DNA of 64,000 nucleotides from a virus. The position numbers were made by a program, and so were the translations under genes. The notes below the pieces were generated by a model. The model ran no database searches. It saw nothing but the letters and a program-made list of their open reading frames with translations, and had not been told where the DNA came from. Below, piece after piece: positions 1 through 64,000 of the stretch. The DNA lies in IMG/VR virus record IMGVR_UViG_3300032291_002550, positions 436 through 64,435 of that record. The stretch is one strand, 5' to 3'. Within the stretch, counting starts at the first letter, position 1; each line of letters starts with the position of its first letter.

Positions 1-3
1 TAA

Positions 4-1644
<1,641 letters not shown>

Positions 1645-1650
1645 TAAGTT

Positions 1651-1761
1651 ATGTTAAATAGATTTGTTGAGTTATTAGCAGAAATTCAGCAAGAAAAAGA
1701 AAGTCCCGTTTCACTAAATATTAACTCTAGGGTTATGTTAGTGGACGGGACTAATTTTTAA
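1651..1761 (+). pseudogene. Short ORF (36 aa) duplicating the 5' end of the downstream RNase H gene
   Basis: Encodes MLNRFVELLAEIQQEKESPVSLNINSRVMLVDGTNF*. The C-terminal NSRVMLVDGTNF is homologous to LDVNSRPMVIDGTNFFF encoded at 2815-2913 just upstream of the RNase H body. Its start has the aagttATG context. It contains the inverted repeat gtcccgt(1703-1709)/acgggac(1745-1751). Confidence 0.4.
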
Positions 1762-1811
1762 TTCTTTTCTTAGTTAGTTTTCTATGTAGCCATATATTTA
1801 TTTTAAAAGAA

Positions 1812-2816
1812 ATGTATACACAAGAACAAATAAATAAAGTATATGAGTTATTAACTGACACTAATAATTCTATTTGCGGATTAAGTAACTTAAATATAAT
1901 GAGGTATTTGGGTCATGATAGACCTAAAAAATCCGTAATTAAAAAATTATCTAATCAACTATTCTCGACATATAGTAAAGAATATATAATGGCTATTTGT
2001 AGATCTAAGCAAAGTCGTATAGCAAATACATCCAGAAATTCTAAACCTATACGATATTCAGATGCTTCTAAAAAGCGTATGAGTGAGTCAATGAAGAGAC
2101 GAAATAGTGAGATAAAAAACACTCCGGAAGGTGAGCGCATTTTTCAAATTAAACGTGATGCTATGCTTAAGACTCGTTCATATGGACTTCATTTAACTGA
2201 CGAAGCTATGAAAAAGAAATATCAAACACGTAAATCAAAGTCTGATAAATGGCATTCTGACGAAACTATTAAAAAAATGATATTATCTAATACGGGTCAA
2301 ACACGGAATGAAGTATCTAAGAAACGTATGTCAGATGCTAAAAAAGGTACTATACCATGGAATAAAGGTATTCCATGTAAAGATAGTACTAAAGAAAAGT
2401 TGTCTGATGCTATATCCTATCTTCATCAAATTGGTAATTATCCATTTAAAATTAAATCAAAGGGACATGCAGAAATTGAACAAATATTACTAGAACTTAA
2501 TTATGATGTAATATCTGAATTTAAATTAGGAAAATATTCATATGATCTTTATATTAAAGATATCTTACTAATAATAGAATTTCATGGAACATATTGGCAT
2601 TTAGACCCGAAGATATATAAAGAAGATTATTATGATAAATCAAAAAATCGATATGCAAAGGATCAATGGGATAGGGATGATATTAGAAAATGTCATGCTA
2701 CATCTGCTGGGTATAAATATTCAGTTATATGGCAATCAGAATGGGAAAGTATGACTACCCAAAATAAAATAAATAAACTTAAATCAATAATAGAAAATGG
2801 ATATAGAATACCTTAA
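1812..2816 (+). CDS. Homing endonuclease (HEG1): NUMOD3-like DNA-binding repeats plus a C-terminal PD-(D/E)xK (DUF559/Vsr-like) nuclease domain
   Basis: Tandem H-S-(D/E)-E-T-K-x-K-(I/M)-S-like repeats: KWHSDETIKKMILSNTG, SKKRMSESMKRRNS, SKKRMSDAKKGT. C-terminal YSYDLYIKDILLIIEFHGTYWHLDP...K matches the D-x(n)-E-x-H/K nuclease core. Inserted in the 5' region of rnh. Confidence 0.7.
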   Translation: MYTQEQINKVYELLTDTNNSICGLSNLNIMRYLGHDRPKKSVIKKLSNQLFSTYSKEYIMAICRSKQSRIANTSRNSKPIRYSDASKKRMSESMKRRNSEIKNTPEGERIFQIKRDAMLKTRSYGLHLTDEAMKKKYQTRKSKSDKWHSDETIKKMILSNTGQTRNEVSKKRMSDAKKGTIPWNKGIPCKDSTKEKLSDAISYLHQIGNYPFKIKSKGHAEIEQILLELNYDVISEFKLGKYSYDLYIKDILLIIEFHGTYWHLDPKIYKEDYYDKSKNRYAKDQWDRDDIRKCHATSAGYKYSVIWQSEWESMTTQNKINKLKSIIENGYRIP

Positions 2817-2893
2817 TAAATTATTCAAAGAAACCTTTGAATCTAACAATCAATCATTAACATTAGATGTTAATTCACGCCCCATGGTAATAG

Positions 2894-3856
2894 ATGGGAC
2901 GAATTTTTTTTTTAAGATGTTTTATGGCTAACCCCGTAATGAATGAAAACGGGGAGCATTTAGGCGGGTCTTTAGGATTCTTAAAGTCACTAGCTTCTTA
3001 TGTTAAAACATTCAAACCTACAAGAATTATTATTACGTTTGATGGTAAAGGAGGCTCTAAAAAAAGAAAAGAGTTATATCCTGAATATAAAGGTAATCGT
3101 TTAGCTCCTAAATCTTTTAACAGAGCTGAGATATTTGAAAATGCAGAAGATGAAAGTGCTTCAATGAAGCATCAGTTTGTAAGATTAATACAATACCTAC
3201 GTTGCTTACCGGTGTCGGTAATTACTGCAGATCATGTAGAAGCAGATGATATGGTAGCATATTTAACTACAGATATTCTTAATACAAAAAGTAATAATGT
3301 AATGATAGTTTCAGACGATAAAGATTATCTGCAACTTGTAAATGAGAAAGTTAATGTATATAGACCAGTAGAAAAGCGTTTATATAAATTAGAGGATGTT
3401 AAAGTAAGATTTGGGGTACCTGCAGAGAATTATCACCTCTATAAAGTATTTATTGGAGATGATGGCGATAATATACCCGGAGTGCCTGGAATCGGCCCTA
3501 AGACCGTAGGAAAATTGCCTATTTTACAAGAAAATAGAGTAGTTGGTTTAGAAGAATTTTTATCTTTTTGCGAAGATAAACAAGATGATAAATTATACAA
3601 AAAAATCATTAACAATAAAGACATTATAACACGTAATTATAAATTAATGCAACTACATAATGTAGATATATCAGGTACACATAAACTATTCTTAATTGAT
3701 AAGTTTAACGAACCTATATCGTTAATTAATAAAAATGAGTTTATACAAATATTAACTACTGATAAAGGATATAACTATATTAACGATCCTATTACATTTT
3801 TAAATATGTTTAATCAGTTAAATATATTTGCACTAGGAAATAATAATAATTCTTGA
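2894..3856 (+). CDS. rnh: RNase H / 5'-3' exonuclease (FEN family, T4 rnh-like). The true start is probably the ATG at 2884, which requires a frame change in a T10 tract
   Basis: IIITFDGKGGSKKRKELYPEYKGNR, the H3TH motif GDDGDNIPGVPGIGPKT, and acidic active-site residues. The ORF as called begins MGRIFFLRCF and lacks the conserved DG Asp. The upstream out-of-frame ATG at 2884 encodes MVIDGTNFFF*, which supplies it. Confidence 0.85.
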   Translation: MGRIFFLRCFMANPVMNENGEHLGGSLGFLKSLASYVKTFKPTRIIITFDGKGGSKKRKELYPEYKGNRLAPKSFNRAEIFENAEDESASMKHQFVRLIQYLRCLPVSVITADHVEADDMVAYLTTDILNTKSNNVMIVSDDKDYLQLVNEKVNVYRPVEKRLYKLEDVKVRFGVPAENYHLYKVFIGDDGDNIPGVPGIGPKTVGKLPILQENRVVGLEEFLSFCEDKQDDKLYKKIINNKDIITRNYKLMQLHNVDISGTHKLFLIDKFNEPISLINKNEFIQILTTDKGYNYINDPITFLNMFNQLNIFALGNNNNS

Positions 3857-3887
3857 TCTTTAGAAAAGTATATTATATATTAGGAAT

Positions 3888-5249
3888 ATGAGTCAAGATA
3901 GATTTACGCAGTACGGAAAAACCTTTCAATTAAAAATAATTGCAGCCCTTATAAAAGATAAAACATTTCTTCAACAAATATTCGATATTCTAATACCTGA
4001 ATATTTTGATTCTGAAGCTAATATTTGGATTGTAGATATTATCATGAAATACTTTCCAGAATATAAAACAGTACCTACATTAGAAGTATTTAAAGTAAAG
4101 GCGCTAGAACTTACATCTGAACCTTTAAAAATGTCTATCGTAGAATCTTTAAAAGATATATTAAGATATGTTGAAGCAGAAGATTTAGATTTTGTCAAAA
4201 CAGAATGTGTTAACTTTTGTAAAAATCAATGTATTAAAAAAGCTATTATCGAATCTGTTGAGTTATTACAATCAGGAGAATATGATAATATCAAAAAGAA
4301 AATTGATACTGCAATGAAAGCAGGAGCTAATCAAGATATTGGATTAGATTATTTAAAGGATGTTAAGCTTCGTTATGAAGAATCTGCTAGAATAACTTTA
4401 CCTACACCTTGGACTGCATTTAATGAATTGGTTGATGGCGGTATTGGTAAAGGAGAGCTTATTATATTTGTGGCAGGACCTGGTGCTGGTAAATCTACTT
4501 CGATGATTAATGTAGGAGCTCATTTATTAAGACAAGGAAAAACAGTAGTCCATTATACAATGGAATTATCAGAGCCCTATGTAGCTCAAAGATATGATTC
4601 AGTAGTTACTGGAATAGCAACAGCAAACTTAAAATATAACTTAGAAGAAGTTGAGCATGAATTATCAAAACTAAAAGGACAATTATATTTAAAGTTCTTT
4701 CCGACAAAAACAGCATCTGTAACGACATTAAAAGCTCATTTAGATAAAATGATAATGCAAGGAGTAAAACCTGATATTGTTATTGTAGATTATGCAGATT
4801 TATTACGTTCAGCAAAAGCAAAAGAAAAACTTCATGAAGAATTAGAAACTACATATGAAGATTTAAGAGGATTAGCCGGAGAATATCAAATACCAGTTGT
4901 TACGGCATCTCAAGCAAATAGATCTTCTGTAGAATCTGATATTATTACATCAGATCAAGTAGCTTCTTCATTTAGTAAGATTATGATTGGAGATGTTATT
5001 ATTTCATTAGCAAGAAAAACAACAGATAAGATTGCAGGTACAGGAAGAGTGCATTTTATTAAGAATCGTTTCGGGCCAGATGGATTAACATTACCAACTA
5101 AACTTAATATGTCAAATGGTAGAATTGATATGTATCAAGAATCATCTGTTAAAGGAAGAGAAACAAAAACAGAGATGGATGAAGATTCAGTAACACGAAA
5201 ATCTTTAGCTACAAAATATTCAGAACTTCTAGGAAATTCTCTAGGATAA
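3888..5249 (+). CDS. Replicative DNA helicase (DnaB / T4 gp41 family)
   Basis: Walker A IIFVAGPGAGKSTSM, RecA-like core, 453 aa, and a position next to the replication genes. Confidence 0.75.
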   Translation: MSQDRFTQYGKTFQLKIIAALIKDKTFLQQIFDILIPEYFDSEANIWIVDIIMKYFPEYKTVPTLEVFKVKALELTSEPLKMSIVESLKDILRYVEAEDLDFVKTECVNFCKNQCIKKAIIESVELLQSGEYDNIKKKIDTAMKAGANQDIGLDYLKDVKLRYEESARITLPTPWTAFNELVDGGIGKGELIIFVAGPGAGKSTSMINVGAHLLRQGKTVVHYTMELSEPYVAQRYDSVVTGIATANLKYNLEEVEHELSKLKGQLYLKFFPTKTASVTTLKAHLDKMIMQGVKPDIVIVDYADLLRSAKAKEKLHEELETTYEDLRGLAGEYQIPVVTASQANRSSVESDIITSDQVASSFSKIMIGDVIISLARKTTDKIAGTGRVHFIKNRFGPDGLTLPTKLNMSNGRIDMYQESSVKGRETKTEMDEDSVTRKSLATKYSELLGNSLG

Positions 5250-5305
5250 TTATATTAAACAGATGATAAAATTAGCAAATATATTAAATGAAATTATTGA
5301 TATAT

Positions 5306-5455
5306 ATGGAAGATGAAACTATAATATATAAAATAGAAATCTTACAACTTATAGAAAGATTTTATAACATCAAAATACATGATGATGAAGTTGAAAATAT
5401 AATTACATTTAAAGATTTAATCAGTATGGTAAAACAAAAAATAGAAATTTATTAG
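5306..5455 (+). CDS. Small hypothetical protein (49 aa) in the helicase-nrdB intergenic region, not in the ORF track
   Basis: Uninterrupted ORF MEDETIIYKIEILQLIERFYNIKIHDDEVENIITFKDLISMVKQKIEIY in an otherwise 300-bp noncoding gap. Confidence 0.3.
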   Translation: MEDETIIYKIEILQLIERFYNIKIHDDEVENIITFKDLISMVKQKIEIY

Positions 5456-5556
5456 CACGAACTTCTAGGATAAACCTTATGTAATTGATAATTATTAATA
5501 CCTAAATAAAATACGTTATAACTAATATCAATTTACATTATTACAAATTACACAAC

Positions 5557-6537
5557 ATGAACAACAACATTTTTAAACCTAGAGTCAATATTCTGCCATA
5601 TGAATATCCATCATTATTAGCATATAAAGATGCTATAAGACATTCATATTGGATTGATACCGAATTCAATTTTACAACCGACATTAATGATTTTAAAACT
5701 AAAGTAACTGACCAAGAAAGGGAAGTTATTAAAAGAGCAATGTTAGCAATTGCTCAAATAGAAGTTAATGTTAAAACATTTTGGGCAGATATGTATAAAA
5801 GAATGCCTATTACAGAAGTAGGAGATGTAGGAATGACATTTGCCGAATCTGAAGTTCGTCATAAAGATGCATATGCTCGTCTTATAAGAATTTTAGGACT
5901 AGAAGATGAATTTCAACATGTTATCGAAATACCAGCTATCAAAGACCGAATTGCATATTTATCTAAATATTTAGATGGTACGAGGAGTAAAGACGATAAA
6001 ATGTATACTAAATCAATACTTTTATTTTCTTTATTTATTGAACATGTAAGTTTATTTAGTCAATTTCTAATTATGATGTCATTTAATAAGGAAAAGAACT
6101 TATTTAAAGGAATTTCTAATGTTGTTGAAGCAACTTCTAAAGAAGAAGAAATTCATGGTAATTTTGGTTCAGAAATTATTAATATTATCAAAAAAGAAAA
6201 TCCGGAATGGTTTGATGAAGAATTTGATCGTCTTATTTATTCTGCTTGCAAAAAAGCATATACAGCAGAAGTTAAGATATTGGATTGGATTTTCGAACAT
6301 GGAGAATTAGAGTTCTTATCTAAAAAGACTATCGAACAATTTATACAGAATCGATTTAATAATTCACTTCAAAGAATAGGAATGCAGCCAGTATTTCAAG
6401 TAGATTTTTCAGAAGTAGAAAAAACTCTATGGTTTGATATTGAAATTACATCTACTAAAGAAGGAGATTTCTTTTATAAAAAGCAAATAGATTACAACAA
6501 AAAAGGTAAAAGCATCACTGAAGATGATTTATTTTAA
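5557..6537 (+). CDS. nrdB: Ribonucleotide reductase small subunit (class Ia NrdB)
   Basis: Two di-iron E-x-x-H motifs (ESEVRHKDAY and EEEIHGNF) and the conserved ferritin-like core. Confidence 0.9.
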   Translation: MNNNIFKPRVNILPYEYPSLLAYKDAIRHSYWIDTEFNFTTDINDFKTKVTDQEREVIKRAMLAIAQIEVNVKTFWADMYKRMPITEVGDVGMTFAESEVRHKDAYARLIRILGLEDEFQHVIEIPAIKDRIAYLSKYLDGTRSKDDKMYTKSILLFSLFIEHVSLFSQFLIMMSFNKEKNLFKGISNVVEATSKEEEIHGNFGSEIINIIKKENPEWFDEEFDRLIYSACKKAYTAEVKILDWIFEHGELEFLSKKTIEQFIQNRFNNSLQRIGMQPVFQVDFSEVEKTLWFDIEITSTKEGDFFYKKQIDYNKKGKSITEDDLF

Positions 6538-6547
6538 ATAAACAAAT

Positions 6548-8173
6548 ATGATACAAGAAAAATATTATTGGTTAAACGAAAATAGCAGAACATTCTTATC
6601 TAGAGGCTATATATCTGAAACACCAGAACAAAGAATTAAAGATATTGCAAATACAGCAGAAAAATATCTTAAGATAGAAGGATTTGCAAAGAAATTTGAA
6701 GAGTATATGGCTAGAGGCTATTATAGTTTATCTACACCAGTTTGGATTAACTTTGGGAAAGATAAAGGATTACCTATTAGCTGTTATGGTTCTAATGTAG
6801 ATGATACTTTAGACAGTATTTTAAATGCTGCTAGAGAAATTGGTATGATGAGTAAATATGGCGGAGGTACATCTGCATATTTAGGAAATATTAGAGCTAG
6901 AGGTACAAGAATATCAACAGGAGGAACAGCAGATGGCCCGACACATTATGCACGTTTATATGATACAACAGTAGATGTATCTAAACAATCAGAAGCTAGA
7001 CGTGGAGCTTGTGCTGTATGGTTACCTGTAGAACATGGAGATATTTTAGAATTTTTAGATATCGGAACTGAAGGTAACTTAATTCAAAATCTTCAATATG
7101 GGGTTACAGTTACAGATGCATGGTTAAATGAAATGAAATCTGGAGATGCTGAAAAACGTAAGATTTGGGCAAAGATCATACAAAGAAGAAATGAATTTGG
7201 CTTTCCATATATTATGTTTAAAGACAATTCAAATAACAATACACCATATAAAGAATTAGGATTAGATATTACAGCATCTAATTTATGCTCTGAAATTCAA
7301 TTACCGACAGATTCATTTAACTCATTTGTTTGTTGTTTAGGTTCATTAAATTTATTACATTGGGATGAAATTAAAGAATGTGATGCTATTGAAGTATATA
7401 CAATGTTCTTAAATGCGGTTATGGATGAATTTATATTTAAGTCATATAATATGCCGGGAATGAAACGAGCTCATAGATTTGCTGAACAACATAGAGCAAT
7501 TGGATTAGGTGTATTAGGATATCATTCTTTATTTCAGTCTAAACTAATTCCATTTGAATCTCTTCAAGCCAAACAATTAAATTATGAAATCTTTAAAATT
7601 CTTAAAGAAAGAAGTGATTCTGCATCAAAATATTTACATGATGAAAAAGGATATCGTTCATTAAGAGCTGGGTTTGCAAATACTACATTAGTTGCTATTG
7701 CTCCTACTAAATCAAGTTCATTTATTTTAGGACAAGTATCAATGGGTATTGAGCCGATTAAATCAAATTACTTTATAAAGGATTTAGCAAAATCAAAAAC
7801 AATTTATAAGAATCCTTATTTAGAACTAGAATTAGAAAAGTATGGATTAAATACACCAGCAGTATGGGAAGGAATTTTAAAGAAAGATGGTTCAGTGCAA
7901 CACTTAGATTTTCCTACTAAAGAAGTATTTAAATCATTTATTGAAATATCTCCTAAGGAAATTATTTTACAAGCAGCGCAGAGACAACAATTTATAGATC
8001 AATCTCAATCATTAAATTTAATGATTCATCCTTCAGTACCAGCAAAAGATATTAACCAATTATATTTATATGCTCATGAAGAAGGTATAAAGACATTGTA
8101 TTATCAATTTAGTCAATCATCAGCACAATCATTTTCTAGAAATATTCTAGAATGTGTAAGTTGCGAATCTTAA
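6548..8173 (+). CDS. nrdA: Ribonucleotide reductase large subunit (NrdA), compact form without an ATP-cone
   Basis: Active-site ASNLCSEI, the catalytic cysteines, and the C-terminal CVSCES redox pair. Only 541 aa. Confidence 0.85.
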   Translation: MIQEKYYWLNENSRTFLSRGYISETPEQRIKDIANTAEKYLKIEGFAKKFEEYMARGYYSLSTPVWINFGKDKGLPISCYGSNVDDTLDSILNAAREIGMMSKYGGGTSAYLGNIRARGTRISTGGTADGPTHYARLYDTTVDVSKQSEARRGACAVWLPVEHGDILEFLDIGTEGNLIQNLQYGVTVTDAWLNEMKSGDAEKRKIWAKIIQRRNEFGFPYIMFKDNSNNNTPYKELGLDITASNLCSEIQLPTDSFNSFVCCLGSLNLLHWDEIKECDAIEVYTMFLNAVMDEFIFKSYNMPGMKRAHRFAEQHRAIGLGVLGYHSLFQSKLIPFESLQAKQLNYEIFKILKERSDSASKYLHDEKGYRSLRAGFANTTLVAIAPTKSSSFILGQVSMGIEPIKSNYFIKDLAKSKTIYKNPYLELELEKYGLNTPAVWEGILKKDGSVQHLDFPTKEVFKSFIEISPKEIILQAAQRQQFIDQSQSLNLMIHPSVPAKDINQLYLYAHEEGIKTLYYQFSQSSAQSFSRNILECVSCES

Positions 8174-8189
8174 TATTTAAAAAAAAGTT

Positions 8190-8417
8190 ATGGAATTATT
8201 TGGGTGGATATGCACTATAACAGTGCTAATTGGATTTATATTAAATAGTATCCAAAAACTAAAATATGCTATATACGTATGGATAATCGGCGATATCGGA
8301 TGGATATTATATGATATATCCATACGTAATTATAGCCACTTAGCATTAAGTGGAATTATCATATTAATAAACTTATACGGGTTATATAAAATAAATAAAA
8401 ATGAAAGTAGGAATTAA
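8190..8417 (+). CDS. Small membrane protein (2-3 TM)
   Basis: Hydrophobic 75-aa ORF with the aagttATG start context. Confidence 0.4.
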   Translation: MELFGWICTITVLIGFILNSIQKLKYAIYVWIIGDIGWILYDISIRNYSHLALSGIIILINLYGLYKINKNESRN

Positions 8418-8826
8418 AAAGTTACATCCGGATGCAGTAATACCAAAGTATTCAAAACCGGGAGATGCAGGATTAGATTTAACTGCAGTAGAAGTTATTA
8501 ACAACGAAGGATTTCAAATTACCTATAGAACAGGTCTAGCAATGGAAATTCCAATAGGATATGTTGGGCTATTATTTCCAAGAAGTTCTATTCGTAATTA
8601 TCAAATCTCATTATCAAATTGTGTTGGAGTAATTGATAGCGGTTACAGAGGAGAAATACAATTTACGTTTAATAAGAATGGTGGAATACCTTCTAAGCGT
8701 TATGAAGTAAGAGATCGTGTTGGACAAATCATCATATTACCGTACCCAGAAATTGAATTTGTAGAGTTAGATAATTTATCTGAATCAGAAAGAGGCGAAG
8801 GTGGATTTGGAAGTACCGGGAAATAA
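8401..8826 (+). CDS. dut: dUTP diphosphatase (dUTPase)
   Basis: KPGDAGLDL, RSSIRNY and GVIDSGYRGEI motifs. Confidence 0.9.
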   Translation: MKVGIKKLHPDAVIPKYSKPGDAGLDLTAVEVINNEGFQITYRTGLAMEIPIGYVGLLFPRSSIRNYQISLSNCVGVIDSGYRGEIQFTFNKNGGIPSKRYEVRDRVGQIIILPYPEIEFVELDNLSESERGEGGFGSTGK

Positions 8827-8861
8827 TTTAATCTCTGATATTTATATTATATAATATAAGT

Positions 8862-9923
8862 ATGATAGATAAAATATTAGAACGTATACAACTTACTAAA
8901 GAAGATGTCCATGGCATGATTAATGATGCTCTTAAATCTAAAAAAGAAGATACATCATTAATCATTCCAAAATCTTTACAACAAAAGATTATTAAGGCCG
9001 GCAAGGAACTTGATTTTAAAACATTTATAAATAATTTACCTGGAGGCGCGTCGTCAATTGCGATGTCTAACTTTTTAGCTTCTTTAAAACCTAACGAACA
9101 AGATGAATTCGTAAACTTACTATATTCTAAAAAATCTGTTGCAGATATTAATGCTGGAGATTATTCTTCAGGATTCGGTTCTAGATTATATGAGTTAGAG
9201 CCGAAAGGTATTGGAAAAGCAGAATTATTTTTAGCTACATTATTAAGAAATTCTAAAGTTTCTGGCGGTGGAGAATCATTTGATTTATCTATAGGAAATA
9301 AAAAATACGAGATTAAAGATTACAGAAGTGCTGGGTCTGCTCCAATTCGTTTAGGTACTAAAGGTAAAGTTACGAGATTTGAATTTTGGAAAGAGATTAT
9401 TAAAACATTAGACGTCGTTAACAATTTAGTAGCTACTGGCGAAATTAAATATATTCAAAATGAAAGCTTAAAAAAATTAATAACGGATGTTTATTCTCGT
9501 ATTGATATGATATCAAAAGGAGAATTAAATAAAGACGATATTAAAAAATTAAAACAACTTTATGTTGAATTTAATGCATTATCTCAATCAAATGCAACAG
9601 GATATACATATGTTACATTTAGAGGGCCAAATATAGAACCTACATCATATGTAGTTGATGAAGTACCTGCAAATTTAAAGAAAAATGTAACCTTAAATTT
9701 AAAACAAAAAGGGGCTTCAGAAAGTTTAATTATTGAATTACGAAGATTAAAATACGTAAGAAACCCTAAAGAGTTTGAAATGGATATGCAAGAAGCTGTA
9801 AATTCAATTGTAGGAAATGAAATTCCATTTATAGTATTTAGACCAGATGGGCCAAAAATTACTACAGAATTTGAATTCTCTAAAATCTCTCAAGGAGGTA
9901 TTTATATTAAAGAAAAGGTATAA
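8862..9923 (+). CDS. Hypothetical protein; possible PD-(D/E)xK-like core (ESFDL...YEIKDY)
   Basis: 353 aa with no strong motif. The D...EIK pattern is only suggestive. Confidence 0.45.
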   Translation: MIDKILERIQLTKEDVHGMINDALKSKKEDTSLIIPKSLQQKIIKAGKELDFKTFINNLPGGASSIAMSNFLASLKPNEQDEFVNLLYSKKSVADINAGDYSSGFGSRLYELEPKGIGKAELFLATLLRNSKVSGGGESFDLSIGNKKYEIKDYRSAGSAPIRLGTKGKVTRFEFWKEIIKTLDVVNNLVATGEIKYIQNESLKKLITDVYSRIDMISKGELNKDDIKKLKQLYVEFNALSQSNATGYTYVTFRGPNIEPTSYVVDEVPANLKKNVTLNLKQKGASESLIIELRRLKYVRNPKEFEMDMQEAVNSIVGNEIPFIVFRPDGPKITTEFEFSKISQGGIYIKEKV

Positions 9924-9943
9924 ATAATGTACAACTTTAAAGT

Positions 9944-9975
9944 GCTCGAATATAAAAATTTCGAGCTCTTTTACT
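9944..9975 (+). terminator. Rho-independent terminator
   Basis: Hairpin gctcgaa-(9 nt loop)-ttcgagc followed by tcttttact. Confidence 0.6.
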
Positions 9976-9991
9976 CTTATTTTAAAAAATA

Positions 9992-10034
9992 TTAGGAAAT
10001 TTGAAATGTATTACTTATATTTAAGTATATAAAG
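9992..10034 (+). promoter_or_regulatory. Conserved intergenic element, copy 1 (dyad plus mini-ORF), upstream of the QueD-like gene
   Basis: ttaggaaatttgaaatgtattacttatatttaagtatataaag. Matches the consensus found at six other loci. Confidence 0.6.
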
Positions 10035-10038
10035 AATT

Positions 10039-10563
10039 ATGAGAAAATATCAATCAACAAAGCGCTTTGATAATTATAGTGTCGCGATTAGACAATGGAA
10101 AGCAAAACATTCTCATTGCCAACTCTTACATGGATATGCTTTAGAATTTAAAGTATGGTTTGAATCTGTAGATGGTGTAGATGAAGAACAATTAGATGAA
10201 ATGAATTGGATTGTAGATTATGGTATCTTTAGTCGTAACGGATTAAAAGATTGGATGAATGATATGTTTGATCATACCATGTTAATCGAGAAAGATGACC
10301 CCTATTATGATGTATTTGAACAAATGGGTCAAATGGGAATAGCTAAACCAATATTCATGGATAGAATCGGTGCAGAAAGTGCTGCTAAATTAGTATTTGA
10401 TAAGTTTAATGATGTATTTTCTAAAACAGAAGGTGGTAGAGTCAAAGTCGTTAAAGTAGAATGTTTTGAAAATAATAAGAATAGTTCAGTATATTATGAA
10501 GATAATATTCAATCAAATCAAATAAAAACAATAAAAAATCATAGCCCTGAACATGGGTGTTAA
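10039..10563 (+). CDS. queD: QueD-like 6-carboxy-tetrahydropterin synthase (PTPS fold) with non-canonical Zn-ligand positions
   Basis: HSHCQLLHGYALEF aligns to E. coli QueD HKCGRLHGHSF. The motif reads C-x3-H-G-Y, not C-x3-H-G-H, and the first His (AHRL) is replaced (AIRQ). Confidence 0.65.
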   Translation: MRKYQSTKRFDNYSVAIRQWKAKHSHCQLLHGYALEFKVWFESVDGVDEEQLDEMNWIVDYGIFSRNGLKDWMNDMFDHTMLIEKDDPYYDVFEQMGQMGIAKPIFMDRIGAESAAKLVFDKFNDVFSKTEGGRVKVVKVECFENNKNSSVYYEDNIQSNQIKTIKNHSPEHGC

Positions 10564-10825
10564 TAAACAAGTTATGGCAAATTACAGTAAACAATGGGTT
10601 GAAAATAATGACCCCAACGGTATCGAATGGGATTTTGATATCTTAGAAAAAGCAGATCTTTTACAAGCAGATACATACGTTCCAGAAATATGTGAAGGTT
10701 ATGGGTTTATTGCAATTGGTAGAAGTATTGATAATGAAATAATGTTGGCAGTGCCGGTACCTCCATTGCCAGATGATACCGAAGAAATGATACAATGGGT
10801 ACCATATAATGAAATAATAAAATGA
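10553..10825 (+). CDS. Hypothetical protein
   Basis: 90-aa ORF overlapping its neighbours by ATGA. Confidence 0.4.
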   Translation: MGVNKQVMANYSKQWVENNDPNGIEWDFDILEKADLLQADTYVPEICEGYGFIAIGRSIDNEIMLAVPVPPLPDDTEEMIQWVPYNEIIK

Positions 10826-11379
10826 AATTAAAACAGCTCTACAATAAGTTACTTTTAGAAAGATATGTTAATCTTACAGACGACTCTGACAGAAGAAAAT
10901 ATGGTCAGTTAGTTTGGAATATGCTCCAAGATTCATATAAAGATATCGGAGGATATAAAGGCGCGTCATCTATAGATGATTTAATCGCATCTTCGAGCTT
11001 ATGGAAATTAGTACGTCGTAATGGTAAAATTGTAGCGTTTTCTTTGTATAAAGATCTTAAAGGAAGAAAAGGAATTGGTGTTGCAACTGACGGGACTGAA
11101 GAGGGCAAAAAAGCACTTTATGATTTATGGGCAGAAGACCTAAAATTAAATAGATCATGGACAGAAGTATCTGGAAAGACCAAACATATTAAACTTAAAC
11201 ATGGATTTAAGCCGATTCCTAATAAGTATGCAGCAGAAATTTTAAATAAAGAAATTTTAAGTCTTAATCCTGATGGTATACATTATACAAGATTAATAGG
11301 TGGGGTTCCATATGAAAAAGCAATTGTAGGGCAAATACCTGGATATGAAAATGTCAAGGACTTTAAATACACAAAATAA
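10822..11379 (+). CDS. Hypothetical protein
   Basis: 185-aa ORF. Confidence 0.45.
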   Translation: MKLKQLYNKLLLERYVNLTDDSDRRKYGQLVWNMLQDSYKDIGGYKGASSIDDLIASSSLWKLVRRNGKIVAFSLYKDLKGRKGIGVATDGTEEGKKALYDLWAEDLKLNRSWTEVSGKTKHIKLKHGFKPIPNKYAAEILNKEILSLNPDGIHYTRLIGGVPYEKAIVGQIPGYENVKDFKYTK

Positions 11380-12008
11380 TGAATATAATTTATATACATG
11401 GATTTAAATCTGCTGGCGAAGGAGATAAATCTAATCAACTTAAGACATATTTCTCCAAGTATGGACAAAAAGTAAATATAATTAGCCCTACATTATCAGC
11501 CAATCCTAAAGAAGCCGTAAATACATTATCTTCAATTATTAAAGGTACTAAGGGTCCTGTTATTGTTGTAGGTACTTCATTAGGCGGATTTTATGCTTTA
11601 TATTGTGCGGCTAGATTTGATGTCCCGGCATTTGTAATTAATCCATCGTTAGAGCCTCATAAATCCTTAGCTAAGGATATCGGGACACATACGCGCTATG
11701 GAAGTGGCGAGCCATATGAATTTAAGAAAGAATATTTAGATTCATTAAAGTTTTTATTTGATGCTATTCAATCATCATCTATTACATCATCAAATTTACA
11801 TTTTTATATTTCTTCTGATGATGAACGTTTAACGTTTGATAAATTAGATCAATACTTTCCGTATAGAAAAACTTTAAAGAAGTTTGAAAATGCGGGTCAT
11901 AGATTTTCTAGATTCAACGAAATATTACCAGATATTGAAAATGTCGTAAAAGAATTAAATTTTATTACAGAAGCTTTGAAAAGAAATAAAAATTTATTAT
12001 ATATTTAA
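11379..12008 (+). CDS. Alpha/beta-hydrolase (YqiA/UPF0227-like esterase)
   Basis: IYIHGFKSAG and the nucleophile elbow VVGTSLGGFYA. Confidence 0.6.
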   Translation: MNIIYIHGFKSAGEGDKSNQLKTYFSKYGQKVNIISPTLSANPKEAVNTLSSIIKGTKGPVIVVGTSLGGFYALYCAARFDVPAFVINPSLEPHKSLAKDIGTHTRYGSGEPYEFKKEYLDSLKFLFDAIQSSSITSSNLHFYISSDDERLTFDKLDQYFPYRKTLKKFENAGHRFSRFNEILPDIENVVKELNFITEALKRNKNLLYI

Positions 12009-12023
12009 GTAAATAAAAAAGTT

Positions 12024-12413
12024 ATGGAAGAAAATTTTTATATCACAAAAGAAGTGATAAAAGATATAGAACATTCAGAAATTGATTATCTAATTCATGA
12101 AGAATTTGGTTATGATTATGAAAATGATCAAGAATTAGTTGAAATAGAAATCGGTAATGGCGAAGTTACAAATGCACCAATTAGTATTGATTTGATGATT
12201 AAGACATTTCAGGAATTAAAAGAACAAGGTGCAACGCACGTTTCTCTTGATTATCACTGCGACCATATTGGGTATGAAATGACAGGATATAAAATATATC
12301 ATTCAACAGAAGATCAAATTAAAGCTTATGAAGATAAGTTAGCAATTAATCAAGAAAAAGAGCTTAAATTAAGAGCATTACGAGAGGAATATAAAAGAAT
12401 AGAAAATGAGTAA
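12024..12413 (+). CDS. Highly acidic small protein
   Basis: 129 aa with a strongly biased D/E content. Confidence 0.45.
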   Translation: MEENFYITKEVIKDIEHSEIDYLIHEEFGYDYENDQELVEIEIGNGEVTNAPISIDLMIKTFQELKEQGATHVSLDYHCDHIGYEMTGYKIYHSTEDQIKAYEDKLAINQEKELKLRALREEYKRIENE

Positions 12414-12711
12414 GATTAAAATAAAAAAAGAAGTCTTTTTCCTTGAAAAGGATACGCCTATTACTTGGAAAGAAATTAAAGATTTCAAATTTGAAGATGA
12501 TGATATCATTGATATAGGTTCTGAAGAACCATATTATAGCGAAAATAATTCTTGGGAGGCTTTTTGTTATTGTCGTGTTGAAAGAATGGTTGAAGAGACT
12601 GATGAAGAATATGAGGATAGAATGGAAAGAAAAAAATCTACCGATTCATTATTAAAAAAGAATAGATATGAACAATATCTAAAACTTAAAAAAGAATTCG
12701 AAGTCGAATAA
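12406..12711 (+). CDS. Highly acidic small protein
   Basis: 101 aa, with EDDDIIDIGSEEPYY...EETDEEYEDRMERKK. Confidence 0.45.
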   Translation: MSKIKIKKEVFFLEKDTPITWKEIKDFKFEDDDIIDIGSEEPYYSENNSWEAFCYCRVERMVEETDEEYEDRMERKKSTDSLLKKNRYEQYLKLKKEFEVE

Positions 12712-12728
12712 AATAAATAAAAAAAGTT

Positions 12729-13562
12729 ATGAGTAAAATAAATAGTAATAAACTACTAATTAGTAGCGATTTTTACAGCATTCAAGGCGAGGGCATTTCA
12801 TCAGGAATACCAGCATATTTCGTAAGATTAGGAATATGTAACTTAACTTGCGGAATGTCTCGTAAATTTGCAAATCAATTGGAAAAAGATAAATCATTAG
12901 AAGATGGAGAAATCTTTGAAGGTGATTTACATAAAGAAGGTAAAGCAACTTGGACTTGTGATTCAACAAGCCAATGGTTATGGAGAGGTGAAGATAAAGA
13001 ATTCCAATATCTAATTGATAGATGGAAAGAACAAGATATCTATGAAGATATTAAGAATGGTACTATACGTATTATTTGGACTGGTGGAGAACCTACAATC
13101 AAAGGACATCAAGAAGCTATTGTCAACTTTCATAATTATTGGGCCGAACAAGGAGAGCCTACATTTAATTCTTATAGTGAAATAGAAACAAACGGAACAG
13201 TAGTAATCGAAGATCATTTATTCAGATTATTAAATCAAATCAATTGTTCTCCTAAATTATCTAACTCAGGTATGACTGAGAAGCAACGTATTAATCCAGA
13301 CGCTATCAAGCGTATAATGGAACATTCTAATTATCAATTTAAATTTGTTATATCCAATGAAGAAGACATTAAAGAATTATTCCGCGACTTTGTCGTACCA
13401 TTTAGCATACCGCTTTCCAATGTGGTTTGTATGCCAGGATTAGATGATGTAGCTAATTTTGAAGAACGTACTCAATTTGTATTAGAGATGGCTAAGAAAT
13501 ATAAGTTTAGAGGATTAACAAGATTGCACATTGCGGCATGGAATAAGACGTTAAATGTTTAA
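12729..13562 (+). CDS. queE: 7-carboxy-7-deazaguanine synthase (radical SAM QueE)
   Basis: N-terminal SIQGEGISSGIPAYFVRLGICNLTC matches the QueE signature EGxxxGxPxxFVRxxGCNLxC. Third Cys is distal (WTC). Confidence 0.75.
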   Translation: MSKINSNKLLISSDFYSIQGEGISSGIPAYFVRLGICNLTCGMSRKFANQLEKDKSLEDGEIFEGDLHKEGKATWTCDSTSQWLWRGEDKEFQYLIDRWKEQDIYEDIKNGTIRIIWTGGEPTIKGHQEAIVNFHNYWAEQGEPTFNSYSEIETNGTVVIEDHLFRLLNQINCSPKLSNSGMTEKQRINPDAIKRIMEHSNYQFKFVISNEEDIKELFRDFVVPFSIPLSNVVCMPGLDDVANFEERTQFVLEMAKKYKFRGLTRLHIAAWNKTLNV

Positions 13563-13565
13563 GTT

Positions 13566-13985
13566 ATGGATAAAGAACTAGAACAGTTTAAACAGTTTGA
13601 GCCTAAAAACTCTAATCGTTTTTATGTTAAATTTGGAGACCCATTTAATATACCTATTTATGTAATTAAAGAAGTTCAAAGACCTTCATTTAAAATGGCT
13701 AACTGCGGCATACAATGGAATGATATGATTTTTACTATGTATGACCCAATTAATCCATCAACATCTCAGGCTATCTTCGAAGGATTAAGAAAGTTAAGAA
13801 TGCAAGATTCTCAACAAATTAAAATTAATCTAAAGTTATTAGGCCCGATTGGGGATTCTATAGAATTATGGGATATTGTTGGGACTATAGATTATATAGA
13901 TTTTGGATATTTAGATTGGAATAGCGGTGACCCTCTTAATATAAAAGTAAATATTAAAGTACTACATGCAATATTACAATATTAA
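13566..13985 (+). CDS. Hypothetical protein
   Basis: 139-aa ORF. Confidence 0.45.
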   Translation: MDKELEQFKQFEPKNSNRFYVKFGDPFNIPIYVIKEVQRPSFKMANCGIQWNDMIFTMYDPINPSTSQAIFEGLRKLRMQDSQQIKINLKLLGPIGDSIELWDIVGTIDYIDFGYLDWNSGDPLNIKVNIKVLHAILQY

Positions 13986-13997
13986 AAACATATAAGT

Positions 13998-14141
13998 ATG
14001 AAAACAAGAGACGAACAAATTGATGATATCGCGAGGCATATAGCTCGAGGAGGATGGTCCTCTATTAGAGCATATGTCGAAGATCACATTCAAGATTGGG
14101 AATTAGAAGATGAAGATGAAATCAATACTGAAGAAGATTAA
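13998..14141 (+). CDS. Small acidic hypothetical protein (47 aa); alternative to, or overlapping, track ORF 14110..14307
   Basis: ORF MKTRDEQIDDIARHIARGGWSSIRAYVEDHIQDWELEDEDEINTEED, preceded by tataagtATG. Confidence 0.3.
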   Translation: MKTRDEQIDDIARHIARGGWSSIRAYVEDHIQDWELEDEDEINTEED

Positions 14142-14307
14142 ACTCAAATTTCATTATATAGGTAATGAAAATACATGGAGCTTTCTTCCTACAATACAAG
14201 GTTGGTATGTTGACTTAAAAAAATATAACCATGGGGATAATTACGCAATAGTTCTAAGATTTTTAAATAAAGCTGTTGGAATAAATATTTGCATAAAAAA
14301 TAAATAA
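14110..14307 (+). CDS. Small hypothetical protein
   Basis: 65-aa ORF. Its coding status is uncertain because it overlaps 13998..14141. Confidence 0.25.
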   Translation: MKMKSILKKIKLKFHYIGNENTWSFLPTIQGWYVDLKKYNHGDNYAIVLRFLNKAVGINICIKNK

Positions 14308-14311
14308 AGTT

Positions 14312-14548
14312 ATGAGTAAATATAGAATTACAGAAAAAGTAAATGGATTAGGAGAAAAGACATTCCATTTAGAAGAAGATAGACTTTTTGGATGGCATGA
14401 AGTTTATTATTCGATGGGACATGAATACTCTGCTCCTATTTATCATAAAACATTAGAAGATGCTATAGCTGAAAGAGATAGATTATTAGCAGCTGAAAAA
14501 CATGAAAAATTGGCTAACACAATAATATCAACTAAAGTAATAGAATGA
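14312..14548 (+). CDS. Small hypothetical protein
   Basis: 78 aa with the aagttATG context. Confidence 0.45.
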   Translation: MSKYRITEKVNGLGEKTFHLEEDRLFGWHEVYYSMGHEYSAPIYHKTLEDAIAERDRLLAAEKHEKLANTIISTKVIE

Positions 14549-14715
14549 AAAAGAATCAAATGGCAGCAGAAATGGTCAACAATTATATTGATAAAGTAAT
14601 TGAATCACTTACAGCACAAAGAGATAGTTTAAATGAACTTATCACAAACTGTGAAGAAATTAGAACGAATATATTAAATGAAATAAATAATACTACACAA
14701 ATTAATAATAAATAA
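14545..14715 (+). CDS. Small hypothetical protein (56 aa), not in the ORF track
   Basis: ORF MKKNQMAAEMVNNYIDKVIESLTAQRDSLNELITNCEEIRTNILNEINNTTQINNK with an ATGA overlap onto the upstream gene. Confidence 0.35.
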   Translation: MKKNQMAAEMVNNYIDKVIESLTAQRDSLNELITNCEEIRTNILNEINNTTQINNK

Positions 14716-14719
14716 AGTC

Positions 14720-15019
14720 ATGATAACAAGTAAACCATTAGGAGATAGAGTCTTAGTAGAAGCTCTTCCTAAAAATGAAGAAAAAACAACAGAAGCAGGA
14801 TTTTTTATTCCTGATTCAGCATCAACAGAAGATGTAAAATTTACAACAGTAGTAGCCGTAGGTGATGGTATCTTTACACAAAGCGGAACGCCAATTCCTA
14901 TGTCAGTAAAAGTAGGAGATAAAGTAGTTCTTCCTCCGTATCATCAAGGAAATGATATTAAGATTGACGGTAAAGATTATATTATTTTAAGAGAGTCTGA
15001 ATTATTAATGGTTCTGTAA
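14720..15019 (+). CDS. groES: Co-chaperonin GroES (Hsp10)
   Basis: PLGDRVLVE...EKTTEAGFFIP...VVAVGDG...VKVGDKVV...ILRESELLMV aligns along the full length of bacterial GroES. Confidence 0.85.
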   Translation: MITSKPLGDRVLVEALPKNEEKTTEAGFFIPDSASTEDVKFTTVVAVGDGIFTQSGTPIPMSVKVGDKVVLPPYHQGNDIKIDGKDYIILRESELLMVL

Positions 15020-15055
15020 TTTGGTTTTTACAGTTGTTTCTCTTATATTAATGAT

Positions 15056-16240
15056 ATGATAAAGAAAAATTTATTCTATTTCGGGTTAGAACCCTTAAAA
15101 TCAAGATATACATTTCAGCTATCAACACGTTGGATGCCAGAAGCGTTTGAGCTTCAAAATGATAAAATTAATTTTATTGATGTAACGGGTGAGTTTGATG
15201 AAGATGCAGAAATTAAAGTAGGTGCAGTATTAGATGCTGTAGGTCGTGGTAAGTTTGCAATGAGCCAGTGCTCGAACTTTTTGGAATGTATTAGGCAAGG
15301 TCATGTAAAAGATGGAGATATTATCTTCTTGCAAGATTTTTGGACTCCGGGTATTGAAAGTATCTTTTATGCTTTAGACCTTTACGGTTATAAAGATATT
15401 AAGTTTTACGCTCGTAATTGGGCTCAATCTTCGGACGAATATGATTTTACCTTTGCAATGAGAAAGTGGATGAGACATTACGAATTGGGGCTAGATAAGC
15501 GTTTAAATGGTATGTTCGTTGGAAGTACTTTACATAGAGATTTGTTAAGAGCTGATGGGTTTACTTGTCCGATACATGTTGTATCTATGCCAGTTTCAGC
15601 AGAAGAAATAAGAAGTAAAGTTCCAGGTTGGAAAGAAAAGTTACTAGAACCGAAGAAAAATGTAGTTATGTTTTCATCTAGATTGGATAAAGAAAAAAAT
15701 CCATTCTTTATGCTTGAGGTAGCTAAGAAGTTCTTAAGAGAAAATCCTAATTTCCAATGGCACGTTACTACATCTGGTAAAGAATTAAGAAGTATGCTTC
15801 CGGGCGTAATAGATGCTTTTAGATTATATGCTAAAGAAGAATCTAGATTCAAATTATTAGAAGGATTAACTAAAGAAGAATATTATGAGGAATTAGCATC
15901 CAATGCTATCATCTTTAATTCTTCTTTACAAGATTGGGTATCATTTACAATTGTAGAAGGAACAGCATTTGGTATTGATGTAGTATATCCTAATTTTAGA
16001 GGATTTCCAGAACAAGTACCAGCAAATAGAATGTATACTCCTTTTGATGTAGACTCGGCAGTTAAGGTATTAGATACAACTATTGATGATATGGCTTATA
16101 ATGGAAGCACTAATTATGGTATTGTTGAGAGAAGCGACTTGGGAAGAAGAACAGAAGCTTGGATTGTAGCTAATAATCCTGATTTTGAATTAAATATTTG
16201 GCATGAAGCTGAATTATGTACAGAACTATTAAAAAAATAA
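15056..16240 (+). CDS. Putative GT-B fold glycosyltransferase (paralogue of 20285..21379; T4 beta-glucosyltransferase-like C-terminus)
   Basis: Shares the D(F/A)W(T/N)P(G/A)I motif and overall layout with ORF 20285. It is ~400 aa, the size of T4 DNA glucosyltransferases. Confidence 0.45.
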   Translation: MIKKNLFYFGLEPLKSRYTFQLSTRWMPEAFELQNDKINFIDVTGEFDEDAEIKVGAVLDAVGRGKFAMSQCSNFLECIRQGHVKDGDIIFLQDFWTPGIESIFYALDLYGYKDIKFYARNWAQSSDEYDFTFAMRKWMRHYELGLDKRLNGMFVGSTLHRDLLRADGFTCPIHVVSMPVSAEEIRSKVPGWKEKLLEPKKNVVMFSSRLDKEKNPFFMLEVAKKFLRENPNFQWHVTTSGKELRSMLPGVIDAFRLYAKEESRFKLLEGLTKEEYYEELASNAIIFNSSLQDWVSFTIVEGTAFGIDVVYPNFRGFPEQVPANRMYTPFDVDSAVKVLDTTIDDMAYNGSTNYGIVERSDLGRRTEAWIVANNPDFELNIWHEAELCTELLKK

Positions 16241-16857
16241 CAATGAAGAATTTTAAACAATACACTGAAGAAGAAAAAAATGAAATCATAGAAACTGCCA
16301 GTAAGCATTATTATGATTTCATGAAGGCCTTAGGATTAGATCCTGATTCAAATCCACATGAAATAGATACGCCAAGAAGAGTATCTAAATCATTTGTTAA
16401 CGATTTGATTAAATCAAAGTTTAATGAGCCACCTAAGATTACAGCATTTTCTAACACAGATGGATATGACGGAATGGTATTTCAAGGAGATATTAATGTT
16501 AAGTCTATTTGTAGCCATCATCATTTGCCGTTCACCGGTAAAGCATATGTAGCATATCTTCCAGCGCCAGATGGTAAAGTAATTGGTTTAAGTAAGTTAA
16601 ATCGTGTTGTAGATTATTTTTGTCGTATGCCGCAAGTCCAAGAAAATTTAACTGAACAGATAAGCGCGTATTTAAATAAAACATGTGAAGGTAATTTAGG
16701 TGTTGCAGTAGTAATAGAAGCAGGACATCAATGCGCGTGTTTAAGAGGTATACAGCATGATTCGACAATGATGACATCAAAATTAACTGGTGCATTTAAA
16801 GCTGATGCTGCTACCCGCGATGAATTTTATAAGTTTATAGGATATCTTAAAAAATAA
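16216..16857 (+). CDS. folE: GTP cyclohydrolase I (FolE)
   Basis: SICSHHHLPFTGKAYVAYLP matches the FolE CEHHLVPF zinc/active-site motif. Confidence 0.9.
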   Translation: MYRTIKKITMKNFKQYTEEEKNEIIETASKHYYDFMKALGLDPDSNPHEIDTPRRVSKSFVNDLIKSKFNEPPKITAFSNTDGYDGMVFQGDINVKSICSHHHLPFTGKAYVAYLPAPDGKVIGLSKLNRVVDYFCRMPQVQENLTEQISAYLNKTCEGNLGVAVVIEAGHQCACLRGIQHDSTMMTSKLTGAFKADAATRDEFYKFIGYLKK

Positions 16858-16858
16858 A

Positions 16859-17356
16859 ATGGCCCAGTATAGTACATCATTAACAGAAAGATTTCCAGTA
16901 ACCGGTACTAAAGGACAAATCGGAGAAGAGTGGCTTAAGTCAATATTACAGTCATATGGTTATGAAGTAACTGATTATGCAGGTCAAGTAGAACATCAAA
17001 AGCGCGGTTATGACTTTAGTATTAAGAAACCAGAATGGTTACGAGAATATTATCTAGATTGTAAAAATAATTTGTATTGTGATTGGGAATTGCATTTTAA
17101 AATAGAGATTGAAGATCATGGAAAGCTCGGTTGGTTTTTTTCGAGCCGAGCTGATCGAATCTATCATGTAAACCCATATACTAATACCTATATAATGTAT
17201 GATTTAAATGAAATGCGTAAATTGGTAGTAGATGCCTTATTAACTAATAATACTACGTTATTTAAAAGAGTAGATTATAAAGGGGCAATTCTTCTGCAGT
17301 TTGATATTACTCAAAACAATAAAGGATTATATCCTATAACAATAAAAAAACATTAA
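16859..17356 (+). CDS. Hypothetical protein
   Basis: 165-aa ORF between folE and the DNA polymerase gene. Confidence 0.45.
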   Translation: MAQYSTSLTERFPVTGTKGQIGEEWLKSILQSYGYEVTDYAGQVEHQKRGYDFSIKKPEWLREYYLDCKNNLYCDWELHFKIEIEDHGKLGWFFSSRADRIYHVNPYTNTYIMYDLNEMRKLVVDALLTNNTTLFKRVDYKGAILLQFDITQNNKGLYPITIKKH

Positions 17357-17359
17357 TAA

Positions 17360-19903
17360 ATGTATAAAAACGTATATTACGACAGAACAAATAACGAAGT
17401 TATTGTGTGGGATGACAAAAAGGGACGTCTTAACTTTAAATATAAAAAATACGCATATATCAAAGCCCCAAATGGAAAATATACTGCTTTAGACGGTAAT
17501 CGTGTAGAGAAAGTATATAATTGGGATAGAGAGGATGAACAAAGAGGAATTATATATGAATCAGATGTGAAGCCTGAATTACGTATTCTAATCGATAATT
17601 ACGGAGACACAGATGATATTTCAGAAGATATAACTACATTATTTTTTGATATTGAAGTATCTAAAGGAGATGGATATTCTACTCCATGGGAAGCTGATAA
17701 TGAAGTAACAGCAATAACTTTATATGATAATATTTCAAAAGATTGGAATGTATTATTATTGGATAAAGAACATTTAACAAAAAATAAAAGAACAGATAAA
17801 TATATCTTCGAAGCATTTTCGTCTGAAAAAGATTTATTAATGCGATTCTTTCAACTTTATCTAGAAATTAGCCCAGACATTTTAACAGGATGGAATATAG
17901 ATGGTTTTGACGTTCCTTATATCTATAACAGAACTAAAAAGCTTTTAGGAGCTAATGTTGCTAAACAATTAAGTCCAGTAGGAGTAGTTTCAAAAGACTT
18001 CCGTAAAGACAGAATGAATATTGGTGGTGTAGCTGCACTAGATTATATGTATTTGTATAAAGCATTTACTTATAACGAAGAACCTTCTTATGCTTTAGAA
18101 TTTATATCTCAAAAAGAATTAGGTCGCGGAAAGATTCAGTATGAAGGAGACTTAGATAATCTTTATAAACAAGATTTAGAAAAGTTTATTGAGTATAATA
18201 TTAATGACGTTCAATTGGTTGTAGACTTAGATGAGAAACTAGACTTTATTACATTAGCAAGAAACATTGCTCATAAAGGACATGTTCCTTATGAAGATGT
18301 ATTTGCATCTAGTAGATATTTGGATGGAGCTTGTCTTACTTACTTAAATCGACTAGGAGTTATTGCTACTAATAAACCCTTAAGAGAAGAAAGTGACGAA
18401 GATGAAGATTCTGACGAAAATGGATTTGAAGGAGCATTTGTAAAAGATCCTAAACCAGGATTGTATGAATGGGTATTTGACTTAGATTTAAAAGCCTTAT
18501 ATCCTTCAACTCAAAGAACGGTTAATATATCTCCTGAAACTAAGGTATGTAAGATTGAAAATTGGGACCATGTAAAATTCATGAAGAATGATGAAACTTA
18601 TGTATATAAGTATAAATCTAAATCTTGGAAAGGAATGGAGCTAAGAAAATTCTTAGAAGAAAATAATTTCTCTATCTCAGCTGTTGGTGTAATATATGAT
18701 CTTAAAACAAAAGGATTAGTTCCATCTATCTTAGAAAAGTGGGATACAGAAAGAACAGAATATCGACAACTTGCAAAGAAATATGGTGAAGGTGGTAATG
18801 AAAAAATGTATCGTTTCTTTGACTCTCGTCAATTAACTATGAAGATTTTATCTAACTCTTTATATGGTGTATTAGGAAATGCTGGATTTAGATTTTATGA
18901 TATTGATAATGCTGAAGGAACTACATTAGGAGGTAAAGCAGTTATTATGCATAAAACAAATTATGCTAATAATTGGCTAAACCAAAAATTAGGAACGAGT
19001 GGCATTGATTATGTATTGTATATTGATACGGATTCTGCATTCTTCTCAGCAATGCCGTTAATTAAAAAGATGCAAAGAAACCAAGGACGTGAATTAACTA
19101 GAGATGAATGTGCAGATATTACTTTTAAATTAGCCGTAGCTTGTGAAAGTGTTATTAATTCAACGTTTGATGAATTTGCAAAGAACGCATTTAATGCAAC
19201 AGAACATCATTTCCAAACAAAACAAGAATATGTATCTGAAACGGCAATATGGATTGCAAAGAAAAGATATGCTCAAAAAATTATCTCTGAAAAGGGTGTA
19301 AGTATATCTAAAATGACAAATGGTAAAAAAGAATACAAACTAGATGTAAAAGGATTGGATGTTGTAAGATCTTCATTTCCAAAAGCATTTAGAGGATTTA
19401 TGTCAGGCATTATTATTGATATTCTTAATAAAGCAGAAAAGCAAGAAATTGTTGATAAGATATTTGATCTTAAAGACTCATTACCTACATTAGACATTTA
19501 TGATATTATGACTATATCTGGTATTAAAGAATTAAGTAAGTATCCTTGTAAGAAAACAGGTTCTATATTTAAAACAAGACCAAAAGGAATGCCTATTCAT
19601 GCTAAATCTTGTGCAAATTTTAATGACCTATTAGAGCACTTTAAAATTAATTCAATGGCGCCTATTAGTGATGGAGATAAAATAAAATGGACTTACTTAA
19701 AACCTAACCGATTAGGTATTGAAACCTTAGCGCTAACGGGCTTTAATGATCCAATGGATATCTATTCTATCGTTAAGGAACATATTGATTATACGAGCAT
19801 CTTTGAAGCTTCCTTAGAAAATAAACTTAATGACTTTTTCGTTGCATTGGGATGGTCGGAAGTTCCTAAGAATAATCACGGAAAAAAATTCTTTGAATTT
19901 TAA
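17360..19903 (+). CDS. DNA polymerase, family B (T4 gp43-like)
   Basis: Exo I FDIEVS, Pol motif A DLDLKALYPS, motif C YIDTDSAFF. 847 aa. Confidence 0.9.
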   Translation: MYKNVYYDRTNNEVIVWDDKKGRLNFKYKKYAYIKAPNGKYTALDGNRVEKVYNWDREDEQRGIIYESDVKPELRILIDNYGDTDDISEDITTLFFDIEVSKGDGYSTPWEADNEVTAITLYDNISKDWNVLLLDKEHLTKNKRTDKYIFEAFSSEKDLLMRFFQLYLEISPDILTGWNIDGFDVPYIYNRTKKLLGANVAKQLSPVGVVSKDFRKDRMNIGGVAALDYMYLYKAFTYNEEPSYALEFISQKELGRGKIQYEGDLDNLYKQDLEKFIEYNINDVQLVVDLDEKLDFITLARNIAHKGHVPYEDVFASSRYLDGACLTYLNRLGVIATNKPLREESDEDEDSDENGFEGAFVKDPKPGLYEWVFDLDLKALYPSTQRTVNISPETKVCKIENWDHVKFMKNDETYVYKYKSKSWKGMELRKFLEENNFSISAVGVIYDLKTKGLVPSILEKWDTERTEYRQLAKKYGEGGNEKMYRFFDSRQLTMKILSNSLYGVLGNAGFRFYDIDNAEGTTLGGKAVIMHKTNYANNWLNQKLGTSGIDYVLYIDTDSAFFSAMPLIKKMQRNQGRELTRDECADITFKLAVACESVINSTFDEFAKNAFNATEHHFQTKQEYVSETAIWIAKKRYAQKIISEKGVSISKMTNGKKEYKLDVKGLDVVRSSFPKAFRGFMSGIIIDILNKAEKQEIVDKIFDLKDSLPTLDIYDIMTISGIKELSKYPCKKTGSIFKTRPKGMPIHAKSCANFNDLLEHFKINSMAPISDGDKIKWTYLKPNRLGIETLALTGFNDPMDIYSIVKEHIDYTSIFEASLENKLNDFFVALGWSEVPKNNHGKKFFEF

Positions 19904-19925
19904 TTAGTTTTTATTATATTATATT

Positions 19926-20285
19926 ATGAAAGATTTAAAAACCACTGTAATGGTCAAGTTATCAGTAGATGCTTGTCATAACTTTCCTTTAGCTGCGGAA
20001 TTATTTCCTGAGGTAGATTTCCTAGCAGATAGACATAGACATATGTTTCATTTTACTTTATCAAAAAAAGTATTTCATGACGATCGAGATGTAGAGTTTA
20101 TCATGTTCAAGAGAGATGTATTAGAATATCTTTTAGAAAAATATTATGATCATAGTACTAGAACACATGAATTTGGAGCTCAATCCTGTGAAATGTTAGC
20201 CAAAGAGCTATTAAATGAATTTGATTGTGAATGGGTTGAATGTTGGGAAGATAATGAAAATGGCGCTCGCTGCGAATTAGTATAA
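19926..20285 (+). CDS. Hypothetical protein
   Basis: 119-aa ORF. Confidence 0.45.
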   Translation: MKDLKTTVMVKLSVDACHNFPLAAELFPEVDFLADRHRHMFHFTLSKKVFHDDRDVEFIMFKRDVLEYLLEKYYDHSTRTHEFGAQSCEMLAKELLNEFDCEWVECWEDNENGARCELV

Positions 20286-21379
20286 TGAAAACAATCTATA
20301 TCTTAGACAGTAAGACGATTGAATTAAAATATATACGTAATTGGCAAAATAATCTTCAAGAATGTTTAGAGGAGTTTATTCAAAAGAAATCACTTAAATA
20401 TCAAGTAAAAACTCTTTATGATATTCAACCGAACCCATTATCAATTATAGATAATAGTCCTTTAACATTTAAAGATATTGTAAATCAACAAGCTTCGCAG
20501 TCTACCAGATTTGCGGAGCTCTTTTACAATAAAGAAGTACACCAAGGAGATCATTTTATTTTTATGGATGCTTGGAACCCTGCTATCTTTCAATTACGTT
20601 ATTTATCTACAGTATATCGTATACCTATTTGGATTCATGGATTTTGGCAAACCGGATCATTTAATAAAACATCTTATCTAGCATTTGCCAAAACATTAAC
20701 ATGGCAAAAAAATGCAGAACGAGCTTTAGTAGCTGCTATTAATCATAACTATTATGATAGCGATTATCATTTATCTTTACTTAAAAGCTTATTCAAAACA
20801 TTCGGAGCAAAGAATTTATTTAATAATCCAGGAAGAGTTCAAAAAGCTGGTCCTCCAATGACTCATGTACGTGATTATGCCGAGCAATTTAAAAAAACAA
20901 AGAAACGCGATATGATTTTATTTGCTGATAAAGGTACAGTAGATCGTAACATGATTATTTTTCGTGAACTGCAACGAGCAATGCCTCAATATGAATGGGT
21001 TTGTATAGAAGATAAAATGCCAAATGAAACTCAGTATCATGGATTATTAGCTTCTTCTAAATACGTATTAATCTTAGATTTAATTGATTCTTCTTCTATA
21101 ACAGCTTTTGAAGCCATGATGCACGGAGCAATACCATTAGCACCTGACAGATTAAACTTTAAAGAAATTGTACCAGAGAAATGGAGATATCCTTCGGAAT
21201 GGACATTAAGTTATTTAAATTACACGGAAAATTATACAGTAATTATAGATTATATCAAAGACCGTATGGAGAACTATGATACATATAAAGAAGGTATTGA
21301 AGAATGGGCGAAATATTTAGATACAAATTATTATAGAGTAGATGCGTTAAAAAATAACGTTTTTTATTTGGAACAATAA
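20285..21379 (+). CDS. Putative GT-B fold glycosyltransferase (paralogue of 15056..16240)
   Basis: FMDAWNPAIFQLRYL parallels LQDFWTPGIESIFYAL in ORF 15056. C-terminal ITAFEAMMHGAIPLAPDRLNF resembles T4 BGT ITLRVWETMASDAVMLIDEEF. Confidence 0.45.
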   Translation: MKTIYILDSKTIELKYIRNWQNNLQECLEEFIQKKSLKYQVKTLYDIQPNPLSIIDNSPLTFKDIVNQQASQSTRFAELFYNKEVHQGDHFIFMDAWNPAIFQLRYLSTVYRIPIWIHGFWQTGSFNKTSYLAFAKTLTWQKNAERALVAAINHNYYDSDYHLSLLKSLFKTFGAKNLFNNPGRVQKAGPPMTHVRDYAEQFKKTKKRDMILFADKGTVDRNMIIFRELQRAMPQYEWVCIEDKMPNETQYHGLLASSKYVLILDLIDSSSITAFEAMMHGAIPLAPDRLNFKEIVPEKWRYPSEWTLSYLNYTENYTVIIDYIKDRMENYDTYKEGIEEWAKYLDTNYYRVDALKNNVFYLEQ

Positions 21380-21396
21380 TTATAATAAATATAAAC

Positions 21397-22122
21397 ATGA
21401 AAAAATCAGAACTAAAAGTATTGATTAAGGAAGAGATTAAGAAAGTCTTGAAGGAAGAAGCAAATGAATCAAACTCGTTGAGTTCTTCAAATCTAAAACC
21501 CGGGGATATTATTATATTTTCTCAGGATGCTACTCCAAAATGGAAACGTTTTATTAATGGATTGGTATCCGGGTTTTATATGTCGAATATTCAGCCTAAA
21601 GCCGGTGATAAATTTAAAGTAACCGACTATGAAACATCATGGTCAGTAGGAGATTATCCTTTACAAAATCTAAATAGACCTAATGAGTTTATTAAAGCTA
21701 CAAATGGTGAAGATCAAATATCAGCACCTAGATCATGGATAGATAGTTTAATTAATAAAGGAATAGTTAATGTTAATAAACAATCTTCTTTAAAAGAATG
21801 GAATTCAAATAATCCTTTTGATGTTATGGCATTAACTGATAAAGAAGATTTGCAAGATATTTCAACTATACAATCTTTCGTAGAATATCATCATTTACCA
21901 AAATTAATTATTGATATATGTAAATATGCTGCAGAAGAGTTAAATGTATATCCAATTAAAATTACTCAACAAGGAATGGTATTTCCTTCCAAAGGATTTA
22001 ATAAAGTTGAATTAGAATTTAAAAATAATGGCCAAATTAATCTTTATAAATTTATTGGACGTACTTTAGATTCAGCATATCCATTTGAATATAAAATTTT
22101 TAAAGATATGATAACTAAATAA
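21397..22122 (+). CDS. Hypothetical protein
   Basis: 241-aa ORF. Confidence 0.45.
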   Translation: MKKSELKVLIKEEIKKVLKEEANESNSLSSSNLKPGDIIIFSQDATPKWKRFINGLVSGFYMSNIQPKAGDKFKVTDYETSWSVGDYPLQNLNRPNEFIKATNGEDQISAPRSWIDSLINKGIVNVNKQSSLKEWNSNNPFDVMALTDKEDLQDISTIQSFVEYHHLPKLIIDICKYAAEELNVYPIKITQQGMVFPSKGFNKVELEFKNNGQINLYKFIGRTLDSAYPFEYKIFKDMITK

Positions 22123-22135
22123 TTAAAATAAAATT

Positions 22136-22157
22136 AGCCCGAAAGGGCTTTTTTTAT
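22136..22157 (+). terminator. Rho-independent terminator
   Basis: agcccgaaagggct followed by T8. Confidence 0.75.
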
Positions 22158-22216
22158 GTTCTACATTAGGTTCTTTGAAATAATATCTTTATATTAGATA
22201 AAAAATAAGTTATAAA

Positions 22217-23425
22217 ATGGATTTATCAAAAATCACAGCACCGAACCCAAACAGAAAGCCATTATTTATTCCTTCATTATCCGCAGGAGGAACAGCAGCT
22301 TCTTTAAAAAAGAATAGAGAAGTTGAACCCGGTTTAACAACTAGATTTTATGCGGAAGATTTCCCAGAAGAATTTCGCCACCCATACTTCTTAATTACAG
22401 CAGGACATTTTTATAAAAAGATGGATGCTCGTGTAACATTTGGATTAGAGAATGTATTTACATTTGGAGATTCAGGAGGTTTCCAGATTGCATCAGGAGC
22501 TATTAAATGGGATGTAGGTATTAGAGATCAGATACTAGCATTCTTAGAAGAAAATTCAGACGTAGCTGCAAATTTAGATATTCCACCTCGTATGTCATAT
22601 GAAGGTAAATTTCAAGAATCATTAGATTTTAGTTACGATAATTTTAAATACTTTGCTAGTAAGCAACAAGGTAAAACTAAATTCTTAAACGTACTTCAAG
22701 GAAATAATCCTAGTCAGTTTAATTTATGGTATGATACCGTAAAAGACTTTGATTTTAAAGGATGGTGTGTTGGAGGTAGTCGTAGATTAGTAGATTTTAT
22801 TTATACTATTGCTTTATTCTTAGAGAATCGTGAATTTGAAAATCCAAGAAATGAATTTATTCATATGTTAGGTATTTCTAAAGTATCTGATTTCTTTATA
22901 CTTGGAACTTATCAAGCTCTTTTAAATAAGCATTATGGAGGTAAGATTCAATTAATGACGGATAGTTCTTCACCGGGACAATTTCCAGTATATGGAGATA
23001 TTATTTTAGCTCCGAATTTTGGAACATTAAATTGGACGCAAATGCATGTTTCTAGAGATATTAAGTATACAGCTGAAAAACTAATGCCTGTTCTTTATCA
23101 TACACCGGTATCTAAAAATTTTACAATGGGCGTAGTTAATGATTATAAACAAGAATATTATGATAGAGCTACCATTCAAAATTTATTAGTATTTAATAAA
23201 GGTATGTATGATATTGCAGATTTTTGTTCTGGAGATGTAGAGTTATTACAAGGAATTGTTCCGAATGATATGCATATTATTCTTAAATCAATACATGAAA
23301 TGTTCGAACAACCAGATAATGCATATAAAATTTACGAGAAGTATAGACATTATTACGTAAATTATGGAGGAGATTGGGTTCCTAGTCAAAACAGAGAAAT
23401 ATTAAATAATTTCTTTGAAAATTAA
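22217..23425 (+). CDS. dpdA: DpdA-like transglycosylase (tRNA-guanine transglycosylase family; predicted to insert 7-deazaguanine into DNA)
   Basis: TGT catalytic signature FGDSGGFQ, a TIM-barrel-length protein (402 aa), and co-occurrence with folE, queD and queE. Confidence 0.75.
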   Translation: MDLSKITAPNPNRKPLFIPSLSAGGTAASLKKNREVEPGLTTRFYAEDFPEEFRHPYFLITAGHFYKKMDARVTFGLENVFTFGDSGGFQIASGAIKWDVGIRDQILAFLEENSDVAANLDIPPRMSYEGKFQESLDFSYDNFKYFASKQQGKTKFLNVLQGNNPSQFNLWYDTVKDFDFKGWCVGGSRRLVDFIYTIALFLENREFENPRNEFIHMLGISKVSDFFILGTYQALLNKHYGGKIQLMTDSSSPGQFPVYGDIILAPNFGTLNWTQMHVSRDIKYTAEKLMPVLYHTPVSKNFTMGVVNDYKQEYYDRATIQNLLVFNKGMYDIADFCSGDVELLQGIVPNDMHIILKSIHEMFEQPDNAYKIYEKYRHYYVNYGGDWVPSQNREILNNFFEN

Positions 23426-23462
23426 AATAAAATCATTATAATTAAGAAAATAAAAATAAGTT

Positions 23463-24179
23463 ATGCAAAAAGAAAAATTGGTATCGTTTATCAATCGCTA
23501 TTATTTAGCTGGTAATACTGATAGCGTTAAGTTAGTTGTAAAAGAAGGACAGTTATTATGTTCTTTTATTTCCGCAAATCAAAATGTAATTGGAGAAGTT
23601 ACATTACAATCCGTTGATATGGAAGATGCAGAATTGGCAGTATATACTACAAGTCAATTATTAAAAATGCTTTCTGTATTAGATGACTCAGTAGAGATTA
23701 AGTTTGTAAAAGTCGGAGATAAAGTATTCTCAATGATTGTTGAAGATAAAAATACATCAATCACTTATATGTTAGCAGATTTATCTGTTATTAAAGCAGT
23801 TCCGAAAGTAAAAACCCTTCCTCAATTTGATGTAAGCATTAACATTACTAAAGAATTCTCTGAGAAGTTTTTGAAAGCTAAGAATGGTATGCCAGAAGCA
23901 GAAAACTTTGCGGTAGTATCAGATGCAATATCATCAGAAATATTACTTAATTATTCAACAGTAAATACTAATAGAATTAAGTTTAGTGTAGAAGCAACAT
24001 CACATAATAAACTAAATGCTACATGTTTTTCTGCGAATATCTTTAAAGAAATCTTAACTGCAAATAAAGGAGCAGAATCAGGAATATTTGAAGTGTCTGG
24101 ACAAGGATTAGCTCGTGTAACCTTCACAGGTAAAGATTTTAACAGCATTTATTATTTAGTACAATTAAGCATTCAATAA
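23463..24179 (+). CDS. Sliding clamp (T4 gp45-like), tentative
   Basis: 238 aa and located immediately upstream of the clamp loader. The N-terminal pattern resembles gp45. Confidence 0.5.
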   Translation: MQKEKLVSFINRYYLAGNTDSVKLVVKEGQLLCSFISANQNVIGEVTLQSVDMEDAELAVYTTSQLLKMLSVLDDSVEIKFVKVGDKVFSMIVEDKNTSITYMLADLSVIKAVPKVKTLPQFDVSINITKEFSEKFLKAKNGMPEAENFAVVSDAISSEILLNYSTVNTNRIKFSVEATSHNKLNATCFSANIFKEILTANKGAESGIFEVSGQGLARVTFTGKDFNSIYYLVQLSIQ

Positions 24180-24188
24180 CATTATATT

Positions 24189-24491
24189 ATGATAAACACA
24201 GAAATTATAGCAGAAACAAATAGACTTAAAGAGTCTTTCTTAAAGAATATGAATATGAATGTGCCGGCTTATGTAATTGGACCTAAGCAGCATTTTAGAT
24301 TTGTAAATTGGGTTATTGATGAATCATTAGATTCAAATTATCGTTTAGTGACTGATATTACAGCATTAAATGCTAAACGTAGCGAATTAGAATCTTTCGA
24401 GCAATATAAAGCTAGATTAAAGATGCAAAAGTTGCTAATGAAATATAGATACATGTTCATAACTGATTTAGCTGCGAAAAATGTTAATTAA
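24189..24491 (+). CDS. Hypothetical protein
   Basis: 100-aa ORF between the clamp and clamp-loader genes. Confidence 0.4.
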   Translation: MINTEIIAETNRLKESFLKNMNMNVPAYVIGPKQHFRFVNWVIDESLDSNYRLVTDITALNAKRSELESFEQYKARLKMQKLLMKYRYMFITDLAAKNVN

Positions 24492-25422
24492 TAAATACGC
24501 TGAACATGATATTTGGTGTGAGGCCTATAGGCCCGTTACCATTAATGATTATATCGGTAATGAGCATATAAAAGAAAAGATCGGGCAATATCTTCAAAAA
24601 GAGGATATTCCTCATCTTTTGTTATATGGACCTCCAGGTACTGGTAAAACGAGCTGTGCTAAATTAATTACTAATACTTTTGGATTTGAAACTCTTTATA
24701 TTAATGCATCAGATGAAAACTCTGTTGATGTAATTAGAGATAAAATAAAATCTTTTGTAAGTACTATTAGTTTTAATAAGTTTAAAGTAGTTATTTTAGA
24801 TGAAAGTGATTATGTTACGATTAATGGTCAAGCCGCTCTTCGTAACTTAATGGAAACATTTAGTAAACATGCCCGTTTTATTCTTACTTGTAATTATGTA
24901 GATAGAATTATTCCTGCCATTCAAAGTAGATGTCAAGTATTTCAAATCATTCCTCCTAGCAAAAAAGAAGTTGCGGAAAGAGTAGTAAAGATTTTAAATA
25001 ACGAAAACATTATATATGATATTAAAGATATTGCAACATTAGTTAATGAAGGATATCCTGATATCAGGAAAGTTATTAATCTTTGTCAACAACATTCATC
25101 TAACGGAGAATTAACTATATCTAAAGGAATTGCAGAACGTGGGAGCTATGCAATGAAATGTATTGATATTCTTAAATCAGAAAAGAATCCTAAAGATTGC
25201 TTTACGAATATTAGACAAACAATTGCAGATGCTAAGATAAAAGATTTTGCGGATTTGTATAGATTAATGTATGATGAAATTGAATCATATGGAAGTGGTC
25301 ATATAGGGCCTATTATATTAATCATTGCTGAATATCAGTATAAGGACAGTTTTAGTGTTAATAAAGATATCAACGTAGCAGCAATGTTTGGACAAATCAT
25401 AGGCGAGATTAACAAAAAATAA
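24481..25422 (+). CDS. Clamp loader ATPase subunit (AAA+, T4 gp44/RFC-like)
   Basis: Walker A GPPGTGKTS, Walker B ILDESD, and the SRC motif IQSRCQVF. Confidence 0.85.
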   Translation: MLINKYAEHDIWCEAYRPVTINDYIGNEHIKEKIGQYLQKEDIPHLLLYGPPGTGKTSCAKLITNTFGFETLYINASDENSVDVIRDKIKSFVSTISFNKFKVVILDESDYVTINGQAALRNLMETFSKHARFILTCNYVDRIIPAIQSRCQVFQIIPPSKKEVAERVVKILNNENIIYDIKDIATLVNEGYPDIRKVINLCQQHSSNGELTISKGIAERGSYAMKCIDILKSEKNPKDCFTNIRQTIADAKIKDFADLYRLMYDEIESYGSGHIGPIILIIAEYQYKDSFSVNKDINVAAMFGQIIGEINKK

Positions 25423-25427
25423 GCGAT

Positions 25428-25727
25428 ATGGAAAATGTTACGAGAGTAAAATTTGAATTGGAAATAGCAGCTCAACGTTTAATTAGCGAGTATATGGTTA
25501 ATAATGAACATATCGAATCGGAACTTAACCAAGGTATAAAAGCTGCATTTGAAAAAATAGATATTGCCGCGACGATAGAAAAAGCAGTAACTGATTGTAT
25601 AATAACAGCAATTAAACAATCATCGGATTATGGAGCTATTAGAAATGCTGTTAAAGAAAAAACGGATAAAATAGTTGAGCATTATATTGATGCTGCTGTT
25701 AATAAATTTAAAACAGATTATAATTAA
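25428..25727 (+). CDS. Hypothetical protein (positional candidate for the clamp-loader small subunit)
   Basis: 99 aa, immediately downstream of the clamp loader ATPase. Confidence 0.35.
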   Translation: MENVTRVKFELEIAAQRLISEYMVNNEHIESELNQGIKAAFEKIDIAATIEKAVTDCIITAIKQSSDYGAIRNAVKEKTDKIVEHYIDAAVNKFKTDYN

Positions 25728-25739
25728 AAAATAAAAGAT

Positions 25740-25961
25740 ATGGAAAATTTAAATATAAAACTATCAGATCAACCAACTATGAAGTGCGGTTCTTTAGATG
25801 AAGAAGGAAATTTATGTGAGAATGCTACATTCTTTCCGGTAATGTTCTTTAAAGAATTATCACCTATGATGTCTCCGTCAGGAAAAGAAGAACTTATTCC
25901 TGTAGAAACATATAGATGTACTGATTGCGGTTCTATTCCTAATAGATTTCCTCAACCATAA
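25740..25961 (+). CDS. Small zinc-ribbon protein
   Basis: Two CxxC-like pairs (C...C, CTDCGS). Confidence 0.4.
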   Translation: MENLNIKLSDQPTMKCGSLDEEGNLCENATFFPVMFFKELSPMMSPSGKEELIPVETYRCTDCGSIPNRFPQP

Positions 25962-26476
25962 TGGCTACACAAGATAAAAAAGTAACTGTTTTTGACATTG
26001 TTAAGATTATGACCACTACGGAAAGAACGTGGTCTGATCTTTCCGATGAAGAAAAGAATGTCGTAGAACCTTTCATGATTATCATGATTCTTTCGATGCA
26101 TCCTGATTTATTAGAGATATGTAATGAATTTCAACGTTATGCTATATCATCAGACTTATCTCCTAGGGAAGTATATACGTTCTTTAACGAGCTATTACCA
26201 AAGAGAAGTTATTATAGTACTTGGATAAAGGGAACGAAGGATAGTTCTTATAATGATCATCTAATTAGCTTAATCGCCCAAGAATATGAATGCTCGAAGA
26301 CCCAAGCATATGAATATTTAAATATCTTAACAGAATCTAATAATATAGAAGCAATTGTTAAAATAGTTTCTAAGTATGGATATACTGAAGCTCAAGTCGA
26401 AGCTATTATTTTAAATAAAACTATTCCAACAGCTAAACCAAAGAAAGTAGCTGCTAAAAAAACAAAATCAAAATGA
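25961..26476 (+). CDS. Hypothetical protein with a Lys-rich tail
   Basis: 171 aa, with C-terminal AKPKKVAAKKTKSK. Confidence 0.45.
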   Translation: MATQDKKVTVFDIVKIMTTTERTWSDLSDEEKNVVEPFMIIMILSMHPDLLEICNEFQRYAISSDLSPREVYTFFNELLPKRSYYSTWIKGTKDSSYNDHLISLIAQEYECSKTQAYEYLNILTESNNIEAIVKIVSKYGYTEAQVEAIILNKTIPTAKPKKVAAKKTKSK

Positions 26477-26739
26477 TAAACTATACATATATACTAGTAT
26501 TCTTTACAATGATGGCTACAGATTATTTCTGGGGCATTTATATTAAATCAATGTCTAAGCATCAAGCTATAAAAGCTTCGATATTCGGGGCATTTATTAT
26601 GTTATGCGGCGCATTTACAGCTATTAGTTATATAGAAAATCATTGGGCATTAATTCCAGCAACGATTGGTGGTATGATTGGTACATATATATCTGCTAAA
26701 TACGGTAACTTAGATAAAAATAATGGGCAAACAAACTAA
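26473..26739 (+). CDS. Small membrane protein
   Basis: 88 aa, hydrophobic. Confidence 0.4.
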   Translation: MINYTYILVFFTMMATDYFWGIYIKSMSKHQAIKASIFGAFIMLCGAFTAISYIENHWALIPATIGGMIGTYISAKYGNLDKNNGQTN

Positions 26740-26938
26740 AAAACATTCAATATTTGAAAGTATTACTAATACTATTATTGGACTTTTAACAACACTTATC
26801 TTTAGTCCACTTATATACGGTATAGTAGGAATAAAGTATACATTCAACCAATTAGGAATGGCGACAATATTATTTACTATATTATCAATAATACGTGGAT
26901 ATGTTGTAAGAAGATTCTTTAACAATAAAATAAAATAA
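26723..26938 (+). CDS. Small membrane protein
   Basis: 71 aa, hydrophobic. Confidence 0.4.
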   Translation: MGKQTKKHSIFESITNTIIGLLTTLIFSPLIYGIVGIKYTFNQLGMATILFTILSIIRGYVVRRFFNNKIK

Positions 26939-26940
26939 AA

Positions 26941-27252
26941 ATGACAACACCAAATAATAATTACGAGCACGTTAATCATCCTAAACATTATAATACATTC
27001 AGTAAAGAAGTAATTGATATGATGATAGATGTTTGGGGCATTGAAAAAACAATTGCATTTTGTGAAATGAATGCTTTTAAATATAAAATGCGTATGGGAG
27101 ATAAACCTGAACAACCATTAGAACAAGATGCTAAGAAAGCTTCATGGTATATTAATAAAGCAAAAGAATTAAAAGCTAAGTTAGAGATTATTGGAGTAAT
27201 AGAGCCTATTACGGAAGCAATAAAAGAAATTCATGTTAAGAGTCTTTCATAA
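26941..27252 (+). CDS. DUF3310-family phage protein
   Basis: VNHPKHYN...EVIDMM...FCEMNAFKYKMR pattern typical of DUF3310. Confidence 0.55.
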   Translation: MTTPNNNYEHVNHPKHYNTFSKEVIDMMIDVWGIEKTIAFCEMNAFKYKMRMGDKPEQPLEQDAKKASWYINKAKELKAKLEIIGVIEPITEAIKEIHVKSLS

Positions 27253-27254
27253 TA

Positions 27255-27971
27255 ATGAAGTATAGCACAGTAATAATATCAGACTTACATTTAGGAAGTA
27301 AAGCTTCTAGAAGAGATGACATACTAGAATTCTTAGATAAATTATCTACAGACACATTAATACTAAACGGAGATATTGTTGATGGGTGGTCTTTGCAAAG
27401 AGGAAGTAAATGGACTAAAAAAGATACTAAAATACTTAGAAGATTATTAAAGATATCTGAATCAGGGACTGATGTTATTTGGATTAGAGGTAATCATGAT
27501 GAATTTTTAAAAGAATTTATTCCATTTGATTTAGGAAATATTAAGATTGTTGAAGATTATATTCATCAATACGGTAAGACACGTTATTATATTTTTCATG
27601 GAGATGTATTAGATGTGTTTATTACAAAAGTAAAGTGGCTGGCTTATATTGGTTCTATTGGGTATGATATTGCTTTATGGATTAATCGTTGGTATAATCG
27701 TTGGAGAGTATGGAGAAAATTACCATACTATTCAATATCTAAGGATATTAAAAATGGTATTAAGAAAGCTACAAACTTTATAAATGACTTTGAAATAAAT
27801 GCTATTAAGTTAGCAAAGCAAAAAGGATGTAACGTAGCAATATGCGGCCATATTCATCAGCCATCTTTAAAGGATGGATATATGAATTCTGGAGATTGGT
27901 GTGAAAATTGTACAGCATTAGTAGAAACAAAAGACGGTAAATGGAAATTAATAGATTATCATAATAAATAA
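27255..27971 (+). CDS. Calcineurin-like metallophosphoesterase
   Basis: DLHLG, GNHDE and GHIHQP metal-ligand motifs. Confidence 0.75.
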   Translation: MKYSTVIISDLHLGSKASRRDDILEFLDKLSTDTLILNGDIVDGWSLQRGSKWTKKDTKILRRLLKISESGTDVIWIRGNHDEFLKEFIPFDLGNIKIVEDYIHQYGKTRYYIFHGDVLDVFITKVKWLAYIGSIGYDIALWINRWYNRWRVWRKLPYYSISKDIKNGIKKATNFINDFEINAIKLAKQKGCNVAICGHIHQPSLKDGYMNSGDWCENCTALVETKDGKWKLIDYHNK

Positions 27972-27972
27972 T

Positions 27973-28434
27973 ATGGAATTAATAAGCACGCATATATGTA
28001 AAGCATCAGATATTGGTATTCATAACAATATGTTCGGTGGTACATTAGTTGGATGGGTAGATGAAGCATCTGCAGTATATTCTGCACAAATTTGTGATAC
28101 GCCAAGAATGATTACTATTAAAGTAGATGAATTTATATTTAAGAAGCCTATAAAGTTGGGCAATATTATAAAGATTTATGGAAAAGTATCAGAATTCGGA
28201 AATACTTCTATAACATTATATATCGAAGCCAGAAAACATAATGTATATACAGGCATTCAAGAAGTCGTAACGCATACAAAAATGAAATTTGTGCGGATTG
28301 ACGATGAAGGAAATCCAATTCGTATATCTAATCGAGTAAAACAACGTTATCATAAAAGATTAAAGCAGTTCGGAAAAGGACTACTTTCTACAGAAGAACG
28401 ATTATTAGAAGAAGTTTCAGAGAAATCTAATTAA
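27973..28434 (+). CDS. Hotdog-fold acyl-CoA thioesterase
   Basis: MFGGTLVGWVDEASAVYS core typical of YbgC/4HBT thioesterases. Confidence 0.65.
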   Translation: MELISTHICKASDIGIHNNMFGGTLVGWVDEASAVYSAQICDTPRMITIKVDEFIFKKPIKLGNIIKIYGKVSEFGNTSITLYIEARKHNVYTGIQEVVTHTKMKFVRIDDEGNPIRISNRVKQRYHKRLKQFGKGLLSTEERLLEEVSEKSN

Positions 28435-28441
28435 ATGAATA

Positions 28442-28471
28442 GTAAGGAGTTAGTGAACCTAACTCCTTACA
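28442..28471 (+). other. Perfect 12-bp stem hairpin with a 6-nt loop and no T-tract
   Basis: gtaaggagttag-tgaacc-ctaactccttac. Confidence 0.6.
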
Positions 28472-28506
28472 TACTGAATATCAATACATTAAAATTATAA
28501 TAAAAT

Positions 28507-28550
28507 TTGGAAATATGAAATGTATTCCTTATCTTTAAGTATATTAAAAA
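28507..28550 (+). promoter_or_regulatory. Conserved intergenic element, copy 2
   Basis: ttggaaatatgaaatgtattccttatctttaagtatattaaaaaa. Mini-ORF MKCIPYL*. Confidence 0.6.
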
Positions 28551-28552
28551 AG

Positions 28553-28843
28553 ATGGCAAAGAAGATTAAAGAAGAAGCTATACCTAAAAAATCACTTAAA
28601 AAAGAAGTATCATATACAGATGATGAAGGAACAGATACTTGGATTTATAATGATAAAGGGCATCTTATTGAAGTAAAACTAGATTGGAATAAAGCATTTC
28701 TTAAAAAATATAAAGCAGATATCGAATATCAAGAATCATTACCTAAATCTAAAAGGCAATATCTTAATCCGGAAAATGGTAAGTTTGTTGGATATGCTCG
28801 AGCAAAAGCTTTAGGATTTTTTGAAGATGAAGATGATGAATAA
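28553..28843 (+). CDS. Hypothetical protein. Start corrected to the ATG downstream of the conserved element
   Basis: The track ORF begins inside the conserved element (MYSLSLSI). The ATG at 28553 (MAKKIKEE) follows the element, as at the other copies. Confidence 0.5.
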   Translation: MAKKIKEEAIPKKSLKKEVSYTDDEGTDTWIYNDKGHLIEVKLDWNKAFLKKYKADIEYQESLPKSKRQYLNPENGKFVGYARAKALGFFEDEDDE

Positions 28844-28862
28844 TAAAAATATTAAATAAATC

Positions 28863-29540
28863 ATGAAAAGAACATTATATTCGCGCGCGACCACAGGAAA
28901 GGTTTTAGAATGGACTATTGAAGTCGAATCTAATAAATATCGTACAATATCCGGTTATATAGACGGAGTAAAAACAACATCAGAATGGACTGTTTGCGAG
29001 CCTAAAAATATAGGAAGAGCAAATGCTACGACAGCAGAAGAACAAGCTATTAATGAATCAACAGCTATTCATCGTAAGAAAATGGAAAAGGGCGCATTTG
29101 AAAATATTAATGATATTGATACACCTATTTATTTCGAGCCAATGTTAGCTGCTAAATGGGAAGATTATAAAAATAAAATAGCATTTCCAGCATATTCTCA
29201 ACCGAAGTTAGATGGCTGTTTAAGTTATGATACGTTAATTAATACTGATAAAGGTAAGTTGATGATCGGAGATATTATTAATAATAATATCGATTGTTTA
29301 GTAGATACATATAATACCAATACCAATTTAATTGAACGTAAGAAAATTTTAAATAGAATGAAAAATGGTATTGATATTAATGAACAGCAACAAACTCAAT
29401 GGTATGAAATCGAAGTGGAAGATGGTCGAAAAATTAAAATTACCGGCAACCATCGAGTATATCTTCCGAAGTTACGGTGTTGGAGACGAGTAGATGAGTT
29501 AAATGAAAATGATATATTATTAAACTATTTTAAAAAATAA
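28863..29540 (+). CDS. lig: ATP-dependent DNA ligase, N-terminal fragment (N-extein through motif I KLDG) fused to the N-terminal half of a split intein
   Basis: Motif I PKLDG is followed directly by intein block A CLSYDTLI and block B ITGNHRVY. The ORF terminates after the intein-N region. Confidence 0.8.
   Translation: MKRTLYSRATTGKVLEWTIEVESNKYRTISGYIDGVKTTSEWTVCEPKNIGRANATTAEEQAINESTAIHRKKMEKGAFENINDIDTPIYFEPMLAAKWEDYKNKIAFPAYSQPKLDGCLSYDTLINTDKGKLMIGDIINNNIDCLVDTYNTNTNLIERKKILNRMKNGIDINEQQQTQWYEIEVEDGRKIKITGNHRVYLPKLRCWRRVDELNENDILLNYFKK
29217..29537 (+). mobile_element. Split intein N-terminal half (IntN, ~107 aa)
   Basis: Starts with Cys (CLSYDT) immediately after the ligase KLDG. 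Contains the TxxH block B (TGNH). Confidence 0.75.
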
Positions 29541-29589
29541 CCATCAACTTTTTGGTGTAATATAATAATTATAATAAATAAAGATTTAT

Positions 29590-30504
29590 ATGACACCTAT
29601 AGAAAAGTTACAACAGATAGAACTGAATACAGCAATTTTAAATTACCACGGTAATGATCATACAAGAAGAAAGTACATACGTGATATTATTACTGCTGAA
29701 TTACTTAAGTATTTAGTAATTGATAAAAAATATCCATCTAATTACATCGGAACATTGATTTCTGATATCATCGGTATACGAATAGATGCAGGATATATAA
29801 TTCATAGATGTAAAGAATTAAATATTAAAACATTTTCAATTAAAGAATCTGCTAACTTAAAATCAACAAAAGTAAGAAAGGCAGAAACATGTATAAAGAA
29901 ATATGGGTCATCAAATCCGTTAGGAAAACAAAGCCCGATATATAAAAAGCGCAATCAAACAGTCCAAGAAAAGTATGGTGTATCAAATGTATTTCAACTA
30001 GACTCTGTTAAAATGAAAACAAAAGATACGATGATAAAAAAGTATGGTGTATCAAATCCAGTATATATGGAAAACTATAAACGAAATTGTGGGCGTCGTA
30101 GTAAAATACATACTACAATAGAAACTCTCTTAATTGACTTAAATATACAATTTGAATCAGAAAAAAGAAATATGTTTTCTGCATTTAATAAATACTATAA
30201 TAAAATATATTCGCCTCAAGTAGACATCCTATTGAATGATTATAATATAGTAATAGAAATAAATGGAGATTTATGGCACGCAAATCCTAAAAAATATAAA
30301 GCAACTGACTTAATACCATTACGAATTGGACAGACTGAAGCCCAGATAATTTGGGCACGTGATGCTGCCAGAACAGAACAAATTAAATCATTCGGCTTCG
30401 AAGTAATTGAATTATGGGAGCATGATATTAAAACTAACTTAAGTATAATAAAAGAACAGTTATATGAAAAAATATATAAAAATAACAAAAATTACGAAGA
30501 TTGA
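29590..30504 (+). CDS. Homing endonuclease (HEG2) between the split-intein halves: KYGVSN repeats plus a C-terminal PD-(D/E)xK nuclease
   Basis: Repeats KKYGSSNP / EKYGVSNV / KKYGVSNP. C-terminal DILLNDYNIVIEINGDLWHANP resembles the nuclease core of HEG1 and HEG3. The 3' end overlaps the IntC ORF. Confidence 0.7.
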   Translation: MTPIEKLQQIELNTAILNYHGNDHTRRKYIRDIITAELLKYLVIDKKYPSNYIGTLISDIIGIRIDAGYIIHRCKELNIKTFSIKESANLKSTKVRKAETCIKKYGSSNPLGKQSPIYKKRNQTVQEKYGVSNVFQLDSVKMKTKDTMIKKYGVSNPVYMENYKRNCGRRSKIHTTIETLLIDLNIQFESEKRNMFSAFNKYYNKIYSPQVDILLNDYNIVIEINGDLWHANPKKYKATDLIPLRIGQTEAQIIWARDAARTEQIKSFGFEVIELWEHDIKTNLSIIKEQLYEKIYKNNKNYED

Positions 30505-30577
30505 TCCTGAAGTTAAATATGATCTTGAAATACAAGATAACCACAACTATTTTGCAAACGATATACTAGTGCATAAT
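30464..30577 (+). mobile_element. Split intein C-terminal half (IntC, 38 aa)
   Basis: Ends in block G NDILVHN, followed by the Cys+1 of the extein. Confidence 0.75.
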
Positions 30578-31315
30578 TGTCGTGCCATTGTTAAGAGTGA
30601 CGGTATGTGGACACGAAATGGTAAGCCTATTATATCTGCTCCGCATATATTTGAATGTCTTAAGCCGTTATTTGAAATTAATCCAGATCTTATTTTTGAC
30701 GGGGAACTTTATGCTGATAAATTTGCTAACGATTTTAATGCTATATGTTCATTAGTAAAGAAAACTAAACCAACAGCCGAAGATATTAACGAATCAAAGG
30801 AAAAGATTCAGTATCATGTATATGATTTACCGAGCTTTAATGCCACATTTGTTCCAAGATTCCAACATCTTCATAAAATGCTTACAAATTATCACCCGTC
30901 TATTGTTGTTGTACAAACAGAACAAGTAGACAATTTTAATGATGTAGATGCGTTCTACGAAGATTATATTTCTTTGGGATATGAAGGTCAAATGATACGA
31001 TTAGACGCTCAATATGAACATAAAAGAACAAAGTCTTTATTAAAGAATAAGTCCTTTATAGATGAAGAATATACGATCATTGATATTGAAGAAGGTAATG
31101 GAAACAAAGCCGGAATGGTAGGTTCTTTTGTATTTAAGAATGCTAATGGCAAAATATTCAATGCTTCTCCTAAGTTTAACTGGGGCATATGCCAACGAAT
31201 GTTAAACGATAGAGAATTATTAATCGGAAAAGAAGCTACGATTAAGTATTTTAATTTAACACCAGATAATATACCTAGATTTCCGTACGTAATAGCGATA
31301 CGAGATTACGAATAA
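30464..31315 (+). CDS. lig: Split intein C-terminal half fused to the DNA ligase C-terminal fragment (C-extein)
   Basis: After ...ILVHN, the extein CRAIVKSDG completes motif I KxDGxR. It is followed by motif III LIFDGELYA, motif IV EGQMIRLD and motif V LLKNKS. Confidence 0.8.
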   Translation: MKKYIKITKITKIDPEVKYDLEIQDNHNYFANDILVHNCRAIVKSDGMWTRNGKPIISAPHIFECLKPLFEINPDLIFDGELYADKFANDFNAICSLVKKTKPTAEDINESKEKIQYHVYDLPSFNATFVPRFQHLHKMLTNYHPSIVVVQTEQVDNFNDVDAFYEDYISLGYEGQMIRLDAQYEHKRTKSLLKNKSFIDEEYTIIDIEEGNGNKAGMVGSFVFKNANGKIFNASPKFNWGICQRMLNDRELLIGKEATIKYFNLTPDNIPRFPYVIAIRDYE

Positions 31316-31332
31316 AAAAACTTAAAAAAAGA

Positions 31333-31378
31333 TTAGGAAATATGAAATGTTTTCCTTATCTTTAAGTATATTAAAAAT
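31333..31378 (+). promoter_or_regulatory. Conserved intergenic element, copy 3
   Basis: ttaggaaatatgaaatgttttccttatctttaagtatattaaaaatt. Confidence 0.6.
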
Positions 31379-31389
31379 TAAAATTAGTT

Positions 31390-31587
31390 ATGATGAAATT
31401 TTTCAGTTGGATTAAAAACGACCCTTTCCTTAAAGGAATTCTACAAATAGCTTGTAATATTACTTTACTAGAATATGTTATTTTACCGATGCTTAATATG
31501 TCCAGTACAATATTATTCTTTCTAGGTATGTTATTAATATATCTCTTAATTGTAGTTAATATTCGAATCTTTAAAAAATTATACTAA
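31390..31587 (+). CDS. Small membrane protein
   Basis: 65 aa, hydrophobic. Confidence 0.4.
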   Translation: MMKFFSWIKNDPFLKGILQIACNITLLEYVILPMLNMSSTILFFLGMLLIYLLIVVNIRIFKKLY

Positions 31588-31601
31588 AAATAAAAACAAA
31601 A

Positions 31602-32429
31602 ATGAAAAATAAAATAAAATCAGTGTTAATGGTACTGGGTGCCATTTCACTACTTAGCTTAGGAAGTTGTTCACGTATTGACGCTGGACATGTAGGTATG
31701 AAAGTTTCTTACTTTGGAGATGACAAAGGAGTAAATGACATTGTGTATGTTACGGGGTGGACATTTTACAATCCTCTTACATCAACAGTTATTGAGTGGC
31801 CAACATTCGTTAGACACGTTGAGTATGTAGGAGAGCATGGGTTCGTTGTAAATTCAAAAGACGGAAGCGAATTTGCCGTAAATCCTATTATCAATTATAG
31901 TATCGTGCCGGATAAAGCTCCAGATATCTATAGAAAATATCGTAAAGATTTAGGTGATCTCGAAATAGCATTTTTAAAGACAACAGTCCAGGACGTATTT
32001 CGTGTCGCTGCTAATGAATTTAATGCAGATAGTTTAATAAGTAATAGACAAAGATTCGAGACGTTAGTAATGAAGGACTTACATAGTCGATTAACTTCGG
32101 AAGGATTCATGGTTCAGCAATTAACAAGTAACTTAGTTTATCCAGAATCATTTAAGAATGCGATTAATGCTAAGAATAATGCAGTACAGCAAGCTCTTCA
32201 GGCCGAGAATCAAGTAAAAACGGCAGAAGCTCAAGCTAAAATTAAAGTGGCTCAAGCAGACGGTGAAGCTCAAGCAATGTTAACGACCGCTCGCGCTGAA
32301 GCAGAAGCTAATAGATTAAGACAAACAACCTTAACAGAGAATTTATTACAGCAACAGTTTATTAATAAATGGGATGGTGTATTGCCTGTATATGGCCAAG
32401 TACCAACCTTATTTAAATCTATTCAGTAA
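31602..32429 (+). CDS. SPFH/band-7 (prohibitin/HflC-like) lipoprotein
   Basis: Lipobox LSLGSC. SPFH core with a C-terminal Ala/Gln-rich coiled coil (AEAQAKIKVAQADGEAQAMLTTARAEAEANRL). Confidence 0.7.
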   Translation: MKNKIKSVLMVLGAISLLSLGSCSRIDAGHVGMKVSYFGDDKGVNDIVYVTGWTFYNPLTSTVIEWPTFVRHVEYVGEHGFVVNSKDGSEFAVNPIINYSIVPDKAPDIYRKYRKDLGDLEIAFLKTTVQDVFRVAANEFNADSLISNRQRFETLVMKDLHSRLTSEGFMVQQLTSNLVYPESFKNAINAKNNAVQQALQAENQVKTAEAQAKIKVAQADGEAQAMLTTARAEAEANRLRQTTLTENLLQQQFINKWDGVLPVYGQVPTLFKSIQ

Positions 32430-32440
32430 TAAAACGGATA

Positions 32441-32513
32441 ACTCAGATGGCGTAATTGGTAACGCGCCCGTCCTGGAGATGGGAAGATATAGGTTCGAAT
32501 CCTATTCTGAGTT
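32441..32513 (+). tRNA. tRNA (73 nt). Anticodon loop CCUGGAG, so Pro(UGG) in the canonical register, but position 33 is C
   Basis: Hand-folded. Acceptor actcaga/tctgagt, D-stem gcgt/acgc, anticodon stem cccgt/atggg, T-arm atagg-ttcgaat-cctat. No encoded CCA. Confidence 0.6.
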
Positions 32514-32547
32514 CAAAAAAAAAATAACTTGCAAGTTATTTTAAATA

Positions 32548-32668
32548 GTCAGGTGGCGGAAAGGTATTAGTAGTGGTGAACGAAAATATCGTGGTAGACG
32601 CTAGTTAACAGACAGAGAGATAAAAGGAATGGTTTACTCTCATACAGGTTCGAATCCTGTCCTGACTA
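32548..32668 (+). ncRNA. Atypical tRNA-like element (121 nt) with a canonical acceptor stem and T-arm but a non-tRNA interior
   Basis: Acceptor agtcagg/cctgact and T-arm acagg-ttcgaat-cctgt are perfect. I could not fold the ~85-nt interior into D or anticodon arms. Confidence 0.35.
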
Positions 32669-32682
32669 CTAAAAAGAAAGTT

Positions 32683-32838
32683 ATGTCATCAGAAACAAAA
32701 AAAAGAAAGTCAGATAAAAAATTACATTGGGGTCGAGGTAGACATTTCATGAAATGGGTAGGTAAGGGCATAAAAGGACTTACTTATTTTACATCGTCTC
32801 AAAGACGAATAAATAATAAAATTGACTTAGAAGATTAA
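32683..32838 (+). CDS. Small basic protein (51 aa). Track ORF 32629..32838 trimmed to the aagttATG start
   Basis: MSSETKKRKSDKKLHWGRGRHF..., preceded by the conserved aagttATG context. The N-terminal part of the track ORF overlaps the tRNA-like element. Confidence 0.3.
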   Translation: MSSETKKRKSDKKLHWGRGRHFMKWVGKGIKGLTYFTSSQRRINNKIDLED

Positions 32839-32843
32839 AATAT

Positions 32844-32935
32844 AGTCAGGGGGTAATATAGGCAGCTACCCATCCGGAGTGGGGTGAGTTAAGAAGTGGG
32901 TTTCTTAAATGCAGGTTCGAATCCTGCCCTGACTG
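32844..32935 (+). ncRNA. Atypical tRNA-like element (92 nt), paralogous to the 32548..32668 element
   Basis: Same acceptor agtcagg/cctgact, and T-arm gcagg-ttcgaat-cctgc. The interior holds a 7-bp hairpin ttaagaa-gtgggt-ttcttaa and a possible tccggag loop, but no clean cloverleaf. Confidence 0.35.
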
Positions 32936-32949
32936 CAAAAATTAAAAGT

Positions 32950-33525
32950 ATGAAAGTAATATTCTTAGATATAGACGGCGTTCTTAATTGTCAAGATGCA
33001 TATCATAATAATGAATGTAAATATGTTGATTTTACATTAAATGATGTTGAAGACTTTTATCAGACATTTTGTTCTTGGAGTAAAATGTGGTTGAATAAAT
33101 TAATTGATGAGACTGGAGCTAAAATAGTAATATCTTCTACTTGGAGACATTCAGGTATTGATTTCATGAAAAAAGTTTGGGAATTAGAAGAAATGAGTGG
33201 CGAGATAATTGGGTTGACTCCTCACTTAAAAAGAGCCGATAACTATACTATACCTCGTGGATGTGAAATTGATTTTTACTTAAACAATACATTAAACTTT
33301 AGCCATATCAATTGGGATAAAACTATACAACAAGAATATATGTATAAATCAGGTATTGAAAACTATATTATAATTGATGATGATTCTGATATGTTGTATG
33401 GTCAAAGACATCATTTTATAAATGTATTACCTTCTCCAAGAAACACAAAAGGATTTAATGAAGAACATTATAAACTTGGAATGGAGATGTTAAGTAAAAC
33501 AGTAATTGATTTAAATTATGAATAA
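32950..33525 (+). CDS. HAD-superfamily hydrolase (nucleotidase-like). Start corrected from the track ORF
   Basis: HAD motif I FLDIDGVLN and ISSTWR. The track ORF's N-terminus overlaps the tRNA-like element. The ATG at 32950 has an aaagtATG context. Confidence 0.6.
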   Translation: MKVIFLDIDGVLNCQDAYHNNECKYVDFTLNDVEDFYQTFCSWSKMWLNKLIDETGAKIVISSTWRHSGIDFMKKVWELEEMSGEIIGLTPHLKRADNYTIPRGCEIDFYLNNTLNFSHINWDKTIQQEYMYKSGIENYIIIDDDSDMLYGQRHHFINVLPSPRNTKGFNEEHYKLGMEMLSKTVIDLNYE

Positions 33526-33925
33526 AGAATTTATCCCTTACGAAGAAGCATTAGCTTTAAAAGAATTAGGATTTGACGAACCTTGTTTTGGATATTTTTA
33601 TCATGAAAATATGTTTACAAAATGTCATCCAAATATTTACCACTCTAATACATTTACAGAATGTGATACGTATGAAGAAATACCACTAGATTCATGTAAA
33701 ACACCACTATATCAACAAGCATTTAGATGGTTTAGAAAGAAACATGGATTAAGTTCTTATGTGAGACTCATAAACTTGCAAGGCAAATCTTATTGGAAGA
33801 TTGATAAAGTCGAAACGGAAGATAAAATTAAAGGATATTCTTCTTTTGAAAATAGTTACGAAGGATCGGAGCTAGAATGTCTTAAAAAATTAATAGAGTT
33901 AATAACAATAAAAAATAATGAATAA
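33518..33925 (+). CDS. Hypothetical protein, tandem paralogue A
   Basis: MNKEFIPYEEALALKELGFDEPCFGYF...LECLKKLIELI, near-identical in layout to the next ORF. Confidence 0.5.
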   Translation: MNKEFIPYEEALALKELGFDEPCFGYFYHENMFTKCHPNIYHSNTFTECDTYEEIPLDSCKTPLYQQAFRWFRKKHGLSSYVRLINLQGKSYWKIDKVETEDKIKGYSSFENSYEGSELECLKKLIELITIKNNE

Positions 33926-34349
33926 AGAATTTGTACCATATGAACAAGCACTGGCTTTAAGAGATTTAGGATTTGACGAACCTTGTCTAGGGTATTTTGA
34001 TATACAATATAACGGTATTACTCAATCAAGTAGCGGTCGTTTAATTTTAGGTAAAGACCCCGATACATTGCAATGTACTAAAAAAATGCTATATATTCAT
34101 GGACAATTAAAAATTCTAGCGCCGACATATTCACAAGCATTTAAATGGGTTAAAGATAAGTATAGTTTATTCCACGAAATACAGATAGATAGGACAGCTG
34201 AGCCTAAATATTGGAATAATATATTCAAATATGAACATTTTGGAAATTATGAAGAACTTAGAGTAGGAGAATGGTTCTTACACAGAACTCAAGAAGACGC
34301 AGAGTTAGATTGTCTTAAAAAATTAATAGAAATAGTAAAAACAAAATAA
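33918..34349 (+). CDS. Hypothetical protein, tandem paralogue A'
   Basis: MNKEFVPYEQALALRDLGFDEPCLGYF...LDCLKKLIEIV. Confidence 0.5.
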   Translation: MNKEFVPYEQALALRDLGFDEPCLGYFDIQYNGITQSSSGRLILGKDPDTLQCTKKMLYIHGQLKILAPTYSQAFKWVKDKYSLFHEIQIDRTAEPKYWNNIFKYEHFGNYEELRVGEWFLHRTQEDAELDCLKKLIEIVKTK

Positions 34350-34350
34350 T

Positions 34351-34941
34351 ATGAAAGTAATATTCTTAGATAATGATGGCGTAATATGCCTAGCCCATAA
34401 TTGGGGTTCTAGATATAAAAAACGTGTTGCGGCAGATCGTAATCCGCACATGGATAGTAATTTACAAAATGTCGAATATCGTTTTGATAATTTTGATACT
34501 AAAGCAATTGAAGTATTAAATGAAATCTTAAAAAAGACTGATGCAGAAATAGTTGTTAGTTCTGATTGGAGATTACATGCAACCTTAGAGGAATTAGGTA
34601 AATATTACCTGTCTCAAGGTATTATTAAAGCGCCTATTGCTATTACTTCGAGGACTGAAGATATAGACCCCGGAGCATGGAATTTACTAAGATATAGAGC
34701 AGATCTGGAGCTAGAACGTTCGATTGAAATACTAGATTGGCTAGATAAACATCCTGAGGTAACGAATTGGGTTGCAGTTGATGATTTAAATATGTCCGTT
34801 AACTATTTATCAGGACTTTTTTCTAATAAAGATGAGTTAGATAAAAAGCCCGGATTGACAAATTTCGTTCATACTAAAAAATCTAGTGAAGGAATAAAAC
34901 AAGTGGGCATTAAGGATAAAATATTAAATTATTTGATATGA
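34351..34941 (+). CDS. HAD-superfamily hydrolase, paralogue of 32950..33525
   Basis: MKVIFLDNDGVI and SSDWR. Confidence 0.6.
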   Translation: MKVIFLDNDGVICLAHNWGSRYKKRVAADRNPHMDSNLQNVEYRFDNFDTKAIEVLNEILKKTDAEIVVSSDWRLHATLEELGKYYLSQGIIKAPIAITSRTEDIDPGAWNLLRYRADLELERSIEILDWLDKHPEVTNWVAVDDLNMSVNYLSGLFSNKDELDKKPGLTNFVHTKKSSEGIKQVGIKDKILNYLI

Positions 34942-35153
34942 CATACATTCTTACAATAATAATCGTATTACTTATAATATTGATTCCTTATGTAATAGGA
35001 AATACAATTTATATAAAATATGATGTAGATTATAATTTTATAGAAGCATGGCTGTTAGGTTCAGCTATAATAATGTTAACAATCAGTATTTGTATGTTAT
35101 TTTATTATATAGGAGTTATGTTTTTAAACGAACTTCGCGTGCAACTTAAATAA
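34938..35153 (+). CDS. Small membrane protein
   Basis: 71 aa with 2 TM. Confidence 0.4.
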   Translation: MTYILTIIIVLLIILIPYVIGNTIYIKYDVDYNFIEAWLLGSAIIMLTISICMLFYYIGVMFLNELRVQLK

Positions 35154-35157
35154 AAGA

Positions 35158-35200
35158 TTAGGAAATATGAAATGTTTTTATTATCTTTATGTAAATTAAA
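35158..35200 (+). promoter_or_regulatory. Conserved intergenic element, copy 4
   Basis: ttaggaaatatgaaatgtttttattatctttatgtaaattaaaaat. Confidence 0.55.
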
Positions 35201-35205
35201 AATAT

Positions 35206-35424
35206 ATGCAGCACGAAATTAATCTTTCATATACATTCGAAGAAATGGTTCGATTTTTAGAATCAAAAAAATATCTAATCTCCAGGCTTAATACAAGTTC
35301 TGGAGAATTATCATGGGCTCATAAATTTAATACTCCAGTACCTGATCCTGAAATGATTACGTATTCGAATATTAAAATGAAATTCGAGCAAGAATTTAGA
35401 ATACACTTATTAACAGTCAAATAA
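35206..35424 (+). CDS. Hypothetical protein
   Basis: 72-aa ORF directly after a copy of the conserved element. Confidence 0.45.
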   Translation: MQHEINLSYTFEEMVRFLESKKYLISRLNTSSGELSWAHKFNTPVPDPEMITYSNIKMKFEQEFRIHLLTVK

Positions 35425-35428
35425 TATT

Positions 35429-36223
35429 ATGAATAAAGAAAATAAAAAACTAGCCTTTAAAGGGTTTGATCGAGATTTAAAATGTAAAAATGTTCAATTC
35501 CGAATAGGAGATACGTTTACAACAGCTCATGCTAGCACTAATAAACCTCCAGCATTATGTTCAGCAGATGGTTATCATTATGGAATTACATTAAAAGATG
35601 TATTTGCTCATTATCCAGATAATAAAAGTAATCGTTTTTGTATTGTAGAAGTATCAGGGTTATATTCTGAAGATGGCCAAAAAGGTACAACGACATCTTT
35701 AAAGATAATTAGAGAATTATCAAAGGATGAAGTTATTAGACAAACGCTAGAAGAAAGTTTTGACTTAGAAACTTTAAAAGATATTCAAACACAATATCCT
35801 TTATGTCATGTAGGTGGAAGTATTGGATTATTTTTACATGGTGTTCGTTTAAAACGTTGGGCAGATAGTGGCTTATCTGATTTAGATTTAATCTTCCCTT
35901 ATTATATTGCTCCAGAAAGTACTGATAAATTAACATTAGATTTTTCAGCTGATAAAACATCTGGAAATGATTTTGATTATACGTTTTCCGTTAACGGAAT
36001 AAAGGTTGATGTAAAGATTGATAACATGCAGCGCTATGAATTAATTACATATAAGGGCTTTAAATATAAAGTAAGTCCTTTATTAACTATTCTTGAAGCA
36101 AAGATGAAATATGCCTTATTAGGACAATCAAAACATTCATCTGATATCAAAGAAATGATTTTGGGGCATAAAGAACCAAATATTATAGATATGAACTTAG
36201 ATGATCTTTTTTCTGGTTTATAA
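35429..36223 (+). CDS. Hypothetical protein
   Basis: 264-aa ORF. Confidence 0.45.
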   Translation: MNKENKKLAFKGFDRDLKCKNVQFRIGDTFTTAHASTNKPPALCSADGYHYGITLKDVFAHYPDNKSNRFCIVEVSGLYSEDGQKGTTTSLKIIRELSKDEVIRQTLEESFDLETLKDIQTQYPLCHVGGSIGLFLHGVRLKRWADSGLSDLDLIFPYYIAPESTDKLTLDFSADKTSGNDFDYTFSVNGIKVDVKIDNMQRYELITYKGFKYKVSPLLTILEAKMKYALLGQSKHSSDIKEMILGHKEPNIIDMNLDDLFSGL

Positions 36224-36225
36224 AT

Positions 36226-36723
36226 ATGAATAACGAACAACAAGAATTATTGGGTGATGCTTATGAAAATTGGTGTAAACAATTTGAAGTTGACCCGAAT
36301 AATTTTAATGGCGAAGAATTAGCGAATGGGCATAACGACCAATGCTGGGGTTATCCAATATTAGACCATGTTAAGCCTACATCAAAAGAATATAAAAGAG
36401 GACAAATAAATGCTTATTTAGAGGGTAAAGCCGAACAACCTTTTTTCTATTTAACACAAGAAGAATTTATCAACAAATGTAAAAACGATACAGAGTTCTC
36501 TGAAAGGTGGGGATTACAGATTGAAGAACGAGAGTTGAGTTTGGATGAAAGAGTTCATATTTTTAACTCAAAAATGATTAAGGAAGAAATTAGAACTCAA
36601 ATAGCAACGATTGGTATAGATAAGAGTTATTGGAAAAAATCATTAGAAGTAACTAAACATAATATACCAACACGCGCGGTCACAATAACATACAAAGATA
36701 AAAGTATAGAAAGTTATGAGTAA
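36226..36723 (+). CDS. Modular hypothetical protein containing peptide modules A and B that are also inserted into thymidylate synthase
   Basis: LTQEEFINKCKNDTEFSERWG (module A) then RELSLDER...NIPTRA (module B). Both recur in ORF 37330..38559 with ~80% DNA identity at the module ends. Confidence 0.5.
   Translation: MNNEQQELLGDAYENWCKQFEVDPNNFNGEELANGHNDQCWGYPILDHVKPTSKEYKRGQINAYLEGKAEQPFFYLTQEEFINKCKNDTEFSERWGLQIEERELSLDERVHIFNSKMIKEEIRTQIATIGIDKSYWKKSLEVTKHNIPTRAVTITYKDKSIESYE
36451..36513 (+). repeat. Module A, copy 0 (DNA repeat; the other copy is 37639..37701)
   Basis: ttaacacaagaagaatttatcaacaaatgtaaaaacgat... versus ttaacacaagaagaattcatcaacaaaatcaaaaccgat... Confidence 0.6.
36529..36678 (+). 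repeat. Module B, copy 0 (the other copies are 37951..38094 and 38287..38424)
   Basis: Conserved termini cgagagttgagtttggatgaaag ... aatataccaacacgcgcg. Confidence 0.6.
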
Positions 36724-36967
36724 AGTATATGTTAGATGGAATCCATTATATGAAAGAGTGGTATGTGTTCATTCGTCAGATGAATTAGAATGTGAAAAGT
36801 GCATTGAAGAACGAGAAAAAATAAAAAATACCCCATATACATTAAATGGTAAGTGGTTTGAAATTGATAGTAATAATAACCTATGTTATTGTGGAGATCC
36901 TGTTGATATGACTAATCCAGATTGTGTGGAATATAATTTATGTAAAGAACATTCAATGGATGTTTAA
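36716..36967 (+). CDS. Small Cys-rich protein
   Basis: 83 aa with CxxC-like pairs (CEKC, CYCG, C..C). Confidence 0.4.
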   Translation: MSKVYVRWNPLYERVVCVHSSDELECEKCIEEREKIKNTPYTLNGKWFEIDSNNNLCYCGDPVDMTNPDCVEYNLCKEHSMDV

Positions 36968-36994
36968 AATAAAAGAAAGTTATGAGTAAATAAA

Positions 36995-37291
36995 ATGAAT
37001 AATATACATAACGATTTAAATCATGTCTTAAATAAAGGTAATGGTATTGCATTAATTGTATCTATGGTAGAATGTCCTAAATGTGCTAAAGATATATGGT
37101 TAGAAATGGGAAGTCATTGTGGTTTTGACGCTAATTTAGATTTCGCAATTGACAATTATTGTTATGAGTGTTTTGAACCCATTAAATGTGTCTTTGACAT
37201 TGATGATATTAAAGACACCGGGTTTATCACTATATCAGATTATGGGAGTTTTACATCTAATAATTTTATAACAAATAAAAGTAAATTATGA
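36995..37291 (+). CDS. Small Cys-rich protein
   Basis: 98 aa with CPKC, CYEC. Confidence 0.4.
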   Translation: MNNIHNDLNHVLNKGNGIALIVSMVECPKCAKDIWLEMGSHCGFDANLDFAIDNYCYECFEPIKCVFDIDDIKDTGFITISDYGSFTSNNFITNKSKL

Positions 37292-37329
37292 GTGAAGAAA
37301 TAAAAGAAATATATTATAAAAAATAAAAG

Positions 37330-38559
37330 ATGAATAAATTAGATAAAGATTATTGTGACCTACTTCAAGATATTTTGGAAAATGGGACAAAAAAAGAAAC
37401 TCGTAATGGTGGAACTATAAGTGTTTTTGGTAGACAAATAAGACATAAAATGTCCGATGGATTTCCTTTGCTTACGACAAAGAAAATGTATATGAAAGGA
37501 ATTATAACTGAATTGTTATGGTTCTTACGTGGAGATACTAACATTAAATACTTAGTTGATAATAATTGTCATATTTGGGATGGTGATGCTTATAAGAATT
37601 ATTATAATAGAATGTGGAGTCTTAATCCTCTACCCAAGTTAACACAAGAAGAATTCATCAACAAAATCAAAACCGATGATGAGTTTGCTAATAAGTGGGG
37701 TGAGTTAGGACCAATTTATGGTAAGCAATGGAGAAGTTGGGAAACTAAGTATATTAAACCCAAAAGTCAATATGCGATTAAACCTAGTAATGGATGGCCA
37801 GATTCTATCAATATCGACCAAATCGCAAACCTAATCAACGACATTAAAACAAATCCAGACTCAAGACGATTAATGGTTAATGCTTGGAATGTGGGTGAAC
37901 TGGATTCGATGGTTCTTCCACCTTGTCATTATGGATTTCAAGTTTATACAAGAGAGTTGAGTTTAGAAGAGAGATGTGATGAATATATTAAAAGACACCC
38001 GAAAGAAACAAACGATGGAGTGTTAAATTACAAATGGATTGGTGATAATTTATGTACTCATGAAGATTACGATAAATGGAATATCCCAAAACGAGCAATC
38101 TCACTAATGTGGAATCAACGAAGCGTAGATACATTTTTAGGACTTCCTTTCAATATAGCATCTTACGGATTGTTGTTAGAAATCATTGCTAAGGCAGTTA
38201 ATATGGTTCCTGAAGAGTTAATTGGTAACTTAGGTGATACACATTTATATTTAAACCATATTGAACAAGCGAAGGAACAAATTGGGAGAGAATTAAGTTT
38301 AGATGAAAGGATTGATTTAGCATCATTAGATATACATTTCGATCCGTTTGATTTCGGCGTTGGTATGATATCTGCTGAGCATTCTCATAAAGTATGTGAT
38401 GATTATGGTATTCCAAAACGAACAAGACAACCTTATCCATTGCCAACATTAAGAATCTCTTCAGGTCCTTTAGATGATATTGCTCATCACGAAATTATGG
38501 ATTTTATATTAGAAAACTATCAATCACATCCATCAATTAAAGCTCCTTTGTCAAATTAA
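37330..38559 (+). CDS. thyA: Thymidylate synthase (ThyA) with three in-frame peptide-module insertions
   Basis: GELGPIYGKQWRSW, catalytic PPCH, DTFLGLPFNIASY (Asn conserved, so dUMP-specific), GDTHLY, C-terminal HPSIKAPL. 409 aa because of ~21-, 48- and 46-aa insertions. Confidence 0.85.
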   Translation: MNKLDKDYCDLLQDILENGTKKETRNGGTISVFGRQIRHKMSDGFPLLTTKKMYMKGIITELLWFLRGDTNIKYLVDNNCHIWDGDAYKNYYNRMWSLNPLPKLTQEEFINKIKTDDEFANKWGELGPIYGKQWRSWETKYIKPKSQYAIKPSNGWPDSINIDQIANLINDIKTNPDSRRLMVNAWNVGELDSMVLPPCHYGFQVYTRELSLEERCDEYIKRHPKETNDGVLNYKWIGDNLCTHEDYDKWNIPKRAISLMWNQRSVDTFLGLPFNIASYGLLLEIIAKAVNMVPEELIGNLGDTHLYLNHIEQAKEQIGRELSLDERIDLASLDIHFDPFDFGVGMISAEHSHKVCDDYGIPKRTRQPYPLPTLRISSGPLDDIAHHEIMDFILENYQSHPSIKAPLSN

Positions 38560-38575
38560 TAGATATTTATTATAA

Positions 38576-39115
38576 ATGATAAGTTTATCAATATTAGCTA
38601 CTGAAATATATCAAAAACTAGGAAAGAAATATCCTAATATAAACGAGCGTAAAAAAGCTACTAAAGATTATATATTAACAGAAATAACGCAATGGGGTAT
38701 TAAACAATCTTCCTTTGCATCAGGAGATATTTTATCTTTCAGGCCTGCAGAATTTAAAGGTACAGCTGACAGCAGTCCATTTGAAGTAAGATTAATTTAC
38801 GATTATGATGATAATTTTTGGGAATTAAAGTTTGGAAATTTAAATGCACCTGATGATGAAACACAATTTGGGTGGGCTCATGAAGATCCATATAAACTTC
38901 AAAAAGCTTTATTTTTACAAAATGTATTAAATAAAGAAATTGTTCCGCTTTTTAACGACCCAGAATTCATAGGTATTAGATTTGCTCCGTACGATGGAGA
39001 CGGATTAGCAGACCAACGATTAAGTTATTTTCAGAACATGTTTAATAAGTTAGATAAAGGCAAATTCAATATTAAAAAGTTCGAAGATACCTTTTATATA
39101 ACTAAAAAAGTATAA
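38576..39115 (+). CDS. Hypothetical protein
   Basis: 179-aa ORF. Confidence 0.45.
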   Translation: MISLSILATEIYQKLGKKYPNINERKKATKDYILTEITQWGIKQSSFASGDILSFRPAEFKGTADSSPFEVRLIYDYDDNFWELKFGNLNAPDDETQFGWAHEDPYKLQKALFLQNVLNKEIVPLFNDPEFIGIRFAPYDGDGLADQRLSYFQNMFNKLDKGKFNIKKFEDTFYITKKV

Positions 39116-39151
39116 TCAAATTAATAAAAAATTTTAATGTATTGTAAATTA

Positions 39152-39175
39152 GGGACTTAGGTCCCTTTTTTACTT
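39152..39175 (+). terminator. Rho-independent terminator
   Basis: agggac-ttag-gtccct followed by ttttttac. Confidence 0.75.
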
Positions 39176-39190
39176 TTTGATTGTTTATTT

Positions 39191-39229
39191 GAATTGTTTT
39201 CCTTATCTTTAAGTATAATAAGAAATAAT
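39191..39229 (+). promoter_or_regulatory. Conserved intergenic element, copy 5 (3' half only)
   Basis: ttttccttatctttaagtataataagaaataat, directly after the terminator and before the ATG at 39230. Confidence 0.5.
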
Positions 39230-39433
39230 ATGATATCTTCGAACTTTTTACAAATAGCTACAATGTTTAGCAACTCATTTATCGGCATTAACGATTATCA
39301 GAATGATTGGAAAGAAAGAATAAAACAGCAATGGCAAGAATCTAAATCTTTGCCTAGAAAACAAAAAAAAGCTAAAAGAAAGGAATTGAACCTGGATTGG
39401 AGCATTGCTAATTATAACCCGTTTAATTTTTAA
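39230..39433 (+). CDS. Small hypothetical protein. Start corrected to 39230
   Basis: MISSNFLQIATMF... The track ORF starts inside the conserved element. Confidence 0.4.
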   Translation: MISSNFLQIATMFSNSFIGINDYQNDWKERIKQQWQESKSLPRKQKKAKRKELNLDWSIANYNPFNF

Positions 39434-39668
39434 AGATATGGAATCTTTTAAGTATTTAAAAACTTATCAAAAACAATTAATAATAACAGTATCTACTTAT
39501 TTTATATTGTATATAAGTAAAACATTTATTATGTGGGAATTTGAAAATCCATTTAAATGGTTAATAGAAATGCCTACATATTCAGTAGGTGCGAGATTTG
39601 TAATATTACTTAGTTATAGTATATATCATAGTGTAGTATATGCGTTTATAAAATGCTTTGAACCTTAA
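39405..39668 (+). CDS. Small membrane protein
   Basis: 87 aa, hydrophobic. Confidence 0.4.
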   Translation: MLIITRLIFKDMESFKYLKTYQKQLIITVSTYFILYISKTFIMWEFENPFKWLIEMPTYSVGARFVILLSYSIYHSVVYAFIKCFEP

Positions 39669-39680
39669 ATTAAAAATAAT

Positions 39681-39938
39681 ATGATAACAATAATAATAAT
39701 TTTAGCAGTATACTTACTGTCAGCGTATGCATCTTATAAATTTACGCAAATAGCGCACTTTCATGAAAATGGGAGGTTTAATAATCTCGAGCCTGAATTT
39801 GATGATTTACTTATCACTTTTATGCCAATTGTAAATACAATATTAGCTATAGTATTCTGGATTGACTCTCCATACAGAAAATCAGAGTCTAACAGAATAT
39901 CCAATTTTTTCAAACCAAAAAATAAACAAATAAACTAA
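39681..39938 (+). CDS. Small membrane protein
   Basis: 85 aa, hydrophobic. Confidence 0.4.
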   Translation: MITIIIILAVYLLSAYASYKFTQIAHFHENGRFNNLEPEFDDLLITFMPIVNTILAIVFWIDSPYRKSESNRISNFFKPKNKQIN

Positions 39939-39945
39939 ATCAATT

Positions 39946-40428
39946 ATGCAATTAAAATTAAACTCATGGTACGTACAATTATGGAATTATACTTACCCAG
40001 AAACAGTCCCAAACAATTTATGTCCTTTATTTTGGAAATTAGTAATAGCAATATTGTTATTTCCTATTAATATTGTATTACGAATTCCTGTTAATATAAT
40101 GAACTTATTCACTAAAAACAAAGTAGAGCGCGGCGATGCTAGATCTGGTATAGGATTTGGTATTTATGCAATAATTATTGGAACAGCATTTATATTAACT
40201 TGTTTATATAACTATATTTTATGGGCAATTAATGCTTATAGTTATGATAACGGATGCGCGTCTTTAGGCGGACTATTTTTAGTAGTTGGGGCATTCTTTA
40301 TTATTAGACATTATTGGTTAACGTATAATACAGGTTATAAAATAGAACATACAGTATCAAATAATATAGTAGTAAATTATACTAAATCTTGGTATGAAAA
40401 TCATTGCCCTAAAATTAATTGGAAGTAA
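39946..40428 (+). CDS. Membrane protein (4 TM)
   Basis: 160 aa, hydrophobic. Confidence 0.4.
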   Translation: MQLKLNSWYVQLWNYTYPETVPNNLCPLFWKLVIAILLFPINIVLRIPVNIMNLFTKNKVERGDARSGIGFGIYAIIIGTAFILTCLYNYILWAINAYSYDNGCASLGGLFLVVGAFFIIRHYWLTYNTGYKIEHTVSNNIVVNYTKSWYENHCPKINWK

Positions 40429-40508
40429 ATAGTATATATTAGTTATACGAACGTATAAAGTATTTCACTAAGTTGTTAGATAATTATAAAAAATAATCTA
40501 ATAATTTA

Positions 40509-42386
40509 ATGAAATACTTTTTTACTCTCGGGCTGATCTTACTAACCTCTGTAATTTTCGCTCAAACATGCCCTACACCTAACGGCAACTCAATCATTAT
40601 CAAACCAACATATTCAGTTGGAAGCTCAATAGCAAATGAGTCAAATTCCATTCTTTGCTATAACAACACATCAGCAACAAAAATTACTGCGTTACAGTTT
40701 AGAATAACGTATGATACCGTTGCATTTACAAACCCTTCAGTTAGTTTAACATTAACAGACACTAGTAATCATTATCTTCAATATTATGTTGATAATGGTA
40801 ATATTACTATTACAACAGTGTATGACGGACAAGATGCTAATTACACTTATCCTTCAGGAGAATTAATCAAAGTTAATTTTAAACATTCTAATCCTTCTAC
40901 ATTCCAATACTTAACTGGGATTCAACCTTTAGCATTTAATTTATCTTATCCTACATTAGCTTCAACGAGCACCGGTAAAGATACAGTATTAACTAAATTT
41001 AATGCTGGTGGACAATTTATCAGACCTAGCATTCAATTTTCTGGAACATTTAAAAACGTAACAGGAACATATTCTAAAAAGATATTAGTTGGATTCTGGA
41101 AGCAACCTAAATCAGGTGGTAATTGGACATTAGTAGATGTTGATACAACAGATAAAGATGGTAAATTCTTATTCAAACCAATTATAGATACTACATATTG
41201 GACTTGTAAAATCGAAGTTAAAGGAGATACATTAAAATATGGTAATGTAGTTTCTACAGCAGATGCTCAGAAAGTAAATAGATTTGTATTAGGAATTGAA
41301 TCTCCAAAAGATTTTGATTTTTATACAGCAGATCCTAATAACTCAGGAAATATTTCAATTTCCGATGTATATACTATCTTTAATAGAATTGCAGGAAGAT
41401 TTAATAGTTTTTCAGTGCCTGATGTAAGATTCTTTACTGAATCAGAATATCTTGCAATCAAAGGAGAACCAACTACTAATTACACTCAAATGATTCCTGG
41501 CGTAACTAATTATTCATATACAATAATAACAGGAGTTGATTCTATAACAGTATATGTTTTAGTAACAGGAGATGCAAATGAAACAGGATATCAAATGGCT
41601 AAATTATCTCCTATAAAAATAACTAATCCATTAAATTCTCCAAACTTTATTATAGATCAAACTACAGAATACTATGCTAATTTAGATGAAATGGAAATTA
41701 AATTACCGACATTAAATGTTGAAGAAGGTAATTTAGTAAATATTCCAATACAAGTATTAACTAATGGTCAATCTTTAGGAGCTGTACAATTATCAATGAA
41801 ATATGACAGCGATTTATTAGAATTCAAAGGAGTAGCTTCAAAAGGAGCTACTTCTAACTGGATGTCATTTATAAATGCTAATAATAATGAAGTTGAATGG
41901 GGCGGTGTAGATATGAGTGAACAAAATAAAATTATTGACGGTCAAGAAGTAGCTGTATTACAGTTTATTGCTAGAAGACCTAAAATGGATTGGTCAGCAT
42001 CACCATTATATGTAACTCGTAAGTTTGTTGGAAATGCTGTAGCTAAAGATTTAAGCATTAGACCTACAGACGGAAGAATTGAAGTTCTTAAGACAGTTTT
42101 AAAGTCTGAAAAATTAAAAGATATTAATATCTTAATTTATCCTAATCCAACATCAGGTATTGTATCAGTTCAGTTTAGTGTACCTGAAAATAACTATACA
42201 TCAGTATACTTTATTGATTTAAATGGAAACAAAGTAGCTAATATCGTTAACGAGAAAATGCCAAAAGGAGAATACAGATATACAGCTAATCTTTCATCAT
42301 TACCTACTAATGCATATTTAGCAGTTATGGAATGTGACGGTAAAGTAATTGCAAGTACGAAAGTATTAAATGGGACAGTACTATAA
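40509..42386 (+). CDS. Secreted protein with a type IX secretion system (T9SS) C-terminal sorting domain
   Basis: Flavobacterial signal peptide (...VIFAQ). C-terminal ~85 aa INILIYPNPTSGIVSVQF...VYFIDLNGNKVANIV...KGEYRYTANLSSLPTNAYLAV matches the Por_Secre_tail (type A CTD) pattern. Confidence 0.7.
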   Translation: MKYFFTLGLILLTSVIFAQTCPTPNGNSIIIKPTYSVGSSIANESNSILCYNNTSATKITALQFRITYDTVAFTNPSVSLTLTDTSNHYLQYYVDNGNITITTVYDGQDANYTYPSGELIKVNFKHSNPSTFQYLTGIQPLAFNLSYPTLASTSTGKDTVLTKFNAGGQFIRPSIQFSGTFKNVTGTYSKKILVGFWKQPKSGGNWTLVDVDTTDKDGKFLFKPIIDTTYWTCKIEVKGDTLKYGNVVSTADAQKVNRFVLGIESPKDFDFYTADPNNSGNISISDVYTIFNRIAGRFNSFSVPDVRFFTESEYLAIKGEPTTNYTQMIPGVTNYSYTIITGVDSITVYVLVTGDANETGYQMAKLSPIKITNPLNSPNFIIDQTTEYYANLDEMEIKLPTLNVEEGNLVNIPIQVLTNGQSLGAVQLSMKYDSDLLEFKGVASKGATSNWMSFINANNNEVEWGGVDMSEQNKIIDGQEVAVLQFIARRPKMDWSASPLYVTRKFVGNAVAKDLSIRPTDGRIEVLKTVLKSEKLKDINILIYPNPTSGIVSVQFSVPENNYTSVYFIDLNGNKVANIVNEKMPKGEYRYTANLSSLPTNAYLAVMECDGKVIASTKVLNGTVL

Positions 42387-42408
42387 TTATATATAAATCA
42401 ATAAATTT

Positions 42409-42753
42409 ATGTCAGAAGAAACAGAAAACCACAATGATGGTACATGGAGCGGTCTAAAAAAGACTCTTATCGGTACATTATCAACAGCAGTACTTGGAGC
42501 AGGTACATGGCTAACTACAACATTCTTTACTCCTCAAACAGAGTCTAAAGAAGAAACTAAAACAGAGCAAGTAGCCCCAGCACCTGCAGCAGCTCCGGTA
42601 GTTATTAACTTATCTAATAACAACGAGCAAAAGCAATCTTCAGCGCCAGCTACTACAACTATTATTAAAGAAAGAGTAATAGAGAAACAAGCTCCTAAAG
42701 AAGAAAAGAAGAAAGAAGAAAAACCTAAAGAAGAAGAAGAAGCTCCTTGGTAA
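42409..42753 (+). CDS. Membrane-anchored low-complexity protein (Pro/Ala/Glu/Lys-rich)
   Basis: One TM, then AAPVVINLSNNNEQKQ...KEEKKKEEKPKEEEEA. Confidence 0.4.
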   Translation: MSEETENHNDGTWSGLKKTLIGTLSTAVLGAGTWLTTTFFTPQTESKEETKTEQVAPAPAAAPVVINLSNNNEQKQSSAPATTTIIKERVIEKQAPKEEKKKEEKPKEEEEAPW

Positions 42754-42754
42754 T

Positions 42755-43036
42755 ATGAAAACACCAATTACATTTAAAGAATGGATTCAAGACTTATTCA
42801 AAGATGAACGTGGTCAAGCATCTATCAAACCAGTAATTGCTTTGATAGGTACAATATTCTTATGCGTAACAATGGCAATTAATTCATTATCACAAAAGGA
42901 TTTTAATCCAAACTCAGAATTAGTTTATGCTGTTATGGCTATAACAATTGCTGGTATGGGGTCAGATACATTAGATAAGTTTTCTTTTAAGAAAAAAGAC
43001 AATTCAGATCAATCAGAACAACAAAAACAAGTTTAA
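42755..43036 (+). CDS. Small membrane protein
   Basis: 93 aa with 2 TM. Confidence 0.4.
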   Translation: MKTPITFKEWIQDLFKDERGQASIKPVIALIGTIFLCVTMAINSLSQKDFNPNSELVYAVMAITIAGMGSDTLDKFSFKKKDNSDQSEQQKQV

Positions 43037-43041
43037 CAACA

Positions 43042-43425
43042 ATGGCAAAAATTAAAGAAGTGATAGAAAATATCACGGAGCCAATATTAGGCTCAGAAAT
43101 TAAAAATGTAGATGAAAAAAACAGATTCTACTTTATGCTTCAACAAATGCAAAATAACAGATGGAAAATTACGGGTATCGTATTATTTTTATTCTTCTTT
43201 ATTATTGCAGGTATCAATTCAGCAGTATTTTTTGGTGTAAGCATCGAAGAATCTTGGAAAGAAATGCTTCTTATATTATTAGGAGCGTTTGTTGGAAATT
43301 TAAATAAAGTAATTGATTATTGGTTTAATTCAGAAGATAGAGATAAGATGCTAATCGCTAAGGTAGATGAAGAAGATGATTCTATTGATGAGATTATTGC
43401 TAAAAGAAATTCTCCAGCACAATAA
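43042..43425 (+). CDS. Small membrane protein
   Basis: 127 aa with 2 TM. Confidence 0.4.
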   Translation: MAKIKEVIENITEPILGSEIKNVDEKNRFYFMLQQMQNNRWKITGIVLFLFFFIIAGINSAVFFGVSIEESWKEMLLILLGAFVGNLNKVIDYWFNSEDRDKMLIAKVDEEDDSIDEIIAKRNSPAQ

Positions 43426-43427
43426 AA

Positions 43428-44117
43428 ATGAAAAAACTTTTAATGGGTATCACTATCCTGGCTTTATTGTCAGGATGTGGTACAACCAAAACAGAAACTT
43501 ATCAAGCAGAATTTGAAAAGAAACAATCAATTACTGTAGTAAGTGACTATGATGGTAAATCAATACCCGTTCAAATATTATCTATTGGTATTAATGAGAA
43601 TATATTAAGTTCTTATCCAATGCTAAAAGAAAAGAATGTTGGATTAGGTGTTACTAATATTGCTTTAGATTACTTAGAAGGAACAAATCGTTTTGAGTTT
43701 ACTGAAGACAAAGAAGAAATTAAACTTAAAATGGTAAAGCAATTTCAAGCAAGTGCAAAAGGCTTTACTGAAAATAAATTAGATGGCAAGGGAAAGATTA
43801 AACTAGCGAAATATTTTGTATATATCGAAGTTTATGATTTTTCTGTCGATGAACAAGAAACATATGTTGCGGGCAAAAAACAATTACAAGTGACTACAAG
43901 ATTAGGCTTACAAATAAGATTTGTAGATGCTGAAACTAGTCAAATTAGAGTTGGTTCAGGATTAGGAGAAGCTACGCAATATGGACAATCATTTTTGAAA
44001 TCTCTTGATATGAAATTTGCCCAATCAACTGTGGGAATTTCAACAAGAAAAGCTTTAGAGACAGGATGCTCTAGAGTAGTTTCAAAAATGATTAAAGATG
44101 GAATATTCGAAAAATAA
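43428..44117 (+). CDS. Lipoprotein (weak CsgG-like resemblance)
   Basis: Lipobox LLSGCGT. 229 aa. Confidence 0.45.
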   Translation: MKKLLMGITILALLSGCGTTKTETYQAEFEKKQSITVVSDYDGKSIPVQILSIGINENILSSYPMLKEKNVGLGVTNIALDYLEGTNRFEFTEDKEEIKLKMVKQFQASAKGFTENKLDGKGKIKLAKYFVYIEVYDFSVDEQETYVAGKKQLQVTTRLGLQIRFVDAETSQIRVGSGLGEATQYGQSFLKSLDMKFAQSTVGISTRKALETGCSRVVSKMIKDGIFEK

Positions 44118-45342
44118 AATACTTTTTATTATTTTAATTTTATGTATGATAAGTGGGTTGAGTGTAAAAGCTCAATCCATTTCATACTCTTATATCGACC
44201 CATGTACCAAAAAAACTAAAAATATTAATGTTTCTAACATTAATGGGTCTTTACCAATTGTAATGAATTATTACGGGCAAGTAAGAGCATTTACACCGAC
44301 AGAACTTCAAAATGGTACTTTTGATAATTGGGCTAATTCAGTATATAATGATTATGGAAAAGGAAATCCATGTGAACAAATAGGAATTCAAACAATTACA
44401 ACTAACGTATTAAATATAACTAATAATATAGTTAATAATGTCGTTTCATTAGGCTCAATGTTAACTTCAATAACATCAACAGGAGTTAGTTCTGTTCCTA
44501 CCGACGTTCCAACAGATTCTAAGAATGGGTCTAATGGTACCACATCTACTGATAAACCTGAAGGTGGTTCTGGAAATGGAGGTAGTGGTGGTTCTGGGGG
44601 TAATGTAGAAAATAAAGAAGAAAAGAAAGATGTGGAGCAGAAACAAGAAGAAGAAAAGAAAGACGCTGCTCAATCATCTGCGAAAACTACCAGCAAAGCC
44701 GTATCTAAATCAGATAAGCCATCTATTATGTTAACTGCTGATTTAGTAGGAATGCAATCTGCAGCAGATAAAACTCAAGACGCTAAAGCAACAATGTCTT
44801 ATATTAGAATATCTGGAAATAAAAAAACATCATTAGGTATATCGACAGACTTTACAGTAAATGCTAATATAGGAAATATAACAGTATTTAGATCTTGGAT
44901 GACTCAAAAAACGGCCCGTAAACATATAGATTTAATTTCTAATAGTATATCATTATTACCAAATAGCTATAGTAATACATTAGTATTTATAAGAATAGAT
45001 AACGTAAAGAAATTTACCGGATTGTATGGAGCTGGATGTATGTATGGATCTTTATATAATGAATCATTAACTTCTTTATTAGCATTAGGAGGTGGAATGT
45101 ATAAAGGACAATTAACTAAAAAGGTTGATGCGGTATTTATATTAGTAGCGGTATATGTTCCTTATACAAAATATTACACTGAAAATATATTGGAATCAAA
45201 ACCATTAATACTACCATTTATGAATATAAATTATAAACTAACTAAATCCTTTAGATTTGGATTAACGGGCGGAACTACATATTCAGTAAATGAACAAGTA
45301 ATAAATTATCAAGTATTATTTGGAGCTAAATTAACGTTATGA
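44098..45342 (+). CDS. Secreted protein with a Gly/Ser-rich linker and a possible C-terminal beta-barrel
   Basis: Signal peptide ...SVKAQ. GSGNGGSGGSGG linker. C-terminal alternating hydrophobic strands. Confidence 0.45.
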   Translation: MEYSKNKILFIILILCMISGLSVKAQSISYSYIDPCTKKTKNINVSNINGSLPIVMNYYGQVRAFTPTELQNGTFDNWANSVYNDYGKGNPCEQIGIQTITTNVLNITNNIVNNVVSLGSMLTSITSTGVSSVPTDVPTDSKNGSNGTTSTDKPEGGSGNGGSGGSGGNVENKEEKKDVEQKQEEEKKDAAQSSAKTTSKAVSKSDKPSIMLTADLVGMQSAADKTQDAKATMSYIRISGNKKTSLGISTDFTVNANIGNITVFRSWMTQKTARKHIDLISNSISLLPNSYSNTLVFIRIDNVKKFTGLYGAGCMYGSLYNESLTSLLALGGGMYKGQLTKKVDAVFILVAVYVPYTKYYTENILESKPLILPFMNINYKLTKSFRFGLTGGTTYSVNEQVINYQVLFGAKLTL

Positions 45343-46472
45343 AAAAATGTCTATGTATCTTATTCTTAATAATATCATCTTTTATTAATGCTCAGAACTT
45401 TTCTCAATCGGGGACTGTGTACGGGATTAATAATATAGGAATATCTAATATTAGAATACAACTTTGGAAACGAACAGTATCTACTTCTATTGTAAGTAAT
45501 TTAACTACAAAAGTATTTTCAACTCATAATGGAAATGGAAGTACTTCTCAATATGCTAATTATCCGACATCCTTAACAGAAATGGATAAATGCTTTAATA
45601 CATCATTTAGCAATACTATCTTAAGATGGTCCGGGACTTTATCTTCTAGTATAGTATTAAATTGGAGTAGTTGGAGCACTTTATCATCTAACGGAGTAAC
45701 TGTACCTAATAACGGAGAATATTTTTCTACAGAAGTAACAGGTACCTTTGTTCCTGCAGAATCTGGTACTTATACATTTGGTATAAATTCAGATGATGGA
45801 TCTGATTTATTAATAAACGGAGTATTGGTAAAATCATTTTATGGCGGACATGGTATGAGTGGATATCAATATGGAACTATTAACTTAGTTGCTGGAACTC
45901 AATATACCTTTAAAGCTAGAATGCAAGAATATGGAGGAGGCGAAGGATTAGCTGTTGTATGGAAACGACCATCCCAATCTACTTATTCACTTCAAGTAGC
46001 TGAATTAGGAACAACCACTATAAATACATCTGCATGGACTTTAGATACTACAGTATTAACTAATGCATTAGGAAATTATAATATATCAAGACCATCATTA
46101 GCAACAAATGAATGGAGAATAATATTAGACACATTATCAATACCTGCTCCACAAAGAATTAATGTTTTAGATAATACTAATCTTATATTTAATAAAAGAA
46201 CTATTAACGGAGCTGATTATTTTAGATATGATTTAAATACTGATAATAATTTCTCAGTATCAGATATTTATTTACAAATAAAGAAGCGTAGAGGATTAAT
46301 TTGGTCGGTACCGAATTATAGAATATACACACAAACAGATCATTCTATAATTAGAACATCAATTTTAAACTTAAGATCAACATACCCAGGGACGCAATCA
46401 TTTACAACATCTACATTAACAAATAGTGGAATAACTAACTTTTATATTATAAGAACAGGATATGACAATTAA
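45339..46472 (+). CDS. Secreted PA14-domain protein
   Basis: Signal ...FINAQ. GTFVPAESGTYTFGINSDDGSDLLINGVLV matches the PA14 core pattern. Confidence 0.5.
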   Translation: MKKCLCILFLIISSFINAQNFSQSGTVYGINNIGISNIRIQLWKRTVSTSIVSNLTTKVFSTHNGNGSTSQYANYPTSLTEMDKCFNTSFSNTILRWSGTLSSSIVLNWSSWSTLSSNGVTVPNNGEYFSTEVTGTFVPAESGTYTFGINSDDGSDLLINGVLVKSFYGGHGMSGYQYGTINLVAGTQYTFKARMQEYGGGEGLAVVWKRPSQSTYSLQVAELGTTTINTSAWTLDTTVLTNALGNYNISRPSLATNEWRIILDTLSIPAPQRINVLDNTNLIFNKRTINGADYFRYDLNTDNNFSVSDIYLQIKKRRGLIWSVPNYRIYTQTDHSIIRTSILNLRSTYPGTQSFTTSTLTNSGITNFYIIRTGYDN

Positions 46473-46908
46473 ATCATTATTATTCGGATTATTATTACTT
46501 CCGATATTTTCATTCGGGCAATGTATACATATTGACTCAGTTTATAATAAAACTGAATTAAAATCAATAGAAAATAGAAATGTATTATTCGGAGTTAAAC
46601 AAATAACGGAAGATTTATTACAAGAAAAAGGTTATGATATTTGTCCTAATCAAGGGTTAAATGTTAATATAGAAATAGTTTATATTGGATTACCGGAAAA
46701 TACTTTAAGAATTGCTGGTTTTGCTCTTCAAAACAAAATCACAGAAATAAAGGTAAATATAATTATCGATAAACAAGTTAAAGAAGGAACAGGCACATAC
46801 AAAACATCTACAAATGCTATGATGCTTGAAATTAACGAAGACGTTCCATTTAAACAAACAGTTCTTTCTAATGCAATTAAGTTAGCTCTTATTGATGCGT
46901 TAAAATAA
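46462..46908 (+). CDS. Secreted small protein
   Basis: Signal peptide ...FSFGQ. 148 aa. Confidence 0.45.
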   Translation: MTIKSLLFGLLLLPIFSFGQCIHIDSVYNKTELKSIENRNVLFGVKQITEDLLQEKGYDICPNQGLNVNIEIVYIGLPENTLRIAGFALQNKITEIKVNIIIDKQVKEGTGTYKTSTNAMMLEINEDVPFKQTVLSNAIKLALIDALK

Positions 46909-46912
46909 AGTA

Positions 46913-47293
46913 CTACTTTTTCTTAATAATAAATAATATACTCCAAAACAGTTCAAATGTAACGCCAAATACTATATAATATAGTATAACATCTAATACT
47001 GGGTTTATTATTGGTACGTAGCACGTTATTCCTACGTATAACAGCACTAACATTATACTCTTGGTTAAGTGCCATAAATCAGTAATCGCACATAATATGG
47101 ACGTAGAAAAGGGGAAAATGGGGCCTTGATTAGGGTCTCCATTCTTATATTTATTTCTCCATGACACAGAAGGGTCGATATACCACTTAAGTTGTACAAA
47201 TTTACTGAAAATTGACAAATTAAAACGATATGTAATTACGTCCATAATAGCATTACAAATTGCTGCTAGAAATATAAAAATTAATGTTAACAT
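46913..47293 (-). CDS. Integral membrane protein (4 TM); the only minus-strand gene in the window
   Basis: 126-aa hydrophobic ORF on the minus strand that does not overlap any + strand gene. Confidence 0.5.
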   Translation of the reverse strand: MLTLIFIFLAAICNAIMDVITYRFNLSIFSKFVQLKWYIDPSVSWRNKYKNGDPNQGPIFPFSTSILCAITDLWHLTKSIMLVLLYVGITCYVPIINPVLDVILYYIVFGVTFELFWSILFIIKKK

Positions 47294-47306
47294 TTTTTAA
47301 GTTTTA

Positions 47307-47338
47307 TTAGGAAATACGATATTTTTTATTTATAATTA
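47307..47338 (+). promoter_or_regulatory. Conserved intergenic element, partial copy (5' half) in a divergent intergenic region
   Basis: attaggaaatacgatattttttatttataatt, before the ATG at 47343. Confidence 0.4.
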
Positions 47339-47342
47339 TGAA

Positions 47343-48308
47343 ATGGCAATAATAAATAAGATTTTAAAAACGACGAATTCGTTAAACATTAATGATTCGA
47401 CAAAAAAGAAAATATCATTTTCGCAATATTCAAAGTGGGCAAAATGTCCTAGAAGCTGGAAACTTAGTTACATTGATAAAATAAAGGTATTTAAGCCATC
47501 GATGGCTCTCACGTTCGGAACTTCATTCCACGAAACTCTTCAACATTATCTTAAAGTACTTTATGATGAATCTGTTAAAAAAGCGGATGGAATAAATCTT
47601 CATGAAATGCTTCAAGAACAAATGATGAATAACTATGCATTAGATGTTATGAATAATAATAATGTACATTTTTCTAATCCTGAAGAAATAAAGGAATATT
47701 GGAATGATGGATGTGAAATATTAGATTATATCCGTAAACATCGTTTAGAGTATTTTTCTACTAAAGGAATGGAACTTGTTGGAATTGAACTTCCTTTATT
47801 AATTCAAGCTTCTGAAACCAATGAAAATGTAATGTATCTCGGCTATTTAGATGTAGTAATGTATGATAAGGTCTTAGATAAGATTATTATATACGATATT
47901 AAAACATCTACTAAAGGATGGACAGATAAAGAAAAGAAAGATAAGATTAAAACATCTCAAGTAATCTTATATAAAAAATACTTTTCAGAACTATTAGATT
48001 TCCCGATAGATAAAATTAACGTAATATTTTGGATTGTAAGAAGAAAGATATGGGAGAACCCGGATAATCCATTTATTAGAACAAAGCGCATACAAGAATT
48101 TATTCCTACTGCGGGTTCGAAAACATTAAAAGACGTAACTCGTAATGTTAATACATTTATTTCGAGCTGTTTTAATAAAGATGGAAGTTATAATAATGAA
48201 GCAACTTATCCAGCAATAAAAGGCGTGGATTCTGATCACTGCCGTTGGTGCGAATACAAAAATCACGAATCATGTCCAGCATCAGAACGTATAACAGCAT
48301 TAAATTAA
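47343..48308 (+). CDS. PD-(D/E)xK nuclease of the RecB/Cas4 family with a C-terminal Fe-S cysteine cluster
   Basis: GYLDVVMYD...IYDIKTSTK (D...D-x-K core). C-terminal CRWCEYKNHESC plus an upstream Cys (Cas4-like 4Cys). Confidence 0.6.
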   Translation: MAIINKILKTTNSLNINDSTKKKISFSQYSKWAKCPRSWKLSYIDKIKVFKPSMALTFGTSFHETLQHYLKVLYDESVKKADGINLHEMLQEQMMNNYALDVMNNNNVHFSNPEEIKEYWNDGCEILDYIRKHRLEYFSTKGMELVGIELPLLIQASETNENVMYLGYLDVVMYDKVLDKIIIYDIKTSTKGWTDKEKKDKIKTSQVILYKKYFSELLDFPIDKINVIFWIVRRKIWENPDNPFIRTKRIQEFIPTAGSKTLKDVTRNVNTFISSCFNKDGSYNNEATYPAIKGVDSDHCRWCEYKNHESCPASERITALN

Positions 48309-48317
48309 TAAAAAAGG

Positions 48318-48360
48318 TTGGAAATATGAAATGTATTCATTATCTTTAAGTATAATAAAT
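48318..48360 (+). promoter_or_regulatory. Conserved intergenic element, copy 6
   Basis: ttggaaatatgaaatgtattcattatctttaagtataataaat. Mini-ORF MKCIHYL*. Confidence 0.6.
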
Positions 48361-48600
48361 ATGACAATAAAAGAAAAAGAAATTGTAGAACAAGCTGAAA
48401 ATATTGTAAAAAAGTTTAATAAAATGTATCCAGTTGGAAGTATAGTAATGCACAGAGATAATAATATAAATGGAGTTAATTTTATAGAAAAAAAGGTAAA
48501 ATCAAAAGCATTTATTAGCGAAAGATTTGGTCCTTGTGTTTATTTCGAAGGTACGATTATATCTTCAATTGAAGAAGGTTATGTATTTTACAATAACTAA
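48361..48600 (+). CDS. Small hypothetical protein. Start corrected to 48361
   Basis: MTIKEKEIVEQ... directly after the element. Confidence 0.45.
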   Translation: MTIKEKEIVEQAENIVKKFNKMYPVGSIVMHRDNNINGVNFIEKKVKSKAFISERFGPCVYFEGTIISSIEEGYVFYNN

Positions 48601-48716
48601 ACGAATTTTAAAACGCTAACTACTAGCAAGTTAAAAAATAAATAAACTTTTATTTTGGTAATACGATTAGTAATACTATTTTTGAGGCAGATAATAAGAA
48701 AATAAACAATTTAAAC

Positions 48717-49259
48717 ATGGAATTAACAACTAAACACTTAGCAGCTTATTTGCCTTATGGGTTGAAAGTGTCAAATAGTATAAATTTTGCGGACTTTGGA
48801 ATATGTCAAAATACTACTGAATTACTTCAAGGATATAGTTTTGGCAACGTTATAACAGATAAAGACGAGTTTGGAATAGAATACTGCATATTACATTTGA
48901 GACCACTATCAGACCTGACAAAAGAGATAACTATTAATGGTGAAACTTTTGTGCCGATGCTAGAACTATTGAAAATTGCGATTAATGATTTTGATGATAA
49001 TGAAGGTGAAATAAATGCTGGAATGATTACCGAATGGGAGTTACATGATTTAAACATCACAGCATATTTAAATGAAGAATTAGTATGTAAATTATTATAC
49101 AATAAATCAAAAATTAAATTTACTTTTATATCTCCACAAGATTTATGGTGGTCATGCTCTTATAGTTTAATGGAAAAACTATTAGAATGGCACTTCGATA
49201 TTTTTGGACTTCTTGAAAATAATTTAGCAATTAATATTAACGAAATAAACAACTTATAA
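48717..49259 (+). CDS. Hypothetical protein
   Basis: 180-aa ORF. Confidence 0.45.
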   Translation: MELTTKHLAAYLPYGLKVSNSINFADFGICQNTTELLQGYSFGNVITDKDEFGIEYCILHLRPLSDLTKEITINGETFVPMLELLKIAINDFDDNEGEINAGMITEWELHDLNITAYLNEELVCKLLYNKSKIKFTFISPQDLWWSCSYSLMEKLLEWHFDIFGLLENNLAININEINNL

Positions 49260-49261
49260 CA

Positions 49262-50080
49262 ATGAACTACAAAATACGCATAACAGCAGAGAACCAAGCT
49301 ATTATCAAGAGAATAGCAGATGAAAATGAAATGAACCCAAATGAGTTTAAGTTTAATAGCCCTAATCCTATTTATCATATTGAAAATGGTGAGTTTACAT
49401 TTTATCCTCAAGACCCCAAAGAAACAAACGATTACACCGAACTAACCACCGAACAATTCGTTCAAATGTTCGACAAAAAAGAAACCGAACTAGACAAATG
49501 GCTAAAGGAAACTAAGGATAAGAATTTGAGCGAAATGGAGATTTATAAATTATTGTTTAGCCAAAAAGAATGTCCTGACAATATTTACATAGATTTAAAA
49601 AATAAATTTAGTGTCAATAGTCAAAAAGAGTTATCGGAATTTTTATTCAACCAATGGAACAATCCAACCGAAGAAAGTCCGAAAGTTGAAACAGAATGGC
49701 AGCCAAAAAGAGGGGATAGAGTGTTGGTGTTTGATGATTGGGACGAGCCTAAAGAAAGAATTTATTTAACATATTCAAAAGGTGAACGTTATCCATATAG
49801 AGTTGTAAGTGTAGGTACCGAGGACAAATTCAATAAAAATGAATTATTTGAAAGTTGCGCTTATCAACACATGAAACCACTACCAATAGAACAGCCCAAA
49901 GAACCCAACTTTAAAAGTAAGTTTGAAGCAACTATTGAGTTGATTGAAAATGAAATTAAAGCATTAGAAAACAAAAGAGATTATGCTGCAAAAGATAAGC
50001 TATATCAAATAGCTAGTGGATTAGTTTCAGAAATTGCACAAGCAACTAAACTGTTAAATAAAATTAAAGAACTAAAATGA
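49262..50080 (+). CDS. Hypothetical protein
   Basis: 272-aa ORF. Confidence 0.45.
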   Translation: MNYKIRITAENQAIIKRIADENEMNPNEFKFNSPNPIYHIENGEFTFYPQDPKETNDYTELTTEQFVQMFDKKETELDKWLKETKDKNLSEMEIYKLLFSQKECPDNIYIDLKNKFSVNSQKELSEFLFNQWNNPTEESPKVETEWQPKRGDRVLVFDDWDEPKERIYLTYSKGERYPYRVVSVGTEDKFNKNELFESCAYQHMKPLPIEQPKEPNFKSKFEATIELIENEIKALENKRDYAAKDKLYQIASGLVSEIAQATKLLNKIKELK

Positions 50081-50194
50081 AACCTGCACATAGAAGATAT
50101 AATCGAATATTTACAAAAATAAATCCAGAAGAATGTAAATTTCATATACATACTTTAGTTTATTATGGAATTAAGATTTGGAAGCAAACATTAA

Positions 50195-50659
50195 ATGTTA
50201 AATTTAAAAAGAAACGATATGATAGAATCTCCAACTAAAATATTAAAAATTGGGGTAACTGGAGATATTATTTATGAAAATGCTAGAAAGATTAAAGAAA
50301 CATTGTTTCAATTAAAACAAAATCTTAAAGGGCAAGAATTTATTGTATATTCTTTAGGAGGTAAGCACGGAGCAGATAAATATATTAAAAAATATTGCTT
50401 AGAGCTTAATATTCCATATAAAGAATATACGCCTTTATTTATCCCAGCAACATTATATTCAGTTTATCCTCCAGAAATGCATAATCAAAAATGGCATCCA
50501 GCAATTGCAGATCGCCATATACGTAATTTCTTAAAAGCATGTAAAAAATTTATTGTTTTTATTAACAAAGATGAAGTATCAGAAAAGTTTAGTTTGAAGC
50601 TTATAAAATCTCAAACAACAAAACTAAAAAATCCGGCCGTATTTATTAACGAGATTTAA
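50195..50659 (+). CDS. Hypothetical protein, possibly SLOG/DUF2493-like
   Basis: GVTGD...SLGGKHGADKYIKKY resembles the GGxxGAD motif of phage SLOG proteins. Weak. Confidence 0.4.
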   Translation: MLNLKRNDMIESPTKILKIGVTGDIIYENARKIKETLFQLKQNLKGQEFIVYSLGGKHGADKYIKKYCLELNIPYKEYTPLFIPATLYSVYPPEMHNQKWHPAIADRHIRNFLKACKKFIVFINKDEVSEKFSLKLIKSQTTKLKNPAVFINEI

Positions 50660-50698
50660 AAATCAGGCCTTTTTAAGTACTGAAATATAATTATATAT

Positions 50699-51274
50699 AT
50701 GAGTAATATTATTAAACTATCAAAACTTCTAACTGAAATATTAAATGAATTCGGAGACCTTAAAGGGATTGACCCCGTTAAATGGCAACGAGTATCTGAT
50801 AGATATTTATTTCAAGTAGATAATAATAAAGTAGAGTGTATGTTTCAACCATGGACTCATCAAGAATTAATAGATGTTATTATTCCTTCTGTTGATAATG
50901 AAGTATTTCAAGATACAGTTATAAAAAAACGATCAATAATATTAAATAGTTATAATTTATCATATACAGTTAATGGTCAAACAGATCAAGCAAAGAAAAC
51001 AGATGTTCATACATTTCTTGTTATAATAAGTACTATAGTAAGTATCGTAAAAGATTTTATTGAAACTAATAATCCATTTATTCTTACTATTATTAGTGCA
51101 TCAAAGTTTGGAGGTATATCTAATGATAAACAAAAAGATTTGATATATAGAGAAATTTCAAGACAACATCTTCCGAGTAATTATTACTTAAGAGATATTC
51201 ATATAAAAGAAATGTTGAATGGTAATGAACCAGTTAAAAATTTAAAAGGATTGATCTTGTTTAAAAGAAAATAA
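50699..51274 (+). CDS. Hypothetical protein
   Basis: 191-aa ORF. Confidence 0.45.
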   Translation: MSNIIKLSKLLTEILNEFGDLKGIDPVKWQRVSDRYLFQVDNNKVECMFQPWTHQELIDVIIPSVDNEVFQDTVIKKRSIILNSYNLSYTVNGQTDQAKKTDVHTFLVIISTIVSIVKDFIETNNPFILTIISASKFGGISNDKQKDLIYREISRQHLPSNYYLRDIHIKEMLNGNEPVKNLKGLILFKRK

Positions 51275-51315
51275 TTCATTATATTCAATTATAAAATAAA
51301 AATTAAAAATAAGTT

Positions 51316-51363
51316 ATGAAGAAAAAGAAAATTCTTTTCCTGTGTGATGACCCCAGATTTTAA
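51316..51363 (+). pseudogene. Mini-ORF (15 aa) mimicking the N-terminus of the glycosyltransferase downstream of HEG3: direct-repeat copy 1
   Basis: MKKKKILFLCDDPRF*, preceded by aagttATG. It recurs as ...EKKKILFLCDDP* at 52437-52511 and resembles MAREIILGTCHVF of ORF 52542. Confidence 0.4.
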
Positions 51364-51399
51364 TTTCCGACGATCCGAGATATTTATATTAAATATCGT

Positions 51400-52425
51400 A
51401 TGGAATCATCAAATAATTTTATCAAATGTGCTATATGCGATTCATTAATGCAGTCAAGAATTAATGGGTCGCACTTAAAAACACATAACATATCTATAAC
51501 AGAATATTTGATTAAGTATCCGTTTGCAGAAACGGGGTCTTATATATCATCAACTTTTAAATGTCAGATCTGTAACACTGATATTGAAAATAAAAGTTCA
51601 GTTAAGATAAAACATTTAAAAGATCATGGTTATTCTATAGATGAATATAATATACAGTACTTAAAACGTCTTTGCCAATGTGGATGTAATGGCATAGCAA
51701 CATATTCATATGCTAGACATAAGTATAACAAGTATATTGAAGGTCATGACATCACATCATGGAATACCGGATTAACTAAAGAAACACATGACTCTTTAAA
51801 GAGGGTATCAGAAGCTAGAAAAAGAACAAAAGGTACATATACAGATGAACAAAAATTAAAAATCTCTGAGAAAACTAAATTATCATGGAAAGAACATCCA
51901 GAATCTAAATTAAAGATGGTGAAATCTTATAAAGAGACTATGATTAAAAAATATGGAGTAGATAATTTTAGTAAAACACCAGAATTTCTAGAAAAGTTTA
52001 AAAATACATCTTTAAACCGATATGGAGTAGAATATCCTAATCAAGACCCTGAAATATATGAACGTTCATGTAAAGGCAGAAAATATTATAAAGATTATAT
52101 ATTACCATCAGGTAAAAAGATACGAATTCAAGGATATGAGGGATATGCTTTAGATATACTATTAAATTCATATCATGAAGATGATATATTAACAAAAAAA
52201 TCTGATATGCCAATAGTATGGTATGAATTTGAAAATAAAAGGCGCAGATATTACCCAGATATTTACATACCATCACAAAATCTAATAATTGAAGTTAAAT
52301 CTACATACACATATAATTTAGAGACTGCTCAGATACATTCTAAAATAAACTCTTTGAAAGATATGGGATTTAATACTAATATTTGGATTATCGATAAAAA
52401 AATAATATATTCAATTATAAAATAA
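51400..52425 (+). CDS. Homing endonuclease (HEG3): zinc-finger-like N-terminus, KYGVxN repeats and a C-terminal PD-(D/E)xK nuclease
   Basis: CAICD...HLKTH and CQICN...HLKDH pairs. Repeats KKYGVDNFSKTPEF / NRYGVEYPNQDPE like HEG2. C-terminal YYPDIYIPSQNLIIEVKSTY (PD...EVK). Confidence 0.65.
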   Translation: MESSNNFIKCAICDSLMQSRINGSHLKTHNISITEYLIKYPFAETGSYISSTFKCQICNTDIENKSSVKIKHLKDHGYSIDEYNIQYLKRLCQCGCNGIATYSYARHKYNKYIEGHDITSWNTGLTKETHDSLKRVSEARKRTKGTYTDEQKLKISEKTKLSWKEHPESKLKMVKSYKETMIKKYGVDNFSKTPEFLEKFKNTSLNRYGVEYPNQDPEIYERSCKGRKYYKDYILPSGKKIRIQGYEGYALDILLNSYHEDDILTKKSDMPIVWYEFENKRRRYYPDIYIPSQNLIIEVKSTYTYNLETAQIHSKINSLKDMGFNTNIWIIDKKIIYSIIK

Positions 52426-52436
52426 AATAAGTTACA

Positions 52437-52511
52437 ATGTTAAACAATTTAAACAGTAATGGTCGTCACTCGGAGAAGAAGAAGATTCTTTTCTTATGTG
52501 ACGACCCGTAA
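52437..52511 (+). pseudogene. Mini-ORF (24 aa), direct-repeat copy 2 of the glycosyltransferase N-terminus mimic; contains a long hairpin
   Basis: MLNNLNSNGRHSEKKKILFLCDDP*. DNA ggtcgtcac...gtgacgacc is a 9-bp inverted repeat enclosing gaagaagaag/cttttctt. Confidence 0.4.
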
Positions 52512-52541
52512 AAACCTAGATTTTCTAGTGGGATTGCCACG

Positions 52542-53867
52542 ATGGCAAGAGAAATTATCCTAGGCACTTGTCATGTATTTGATTATGTGATTGTCGGTGG
52601 CGCATTAAAACATCCAGAAGAAGGTCAAATAATTGACTTATCTCAATCAGTTAAGAAAGATACTGGTATTGATGCTAATGTTAAAATTTATCCTGTATCT
52701 GGTTATGGTACTCAAGAATTAGTACGTCATTTAATCTCTACAGAATCTCCGGATGTATTATTACATTTTACAGACCCTAGATATTGGACATGGTTGTATC
52801 AAATGGAAAATGAAATACGTCAAAGAATTCCAATTACTTACTTAAATATTTGGGACTGTCCACCACCCCCAATGTATAATAAACCTTATTATAAATCATG
52901 TGATTTATTAATGAATATTTCGAAGCAAACTTACGGAATTGTTCATAAGGTATTAGAAGGAGAAAATTATGAAGATTGGCAAATTACCTATGTTCCGCAC
53001 GGAATAAACGACTCACATTTCTTTCCAATATCAAAAGACTCAGACACATATAAAAGTGTCGTAGACTTAAGAAAATCATTCTTAAAGGGTAAGAAAAATA
53101 AAGATGTAATTCCTCAATTTGTATTTTTATTTAATTCTAGAAACATAAGAAGAAAACAAACAGCAGATATTATATTAGCATATAAAATGTTCTGCGATAA
53201 ACTTTCGAAATCAGAAGCAATGAAATGCGTTCTTGTTCTTCATACTCAACCAGTTGATGAAAATGGAACAAACTTATTAGAGGTTATTGAAACTTTATGT
53301 CCAGAATATAACGTTACTTTTACAGATAAATCATTTAATGTTCATGAAATGAATATACTTTATAACTCTTCAGATGTTTTAATTAATATTTCAAGTAATG
53401 AAGGATGGGGATTATCTGTAACAGAAGCTATAATGACTGGTAAAAATGTTATCGTAAATATGACTGGCGGTCTTCAAGATCAAGTTGGATTAATGAAAGA
53501 CGATGGCACATTAGTTACTAAAGAAGATTATAAAGATAAAGAATGGCATTCAAATCATGATGGAAGATATAACAAATGGGGTTCTTGGGCAATACCAATT
53601 ATTCCGAGCAATCGTTCTATTCAAGGGTCTATTCCAACTCCTTATATATTTGACGATCGTGTAAAGATTGAAGACTTAATGAATGCTATGCTGAAATGGT
53701 ATAATACTAATGAAGAAGAAAGAATTCATTCAGGAATAAAAGGTCGTCAATATCTTATTGATAACAGAATGAATGCAAAAGGAATGTGTGAGAATGTTAT
53801 AAAAGACATTACAACTTGCTTAGAAAATTTCGAGCCTAAAGAAAGATATTCAATTATTAAATTATAA
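52542..53867 (+). CDS. Glycosyltransferase (GT-B, GT4-like)
   Basis: C-terminal NISSNEGWGLSVTEAIMTGKNVIV matches the GT-B E-x7-E / EGFGL-type motif. 441 aa. Confidence 0.65.
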   Translation: MAREIILGTCHVFDYVIVGGALKHPEEGQIIDLSQSVKKDTGIDANVKIYPVSGYGTQELVRHLISTESPDVLLHFTDPRYWTWLYQMENEIRQRIPITYLNIWDCPPPPMYNKPYYKSCDLLMNISKQTYGIVHKVLEGENYEDWQITYVPHGINDSHFFPISKDSDTYKSVVDLRKSFLKGKKNKDVIPQFVFLFNSRNIRRKQTADIILAYKMFCDKLSKSEAMKCVLVLHTQPVDENGTNLLEVIETLCPEYNVTFTDKSFNVHEMNILYNSSDVLINISSNEGWGLSVTEAIMTGKNVIVNMTGGLQDQVGLMKDDGTLVTKEDYKDKEWHSNHDGRYNKWGSWAIPIIPSNRSIQGSIPTPYIFDDRVKIEDLMNAMLKWYNTNEEERIHSGIKGRQYLIDNRMNAKGMCENVIKDITTCLENFEPKERYSIIKL

Positions 53868-53880
53868 AATCAAAATAAAT

Positions 53881-54300
53881 ATGTTACATAGAATCATCAA
53901 TTGGATTGTAAGTCCATTCAAAAAGAAAGAAGAAGTAGTAGAAGTACCTACTACATTTACATTAACTAACTCAGTTCCATTATCAGAAACTACAAAGAAA
54001 CAGATTAGAGAAGATCTTATTGAAGCTGTGAAAGAGTTTAAAGAAAAACATTCTGCTGATATAGATACTTTACCGTTATCTAGAGTTTCAGCAGAAGCTA
54101 AAGAAAAGATTGCTGAAGTAATTAAAAGCGACCTTAAGGAACAAATGGAAGTTTATCCAATAACAGAAGAAGTTACTATTAATCATGAAGTAACCGTTAC
54201 AGAAACTCCAAAAACAAAAAAGAAACGTTATTATAAAAAGAAACCAAAGGTTACTAATAACGAATCTACAGTATCAAATACTAAAAAGAGTTCTAAATAA
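53881..54300 (+). CDS. Lys/Glu-rich hypothetical protein
   Basis: 139 aa with a KKKRYYKKKPK tail. Confidence 0.4.
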   Translation: MLHRIINWIVSPFKKKEEVVEVPTTFTLTNSVPLSETTKKQIREDLIEAVKEFKEKHSADIDTLPLSRVSAEAKEKIAEVIKSDLKEQMEVYPITEEVTINHEVTVTETPKTKKKRYYKKKPKVTNNESTVSNTKKSSK

Positions 54301-54302
54301 AA

Positions 54303-55625
54303 ATGAAAAAGACAGTCGTGCTTCAGGCATCGGTAGCTACGGCAAGTGGCTACGGTGCTAGATCTAGAGATATAGCAAAGGCTCTTATTGAAAATCCGGA
54401 TTATGATGTAAAAATTATCCCTACGAGATGGGGAGATACTCCGCAGAATTTCTTAAACGAGCAAGACCCCATTCATAAAGAAATTCTTAAGAGAATGGTA
54501 AAGCAAGGAGAACAGCTTCAACAACCAGATACATATATTCAAATTACAGTACCAAATGAATTTCAAAAGGTAGGTTTACGTAAGTCTATAGGTATTACTG
54601 CTGGAATGGAAACTACATTAGTAGACCCGTCATGGTTAGAAGGTAATAATCGTATGGACCAAGTACTTTGTTCTTCAAAGCATTCTGCGGATGTAATGAA
54701 ATCAAGTAAGTATGATAAGATGGACCAAAATACCCGTCAAAAAGTTGGAGAACTTACCACAGAAAAAGAAGTAGATGTATTGTTTGAAGGAATAGATTTT
54801 AATACTTATCGTAAAGTAGATTCAATTCATAAGTCTATTAATGATATTATGAATGAAATAAACAATAAGTTTTGTTTCTTAGTGGTTGGTCATTGGTTAC
54901 CTGGTCAAATGTGGGAAGATAGAAAAAATATCGGAGGTACTATTTATACATTCTTAGATACATTTAAGAATAAACAAAATGCTCCAGCATTATTACTTAA
55001 GATAAGTTGCGGAAGTTATTCTGAAATGGATCGTTTTGAAATATCTAAACGCGTTAATCAAATTAAAAAGATGTTTGATGATACAGCAACAAGATTACCA
55101 GATGTTTATTTAGTTCACGGAGATTTTACAGATGATGAAATGAATTCATTATATAATCATCCTAAAGTAAAAGCAATGATATCTATGACTAAAGGAGAAG
55201 GATTCGGAAGACCGTTAGCAGAATTTGCTATGACAGGTAAACCAATTATTGTTTCTCATTATTCTGGTCATAAAGATTTTCTTCCTCAAGAAATGGTAAT
55301 GTATATTCCAGGTGAAATGCGTAATGTACATTCTTCAGCAGTCGTTCAAAATATGATTCTTCCAGAGTCGCAATGGTTCATGCCAAACCCGATGGTAGCA
55401 GGAAGATATATGATTGATACATTTGAAGATTATAAATCTAAACTAGAGGTTTCAAGAAAGCTACCTAAATACTTAAAAGATAACTTCTCATATGAAAAGA
55501 TGAAAGAAAATCTTTATAAGTTTATTGATGCTCCAGTTAAGGAAATACAAAAGCCTCAGATGCAGCAAATTAAATTGCCATCACTTAAAAAAATCGAACT
55601 ACCTAAAATAAAAAAAGTAGAATAA
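54303..55625 (+). CDS. Glycosyltransferase (GT-B, GT4-like)
   Basis: SMTKGEGFGRPLAEFAMTGKPIIVS motif. 440 aa. Confidence 0.65.
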   Translation: MKKTVVLQASVATASGYGARSRDIAKALIENPDYDVKIIPTRWGDTPQNFLNEQDPIHKEILKRMVKQGEQLQQPDTYIQITVPNEFQKVGLRKSIGITAGMETTLVDPSWLEGNNRMDQVLCSSKHSADVMKSSKYDKMDQNTRQKVGELTTEKEVDVLFEGIDFNTYRKVDSIHKSINDIMNEINNKFCFLVVGHWLPGQMWEDRKNIGGTIYTFLDTFKNKQNAPALLLKISCGSYSEMDRFEISKRVNQIKKMFDDTATRLPDVYLVHGDFTDDEMNSLYNHPKVKAMISMTKGEGFGRPLAEFAMTGKPIIVSHYSGHKDFLPQEMVMYIPGEMRNVHSSAVVQNMILPESQWFMPNPMVAGRYMIDTFEDYKSKLEVSRKLPKYLKDNFSYEKMKENLYKFIDAPVKEIQKPQMQQIKLPSLKKIELPKIKKVE

Positions 55626-55631
55626 CGTTAT

Positions 55632-56147
55632 ATGTCATTGCAAATTAAATCATTACTTCTTCGAGAAGAATTAGAGCATCTTAATGAATTAACTCTAGGA
55701 ACTACAAAACCTTTTATTATATCAAAGGCATTAACACCAATTCCAGGAGATAAAGGATACTTTGAAGTATTTTATGCTCCGATTGAAGGGATAAATGATG
55801 ACAGTTCAATACCTGAGGTAATCGTTACATTTGCACATGTGAGAGATAATAAGTATGAGATGGGATTTACAATAAATGGCAGAGATACTCAAGCATTTAA
55901 AGCACCTATTTCATACTATCTTCGAATTATTAAAACAGTGACCTTAATAATTACAAAGTTTATACATAAAATTAACCCAGAAGCTATACGTCTTAGAGGC
56001 ATGGATAAAGAAAATGTATATAAGCCCGGTCAAAAAGATCGAATATACTTTTCATTTATGCAACAAGAAGGTCCGAAACTAGGATATCGTGTTGCGCAAG
56101 ATGGAAATGGATATCTAATAATGATAAAAAATAAAATAACTAATTAA
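55632..56147 (+). CDS. Hypothetical protein
   Basis: 171-aa ORF. Confidence 0.45.
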   Translation: MSLQIKSLLLREELEHLNELTLGTTKPFIISKALTPIPGDKGYFEVFYAPIEGINDDSSIPEVIVTFAHVRDNKYEMGFTINGRDTQAFKAPISYYLRIIKTVTLIITKFIHKINPEAIRLRGMDKENVYKPGQKDRIYFSFMQQEGPKLGYRVAQDGNGYLIMIKNKITN

Positions 56148-56148
56148 A

Positions 56149-56652
56149 ATGATTGAGCCAAACTTCACAGAAAAAGTTTTATGTCCGTGTAAGAACGGAG
56201 GTAATGCATTTAGAGATTCATTCGATAAGATTGAAGTTTCTTTATGCAGTACCTGCGGGTTAATGACCACTTCTCAATATCAAGAAGATTCGGAACACGT
56301 TGAACAAATTAAAGCATTATGCCCTCCGGAGATGATGTTTATTAGCATCTTAGACGAAAATGGATTTAGATGGTTTCCATCAGTTCTTCCATTCTCTAAA
56401 AAAGGTGTTATATATGCAGAACCTCGAGGTAAAGATGATTTTAAATGGATGGTTGCTCCTGTAGTTAAAGTTGCAGAAGCAGAAGGGCATTTATATATGA
56501 ACCCTGAAACAAATAAATCATATGAAAATAGAATTGCTACGGAAAAAGCAACTATCTTTGATAAGAATGAATTTTTAAAAGCATTAGAAATGTCAGATAT
56601 TCCAGAATCAAAAGCATTATTACAAAGAATTAATTTAATCTTTAATAAATAA
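56149..56652 (+). CDS. Hypothetical protein
   Basis: 167-aa ORF. Confidence 0.45.
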   Translation: MIEPNFTEKVLCPCKNGGNAFRDSFDKIEVSLCSTCGLMTTSQYQEDSEHVEQIKALCPPEMMFISILDENGFRWFPSVLPFSKKGVIYAEPRGKDDFKWMVAPVVKVAEAEGHLYMNPETNKSYENRIATEKATIFDKNEFLKALEMSDIPESKALLQRINLIFNK

Positions 56653-56653
56653 T

Positions 56654-56992
56654 ATGACTTCTCAAGAATTTACAATATGGCTAAAAGGTTTCTTAGATGC
56701 CATGACTCAAATTGAAAATCATCATATATCAAAGATTAAAGATACTCTAAATAAAGTATCTGATACCCCTGAATATACAATTGCCCCTGATATATCTAAT
56801 GAAAAATTAGTTCCGTATCATACTATATGTAGTTGTAGTCCAGCAAATGGTGGTAGTGGTATTTGTGGATGTGTTATGCCAAATAAGTTAGTATCTAGAG
56901 ACAGAAAATCTAATATCTATACTTCTACATCTGAAAATATACCTTTTAACTGGCAATATAAAGAAACAAATAAGACACTTCTTCATGATTAA
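56654..56992 (+). CDS. Hypothetical protein
   Basis: 112-aa ORF with a Cys/Gly-rich segment CSCSPANGGSGICGC. Confidence 0.4.
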   Translation: MTSQEFTIWLKGFLDAMTQIENHHISKIKDTLNKVSDTPEYTIAPDISNEKLVPYHTICSCSPANGGSGICGCVMPNKLVSRDRKSNIYTSTSENIPFNWQYKETNKTLLHD

Positions 56993-58073
56993 ATTAAAAG
57001 ACTTAATAAAAGAATCTAATGACGTGCATGAATATGGTTGCGTTATGCTTTACTTTAACTTTCCTGAAATAAATAAAATACATGATATGATTAATCCTGA
57101 TGATGTATACACAGAAGAAGGAGATAATAGTTATGGTTTAGAAACAGAACCTCATACAACGTTACTATATGGACTTCACCCGGAAGTAACTCTTAATAAT
57201 ATTAAAGAAGTTTTAAGTAAGTTTACATATTCTCCATGTACCGTATATAATACTTCATTATTTAATAATGAAAAATATGATGTATTAAAGTTTGATGTTA
57301 AAGGAGATAATCTTCATAAAACTAATGAAGCTTTAAAGGAATACCCTTATACTTCTAACTTTCCTAAATATCATCCACATTTAACAATTGGATATCTTAA
57401 TCCAAAAATGGGACAAGCATATGTTGATATACTTAAGAAATCTATACCTAAAGATGGATATCAATTAGTTCCGCAATATGCAGTATATTCAATGCCAGAC
57501 GGCACGAAGCATAAATTAAAAATTAATGTTAACGGTAATATTAACGAGTCTACTAGATGGATTGAATTAGCATTTATTGAAGATACTAAATTACTTAAAT
57601 CAAAAAAAAAGATAACGGAGTATTATAATAGCGCTAATCGGTTATTATTTGAACATCTAAACCCAAAGCTAGCATATCCATATACAGAAAAGACAATGTC
57701 TGATGGTCAAATGATGTGGAGTGTCGAAAAACAAGATAATGATCCTCAGTTCCTTGTAACTCTAAAAACTAAACCTAACTTAAAATATTGGATATTAGAT
57801 TTTTACTTTTTCGAAACAGGATATAGCGCTCAAAAAGGATTGACAGGTACACATTATCTAGATACATTAACAAAGATTATTAGAGATAACATAATTCCAT
57901 ATTTTAAAACACAGCAAGATAAAAATATTTTATTCTTTAATGCATATTCTGGAGATGATCATACAACAACTAGAAAAGTAGTATTTCAAAAAATACTTCA
58001 AAAGTTCATAAATACAGATGATTTTGAAATTTCTATTAAAGATAATGATTTTTTAATCTATAAACATACTTAA
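56985..58073 (+). CDS. 2H phosphoesterase-like (LigT-type) N-terminal domain protein
   Basis: Two H-x-T-x motifs: EPHTTLLYG and HPHLTIGYL. Confidence 0.5.
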   Translation: MIKLKDLIKESNDVHEYGCVMLYFNFPEINKIHDMINPDDVYTEEGDNSYGLETEPHTTLLYGLHPEVTLNNIKEVLSKFTYSPCTVYNTSLFNNEKYDVLKFDVKGDNLHKTNEALKEYPYTSNFPKYHPHLTIGYLNPKMGQAYVDILKKSIPKDGYQLVPQYAVYSMPDGTKHKLKINVNGNINESTRWIELAFIEDTKLLKSKKKITEYYNSANRLLFEHLNPKLAYPYTEKTMSDGQMMWSVEKQDNDPQFLVTLKTKPNLKYWILDFYFFETGYSAQKGLTGTHYLDTLTKIIRDNIIPYFKTQQDKNILFFNAYSGDDHTTTRKVVFQKILQKFINTDDFEISIKDNDFLIYKHT

Positions 58074-58077
58074 GCTA

Positions 58078-58719
58078 ATGCAAATTAATATAACATACGG
58101 AATTACGGTTTGTAATGAAGACGAAGAATTAGATCGTCTTCTTACACATCTTATTCCTTTAATAGATGATGAAGATGAAATTCTTATACTTAGAGATATT
58201 ACTAAAACTAACAGTAAAGTAACTAAGGTATTAGAAGCTCATACTACCCATTTTCCTAATCGTATACGAACAATCGAACGATTACTTAATAAAGATTTTG
58301 CTGCATTTAAAAATGCACTTATAGAAGAAGCAAAAGGTGATTATTTATTTCAAATCGATGCCGATGAAGTACCAAATGAATTCTTAATAGAAAATATAAA
58401 AGCAGTTATTGATATTAACAAAGAAGTAGATGTATTTTATATTCCGAGAGTTAATAAAGTAACGGGCATTACTAAGGAACATATAACTAAATGGCGTTGG
58501 CATATTGATGGTAATGAAAGAATAAATTTTCCAGATTTACAAATGCGCTTATTTAAATTAGATAAAGAAATAAAGTGGAAGAATAAAGTTCATGAAGTCT
58601 TGGATAATTACAAAATAACCACTATATTACCTTATGAAGAATATGAAGACTTTTGTCTGTATCATATTAAGGATATTAAAAAACAAGAAGAACAAAATAA
58701 ATTTTACGAGACAATATAA
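58078..58719 (+). CDS. GT-A fold (GT2-like) glycosyltransferase
   Basis: ITYGITVCNEDEELDRLL N-terminus and the DxD-like QIDADEVP. Confidence 0.5.
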   Translation: MQINITYGITVCNEDEELDRLLTHLIPLIDDEDEILILRDITKTNSKVTKVLEAHTTHFPNRIRTIERLLNKDFAAFKNALIEEAKGDYLFQIDADEVPNEFLIENIKAVIDINKEVDVFYIPRVNKVTGITKEHITKWRWHIDGNERINFPDLQMRLFKLDKEIKWKNKVHEVLDNYKITTILPYEEYEDFCLYHIKDIKKQEEQNKFYETI

Positions 58720-60581
58720 TGAATATTATAATACCTATAGGAGGAATTGGACAAAGATTTAAAGACGAAGGATATTTAATGCCTAAACCTTTAATTAATG
58801 TTTTAGGTAAACCTATGATTAATCGTGTTATTGATAGTTTAAATGTAACAGATGATGATTGTATTTATATAGTATATAATAATCAATTGAAAGAATTTAA
58901 TTTTGAAAGTTTAATTAAATTTTATTTTCCAAAAAAGTCTATTAAATTTATTGCATTAAATCATTTAACTAAAGGAGCAGCTGAAACAGTATTATATTGC
59001 CTAAATACATTATCTAATGTAGAGTTAAATAAAAATTTTTTATTAGTAGATTGTGATACTTTCTATACAGATGATATTATTACGTTATATAAAGAATCTG
59101 AATATAAGAATTTAATATATTATTTTGAAGATATTACAACTGACCCAATATTTTCTTATATTAAAATAGACTCAGATAATAAAATTCTCGACATAAAAGA
59201 AAAAGAAAAGATATCTGATTATGCAAACACTGGGGCGTATGGATTTGCTCATGGTCATTTACTTAAAACGTATTGTGAAGATATTTTAAAATTAAATACT
59301 TCAGAATTATATATTTCTTATATTTACGATAAGTTTTTAAAGGATAATATTGAAGTGTATGGTACGAAAATAACTAACTTTAATTGTGTCGGAACACCTT
59401 TACAACTTAAAATTTATTGTAACAAATACAAAAGCAACTCAGAGAAGCTTCGTATATGCTTTGACTTGGACAATACATTAGTATCATATCCACAAATACA
59501 TGGAGATTATTCTAGTGTACTACCTATTACAAAAAATATTAACTTTGCTAAGTTTTTAAAATCATTAGGCCATACAATTATAATACATACGGCTAGAAGA
59601 ATGAAAACTCATACCGGTAATGTTGGAGGTGTAGTTGCTGATATCGGTAAAGTTACTATTGATACGTTAGAGAAGTTTGAAATTCCATATGACGAACTTT
59701 ATTTTGGCAAACCATATGCTAATTTTTATATAGATGATCTGGGAGTTAATCCAATGTTATCATTAGATAAGGGATTAGGAATATTTAATACAATTACAGC
59801 CCCTCGAGAATTTAATAAAGTAGAATTTAATGGCTCTACAATGACTAAATACACTAATAATGAAGGAGAAGTTTATTGGTATCAAAATATACCTAAAAAA
59901 ATAGAATATCTGTTTCCAAAAGTATATAGTTCCGAAAATAATAAATTAATTTTAGAGAATATTGATGGTGTTACATATTCATATCTTTATACTCATAAAG
60001 AATTATCTTTAACTGATTTACATATATTATTAGATACATTAACGAGCGTATATGAACTTAAATCTAATGATGATATAAATATATATTCTAACTATTTTTA
60101 TAAGTTATCGAACAGATATTATTCTAATAAGCATATTTATAAAGATATACCAGAATCTAAAGAATTATTTATTTTAATTTCTAATCAATTAAAAGATTAT
60201 GAAAATAAAAATCTAGGTAAACAAAGAATAATACATGGAGATTTAGTATTTACGAATATTATAAAGACTAAAAATTCTTTAAAACTTATCGATATGCGTG
60301 GTAAAGTTGGAGATGTATTATCAATTGAAGGTGATATGTATTATGATTATGCTAAAATATATCAATCAATAATTGGATATGATTACATCTTAAATGATAT
60401 TGAAATGGATAACGTATATATGAATCAGTTTTTAGTAGAATTCGAATCGCACTTTTATAAAGATGAATTAAAATATATTAAACTTATCACGGCTAGTTTA
60501 TTATTTTCATTAATACCATTACATTCAGACACATCGGAGAAATTTGATAAATACTTTACCTTAATTAAAACCTTACTATGA
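58719..60581 (+). CDS. Multidomain sugar-activation enzyme: sugar-phosphate nucleotidyltransferase, HAD phosphatase and APH/choline-kinase-like kinase
   Basis: N-terminal IIPIGGIGQRF...KPLINVLGKPMI (NTP-transferase G-loop). Central CFDLDNTLV (HAD motif I). C-terminal IHGDLVFTNII...DMRG (Brenner HGDxxxxN kinase motif). Confidence 0.6.
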   Translation: MNIIIPIGGIGQRFKDEGYLMPKPLINVLGKPMINRVIDSLNVTDDDCIYIVYNNQLKEFNFESLIKFYFPKKSIKFIALNHLTKGAAETVLYCLNTLSNVELNKNFLLVDCDTFYTDDIITLYKESEYKNLIYYFEDITTDPIFSYIKIDSDNKILDIKEKEKISDYANTGAYGFAHGHLLKTYCEDILKLNTSELYISYIYDKFLKDNIEVYGTKITNFNCVGTPLQLKIYCNKYKSNSEKLRICFDLDNTLVSYPQIHGDYSSVLPITKNINFAKFLKSLGHTIIIHTARRMKTHTGNVGGVVADIGKVTIDTLEKFEIPYDELYFGKPYANFYIDDLGVNPMLSLDKGLGIFNTITAPREFNKVEFNGSTMTKYTNNEGEVYWYQNIPKKIEYLFPKVYSSENNKLILENIDGVTYSYLYTHKELSLTDLHILLDTLTSVYELKSNDDINIYSNYFYKLSNRYYSNKHIYKDIPESKELFILISNQLKDYENKNLGKQRIIHGDLVFTNIIKTKNSLKLIDMRGKVGDVLSIEGDMYYDYAKIYQSIIGYDYILNDIEMDNVYMNQFLVEFESHFYKDELKYIKLITASLLFSLIPLHSDTSEKFDKYFTLIKTLL

Positions 60582-61627
60582 CATATAAACAAGAAATAAT
60601 AAGTCTTGACTCAAATTATAACAGACAATATTATCATATCTTAGATAATGTATATGTTAAGCAACTAGATACGCCTGAGTATATTGAAGTGGTTCATGAT
60701 TCTAAAAAAGTAGTTGCTGGAATAGATAATGGAGCTCAGTCAGATGGAAATCCAAATACAATATATGATGATATTATTACAAAAGATAATATTATTGAAG
60801 ATGAATATATTAATGATGATGTATTTTTATTCTTTGATCAAGCAGGAGTAAATTATATACATTTCTTCTTTAATATGTTTTGTAAATGTTTTTATTATGA
60901 TAAGATTATTGAAACTAATCCAAATATCAAATTTGGTATTTTAGAAAGTTTTTATCAAGACTCAGGAAATTATTCGTTTATAAAAGATTGGTTAAATCTA
61001 TATTATAAAGATCTTAATGTAATTGTATTTAAAAAAGATATACAATATAAAGTTAAGAATTTAATACTTCCTAATGGATTTTATGCATTTCCTGAAGGTA
61101 GTGGATATAATAATATCTTACATAAAATAATTGAAACGGCATCTAAAATAGAACCAATACAAACTAAATCAAATAGCGTATATATTTCTCGTCAAGATAC
61201 AATTAAACGAGGCTGGTATCATAACAGAATACTTACAAACGAATTAGAACTTATTGATAAATTAAAATCAGAACTTAATTATGATATTGTAGAATTAATG
61301 GATTATGATATTATAGGTAAGATTCAAATTTTTAAATCATATAAGTATATTCTTCAGCAAAGTAGCGCATCTAATATGAATATATTATTTTCAGGAGAAG
61401 ATAATACAAATATCATATTAGCTCATCCATTAATGGAAGGATGGCTAGGATATCATTCTGCCAATTTTGCAAAAGCATCATTATCTAATTTAATAATGTT
61501 ATCTGATGGAGGTACATTGCTACCAGAATTAAAAGACCCGGCTGTTACAGATCCAAATAATTGCCCTTGGGAATTATCAAATATTGACGGAATTATAGAA
61601 GTATTAAAAACACAAATACATGAATAA
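60578..61627 (+). CDS. Hypothetical protein (in sugar island)
   Basis: 349-aa ORF. Confidence 0.45.
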   Translation: MTYKQEIISLDSNYNRQYYHILDNVYVKQLDTPEYIEVVHDSKKVVAGIDNGAQSDGNPNTIYDDIITKDNIIEDEYINDDVFLFFDQAGVNYIHFFFNMFCKCFYYDKIIETNPNIKFGILESFYQDSGNYSFIKDWLNLYYKDLNVIVFKKDIQYKVKNLILPNGFYAFPEGSGYNNILHKIIETASKIEPIQTKSNSVYISRQDTIKRGWYHNRILTNELELIDKLKSELNYDIVELMDYDIIGKIQIFKSYKYILQQSSASNMNILFSGEDNTNIILAHPLMEGWLGYHSANFAKASLSNLIMLSDGGTLLPELKDPAVTDPNNCPWELSNIDGIIEVLKTQIHE

Positions 61628-62567
61628 GAAAAAAATAGCTTGTATGCTGTTTAATTTATCAACAGCCAGTTTATCATATGATGAATTAAAAAATTATGAT
61701 AATGATACATTTTTTGCCCCGAATGCTGTTAATAGCTTTAAAAAATGGAATCCTGAAGTGGATACATTTTATTTAGATGACAATGGATTTAAAGAAATGT
61801 TAAAAGACTTAAATATTACAGAATTTTATGATAATGTAGGAGTAGTACGTATACATGTAATAAAAGAGTTAATGAAGCAGCGTGGTTATACTAAATGTAT
61901 TATGTTAGGTATTGATACATTTACATGTGCACGTTTAGATGAGTTTCTTGACGATGATGTTACAGATATGATTTGTTCAGCAGGACCTCCATATTCATTT
62001 ATCAAAACAGATTATTGGTCACCTCCAATTGTAGAATTTAATTATAATAATCAAATACATCATGATGTAGCATTTATTAATGCCGATGTAGTATGTATTA
62101 ATAATGCAGAAATGGCAGAATTATTATATAATAAAAGTATTGAATATTGGAGTAATCATGCAGAACAAGGAGGAATGAATTGGTGTTATAGCAATCAAGA
62201 TTCATTAGGAGTTAAAGTAAGTATCGTTGATTTTCCATATCTAACTTCAAAAGTATCATATAATGTACGATCTAAAGGAGATGCTTGTGGCGGATATCAA
62301 ATGATAAAAGGTAAAGTATTATCTGGGCGCGGAGGGCAAGTAATTTCAAATATTTATCCCACTTCAGAATATTCTGTTATAAATAATAAATTATTTACGA
62401 AAGACGGGAAACAAATTAAAGTATTTCATTACGCAGAAGGATTAGGATTTCGTACAGACAAAGATGAACAGACCTATGAAGAAGCAGTGTATGAAATGAA
62501 AACAATGTGGTTTAATAAAGAAACGATAGATTTTTTAGAAAAAGAATGCGGTTGTAATTTTAAATAG
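61620..62567 (+). CDS. Hypothetical protein (in sugar island)
   Basis: 315-aa ORF. Confidence 0.45.
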   Translation: MNKKKIACMLFNLSTASLSYDELKNYDNDTFFAPNAVNSFKKWNPEVDTFYLDDNGFKEMLKDLNITEFYDNVGVVRIHVIKELMKQRGYTKCIMLGIDTFTCARLDEFLDDDVTDMICSAGPPYSFIKTDYWSPPIVEFNYNNQIHHDVAFINADVVCINNAEMAELLYNKSIEYWSNHAEQGGMNWCYSNQDSLGVKVSIVDFPYLTSKVSYNVRSKGDACGGYQMIKGKVLSGRGGQVISNIYPTSEYSVINNKLFTKDGKQIKVFHYAEGLGFRTDKDEQTYEEAVYEMKTMWFNKETIDFLEKECGCNFK

Positions 62568-62586
62568 TATTTATTATATTATTGTT

Positions 62587-63900
62587 ATGAAAGAAATATT
62601 AGAATTAGTAGAAAAGTACATTCAAGAAAAACACTCTAAAAAGAGTTGGGAAGCAGGTAAAGATTGGGTTCAGTATGCTGGCCCTTATTTCAACTCTCGA
62701 GAATATGTTGCAGCAGTTAAATCTTTATTAGGAGAATGGTTAGTATTAGGAGCAGATGCTATTAAGTTTGAAACTAAATTTCCTAAACTATTTGGTAAGC
62801 AATATGGATTGTTAACTAATAGTGGATCTAGTGCAAACTTACTTATGATGTTAGCAATGACATCTAAAAGAGGTTTAAATCTTCCAAAAGGAACAAAAGT
62901 AATTACTCCTATTGCAGGATTTCCAACAACGATCAATCCAATAATACAAGTAGGATTTACTCCTATCTTTGTTGATATTGAGCTAGAGACTTTAAACTTA
63001 GATTTAGATGGTGTTGAAAAAGCTTGTATAGAAAATCCAGATGCAAAAATTATTACCTTTGCTCATGTATTAGGCAATCCACCTGATATGAATAGATTAA
63101 TGGATATTGTTAAAAAATATAACTTAATCCTATTAGAAGATTGTTGTGATGCATTAGGTTCAACATTTGAAGGTAAAGCATTAGGATCTTTTGGAGATTT
63201 AGCTAGCTGCTCATTCTATCCAGCACATCATATGACTATTGGTGAAGGTGGATTTGTAGCGTGTAAAGATGAAAGTACAGAGAGAATTATAAGAAGCTTT
63301 AGAGAATGGGGAAGAGGATGTTATTGTGTTGGAAAGCAAAACTTATTAGAGTGTGGAACTTGTAACAATAGATTCAGTAACTGGCTTCCTTCATTGCCAA
63401 ATGATTTATTCGATCATAAATACACTTACGAAGAGATTGGTTATAATTTAAAGCCAATTGAAATGCAAGCTGCTATTGGATTAGTTCAAATGGAAAAACT
63501 AAAGGAGATTGGTGAAAAGAGAAAAGAAAATTATAAGAACCTATTTGCAGCTTTTAGTAAGTATGAACAATACTTTCATTTACATAAAGCTCAACAAGGT
63601 GCAGATGTAGATTGGTTTGCATTTCCAATTACACTAAGAGATGATGCTCCATTCAAGCGTTCAGACATTTGTCAGTTTTTTGAAGCCAATAAAATACAAA
63701 CTAGACCATACTTTGCAGGTAATATTATGTTACAACCAGCTTATGCAGGAATGATGGATCCAGAAAAAGTAGTTAAAGATTATCCAGTTGCTAGAAAGGT
63801 AACTACAGATACATTCTTTTTAGGAACATCTCCGGTAATTGATAAAGCAAAGACAGATTATATTGAAACAATTTTAGATAAGTTTATACAAACTTTATGA
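62587..63900 (+). CDS. DegT/DnrJ/EryC1 family enzyme of the E1 (RfbH/DdhC, CDP-4-keto-6-deoxyglucose-3-dehydrase) type
   Basis: 437 aa. SFYPAHHMTIGEGGFV has His in place of the PLP-binding Lys, as in E1 dehydrases. GSSANLL. Cys cluster CYCVGKQNLLECGTC. Confidence 0.75.
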   Translation: MKEILELVEKYIQEKHSKKSWEAGKDWVQYAGPYFNSREYVAAVKSLLGEWLVLGADAIKFETKFPKLFGKQYGLLTNSGSSANLLMMLAMTSKRGLNLPKGTKVITPIAGFPTTINPIIQVGFTPIFVDIELETLNLDLDGVEKACIENPDAKIITFAHVLGNPPDMNRLMDIVKKYNLILLEDCCDALGSTFEGKALGSFGDLASCSFYPAHHMTIGEGGFVACKDESTERIIRSFREWGRGCYCVGKQNLLECGTCNNRFSNWLPSLPNDLFDHKYTYEEIGYNLKPIEMQAAIGLVQMEKLKEIGEKRKENYKNLFAAFSKYEQYFHLHKAQQGADVDWFAFPITLRDDAPFKRSDICQFFEANKIQTRPYFAGNIMLQPAYAGMMDPEKVVKDYPVARKVTTDTFFLGTSPVIDKAKTDYIETILDKFIQTL

Positions 63901-64000
63901 GGCCAATTGTAATATATACTTATGACTTTGATATAGGAGTTGGAGGTATTAAAGTAATGCACAAACTATGCCATATGTTAAATGAAATGGGCTATGAAAG
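63897..64000 (+). CDS. Hypothetical protein, 5' partial at the window end
   Basis: ATGA overlap. MRPIVIYTYDFDIGVGGIKVMHKL... continues beyond the window. Confidence 0.4.
   Translation, partial: MRPIVIYTYDFDIGVGGIKVMHKLCHMLNEMGYE

Follow-up and report, generated by a model that had tools for sequence, protein, structure and literature searches.

In the viral DNA analysed here a gene for an ATP-dependent DNA ligase is very probably fractured by a mobile cassette, in which a homing endonuclease gene separates the two halves of a split intein, and the ligase would be rebuilt from two polypeptides by protein trans-splicing. The window, the whole 64,000-nucleotide stretch under analysis, covers 64 kb of a roughly 197-kb genome, and the locus consists of three open reading frames (ORFs), all on the plus strand and each in a different frame (Table 1). 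Translation returned the three ORFs at the coordinates given in a preliminary description, and the sequence details of that description were all confirmed, including the independence of the middle ORF, which has its own ATG 49 nt past the upstream stop codon (spacer 29541-29589). The N-terminal ORF reads ...AFPAYSQPKLDG and then CLSYDTLI...KITGNH...NYFKK before its stop codon, while the C-terminal ORF opens with MKKYIKITKITKIDPEVKYDLEIQDNHNYFANDILVHN, followed directly by CRAIVKSDG; the 3' end of the endonuclease gene overlaps the latter ORF by 41 nt (30464-30504) in another frame. As delimited by these junctions the cassette is 1361 bp long (29217-30577) and lies within the codons of ligase motif I, between Gly118 and the residue x that follows it in KxDGxR.

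Table 1. Features of the fractured ligase locus, in window coordinates.
Feature	Position	Strand	Description
N-terminal ORF	28863-29540	+	Ligase 1-118, then 107-aa intein N-half and stop
N-extein	28863-29216	+	Ligase 1-118, ends ...SQPKLDG
K-L-D-G codons AAGTTAGATGG	29205-29215	+	Directly 5' of intein; presumed left half of homing site
IntN	29217-29540	+	107 aa plus stop; Cys1 (CLSYDTLI), block B T-G-N-H
Motif CCATCAACTTT	29541-29551	+	5' edge of endonuclease cassette; inverted motif-I coding DNA
RNA hairpin	29546-29609	+	Endonuclease 5'UTR and first codons; start codon (29590-29592) in stem
Middle ORF (endonuclease gene)	29590-30504	+	Free-standing Vsr-like (EDxHD) homing endonuclease, own ATG; 304 aa; Pfam DUF7487 and DUF559, PHROG 'homing endonuclease' families
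Invariant endonuclease residues	D212 30223-30225; E223 30256-30258; H230 30277-30279; D258 30361-30363	+	From alignment
C-terminal ORF	30464-31315	+	38-aa intein C-half, then remainder of ligase
IntC	30464-30577	+	38 aa, ends ...FANDILVHN; first 41 nt overlap endonuclease gene
C-extein	30578-31315	+	+1 Cys, then remaining ligase; CR completes motif I
Intein-less L004 ligase allele			L004 5466-6557; includes the stretch CCAAAGTTGGACGGAATTAGATGT

The proposal that the two outer ORFs encode a single ligase was upheld by comparison with an intein-less allele. Removal of the cassette leaves a 1092-nt gene in which motif I is restored as KLDG/CR (the slash marks the insertion point), and the intein-less allele P0011, located on contigs L003-L005, is also 1092 nt long and displays 90% nucleotide and 92% protein identity to the spliced window gene. 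This equality of length, together with the colinear alignment of the spliced ligase across the junction with the solved ligases 4d05, 1p8l and 6dt1, indicates that each ORF encodes one half of the same enzyme. The N-terminal ORF matches the ATP-dependent DNA ligase family phrog_114 over residues 11-119 (E 9e-14), and its extein, whose last four residues open motif I and include the adenylation lysine K115, is 94% identical to the N-terminus of P0011. The C-extein contains FDGEL (motif III), EGQMIR (IV), LLKNK (V), an OB domain and RFPYV (VI), and matches NF006592 with 120.8 bits, while the C-terminal ORF matches PF01068 (E 9e-13), PF14743 (E 2e-11) and phrog_114 (E 2e-56). The insertion point, three residues past the adenylation lysine, is thus inside the adenylation-site motif, as had been claimed. 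In L004 the synteny of the intein-less locus reads Metallophos, 4HBT ... ligase, 65-aa ORF, Band_7. Divergence between the spliced gene and P0011 is concentrated at the junction, where 17 of 42 nt differ, versus 91 of 1050 elsewhere (Fisher p = 8e-8).

The segments that flank the endonuclease gene are genuine intein halves by curated profile thresholds, IntN matching TIGR01445 (intein_Nterm; 41.3 bits against a cut-off of 24.5, residues 119-200) and IntC matching TIGR01443 (intein_Cterm; 26.8 bits against 15.6); with Pfam PF14890 the single halves score 28.7 and 24.7, below the gathering score of 35.8. When IntN and IntC are fused they align over their full length with the NrdJ-1 split intein (8ubs; E 1e-9), and the break between them coincides with the split position of NrdJ-1. 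The fused sequence also matches gp41-1 (6qaz; E 3e-6) and Spl DnaX (7cfv), IntN can be aligned to the NrdJ-1, Spl DnaX and Npu DnaE inteins, and the C-terminal block of IntC is near-identical to that of NrdJ-1 (HNFFANDILVH). A single-sequence AlphaFold (AF2) model of the fused halves was unusable (pLDDT 47.6); the full-length alignment to solved inteins, for its part, supports a HINT fold for the associated halves. The residues of class 1 splicing are present (C119, T194-G-N-H197, H37-N38 of IntC and the +1 Cys), and the element may thus be assigned to class 1, its coding region interrupted by the endonuclease gene at the canonical block B-F site.

We infer, with good support from the sequence, that the ligase is reconstituted by protein trans-splicing. 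The endonuclease gene would supply the stop codon for the N-half and the start codon for the C-half, giving two polypeptides, one of 225 aa in which ligase 1-118 is followed by IntN and one of 283 aa in which IntC precedes ligase 119-363. IntN and IntC would associate to form the HINT fold, and trans-splicing by Cys1, T-x-x-H, the terminal His-Asn and the +1 Cys would generate a 363-aa ligase in which motif I reads KLDGCR. It could be argued that the ligase fragments instead pair non-covalently as a two-chain enzyme in which the intein halves are affinity domains and no peptide bond is made; such a system would resemble phage Aeh1 NrdA split by mobE, and endonuclease-split genes that work as two peptides have precedent (Friedrich et al. 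2007, via PMC10448857; PMC3045599). This explanation is unlikely, however, as the window retains every residue of the splicing chemistry, and Cys1 (C119), T194 and H197 of block B and R208 are invariant among 31 diverged homologues. Furthermore, His-Asn followed by a +1 Cys or Ser occurs in every related locus that has an IntC, a degree of conservation unexpected for a mere docking domain, and the closest characterized relatives, NrdJ-1 and gp41-1, are split inteins. The break inside motif I, by the adenylation lysine, would also leave an unligated chain end in the active site.

The relatives of the locus also bear on whether the ligase is functional. Purifying selection acts on both intein halves and on the endonuclease gene in related loci, where dN/dS is 0.04-0.26 (IntN), 0.05-0.24 (IntC) and 0.07-0.17 (endonuclease gene), and the values for the exteins are well below 1. 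Degenerate relatives do exist: the endonuclease gene is fragmented in L039/L040 and truncated in L052/L053, while L067 is frameshifted. These might suggest that the window ligase gene is dead, destroyed by insertion of the endonuclease gene, and that the intein-like flanks are decaying remnants. Against this proposal, which we regard as very improbable, stand not only the dN/dS values of the related loci but also the intact state of the three window ORFs, in which all catalytic residues are present, and the exteins, which lack frameshifts and share 90-98% identity with the ligases of close relatives. That the locus is an assembly chimera, or that the insert is an intron whose removal from the mRNA allows one contiguous ligase to be translated, is scarcely credible. 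EDxHD endonucleases do occur in group I introns, such as I-Bth0305I in recA, but independent assemblies of at least six samples (ERZ21845800, ERR2848539, SRR16126862/68/69 and JGI 3300045481) gave the three-ORF layout, which dismisses an artefact of assembly. Moreover, conserved intein halves that score above curated thresholds are encoded in frame on either flank of the insert, and no Rfam family, group I and II introns included, matched 28500-31700 at E <= 1, so the intron explanation was dropped.

The preferred reading, a fractured ligase gene rebuilt by trans-splicing, assigns the middle ORF to a homing endonuclease, and this identity was borne out by its invariant residues and predicted fold, which place the protein in the Vsr-like/EDxHD family. 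D212, E223, H230 and D258 are invariant in a 36-sequence alignment. The AF2 model (pLDDT 93.5) found as its top Foldseek matches Vsr (1cw0; E 5e-4) and the catalytic domain of I-Bth0305I (3r3p; E 2e-3), both with probability 1.00, and aligned to 3r3p with a TMt of 0.81. A phmmer search of the endonuclease against PDB sequences returned nothing significant; indeed 3r3p has no detectable sequence similarity to the window enzyme. The predicted nuclease domain superposes on both I-Bth0305I, the prototype EDxHD enzyme (Taylor et al. 2011, PMC3239194), and E. coli Vsr, and the catalytic set E/D/H/D is common to all three. The window endonuclease also appears to share with I-Bth0305I an N-terminal DNA-binding region followed by a C-terminal nuclease. 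This N-terminal region is helical, contains DUF7487 repeats (KYGxSN) and probably binds DNA; it matches DUF7487 and not NUMOD3. The two enzymes differ further in setting, as I-Bth0305I is intron-encoded in recA and the window endonuclease is free-standing inside a split intein.

Expression of the endonuclease is probably damped at translation. The hairpin over its start codon has a minimum free energy of -13.6 kcal/mol (z -2.67; 1 of 200 shuffles was equally stable), its inverted repeat GGTGTAATATAA/TTATATGACACC is 92% complementary, and start-sequestering hairpins were found in most related loci; by burying the AUG such a structure would reduce translation. At the IntC start region (30420-30500) there was no RNA structure (z -0.04). 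A scan for sigma-70 promoters and terminators gave 19 sites versus 22.9 expected from shuffles, and hence no excess. The spacer, which reads ...GTAATATAATAATTATAATAAATAAAG..., contains no exact copy of the T4-type late-promoter box TATAAATA, the closest sequence being TATAATAAATA. In this respect the window is unlike many of the fractured genes of Dassa et al. (2009, NAR 37:2560; PMC2677866), among which the box was present in the hairpin in 10 of 16 UTRs and is hence not obligatory.

The distribution and sequence of related cassettes point to mobility. The ligase allele is common: 58 of the 120 best protein clusters read K-x-D-G/C[LVI], the same ligase insertion point, which is shared by at least 25 distinct IMG/VR ligase loci. 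L082, L083 and L084 are variants of this phage that share the 1361-bp cassette with the window at 100% identity, against 98.0% and 97.2% for their exteins. In other lineages the disparity is larger, as between L029 and L031 (cassette 99.7%, exteins 76% and 68%) and between L032 and L042 (cassette 98.1%, exteins 73%). Identity breaks at the intein boundaries, with co-conversion tracts of 17-24 nt, and by these identity patterns the cassette shows the signature of recent homing. The stages of a homing cycle are represented at motif I, where sites are empty, occupied by contiguous LAGLIDADG inteins, occupied by split inteins with or without an EDxHD gene, or decayed; motif I of the nucleotidyltransferase superfamily is seen in these data to be a shared landing site. 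The contiguous inteins of the IMG/VR loci L018, L019, L025 and L048 occupy the same ligase site (QPKLDG/C...HN/CR) within one ORF of 729-759 aa, and in their splicing blocks they show homology to IntN and IntC. These inteins are unbroken, however, and carry an in-frame LAGLIDADG domain in contrast with the separate EDxHD gene of the window. In a mixed infection the endonuclease would cut ligase alleles that lack the intein, at their motif-I DNA or close to it, and double-strand-break repair would copy the entire IntN-endonuclease-IntC unit into the cut allele, whereas the resident allele would be immune because the insertion splits the target site. A variant of this proposal, in which immunity derives from loss of the CCAAAGTTGG pseudo-palindrome, was rejected, as several intein-bearing alleles retain CCAAAGTTGG.

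An inverted copy of the motif-I DNA recurs in these loci; it borders the IntN stop and immediately precedes the start of the endonuclease gene. Read on the opposite strand, the family motif CCATCWAAYTT gives AAR-YTN-GAY-GG, the codons for K-L-D-G, and the reverse complement of AAGTTAGATGG fits it in the form CCATCWAVYTT. The motif occupies the same position in 22 ligase-type loci, against a background of 0.003 per 120 nt; a 23rd match, in L051, is off-position. The inverted copy is 15-18 nt long and tracks the host subfamily: in QPKLDG ligases it extends as the reverse complement of the Q-P-K codons, whereas SRKIDG ligases have that of R-K and the LEKLDG hosts (probable RNA ligases) that of E-K; duplex energies likewise showed the motif to be specific to the host subfamily. 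In the window alone the motif match is 8/11 and not significant by itself, an ungapped test of site against motif within the window gave 9/14 (p about 0.5), and an inverted-repeat search of the window did not report the pair. Tentatively, the inverted copy may be a mimic of the homing site that the endonuclease binds uncut, thereby repressing itself, or an arm of a long-range mRNA helix. As a mimic it would act as an operator for the endonuclease's own gene. An operator of this kind is known for I-TevI. As a helix arm it would compete with the AUG-sequestering hairpin, and translation of the endonuclease would then be coupled to that of the ligase N-half. Of 8 loci, only 2 had a change in the motif that compensated for one at the local site (GAC with CCGTC), and thus a strictly RNA-pairing explanation is not favoured.

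It should be emphasized that the arrangement, the endonuclease family and the DNA ligase host were all published in 2009. The novelty that the preliminary description attached to the ligase host is thus not supported, since Dassa et al. already name DNA ligase among eight fractured-gene hosts (PMC2677866). Their single ligase locus, from Lake Gatun, was a Felix O1-like partial read assembly, whereas that of the window is complete, on a contig 64 kb or more in length. As described there, the fractured genes have the same three-part, one-strand layout as the window, and the two sets share a hairpin over the endonuclease start, a Vsr-like endonuclease, a phage origin and a ligase host. Of the ranges given in that text (spacer 27-51 nt, overlap 6-69 bp, IntN 88-105 aa, IntC 33-54 aa; PMC2677866), the window spacer, overlap and IntC fall inside, while IntN, at 107 aa, compares with 88-105 aa. 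The downstream neighbours differ, being a 5'-3' exonuclease in the Dassa ligase locus and a 65-aa ORF and Band_7 in the window; beside related ligase loci a search for the exonuclease gave a single weak upstream match, in the duplicate loci L039/L040. The models also differ, as the endonuclease invades the intein in the account of Dassa et al., whereas the present comparisons show intein and endonuclease moving together as a single unit.

The best intein matches, NrdJ-1 and gp41-1, have the split position and HN(F/Y)FANDILVHN in common with the window, although identity is about 30% overall, their hosts are ribonucleotide reductase and helicase rather than ligase, and the +1 residue of the window intein, unlike theirs, is Cys. 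Both are reportedly fast trans-splicers. They are split inteins out of the same fractured-gene survey (PMC2677866).

Fractured genes had been thought to be known only from metagenomic reads, a view contradicted by the Salmonella phages S16, STP4-a and CF-SP2 (Gelderlandvirus). These are cultured phages with complete genomes, and each carries the layout, unrecognised, in a split uvsW annotated as uvsW_1, hypothetical protein and uvsW_2. The uvsW intein is related to that of the window (IntN 34% identical, E 6e-14; IntC ending ...HNYFANGALAHN before C), and a 291-aa ORF lies between its halves and overlaps the IntC start. In contrast with the window, the host gene encodes a helicase, the middle ORF has no detectable kinship to the window endonuclease and the inverted host-site motif is absent. 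A tblastn search of IntN against GenBank phages found no ligase match, solely uvsW, UvsX and terminase inteins. The window itself is not the complete phage locus that it was first taken for: the locus is complete, but megablast of 28000-32500 against GenBank phages gave no match and the window proteins are known solely from metagenome contigs, indicating that the window is a long metagenomic contig and not a cultured phage. A scan of GTDB genomes with the N-terminal ORF alignment gave 8 weak matches to MAGs and none to cultured organisms, and no clue to the host. With 64 kb of the ~197-kb genome in view, a second, intact ligase may be encoded elsewhere, and the fractured ligase need not be essential, as it was first described.

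The value of the locus is as material for study. The fractured ligase is complete and intact, its neighbours are known, the same phage lineage supplies empty-site alleles to match it, and there are dozens of diverged relatives, while the cultured S16-like Salmonella phages, with their unannotated fractured uvsW, are usable for the genetics of trans-splicing and homing. The candidate split intein, which is naturally related to NrdJ-1 and flanked by Gly (-1) and Cys (+1), is of possible use in protein engineering. The related loci form a clean data set on mobility, in which the split intein and the free-standing endonuclease gene behave as one unit bounded at the intein ends, and the inverted site-mimic motif may inform how such endonucleases are restrained.

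The fractured ligase gene of the window is real and intact and is very probably functional and mobile. It comprises three ORFs, each in a different frame, with the coordinates and the ligase or intein content that the preliminary description had assigned to them. The first encodes the ligase N-terminus to ...AFPAYSQPKLDG, runs on into CLSYDTLINTDKG...KIKITGNHRVYLPKLRCWRRVDELNENDILLNYFKK and stops, while the third opens with MKKYIKITKITKIDPEVKYDLEIQDNHNYFANDILVHN, followed by CRAIVKSDGMWTRNG... and then by FDGEL, EGQMIR, LLKNK and an OB domain. PF01068 and PF14743 span the remainder of the third ORF, and a ligase PHROG matches both exteins (the ligase parts flanking the insert). An assembly artefact is excluded, as contigs assembled independently from at least six samples carry these same three ORFs.

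When the two ligase segments are joined they give 1092 nt, the same length as the gene of the intein-less ligase P0011 (363 aa). This is carried by contigs L003-L005, of which L004 has the same neighbours as the window (Metallophos, 4HBT, ligase, a 65-aa ORF and Band_7). Between the joined gene and P0011, identity is 90% for DNA and 92% for protein, gapless; the two outer ORFs are, as had been claimed, halves of one ligase. Across the junction the joined sequence aligns without a break with ligases of known structure, Lig E (4d05, E 8e-17) and T4 ligase (6dt1) among them, and likewise with the Chlorella-virus (PBCV-1) ligase (1p8l, 2q2t), an alignment proposed in the preliminary description. 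The junction reads KLDG/CRAIVKSDG in the window (slash, insertion point) and KLDGIRCIIKKNG in the empty allele, the +1 Cys required by the intein standing where Ile or Val was. The intein therefore separates G from x in KxDGxR and lies three residues past the adenylation lysine, which agrees with the proposed break inside motif I. Window and empty allele differ at 17/42 nt at the junction, compared with 91/1050 elsewhere (Fisher p = 8e-8). The inserted element, the cassette, is thus 1361 bp long and is composed of the intein N-half (IntN), an endonuclease gene and the intein C-half (IntC).

Coordinates of features at the ligase locus, elsewhere in the window and in a cultured phage
Feature	Position	Strand	Description
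N-terminal ORF	28863-29540	+	225 aa
Middle ORF	29590-30504	+	304 aa; starts 49 nt past the N-terminal ORF stop
C-terminal ORF	30464-31315	+	283 aa; first 41 nt overlap the middle ORF
Joined ligase segments	28863-29216 and 30578-31315		
Inserted element	29217-30577		
K-L-D-G codons	29205-29215		5' of intein
Inverted motif	29541-29551	+	CCATCAACTTT, directly after IntN stop
RNA hairpin	29546-29609		
Chaperonin gene	28-1644	+	Full-length, GroEL-type
Endonuclease-like ORF	1812-2816	+	334 aa; NUMOD3 and Vsr-like REase_MTES_1575 domain
5'-3' exonuclease gene	2894-3856		
Variable region	28435-28862		Between 4HBT and ligase genes
tRNA-Pro	32441-32514		Normal
ORFs with GSNP(V/A)LT	32629-32838 and 32896-33525		
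tRNA-like element	32844-32936	+	92-93 nt
Cohesin protein	40509-42386	+	625 aa; type IX secretion C-terminal sorting domain
DUF7487 ORF	51400-52425	+	341 aa
Glycosyltransferase gene	52542-53867		Downstream of DUF7487 ORF
Fractured uvsW (L079)	OM912978.1 155759-158488		Salmonella phage CF-SP2

Both claimed intein halves exceeded curated cut-offs in profile searches, TIGR01445 (intein N-terminal region) scoring 41.3 bits against 24.5 at residues 119-200 of the first ORF, and TIGR01443 (intein C-terminal region) 26.8 bits against 15.6 at residues 19-39 of the third. Fused IntN and IntC match solved inteins by sequence, the best being NrdJ-1 (8ubs, E 1e-9), followed by Spl DnaX, a DnaB mini-intein, gp41-1 and Npu DnaE; NrdJ-1 and gp41-1 are split inteins from the original fractured-gene survey (Dassa et al. 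2009, PMC2677866). The NrdJ-1 alignment spans the IntN/IntC break, and its C-terminal block, HNFFANDILVH, is nearly the same as HNYFANDILVHN in the window, where the class-1 splicing residues (Cys1, T-G-N-H, His-Asn and +1 Cys) are all present. AlphaFold run on the fused intein as a single sequence gave a model too poor for use (pLDDT 47.6), and the proposed intein fold therefore rests on sequence evidence.

The middle gene had been described as an independent homing endonuclease gene, a view supported by its own ORF, its EDxHD residues and its predicted Vsr-type fold. Pfam detects DUF7487 at residues 77-166 of its product, where the KYGxSN repeats lie, and the C-terminus gives a weak DUF559/Vsr signal; related families are labelled homing endonucleases by PHROGs. 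The 35 homologues aligned are mostly ~300 aa, several being named 'very-short-patch-repair endonuclease' by JGI. Invariant in this 36-sequence alignment are D212, E223, H230 and D258, the counterparts of the composite EDxHD motif by which the I-Bth0305I family is defined (Taylor et al. 2011, PMC3239194). A sequence search of the product against the PDB gave no match. An AlphaFold model built on the alignment is confident (pLDDT 93.5); in the PDB it most closely matches E. coli Vsr (1cw0) and the catalytic domain of I-Bth0305I (3r3p, TMt 0.81), each with probability 1.00. Elsewhere in the window a second free-standing endonuclease-like ORF, whose nuclease domain is 29% identical to that of the ligase endonuclease (E 1e-6), lies between the phage-encoded chaperonin gene and the exonuclease gene. 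The DUF7487 ORF (E 5e-45), which has KYGxSN-type repeats in common with the ligase endonuclease, is probably a third such gene.

Searching with the N-terminal ORF returned 1192 proteins. Among the 120 best clusters, 58 are ORFs of ~215-239 aa reading K-x-D-G/C[LVI], followed by an IntN that has 41-97% identity with that of the window, and 58 are intein-less ligases of 357-385 aa reading KLDG[IV]RC. In IMG/VR, 70 loci were picked up by a pattern scan and sorted by BLAST. Counted as distinct loci with a DNA ligase C-extein, 19 combine the split intein and a full-length homologue of the window's endonuclease gene, two (L010, L014) have the split intein without that gene, one (L039) has a fragmented endonuclease gene and three (L018, L019, L048) have an unbroken intein in one ORF. 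A fourth unbroken-intein ligase locus, L025, fell below the IntN E-value filter and was left out of the tally; in all four the insert is a LAGLIDADG domain, at the same QPKLDG/ position. An unbroken intein with a nested LAGLIDADG domain was also seen in L076, in a 1149-aa LigD-like protein with LigD phosphoesterase and primase-polymerase domains. The same intein family lies directly after K-x-D-G in RNA ligases (L047, L074, PF09414) and occurs in a host group reading LEKLDG/.../SMIQVYWDW. Every stage of the homing cycle is represented in the family, and motif I looks like a landing site common to much of the nucleotidyltransferase superfamily. RNA ligase or LEKLDG hosts with the same intein and endonuclease families are L047, L074/L075, L050-L068, L071, L072 and L077, the junction in L074/L075 (RNA ligase, PF09414) being KTDEVR/C instead of K-x-D-G. 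Phages L059, L060, L063 and L064, in which a second IntN-like segment and then an endonuclease-like ORF lie ~5 kb downstream of the first split intein, may contain two fractured genes within 6 kb; L061 has only an IntN-like match at the second site.

Comparing related loci in pairs gave dN/dS values of 0.04-0.26 (IntN), 0.05-0.24 (IntC), 0.07-0.17 (endonuclease gene) and 0.09-0.27 (exteins), so that every part is maintained. Within the window's own lineage (L082, L083, L084) the 1361-bp cassette is 100% identical to that of the window, while identity is 98.0% for the N-extein, 97.2% for the C-extein and 96-98.5% for neighbouring genes; at the extein mismatch rate ~35 cassette differences would be expected and none was seen. 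For L080, cassette identity is 99.0-100% and N-extein identity 93.5%. In other lineages the contrast is sharp: the figures for cassette and exteins, respectively, are 99.7% against 76% and 68% (L029 and L031), 98.1% against 73% (L032 and L042) and 97.9% against 70-73% (L036 and L043), identity falling at the intein boundaries, beyond co-conversion tracts of ~17-24 nt. This contrast, together with the empty-site alleles, is a classic homing footprint and shows that the mobile unit is the entire IntN-endonuclease-IntC block. The variable interval between the 4HBT and ligase genes, which holds one ORF of 107 aa in the window, 107+68+95 aa in L080, 95+95 aa in L082 and 93+96+96+220 aa in the intein-less L004, represents gene shuffling adjoining the endonuclease-bearing gene.

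The endonuclease AUG is buried by an RNA hairpin (-13.6 kcal/mol, z -2.67, equalled by 1/200 shuffles), the site of inverted repeat I8. Most related loci have a comparable hairpin, with a spacer of 18-67 nt and, in the majority, an endonuclease/IntC ORF overlap of 4-53 nt; hairpin, spacer and overlap are as in the fractured genes of Dassa et al. (PMC2677866). The exact TATAAATA box was not found at the window locus, a generic promoter and terminator scan of the window was uninformative, and an RNA family search detected none, in particular no intron. At the position of the inverted motif, 22 ligase-type loci (in the range L006-L044) read CCATCWAAYTT (background 0.003 per 120 nt; a 23rd match, in L051, was ~950 nt off-position and left out of the count). 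This is the reverse complement of AAR-YTN-GAY-GG, the K-L-D-G codons preceding the intein. Motif and local site match at 7-11 of 11 nt (at least 8 in 21/22 loci), and complementarity reaches 15-18 nt, tracking host subfamily: for QPKLDG ligases the extension reverse-complements CAA-CCN-AAR, for SRKIDG ligases AGA-AAA and for LEKLDG hosts GAA-AAG. Cognate pairs have a predicted duplex energy of -16.9 kcal/mol, pairs within a subfamily -15.1, pairs with other subfamilies -12.3 and shuffled sequences -7.1. Locus-level compensatory change between motif and site is weak, and the feature is absent from hosts without K-x-D-G, uvsW of S16 included. It should be emphasized that the window alone gives a non-significant match (8/11, 9/14 ungapped, p ~0.5), and its motif is believable only because of the family. 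The most attractive reading is that the motif may be a homing-site mimic acting as an endonuclease operator; after this comes a long-range mRNA helix, of which it may form one arm.

Downstream of the ligase locus, beyond the normal tRNA-Pro, lies a tRNA-like element to which ARAGORN assigns no anticodon and which scores 25.1 bits with Rfam tRNA, under the gathering score of 29. Two ORFs there contain GSNP(V/A)LT, a translated tRNA T-arm, so that further tRNA remnants may exist. The cohesin protein with its type IX sorting domain and the G+C content of 29.5% point to a Bacteroidota host.

Much of this biology was already known. Dassa et al. (PMC2677866) reported 26-27 fractured loci in GOS reads, covering eight enzyme types and including one DNA ligase locus from Lake Gatun; they named 'DNA ligase' in their list of new intein hosts and defined the Vsr-like endonuclease family, spacer, hairpin and overlap. 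A characterisation of a ligase split intein was not found in the literature searched. The preliminary description held that the arrangement had been reported only from metagenomic reads, which is untrue of public data because the cultured Salmonella phages S16, STP4-a and CF-SP2, with complete genomes, have the same layout; the window is itself metagenomic. In these phages uvsW is annotated as uvsW_1, a hypothetical protein and uvsW_2: uvsW_1 ends in IntN (CFDGDT...TGNH), uvsW_2 starts with IntC (...HNYFANGALAHN/C), and a 291-aa ORF between them overlaps the IntC start. In cultured T4-like Gelderlandviruses fractured uvsW is annotated merely as separate genes. The window locus agrees with the published paradigm on every point, host type included, and its residual value lies in the clean population evidence for a cassette moving as one unit, in the breadth of the K-x-D-G landing site and in the inverted site-mimic motif.

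What the first reader, a model, noticed from the sequence alone, without database searches (positions are those of the whole stretch)
32441..32935. One near-canonical tRNA followed by two paralogous tRNA-like elements with perfect acceptor stems and T-arms but aberrant interiors
The element at 32441..32513 folds as a 73-nt tRNA, with the oddity of C at position 33 (loop CCUGGAG).

The elements at 32548..32668 (121 nt) and 32844..32935 (92 nt) share an identical 7-bp acceptor stem (agtcagg/cctgact) and a canonical GGTTCGAATCC T-arm. Their interiors are too long, or mis-registered, for D and anticodon arms. One contains an extra 7-bp hairpin.

Candidates are tRNAs with small insertions, decoy or anti-defence tRNA mimics, RNase P/Z-processed spacers, or recombination sites.

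A small basic ORF (32683..32838) lies between the two elements.
Basis: seen in the sequence. Interest (0 to 1): 0.6.

Follow-up and report, generated by a model that had tools for sequence, protein, structure and literature searches.

The report
Phage tRNA-shaped RNAs with swappable interiors
The three elements are genes for tRNA-shaped small RNAs that probably cannot decode; they belong to a large family, absent from Rfam 15 and the searched literature, in uncultivated Bacteroidota phages, where a constant tRNA-Leu-like body carries an interior that differs in almost every copy.

Summary
Elements at 32547-32668 and 32844-32935 share a 7-bp acceptor stem and a canonical T-arm, and no tRNA finder gives them an anticodon arm.

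They are not isolated oddities. The same scaffold occurs in at least 236 distinct copies, in about 172 viral or MAG loci, with up to 8 copies per locus. It sits in tRNA arrays of uncultivated, mostly freshwater Bacteroidota phages. It was not found in 50,697 phage records, 4,227 Rfam families or the searchable literature.

- **Constant part:** the acceptor stem, U8, A14, A15-U48, G18G19, the T-arm, A73 and a C74 trailer. This equals the known bacterial LeuRS identity set and what RNase P, RNase Z and the CCA enzyme need.
- **Variable part:** the anticodon and variable-arm region is replaced by a structured cargo of 16-146 nt (202 sequence clusters among 236 copies).
- **Turnover:** phages with about 90% identical flanking genes carry unrelated cargos at the same site.
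- **Element 1:** the "tRNA-Pro" (C33, A37) belongs to the same superfamily. Its orthologues have 4- or 6-nt "anticodon" loops.

Function is unknown. My best reading is host-processed, stable tRNA-scaffolded RNAs that present variable modules, probably in phage-host conflict.

The parts
32441..32513 (+). Element 1. A 73-nt tRNA-shaped gene, called tRNA-Pro(UGG), with C33, A37, A1:U72 and U73. It is probably a non-decoding member of the same superfamily.
   Evidence: - ARAGORN calls it and it scores 60 bits on Rfam tRNA.
- A 6-bp stem with a 5-nt loop is favoured by 3.5 kcal/mol.
- Orthologues at the same site after the SPFH gene have 4-nt (L202) or 6-nt (L203/L204) loops, and their acceptor and T stems covary.
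- It shares modules with AGTCAGG elements.
32521..32542 (+). A perfect AU-rich palindrome (AAAATAACTTG/CAAGTTATTTT) between elements 1 and 2. Its role is unknown.
   Evidence: Read directly from the sequence. The terminator scan did not call it, because it has fewer than 3 G-C pairs.
32547..32668 (+). Element 2. A tRNA-Leu-like scaffold RNA of 121 nt plus discriminator A.

| Feature | Coordinates |
|---|---|
| Acceptor stem | 32547-32553 / 32661-32667 |
| U8 G9 | 32554-32555 |
| D-stem | 32556-32558 / 32599-32601 |
| T-arm | 32644-32660 |
| A73 | 32668 |
   Evidence: - It is an exact match to the family scaffold.
- ARAGORN and Rfam do not call it.
- The constrained fold equals the minimum-energy fold.
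32563..32592 (+). A roughly 30-nt insertion in the D loop of element 2, lying between GGAAA and GGTAGA and flanked by a GGTA direct repeat.
   Evidence: Seen by comparison with the family consensus GCGGAAT(T)GGTAGACGC. About 10% of family members carry D-loop insertions at the same place.
32602..32643 (+). The cargo of element 2, which replaces the anticodon and variable arms. It has a 12-nt linker, then a 9-bp bulged hairpin (GAGAG..CTCTC, 32615-32641), then A and U48.
   Evidence: The fold is. A GAGAG/CTCTC helix just before the T-arm recurs in other cargo types. No close relative of this cargo was found.
32683..32838 (+). A small basic ORF (51 aa) between elements 2 and 3. It is a real conserved phage protein but not a regular partner of the RNA family.
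   Evidence: - It is 78% identical to Leptolyngbya phage Lbo-JY46 XAI97325, with mostly third-position differences.
- It is absent from all other loci of the family.
- It has no Pfam or PHROG match.
32844..32935 (+). Element 3. A divergent member of the family, 91 nt plus discriminator G.

| Feature | Coordinates |
|---|---|
| Acceptor stem | 32844-32850 / 32928-32934 |
| D-arm (3-bp stem, G18G19) | 32853-32869 |
| 5-bp stem with 6-nt loop | 32871-32886 |
| 7-bp hairpin | 32889-32908 |
| T-arm | 32911-32927 |
| G73 | 32935 |
   Evidence: - ARAGORN calls it 'tRNA-???' with a 2-nt anticodon.
- Rfam tRNA gives 25.1 bits, below the gathering threshold of 29, over the acceptor and T-arm only.
- It is an exact match to the family 3' pattern.

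Best explanation
**What it is.** The three elements are genes for non-decoding, tRNA-shaped small RNAs. They belong to a large superfamily carried by uncultivated phages of (mostly freshwater) Bacteroidota.

**The constant part.** Each RNA keeps the top half and the tertiary core of a bacterial tRNA-Leu:
- a 7-bp acceptor helix (mostly AGUCAGG/CCUGACU);
- U8, A14, the A15-U48 pair, G18G19 and A20a;
- a 5-bp T stem with a UUCGAAU loop;
- discriminator A73;
- the same 'C74 but no CCA' trailer as the real tRNAs beside it.

**The variable part.** The anticodon arm and variable arm are replaced by a structured 'cargo' of 16-146 nt. Sometimes a hairpin is also inserted in the D loop. The cargo differs from copy to copy.

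**Proposed mechanism.**
1. The elements are co-transcribed with neighbouring genes and tRNAs.
2. Host RNase P and RNase Z cut them out.
3. The CCA-adding enzyme completes them.
4. They accumulate as stable L-shaped RNAs.

The constant tRNA body would be the processing and stability handle. It may also be leucylated and bound by EF-Tu. The variable module would be the specificity part. It would act in trans, most plausibly by binding or sequestering a host or rival factor, because it turns over like a conflict locus.

**Shown here:** the family, its conserved tRNA core, helix covariation, the lack of a decoding arm, co-orientation with neighbours, the trailer signature and cargo replacement at a fixed site.

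**Inferred:** transcription, processing, stability, aminoacylation and the trans-acting role.
For: **Size and distribution of the family.**
- The 3' pattern is in at least 119 IMG/VR contigs and the 5' pattern is in at least 119.
- There are 236 unique copies in about 172 loci, with up to 8 per locus.
- Among 185,579 species genomes, the only hits are 18 MAG contigs, mostly Bacteroidota.

**The constant core.**
- U8 144/147, A14 143/147, A15 141/147, U48 132/147, A73 125/147; the T loop is UUCGAAU in 102/147.
- This is the E. coli LeuRS identity set. tRNA-Leu lacking the anticodon and variable arms is still charged (PMC9976931, read).
- The D-arm matches real phage tRNA-Leu genes in the same loci, not tRNA-Ser or tRNA-Tyr.

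**Not decoding.**
- 125/158 copies are not called by ARAGORN. Those that are called have scattered anticodons, and intron mode gives inconsistent introns.

**Treated like tRNAs.**
- They have the same C74-then-A/T trailer as 273/301 real tRNAs.
- They are co-oriented with neighbouring tRNAs 134:0 and with ORFs 412:52.

**RNA-level selection.**
- In three RNAs that share one cargo, all 7 acceptor pairs change on both sides.
- Compensatory pairs occur in the T stem and in the cargo helix that stacks on the D stem.
- The first cargo helix starts 0-1 nt after the D stem in 150/191 copies.

**Cargo behaves as a variable module.**
- There are 202 cargo clusters among 236 copies.
- Nine loci with 88-96% identical flanks carry an invariant scaffold but 5-6 unrelated cargos.
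- 40 of 50 pairs that share a cargo type have no detectable flank homology.
Against: **Missing evidence.**
- There are no expression or processing data.
- The cargos of window elements 2 and 3 have no detectable relatives, so selection on them cannot be assessed.
- Their fold z-scores are modest, at -1.2 and -1.8.
- No partner protein is consistently nearby.
- No antisense target was found in the 64-kb window or in 2.1 Mb of related loci.

**Alternative readings of the same data.**
- Hypervariability could mean the cargo is unimportant.
- The near-invariance of the scaffold, compared with the diverse real tRNA-Leu genes, could reflect recent horizontal spread or a DNA-level role rather than RNA function.

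**Method limits.**
- Members were retrieved by exact patterns, and the stems were required to pair. The 'percent paired' figures are therefore circular, and only the compensatory changes count as evidence.
- Element 3 deviates from the consensus (G8, G73 and a different D-arm).
Confidence: 0.55

Rival explanations
1. **tRNA-body decoys.** The constant tRNA-Leu-like body is the active part. The RNA would bind and block a host factor that recognises tRNA shape. That factor could be an immune nuclease that cuts anticodon arms or 3' tails, or LeuRS, EF-Tu or a modification enzyme. The interior only has to be a stable helix that cannot be cleaved or decoded, so it drifts or is swapped freely.
For: - The scaffold is far more conserved than the cargo.
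- Orthologues of element 1 simply shorten the 'anticodon' loop to 4-6 nt.
- Many bacterial defences target tRNA anticodon loops, anticodon arms or tails, and phages counter them with tRNAs (titles and abstracts, e.g. PMC10264068, PMC11464382, PMC12445682, PMC12851939).
- Several copies per genome would raise the dose.
Against: - Cargo types are conserved across unrelated contexts and even across different acceptor stems. They keep conserved single-stranded stretches and show compensatory helix changes. This is not expected for a mere stuffer.
- Cargos reach 146 nt.
- A competitive decoy would have to compete with a very large pool of cellular tRNA.
Confidence: 0.2
2. **RNA punctuation.** The elements are cis-acting processing signals. 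RNase P and RNase Z would cut polycistronic phage transcripts at them, giving neighbouring mRNAs defined ends, as in mitochondrial tRNA punctuation. The released RNA itself would have no role.
For: - The elements sit tightly between genes. In the window, elements 2 and 3 each end 15 nt before an ATG, and similar spacing is seen elsewhere.
- They are co-oriented with flanking ORFs.
- Only the parts needed by RNase P and RNase Z are constant.
Against: - 37% lie within 200 nt of another tRNA or family member, and dense arrays exist with hardly any ORFs between them (L011: 8 copies in 3.5 kb).
- Punctuation does not need conservation of A73 and A15-U48, or long conserved structured cargos.
Confidence: 0.1
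3. **DNA-level recombination modules or selfish cassettes.** The conserved halves would serve as portable homology or as recognition sites, for example for homing endonucleases. These would shuffle adjacent genes and cassettes between co-infecting phages, like the PeSL repeats of T4-type phages. The tRNA likeness would be ancestral baggage.
For: - Cargo replacement occurs at a fixed site, and a tandem extra copy is present in L074.
- The same cargo appears in unrelated contexts.
- An 'empty' copy in L168 was made by deletion between GGAAT and CGAAT.
- The block holding elements 2 and 3 is absent from the closest relatives.
- The window is rich in homing-endonuclease and intein genes.
- The scaffold is nearly invariant while real tRNA-Leu genes vary.
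Against: - Compensatory changes keep the acceptor, T and cargo helices.
- Tertiary-core nucleotides and the tRNA-type trailer are conserved.
- The orientation is strict.
- No target-site duplications were seen.

All of these point to selection on an RNA.
Confidence: 0.08
4. **Decaying pseudogenes or fragments.** The elements would be degenerating tRNA-Leu genes, or leftovers of integration sites.
For: - A few truncated or damaged copies exist (L168, L085, L153).
- The interiors look 'aberrant'.
Against: - Hundreds of copies keep perfect stems and the core nucleotides.
- Covariation is present.
- No host tRNA has this acceptor stem in 185,579 species genomes.
- GC content is 43-51% in a 29.5% GC genome.
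Confidence: 0.03
5. **Real decoding tRNAs.** These would be class II tRNAs, intron-containing tRNAs, or tRNAs with expanded anticodon loops that mature into working adaptors.
For: - Element 1 passes tRNA models.
- Many family members score 31-50 bits on Rfam tRNA.
Against: - Those scores come from the acceptor, D and T arms only.
- No consistent anticodon, loop size or intron position exists.
- Element 1 has C33 and A37. All Pro tRNAs normally have U33 and G37 (established knowledge).
- Its orthologues have 4- or 6-nt loops.
- The window uses the standard genetic code, with long ORFs.
Confidence: 0.04

Closest known systems
Bacteriophage T4 small stable RNAs C and D (species 1 and 2; rnaC, rnaD)
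   Same: - They are encoded in a phage tRNA cluster next to a homing endonuclease gene.
- rnaC (139 nt) has a canonical CCGGG-UUCGAAU-CCCGG T-arm and a long structured interior.
- Their biological roles are still unknown (PMC3014915).
   Different: - No sequence similarity was seen.
- T4 has one copy of each, with no shared scaffold.
- They have no tRNA-Leu D-arm or A15-U48 core.
- There is no evidence for hypervariable, exchangeable interiors, or for a family that spans hundreds of phages.
Engineered 'tRNA scaffolds' for expressing recombinant RNA in bacteria (anticodon arm replaced by the RNA of interest; from my own knowledge, Ponchon and Dardel 2007)
   Same: The architecture is the same. 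An intact acceptor, D-arm, T-arm and core are kept, so that cellular enzymes process and stabilise the RNA. An arbitrary structured insert takes the place of the anticodon stem.
   Different: Those are synthetic constructs. The elements here are natural, phage-encoded and tRNA-Leu-derived. They sometimes also carry inserts in the D loop.
Phage tRNAs that evade tRNA-targeting defences (anticodon-loop variants; the T5 tRNA that neutralises PARIS)
   Same: They are phage-encoded, lie in tRNA arrays, and are altered in the anticodon region in the context of host immunity (PMC10264068, PMC11464382).
   Different: Those tRNAs still decode. The elements here have no usable anticodon arm.
tmRNA
   Same: It has a tRNA-like acceptor and T-arm with a large non-tRNA interior. 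tmRNA genes occur in the same phage arrays.
   Different: tmRNA is 300-400 nt long, with a G3:U70 alanine identity, pseudoknots and a tag reading frame. The window elements are not detected by ARAGORN as tmRNA or by Rfam tmRNA. They also keep a full D-arm.
Bacterial and phage Y RNA-like YrlA, and the aminoacylatable tRNA-like structures of plant RNA viruses
   Same: Both are non-decoding tRNA mimics that host tRNA enzymes recognise. The plant-virus structures are charged by host synthetases without decoding.
   Different: - In YrlA the RNA ends lie in the Ro-binding stem, not in the acceptor stem. There is no RF02553 hit in the window.
- The viral structures are 3' ends of RNA genomes built on pseudoknots.

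Membership tests
Canonical decoding tRNA (Rfam RF00005 / ARAGORN) | A 7-bp acceptor stem, a 5-bp T stem and a UUCRANY T loop | tested here: met
   All three elements have these features.
Canonical decoding tRNA (Rfam RF00005 / ARAGORN) | A 5-bp anticodon stem with a 7-nt loop, U33 and a purine at position 37 that suits the anticodon | tested here: not met
   - Element 2 has no such arm.
- Element 3 has a 5-bp stem with a 6-nt loop (ARAGORN reports a 2-nt anticodon).
- Element 1 can form a 7-nt loop, but with C33 and A37, and it prefers a 6-bp stem with a 5-nt loop.
Canonical decoding tRNA (Rfam RF00005 / ARAGORN) | A score at or above the Rfam gathering threshold (29 bits) | tested here: inconclusive
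   Element 1 scores 60 bits, element 3 scores 25.1 bits (below threshold) and element 2 has no hit.
Class II tRNA (Leu/Ser/Tyr) | An anticodon arm plus a long variable arm in register, typed by standard finders | tested here: not met
   ARAGORN in default, intron and pseudogene modes gives no consistent typing, either for the window elements or across 149 family members.
Intron-containing tRNA | A conserved anticodon with an intron at a fixed position (or a group I intron) | tested here: not met
   Predicted 'introns' start anywhere from position 30 to 42, with scattered anticodons. There is no group I intron hit in the elements.
tmRNA | G3:U70, a tag reading frame, pseudoknots, and detection by ARAGORN or RF00023 | tested here: not met
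   No tmRNA call was made in the window. The 3:70 pair is U:A.
AGUCAGG tRNA-Leu-like scaffold family (defined here) | AGTCAGG/CCTGACT acceptor stem, an [A/G]CAGG-TTCGAAT-CCTG[T/C] T-arm, and a C74 trailer without CCA | tested here: met
   Elements 2 and 3 are exact matches. Their trailers are A-CTA and G-CAA.
AGUCAGG tRNA-Leu-like scaffold family (defined here) | U8 G9, a Leu-type D-arm GCG-GAAU(U)GGUAGA-CGC, U48 and A73 | tested here: inconclusive
   Element 2 meets all of these, but carries a 30-nt D-loop insertion (as do about 10% of members). Element 3 has G8, a different 3-bp D-arm and G73, a state shared by 20/236 members.
Substrate of bacterial LeuRS (tRNA-Leu identity set) | A73, the A15-U48 pair, G18G19, A20a, U8:A14 and the D/T-loop tertiary pairs. 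The anticodon and variable arms are dispensable (PMC9976931). | not testable with these tools
   The sequence determinants are present in the family consensus and in element 2. G73 in element 3 is an antideterminant for LeuRS. Charging itself needs an experiment.
T4 RNA C/D-type phage stable RNAs | A phage tRNA-cluster location, tRNA-like ends processed by RNase P, and CCA addition | not testable with these tools
   The location and T-arm analogy were seen. I noticed no sequence similarity on reading the two sequences, but made no alignment. Processing is not testable here.
YrlA (Y RNA-like) | A match to RF02553, with the RNA ends in a Ro-binding stem | tested here: not met
   There is no hit in the window. 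The RNA ends form the acceptor stem.

The most novel reading that the evidence does not exclude
Phages of Bacteroidota may carry a modular RNA arsenal. A single tRNA-Leu chassis would be processed, CCA-tailed and possibly leucylated by host enzymes. It would display hundreds of interchangeable structured RNA modules, each a specific binder or inhibitor of a host defence or a rival element. The modules would be exchanged between phages as cassettes. This would be a natural counterpart of the synthetic tRNA scaffold, and a new class of RNA-based counter-defence.
Probability: 0.25. Interest if true: 0.92.

Novelty: new variant of a known kind. Interest (0 to 1): 0.8.

Why it matters
Phage tRNA clusters have long been known to hold tRNA-like stable RNAs of unknown function. 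T4 RNAs C and D are still unexplained.

This window exposes a family of hundreds of such genes with an unusually clear design. The constant part equals the minimal substrate for tRNA processing and leucylation. The interior is hypervariable, structured and replaced like a cassette between closely related phages.

If the interiors are specific effectors, this would be a new RNA layer of phage-host conflict and a natural precedent for tRNA-scaffold engineering. If only the body matters, it would be a new kind of tRNA decoy.

Either way there are practical consequences:
- Annotation pipelines currently miss these genes or mislabel them as odd tRNAs.
- A gene called 'tRNA-Pro' here is probably not a decoding tRNA.
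- The family offers a tractable route to the old question of what non-decoding RNAs in phage tRNA arrays are for.

Tried and rejected
1. **ARAGORN modes.** Default, intron and pseudogene modes on 149 members gave no coherent tRNA typing.
2. **Rfam 15.** Gathering and E-value searches on the window and on about 200 kb of element-rich loci hit only tRNA, tmRNA, a group I intron and freshwater-1. No family matched the cargos.
3. **BLAST against 50,697 phage records.** No record holds both halves. The 5' half hits ordinary tRNA-Leu genes.
4. **Host origin.** The acceptor and T-arm pattern is absent from isolate genomes. Its only hits are 18 MAG contigs.
5. **Antisense or guide idea.** The longest complementarity of elements 1-3 to the 64-kb window is no better than for shuffled sequences. 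Cargos compared by BLAST with 2.1 Mb of masked related loci found only other copies of the family, and no protospacer-like hits.
6. **Guilt by association.** Clustering of neighbouring ORFs found no protein in more than 20 of 172 loci. The small ORF is not a partner.
7. **Relatives of the window's own cargos.** None was found for element 3. The hits for element 2 shared only the last 9 nt.
8. **More members of element 1's lineage.** Only the two contigs already known were found.
9. **Literature.** Ten full-text searches, including the literal scaffold sequences, found no description of this family.
10. **MITE-like transposition.** No target-site duplications were seen.
11. **Promoter and terminator scan.** It was uninformative, because Bacteroidota promoters are not covered.
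Full report
**1. The observation**

The sequence shows three tRNA-shaped elements on the + strand between an SPFH/Band-7 gene (31602-32429) and a HAD_SAK_2 phosphatase-like gene (32950-33525).

Element 1 (32441-32513) is called tRNA-Pro(UGG) by ARAGORN and scores 60 bits on Rfam tRNA.

Element 2 is 32547-32667 plus discriminator A32668.

Element 3 is 32844-32934 plus G32935.

Elements 2 and 3 share AGTCAGG/CCTGACT and CAGGTTCGAATCCTG. This 23-nt 3' pattern occurs twice in the window and never in 100 shuffles, even with 3 mismatches allowed. The elements are 43-51% GC in a 29.5% GC window.

ARAGORN gives element 3 a 2-nt 'anticodon' and ignores element 2. Rfam tRNA gives element 3 25.1 bits, below the threshold of 29 and over the acceptor and T-arm only. 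It gives nothing for element 2.

One correction is needed: both elements have D-arms. Element 2 carries the canonical tRNA-Leu D-arm, split by a roughly 30-nt insertion between duplicated GGTA. Element 3 has a 3-bp D stem with G18G19.

**2. They belong to a very large family**

- The 3' pattern CAGGTTCGAATCCTGNCCTGACT is present in at least 119 IMG/VR contigs.
- 135 of 156 copies there have AGTCAGG 53-181 nt upstream.
About 140 of 157 copies ended in the same T-arm and acceptor strand.
- Pooling gives 236 unique elements in about 172 loci. Lengths are 50-190 nt and there are up to 8 per locus.
- In L011, 8 copies plus 2 other tRNA-like RNAs outnumber 5 real tRNAs within 3.5 kb.
- Among one genome for each of 185,579 species, the only hits are 18 MAG contigs. 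Most are Chitinophagia, Flavobacterium, Saprospirales or other Bacteroidota.
- No record among 50,697 phage genomes holds both halves.
- The window itself is a T4-like-replication phage with a T9SS sorting-domain protein, which fits a Bacteroidota host.

**3. What is constant**

Among 147 members with a standard D-arm:

| Position | Count |
|---|---|
| U8 | 144/147 |
| G9 | 139/147 |
| A14 | 143/147 |
| A15 | 141/147 |
| U48 | 132/147 |
| A73 | 125/147 |
| T loop UUCGAAU | 102/147 |

The commonest D-loops are GAAU(U)GGUAGA.

The D-arm matches the genuine phage tRNA-Leu(UAA) genes in the same loci, not tRNA-Ser or tRNA-Tyr. Those genuine tRNA-Leu genes have diverse acceptor and T stems. The family scaffold, by contrast, is almost invariant: 213 of 236 copies start with AGTCAGG.

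The position after the discriminator is C, and it is not followed by CA. Exactly the same holds for 273 of 301 real tRNAs in these loci.

The elements are co-oriented with adjacent tRNAs (134:0) and with ORFs (412:52).

**4. What is variable**

The stretch between the D stem and U48, called the cargo here, is 16-146 nt long with a median of 53. About 10% of members also carry an insertion in the D loop, as element 2 does.

ARAGORN fails on 125 of 158 copies. Where it does make a call, the anticodons are scattered, and intron mode places 'introns' anywhere from position 30 to 42. These are therefore not decoding or intron-containing tRNAs.

The cargos fall into 202 sequence clusters, of which 179 are singletons. 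They are nevertheless structured:
- The first helix begins 0-1 nt after the D stem in 150 of 191 copies, where an anticodon stem would stack.
- Within one cargo type, helices keep pairing through compensatory changes, while single-stranded stretches stay conserved.
- Three RNAs with the same cargo, D-arm and T-arm have three unrelated acceptor stems, and all 7 pairs change on both sides.

The stem counts themselves are circular, because pairing was a search criterion. Only the compensatory changes are evidence.

**5. Cassette-like turnover**

Nine loci share flanking coding sequence at 88-96% nucleotide identity. They also share an identical scaffold at the same intergenic position. Yet they carry five or six unalignable cargos of different lengths, and one locus has an extra tandem copy.

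Conversely, 40 of 50 pairs that share a cargo type have no detectable flank homology.

In the window's nearest relatives (SPFH protein 89% identical), elements 2 and 3, the small ORF and the first HAD gene are absent. A ClpP-like gene (my reading of the aligned sequence, not tested) follows element 1 instead.

**6. Element 1 is probably not an ordinary tRNA**

- It has C33 and A37, where Pro tRNAs have U33 and G37 (established knowledge).
- It has A1:U72 and U73.
- It folds best with a 6-bp stem and a 5-nt loop.
- At the orthologous site, L202 has an 88-nt version with a D-loop hairpin and a 4-nt loop. L203/L204 have a 72-nt version with a 6-nt loop. The acceptor and T stems covary.
- The L202 D-loop insert (GTGGGAATGAATACCAC) is identical to that of an AGTCAGG member (L107), and the L203 D-arm and stem resemble L116.

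All three window elements therefore belong to one superfamily.

**7. Mechanism**

Shown here:
- a conserved tRNA core;
- loss of the decoding arm;
- RNA-level selection on the scaffold and on at least some cargos;
- tRNA-type trailers and orientation;
- rapid modular replacement of cargos.

Inferred: the RNAs are excised by RNase P and RNase Z, CCA-tailed, perhaps leucylated (G73 members such as element 3 perhaps not), and accumulate as L-shaped carriers whose variable module acts in trans.

The turnover pattern suggests a conflict function. Many defences target tRNAs, so decoy or inhibitor roles are plausible.

The rival explanations remain open, with lower weight:
- body-only decoys;
- mRNA punctuation;
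- DNA-level recombination modules;
- pseudogenes;
- true tRNAs.

**8. Comparison with known systems, and novelty**

The nearest natural analogue is T4 RNA C/D. These are tRNA-cluster stable RNAs with a canonical T-arm and a still unknown role. The nearest design analogue is the synthetic tRNA scaffold.

tmRNA, YrlA, viral tRNA-like structures and intron-containing tRNAs were tested or compared, and do not fit.

Rfam 15 has no model for the family beyond partial tRNA hits. Ten full-text searches, including the literal scaffold sequences, found no description.

I rate it a new variant of a known kind (phage tRNA-like stable RNAs). There is a real chance that it is a new class of modular RNA effectors.

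**9. Limits**

- There are no expression data.
- The cargos of elements 2 and 3 have no relatives.
- No target or partner was found.

Noticed in passing
L013 (- strand) 588-742; also L038, L051, L091: A second tRNA-like family of 155-175 nt with G73. Its acceptor stems covary (TGTCAGG, TGTAAGG, TGACAGG, TGTAGAG) and its interior is strongly conserved (…CCCACTCGTCTCGTGGGCGCTGA…GGGTTGACCACAAAGCCGGC…). There is no Rfam hit at E<0.1.
   Followed up: partly
window 32683-32838: The 51-aa basic ORF is 78% identical, at both nucleotide and protein level, to a hypothetical protein of the cyanophage Leptolyngbya phage Lbo-JY46. That is striking for phages of different host phyla. It has no Pfam or PHROG match and does not accompany other family members.
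   Followed up: partly
window 28863-31315: The ATP-dependent DNA ligase gene looks interrupted. Pieces of an intein-splicing domain lie at the end of ORF 28863-29540 and at the start of ORF 30464-31315. A DUF7487/DUF559 endonuclease-like ORF (29590-30504) sits between them. A second DUF7487 ORF is at 51400-52425.
   Followed up: no
L017 4124-4186: A freshwater-1 RNA (RF02979) scores 70.1 bits, just below its gathering score of 72. It lies inside an array of tRNAs and family members. tmRNA genes and a group I intron occur in similar arrays (L010, L013, L077).
   Followed up: no
L168 (- strand), about 4098 in reverse-complement coordinates: An 'empty' scaffold, AGTCAGGTGGCGGAATCCTGTCCTGACT. The whole interior has been deleted between the GGAAT of the D loop and the CGAAT of the T loop. 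Other damaged copies are in L085 and L153.
   Followed up: no
window 32521-32542: A perfect 22-nt AU-rich palindrome (AAAATAACTTGCAAGTTATTTT) lies between elements 1 and 2, after a run of A and before the start of element 2. It is too AU-rich to be called a terminator.
   Followed up: no
window 32950-33525 and 34351-34941: Two paralogous HAD_SAK_2 genes ('Swiss Army Knife RNA repair' HAD domain) flank a pair of paralogous phrog_25117 genes, just downstream of the RNA elements. Homologues of the second HAD gene occur in five other loci of the family.
   Followed up: partly
window 37330-38559: The thymidylate synthase ORF is 409 aa long and matches the 266-position Pfam model in two stretches. 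This suggests an insertion within the enzyme.
   Followed up: no
several cargos, e.g. L033 3721-3807, L023, L040, L087, L093: Some cargos contain a second T-arm-like hairpin (GGTTCGATYCC-type). This suggests nested or duplicated tRNA-like modules.
   Followed up: no

Follow-up and report, generated by a model that had tools for sequence, protein, structure and literature searches.

The peptide modules repeated in the thymidylate synthase gene (thyA) and in the nearby ORF 36226 of the window, a 64,000-nucleotide stretch of viral DNA, are best read, at a probability of roughly 70%, as replaceable protein-coding surface cassettes of one phage thymidylate synthase lineage and its derivatives. Five in-frame variable sites, namely V1, V2, B1, B2, and V5, break up the conserved catalytic backbone of the encoded protein (ThyA), and comparison with relatives shows cassettes relocating from site to site, both inside one phage genome and from one genome to another, the breakpoints falling in short conserved anchors. 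Few enzymes are known to be as conserved as thymidylate synthase, which is also a textbook target of homing endonucleases. The swappable cassettes of ThyA and the family represented by ORF 36226, referred to here as mini-ThyA, appear to be undescribed; a full-text literature search of incomplete coverage returned no description of either.

Thymidylate synthase of the window and its cassette sites

The window protein is a member of Pfam family PF00303, which it matches in 2 stretches broken by inserts (303 bits), and its closest solved structures are the thymidylate synthases of E. coli (1qqq; E-value 9e-65, in 4 stretches) and E. faecalis. The gene and its parts are as follows.

37330..38559, + strand: thyA, 409 aa, catalytic motifs intact; Pfam PF00303 at 1.8e-90
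37603..37638, + strand: V1 cassette (YNRMWSLNPLPK); 7–59 aa, 85 distinct sequences among 118 relatives
37639..37701, + strand: module A of ThyA; canonical helix of the small domain, no insertion
37741..37812, + strand: V2 cassette (ETKYIK..DSIN); 96 distinct sequences among 118 relatives
37951..38097, + strand: B1 cassette and anchors (RELSLEER .. NIPKRA), in a hairpin with strands FQVYT and AISLMWNQRS
38287..38424, + strand: B2 cassette and anchors (RELSLDER .. GIPKRT), delimited by alignment to solved ThyAs
38452..38499, + strand: V5 cassette (RISSGP..HEIM); 12–40 aa, 77 distinct sequences among 118 relatives

As the sequence-only reading had stated, the motifs PPCH (37918–37929), PFNIASY (38146–38166), and GDTHLY (38233–38250) are untouched. 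The Cys of PPCH and the Arg residues of DSRR and QRS showed no variation among 118 relatives, and R25, R179-R180, R264, QRS/D, N275, and H305/Y307 are all present in the window ThyA and invariant across the same set; by its sequence, a ThyA of the window type would still be an active enzyme. The gene is a single unbroken ORF without an endonuclease and falls in a sizeable clade of long thymidylate synthases from phages, in which the only cultured members found are isolates of Flavobacterium phage immuto. AlphaFold2, supplied with 118 relatives, produced a poor model of ThyA (pLDDT 64, pTM 0.42). Alignment to the solved enzymes and textbook knowledge of the fold, on which the assignment of surface exposure rests, suggest that the cassettes are small, mostly helical, surface-exposed domains.

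The repeats themselves proved genuine and nonrandom, the start consensus of module B being matched 3 times against 0.01 expected by chance. When up to 3 mismatches were allowed across the 64 kb, the 23-nt start consensus matched only at 36529, 37951, and 38287; none of 100 shuffled sequences yielded 3 matches, and a six-frame peptide scan of the window returned the same three sites. Module B is thus one family with conserved termini, as had been proposed, and its copies are alike only over an 8-aa start and an approximately 5-aa end, the interiors being unrelated. The DNA consensus suggested for the 3′ terminus fits approximately, although the third copy reads ATT rather than ATM. The DNA identity of approximately 80% claimed for module A was reproduced (79% between 36451–36512 and 37639–37700), but its interpretation as an insertion was not, because module A aligns with the last “small domain” helix of Enterococcus/L. 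casei-type thymidylate synthases. Similarly, comparison with 117 relatives and with the ThyAs of E. coli and of the L. casei type replaced the three insertions originally counted with five variable sites. Two of these, B1 and B2, accept a single cassette family, with anchors RELSLEER and (N/G)IPxR(A/T), and nothing in E. coli ThyA corresponds to the first 17 residues of the V2 cassette (query 140–156).

Median identity among relatives is approximately 0.25 for the cassettes versus 0.82 for the ThyA backbone. Each site holds 32–78 allele clusters that form mutually unrelated classes, and nearly every ThyA carries a different combination, the alleles assorting independently of one another and of the backbone. 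Cassette identity correlates with backbone identity only at 0.16–0.27, and V1 is <40% identical in 32 of 81 pairs with ≥90% backbone identity. Because ThyAs were sampled by rank of similarity to the window protein, the clusters that hold the window’s own alleles are inflated in size. Inside allele classes, dN/dS is 0.12 (V1) and 0.145 (B) at dS of 0.6–0.8, indicative of purifying selection. Synonymous diversity in anchor codons is 0.49 of expectation, versus 0.77 in the remaining backbone (p = 4e-4).

The interpretation given in the sequence-only reading, which likened these repeats to a small coding insertion element, held in part. The B family and its common termini stand, all copies have in-frame lengths (150, 147, and 138 nt, corresponding to 46–50 aa), and B2 shows a clean presence/absence polymorphism, being filled in 68 of 78 relatives and cleanly empty in the other 10. 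A duplicated Arg-Glu borders B2 on its two sides (AGAGAA at 38287 and AGACAA at 38425), 1 relative (P0084) carries two B units in tandem at this site, and B2 may have originated when the B1 unit was copied ectopically at an Arg-Glu microhomology. The autonomous insertion element, comparable to palindromic ones, did not stand. Rickettsia palindromic elements (RPEs) are likewise in-frame peptide inserts of approximately 45–50 aa that spare the active site, whereas the modules described here are nonpalindromic, undispersed, and restricted to one gene family. Folding of module B DNA gave z-scores of −2.2, −1.1, and +1.1 with unpaired ends, the repeat search showed no inverted repeat joining both ends of any module, and the dissimilar interiors leave none of the whole-length likeness that defines RPEs. 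Instead of being dispersed, the 3 window copies all lie in thyA or mini-thyA, with none elsewhere in the window; none was found outside these genes at 83 related loci either, where the other six-frame ORFs, together 528,000 aa, contained 0 B-like modules, and a GTDB scan of 185,579 bacterial and archaeal genomes yielded no relatives of mini-ThyA. An autonomous in-frame insertion element, similar to RPEs or MITEs, is accordingly very improbable, and the mobile protein domain that had been named as the alternative, with a conjectured role in tethering ThyA to a partner, is closer to the evidence. Inteins were also considered and rejected: they have an N-terminal Cys/Ser/Thr, a C-terminal His-Asn followed by Cys/Ser/Thr, and a length of at least approximately 130 aa, whereas the much shorter modules have Arg-Glu-Leu at their start and Pro-x-Arg at their end.

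mini-ThyA, a core-less derivative of thyA

ORF 36226 had been described as modules A and B assembled in tandem. Its homology to ThyA extends further, identifying it as a core-less thyA derivative: hhalign aligned it with the ThyA alignment at a probability of 99.1% (E-value 1.1e-18), with 77 residues skipped across ELGPIYG..PPCHY and nothing following QRS. Judged from these alignments, ORF 36226 is a homologue of ThyA and not an enzyme, the catalytic core having been removed through three internal gaps. The features of the gene and of the junctions downstream of it are listed below.

36226..36723, + strand: mini-ThyA gene (ORF 36226), 165 aa; core-less thyA-derived paralogue (hhalign)
36226..36273, + strand: N-terminal helix and left V1 anchor (MNNEQQELLGDAYENW); 26-nt repeat 81% identical to thyA at 37582
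36274..36450, + strand: V1 cassette (CKQFEV..PFFY, 59 aa); poorly predicted, pLDDT 44–65
36451..36513, + strand: module A copy (LTQEEFINKCKNDTEFSERWG), right V1 anchor; homologue of the small-domain helix of the L. casei type
36529..36678, + strand: B cassette and anchors (RELSLDER .. NIPTRA), from the start-consensus and peptide scans
36679..36723, + strand: C-terminal strands VTITYKDKSIESYE and stop; last codons in the gene-junction motif (match at 36709)
36699..36731, + strand: gene-junction motif, copy 1 (..ATAGAAAGTTATGAGTAAA..); found as repeats, mini-ThyA stop overlapping the next start codon
36965..36997, + strand: gene-junction motif, copy 2, behind the Cys-rich ORF 36716..36967; 82% identity with copy 1 across 33 nt
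37273..37300, + strand: gene-junction motif, copy 3, degenerate, an 86% identical repeat after ORF 36995..37291

Besides the N-terminal helix, mini-ThyA retains V1 with its two anchors, the β-hairpin that carries the B site, and the closing strand. The left anchor GDAYENW corresponds to GDAYKNY of ThyA (26 nt, 81% identical), and the strands flanking B match those of ThyA both before (GLQIEE / GFQVYT) and after the cassette (RAVTITYKDKS / RAISLMWNQRS). AlphaFold2 modeled mini-ThyA with a mean pLDDT of 76.6, reaching approximately 90 or more over most conserved blocks; the conserved high-pLDDT blocks are the N-terminal helix (residues 3–18), module A, and the C-terminal strands (predicted at residues 150–156 and 159–164).

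More than 70 full-length homologues were present among the matches listed, and the family comprises >100 intact members that have the same three gaps and share identity down to approximately 43%. All are known from metagenomes, with no cultured representative, and a tblastn search of 50,697 phage records gave no match. Neither mini-ThyA nor isolated B modules nor the neighboring small ORFs had a significant match in Pfam or PHROG. mini-ThyA represents a sizeable, unannotated phage protein family that gene callers and annotators mislabel or whose origin they overlook. Plain full-length ORFs with a start codon account for 102 of the 134 mini-ThyA genes, and the remainder are mostly N-terminal fusions. 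At some loci of relatives, the genes form tandem, same-strand arrays of up to 8 upstream of thyA, with different V1 and B alleles in each, and some loci keep them even though a 280-aa thy-like gene replaces the long thyA. Among 78 thyA loci picked regardless of mini-ThyA, 6 have one within 5 kb; the immuto phages have none close to thyA. Most likely, mini-ThyA is a catalytically inert scaffold that shows the same cassettes as ThyA and has a diversifying role in protein–protein recognition.

A more mundane explanation would be that the inserts are ordinary fast-evolving loops of this lineage and that ORF 36226 is a fragment of a thyA pseudogene in decay. Thymidylate synthases do tolerate loop insertions, as exemplified by the small domain of L. 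casei, and remnant fragments occur, including a thyA tail fused to a GIY-YIG gene (L034) and the stand-alone B ORFs P0241 and P0244–P0246. Against this stand the discrete alleles common to divergent backbones and sites and ungraded with divergence, the low dN/dS inside allele classes, and the number of intact mini-ThyA genes with identical gaps and a confidently predicted fold; we regard the explanation as highly unlikely. The stand-alone B ORFs were themselves tried as an independent domain family, which was dropped because their flanks (KEQI.R.. in front and ..TEPY or LIVVI behind) mark them as remnants of ThyA or mini-ThyA.

The gene-junction motif puts a start at each gene, has a strong strand bias in relatives, and in copy 2 encodes a stray “KESYE*”. 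The resemblance of the mini-ThyA end, IESYE, to the ThyA C-terminal ENYQ was not relied on, because IESYE is part of this general motif and is also found behind unrelated genes.

Cassette exchange bounded by conserved anchors

The earlier observation that the same module occurs in a stand-alone ORF was substantiated by the relatives, in which identical cassette alleles are found at ThyA-B1, at ThyA-B2, and in ORFs of the 36226 type. The mini-ThyA and ThyA sites have 18 V1 and 24 B clusters in common, and one B allele is present at mini-B, B1, and B2 alike. For the alleles of the window, the B2 allele is found at B1 in divergent ThyAs (P0242 and P0243) and in 2 mini-ThyAs (P0247 and P0248); the B1 allele recurs in ThyAs with approximately 80%–86% backbone identity to that of the window and in a mini-ThyA (L005); and the V1 allele of mini-ThyA is located at V1 of full-length ThyAs in other phages (P0003 and L007). 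The B allele of the window mini-ThyA was seen, within the sample, in other mini-ThyAs only.

The tracts of exchange are bounded by the conserved flanks. At one locus (L018), mini-ThyA and thyA-B1 are 100% identical over 117 nt extending from GAGAGTTGAG (RELSL) to AATATCCCAACCA (NIPT), that is, exactly between the anchors, which indicates gene conversion; at another (L061), a 137-nt tract from GDAYKNY to KWG is 95% identical. Between the cultured immuto isolates 2-6A and 3-5A, aligned DNA of this region is 96%–99% identical, yet their V2 cassettes differ. Movement would thus proceed by homologous recombination (gene conversion) through the anchors rather than by transposition; the I-TevI-like and HNH homing endonucleases, which repeatedly invade this thyA, probably promote it through the double-strand breaks that they make. 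Exchange appears sporadic rather than frequent, because the anchors of mini-ThyA and thyA show no concerted evolution, with DNA identity of 0.670 within versus 0.673 between genomes.

Arrangements of this kind recall Neisseria pilE/pilS and Borrelia vlsE, in which variable segments likewise lie between short conserved flanks where tracts end, and partial paralogues cluster upstream of the full-length gene. The upstream, same-strand arrays of mini-ThyA genes, each with its own V1 and B alleles drawn from pools common to thyA, could accordingly be viewed as pilS-like donors for programmed variation of the expressed gene. We consider such an archive unlikely. Unlike silent cassettes, the mini-ThyA genes are, by their reading frames, complete and translatable, with start codons and conserved termini and with few pseudogenes among them; exchange is rare, and the anchors are not homogenized within genomes; 92% of the thyA loci have no nearby mini-ThyA; and mini-ThyA genes remain at loci that have lost the long thyA to a replacement. 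Furthermore, V2 and V5 are as variable as the other sites without any counterpart in mini-ThyA. The scarcity of nearby mini-ThyA genes and the variability of V2 and V5 indicate that mini-ThyA is not required for the variability of ThyA. The carrier also differs, being here a viral metabolic enzyme.

Interchangeable modules on a constant scaffold, with spare copies nearby, are also known from polymorphic toxins and tail fibers; those of ThyA, in contrast, are internal loops rather than C-terminal domains, and nothing points to a toxin, immunity, or receptor-binding function. Five independently assorting sites together with core-less paralogues suggest that a housekeeping enzyme can serve as a viral scaffold for diversifying surface modules. 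A broader and distinctly speculative proposal is that ThyA, as an essential enzyme, and the arrays of catalytically dead mini-ThyA constitute a combinatorial display of folded peptide cassettes, varied by anchor-guided conversion, with diversity kept by conflict and mini-ThyAs acting as decoys or binders. Examples of such conflict would be a host immune sensor or inhibitor recognizing phage ThyA, or the homing endonucleases themselves. If conflict drives the diversity, an unrecognized host or selfish-element pressure would be acting on phage nucleotide metabolism.

Homing endonucleases and related insertion sites

Thymidylate synthase genes are known targets of homing endonucleases, as in the td intron of T4 with I-TevI and the thyA of Bacillus with I-BmoI, and other phage genes are split by endonucleases, such as the nrdA of Aeromonas phage Aeh1 by mobE. 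Consistent with this pattern, genes for I-TevI-like GIY-YIG, HNH, and NUMOD1/3 endonucleases repeatedly split thyA into two ORFs in relatives of the window virus, lying inside V1 (L072), at V2 (L001-3, L061, and L064), or before PPCH (L025). Unlike in td-type systems, no group I intron was detected by Rfam around these endonucleases, and in the window, where thyA is uninterrupted, Rfam identified one tRNA only. A further difference from other endonuclease-split genes is that the units at V2 and before PPCH come with V1 anchors in duplicate, which give one gene half its tail and the other its head (..DDELYEDYLKK* and M..KEEFLQKLKTDKEF..). The presence of V1 anchors on the flanks of these units implies that a cassette with its anchors can go ectopic, as B2 may have done.

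The cassettes could, then, be in-frame remnants of endonucleases in tolerant loops of thyA, persisting and diversifying because they break recognition sites. The positions of the endonucleases at V1, V2, and before PPCH and the anchor copies around them are compatible with this possibility, as are an in-frame V2 insert of approximately 290 aa (L028), the replacement of YGKQWR by YGAGWR or YGHGWR in endonuclease-bearing alleles, low synonymous diversity at backbone positions 90–195, and a remnant B ORF (P0245) directly following an I-TevI-like gene. However, endonucleases were not seen in B1, B2, or V5 of the relatives or the window, and a link to the B sites would be by analogy. A dN/dS of 0.12–0.15 fits a folded protein rather than a drifting spacer, isolated B peptides matched no endonuclease family (best Pfam E-value 0.079), Rfam detected no group I intron, and the intact, multiplied mini-ThyA genes are left unexplained. 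We therefore regard an origin of the cassettes as endonuclease scars or shields as doubtful, though less so than a donor archive.

The small domain of the L. casei and Enterococcus enzymes occupies the same site as V1 and module A, and its last helix (..FCDAILNDAEFAEKYGELG) aligns with module A. In those enzymes, the domain is a fixed feature of the lineage, whereas in the phage proteins what precedes the helix can be exchanged as a cassette. This cassette has dozens of unrelated alleles, and the proteins contain four further sites of the kind. The anchor-bounded sites show where thymidylate synthase tolerates insertions of 20–80 aa, which is of use in protein engineering.

Repeats and variable sites in the long ThyA

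The repeats described by the sequence-only reading are present in the window DNA, which is AT-rich (G+C content of 29.5%). The 2 copies of module A, an LTQEEFINK-type segment (36451-36512 and 37639-37700), share 79% DNA identity, and the start of module B, the cassette bounded by RELSLEER and IPxR, occurs in 3 copies (36530, 37952, and 38288), also at 79% identity. The 23-nt consensus of the module B start has exactly 3 matches in 64 kb at ≤3 mismatches, with 0.01 expected by chance, and in a six-frame peptide scan of the window, RELSL[DE]ER and [NG]IP[KT]R[AT] were confined to the same 3 places. HMMs built from relatives recovered 1 thyA and 1 gene of the ORF 36226 type from the whole window, and no more.

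The 409-aa product of thyA (37330..38559) has a Pfam match to PF00303 (1.8e-90), retains all catalytic residues, and is presumably active. Alignment with the ThyA proteins of E. coli, L. casei, and E. faecalis and with relatives revealed 5 extra or variable places rather than the 3 insertions originally proposed, and showed that module A is no insertion but the counterpart of the final “small domain” helix in L. casei-type enzymes. Below, “anchors” denotes the short conserved flanks of these sites.

Variable in-frame cassette sites of the window thyA
37603-37638, V1, from GDAYKNY to module A
37741-37812, V2, follows QWRSW
37951-38097, B1, hairpin joining strands FQVYT and AISLMWNQRS
38287-38424, B2, from ..EQIGRE to PYPLPTL
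38452-38499, V5, follows PLPTL

The Arg-Glu pairs on either side of B2 both align to E. coli R222-E223; thus, two codons are duplicated around the insert, as AGAGAA at its start and AGACAA at its end.

The top-scoring ThyA homologues are 365-513 aa long, display 58-77% full-length identity, and lie on contigs as long as 630 kb; over 590 loci with this long ThyA type are present in IMG/VR alone. Among 118 aligned members, the median identity of the backbone (290 columns) is 0.82, whereas that of the 5 variable regions is approximately 0.25, with interiors of 17-59 aa at B1 and 0-76 aa at B2. Each site comprises 32-78 allele clusters, although the window's own clusters are inflated by ranking of the sample on similarity to the window protein, and the allele combination differs in nearly every protein. 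Near-identical cassettes can be shared by backbones only 69-76% identical, and V1 cassettes are unrelated in 32 of 81 pairs with backbone identity of at least 90%. When relatives were checked for insertion-free thyA, B2 was cleanly absent from 10 of 78 IMG/VR loci and present in 68; B1 was present in all of the aligned members. P0084 (462 aa) has 2 B units in tandem at B2, and P0028 (513 aa) has an internal tandem duplication from GCNIWNGDAY to DSRRLMVN, which suggest unequal recombination between repeated anchors.

Among deposited phage genomes, this ThyA type is limited to 3 Flavobacterium phage vB_FspM_immuto isolates (~59-60% identity). Between isolates 2-6A (L084, MW353175) and 3-5A (L164, MW353176), the aligned regional DNA is 96-99% identical and the V2 cassette is wholly replaced; this difference between cultured phages is a recent swap. 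The genes just 3' of thyA also differ between the two. Upstream of thyA in the L084 record (3889-4577) are 2 small ORFs (112-114 aa) whose annotated names, “amino acid transporter” and “ribonucleotide reductase beta subunit,” look unreliable at that size; neither is a mini-ThyA (see below).

A core-less paralogue family, mini-ThyA

ORF 36226 had been read as modules A and B in tandem. Module A and the B anchors are indeed present, but the ORF also contains the left V1 anchor, a V1 cassette, and the hairpin strands. In a profile–profile alignment with ThyA (probability 99.1%, E 1.1e-18), residues 72-162 pair with ThyA 100-267, and a single gap spans ELGPIYG..PPCHY. The family, which we name mini-ThyA, has the consensus MNKEQQELLDEAYENW - [V1] - LTQEEFINKCKTDxEFSEKWG LKIEE RELSLxER - [B] - NIPTK LITITYNDKTIESYE, which retains both V1 anchors, the hairpin strands, and the B anchors and lacks any catalytic segment; mini-ThyA cannot act as a synthase. 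Many full-length homologues of ~120-200 aa are among the matches listed, with the total of 2403 matches also counting ThyAs. No Pfam or PHROG family matched ORF 36226, tblastn of 50,697 phage records gave no match, 185,579 bacterial and archaeal genomes contained no relatives, and a full-text literature search found no description of ThyA cassettes or this family.

In related loci, 102 of 134 mini copies are simple, complete ORFs, most of the remainder have additional domains at the N-terminus, and only a few are broken. The N-terminus of minis is itself modular (L006, L022, L029, L035, L043, L049, L075, and L078), several being fused to unrelated extension domains, such as MNKETKFKVGDKAHKPKGYKFPC.. 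and MKIKKGKLNYDQSGRAYP.., and one ORF in L075 has 2 A-B units. In loci retrieved with the mini as query, tandem arrays are frequent (maximum of 8, in L006) and adjoin thyA on its upstream side and on the same strand. Among 78 thyA loci picked irrespective of minis, only 6 have a mini within 5 kb, always upstream on the same strand. In some loci, thyA has been replaced by a thy-like gene of ~280 aa, with the minis on its upstream side (L022, L029, L034, L038, L043, L051, L062, L077-L079, and L085); minis persist there without a long ThyA. The thy-like gene matches PF00303 at 1.9e-59, has no cassettes, and might be a hydroxymethylase-type paralogue.

Neighborhood of thyA in the window
32441-32513, tRNA gene (one)
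35429..36223, DUF7666 protein (match 9.5e-20), directly upstream of the mini
36226..36723 (+), ORF 36226, mini-ThyA, 165 aa
36716..36967, Cys-rich ORF, 83 aa
36995..37291, Cys-rich ORF, 98 aa
36699-36731, 36965-36997, 37273-37300, also 12722 and 14305, gene-junction motif

At the conserved gene-junction motif, ..AAAACAATAGAAAGTTATGA(A/G)TAAAGAACAA.., the upstream gene finishes in ..IESYE* and the ATG of the next gene lies within the motif. A copy follows each of the 2 Cys-rich ORFs separating the mini from thyA, a pattern suggestive of small genes having entered by recombination within the motif. The motif is also present in loci L005-L083; the related loci (823 kb) contain 256 copies on the coding strand and 3 on the opposite strand, some of them after non-mini genes. 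Neither Cys-rich ORF matches a known family; the 98-aa one has CPKC..CYEC and a weak zinc-ribbon match (E 0.065). In related phages, GOLLD RNA genes lie upstream of thyA (L001 4003-4497 and L064 1233-1648; 179 and 277 bits), and L001 (1-4700) also has ~20 tRNA genes and a tmRNA.

Cassette exchange between mini-ThyA and ThyA

The modules had been likened to a small coding insertion element. This reading was not supported: hairpin folding, as expected of a palindromic-type element, is not shown by the module DNA; the copies have unrelated interiors; and, within the window and the related loci, the modules are confined to thyA and the minis. A permissive B pattern (start anchor, 12-85 residues, end anchor) matches 81 minis and 32 ThyAs in related loci and none of the 6,969 remaining six-frame ORFs there, which total 528,000 aa. 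Small ORFs comprising little besides a B module (P0241 and P0244-P0246) have ThyA or mini flanks and are thus remnants.

Clustering of cassette interiors at ≥60% identity yielded 18 V1 clusters common to mini and ThyA and 24 B clusters common to mini and ThyA-B1 and/or ThyA-B2; one allele, H.[LI]ALPIWK.KYGPLADMMV.TNVDNTPY, was found at all 3 B positions. The window ThyA-B1 allele also occurs in the mini of L005, the V1 allele of the window mini at V1 of ThyA P0003, and the window ThyA-B2 allele at B1 of two ThyAs that are more distant (P0242 and P0243) as well as in two distant minis (P0247 and P0248). A 117-nt tract common to mini and thyA in L018 is 100% identical, running from GAGAGTTGAG (Arg-Glu-Leu-Ser-Leu) to AATATCCCAACCA (Asn-Ile-Pro-Thr), beyond which similarity ceases, and L061 has a 137-nt tract at 95% identity from GDAYKNY through KWG, which indicates gene conversion with breakpoints within the anchors. 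Synonymous diversity relative to expectation is 0.49 in anchor codons versus 0.77 in the remaining conserved backbone (p = 4e-4). Mini and thyA anchors from one genome resemble each other no more closely (0.670) than those from different genomes (0.673); hence, exchange is occasional rather than continuous. A rival model, in which minis serve as a donor archive, explains parts of the data.

Within allele classes, dN/dS is 0.12 for V1 and 0.145 for B (dS 0.6-0.8), and the cassettes, predicted to be helical by AlphaFold2, code for constrained peptides. They may be diversifying recognition surfaces, given the many deep allele classes, within-class purifying selection, independent assortment, and an inert scaffold that has been multiplied into arrays, 4 features that simple spacers or junk would not give.

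Homing endonucleases in thyA of relatives

In relatives, thyA is divided into 2 ORFs by I-TevI-like GIY-YIG, HNH, and NUMOD-containing genes, which are free-standing and located at 3 or more sites.

Endonuclease positions in thyA of relatives
Inside V1: L072 and L073
At V2: L001-3, L061, and L064
Just before PPCH: L025, plus many fragments

No group I intron was detected at these sites. Neither B1 nor B2 was found to contain an endonuclease, and the window has none. L028 has an in-frame V2 insert of ~290 aa, and a GIY-YIG ORF in L034 terminates in the last 15 codons of thyA. A rival model of cassettes as an endonuclease shield also explains parts of the data.

The N-terminal thyA halves of L001, L061, L064, and L025 terminate in ..DDELYEDYLKK*, resembling the left V1 anchor GDAYKNYLKK, and the C-terminal halves open with M..KEEFLQKLKTDKEF.., a second module A copy; the duplicated tail and KEEFLQKLKTDKEF head might aid reassembly of the halves. 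In L072, the endonuclease within V1 is flanked by the native anchors. We infer that the endonuclease unit arose in V1 and then spread elsewhere carrying both anchors. By analogy with this precedent, B1 could have been the source of a B unit copied, anchors included, into the Arg-Glu site of B2, and the endonucleases would be a source of double-strand breaks stimulating conversion.
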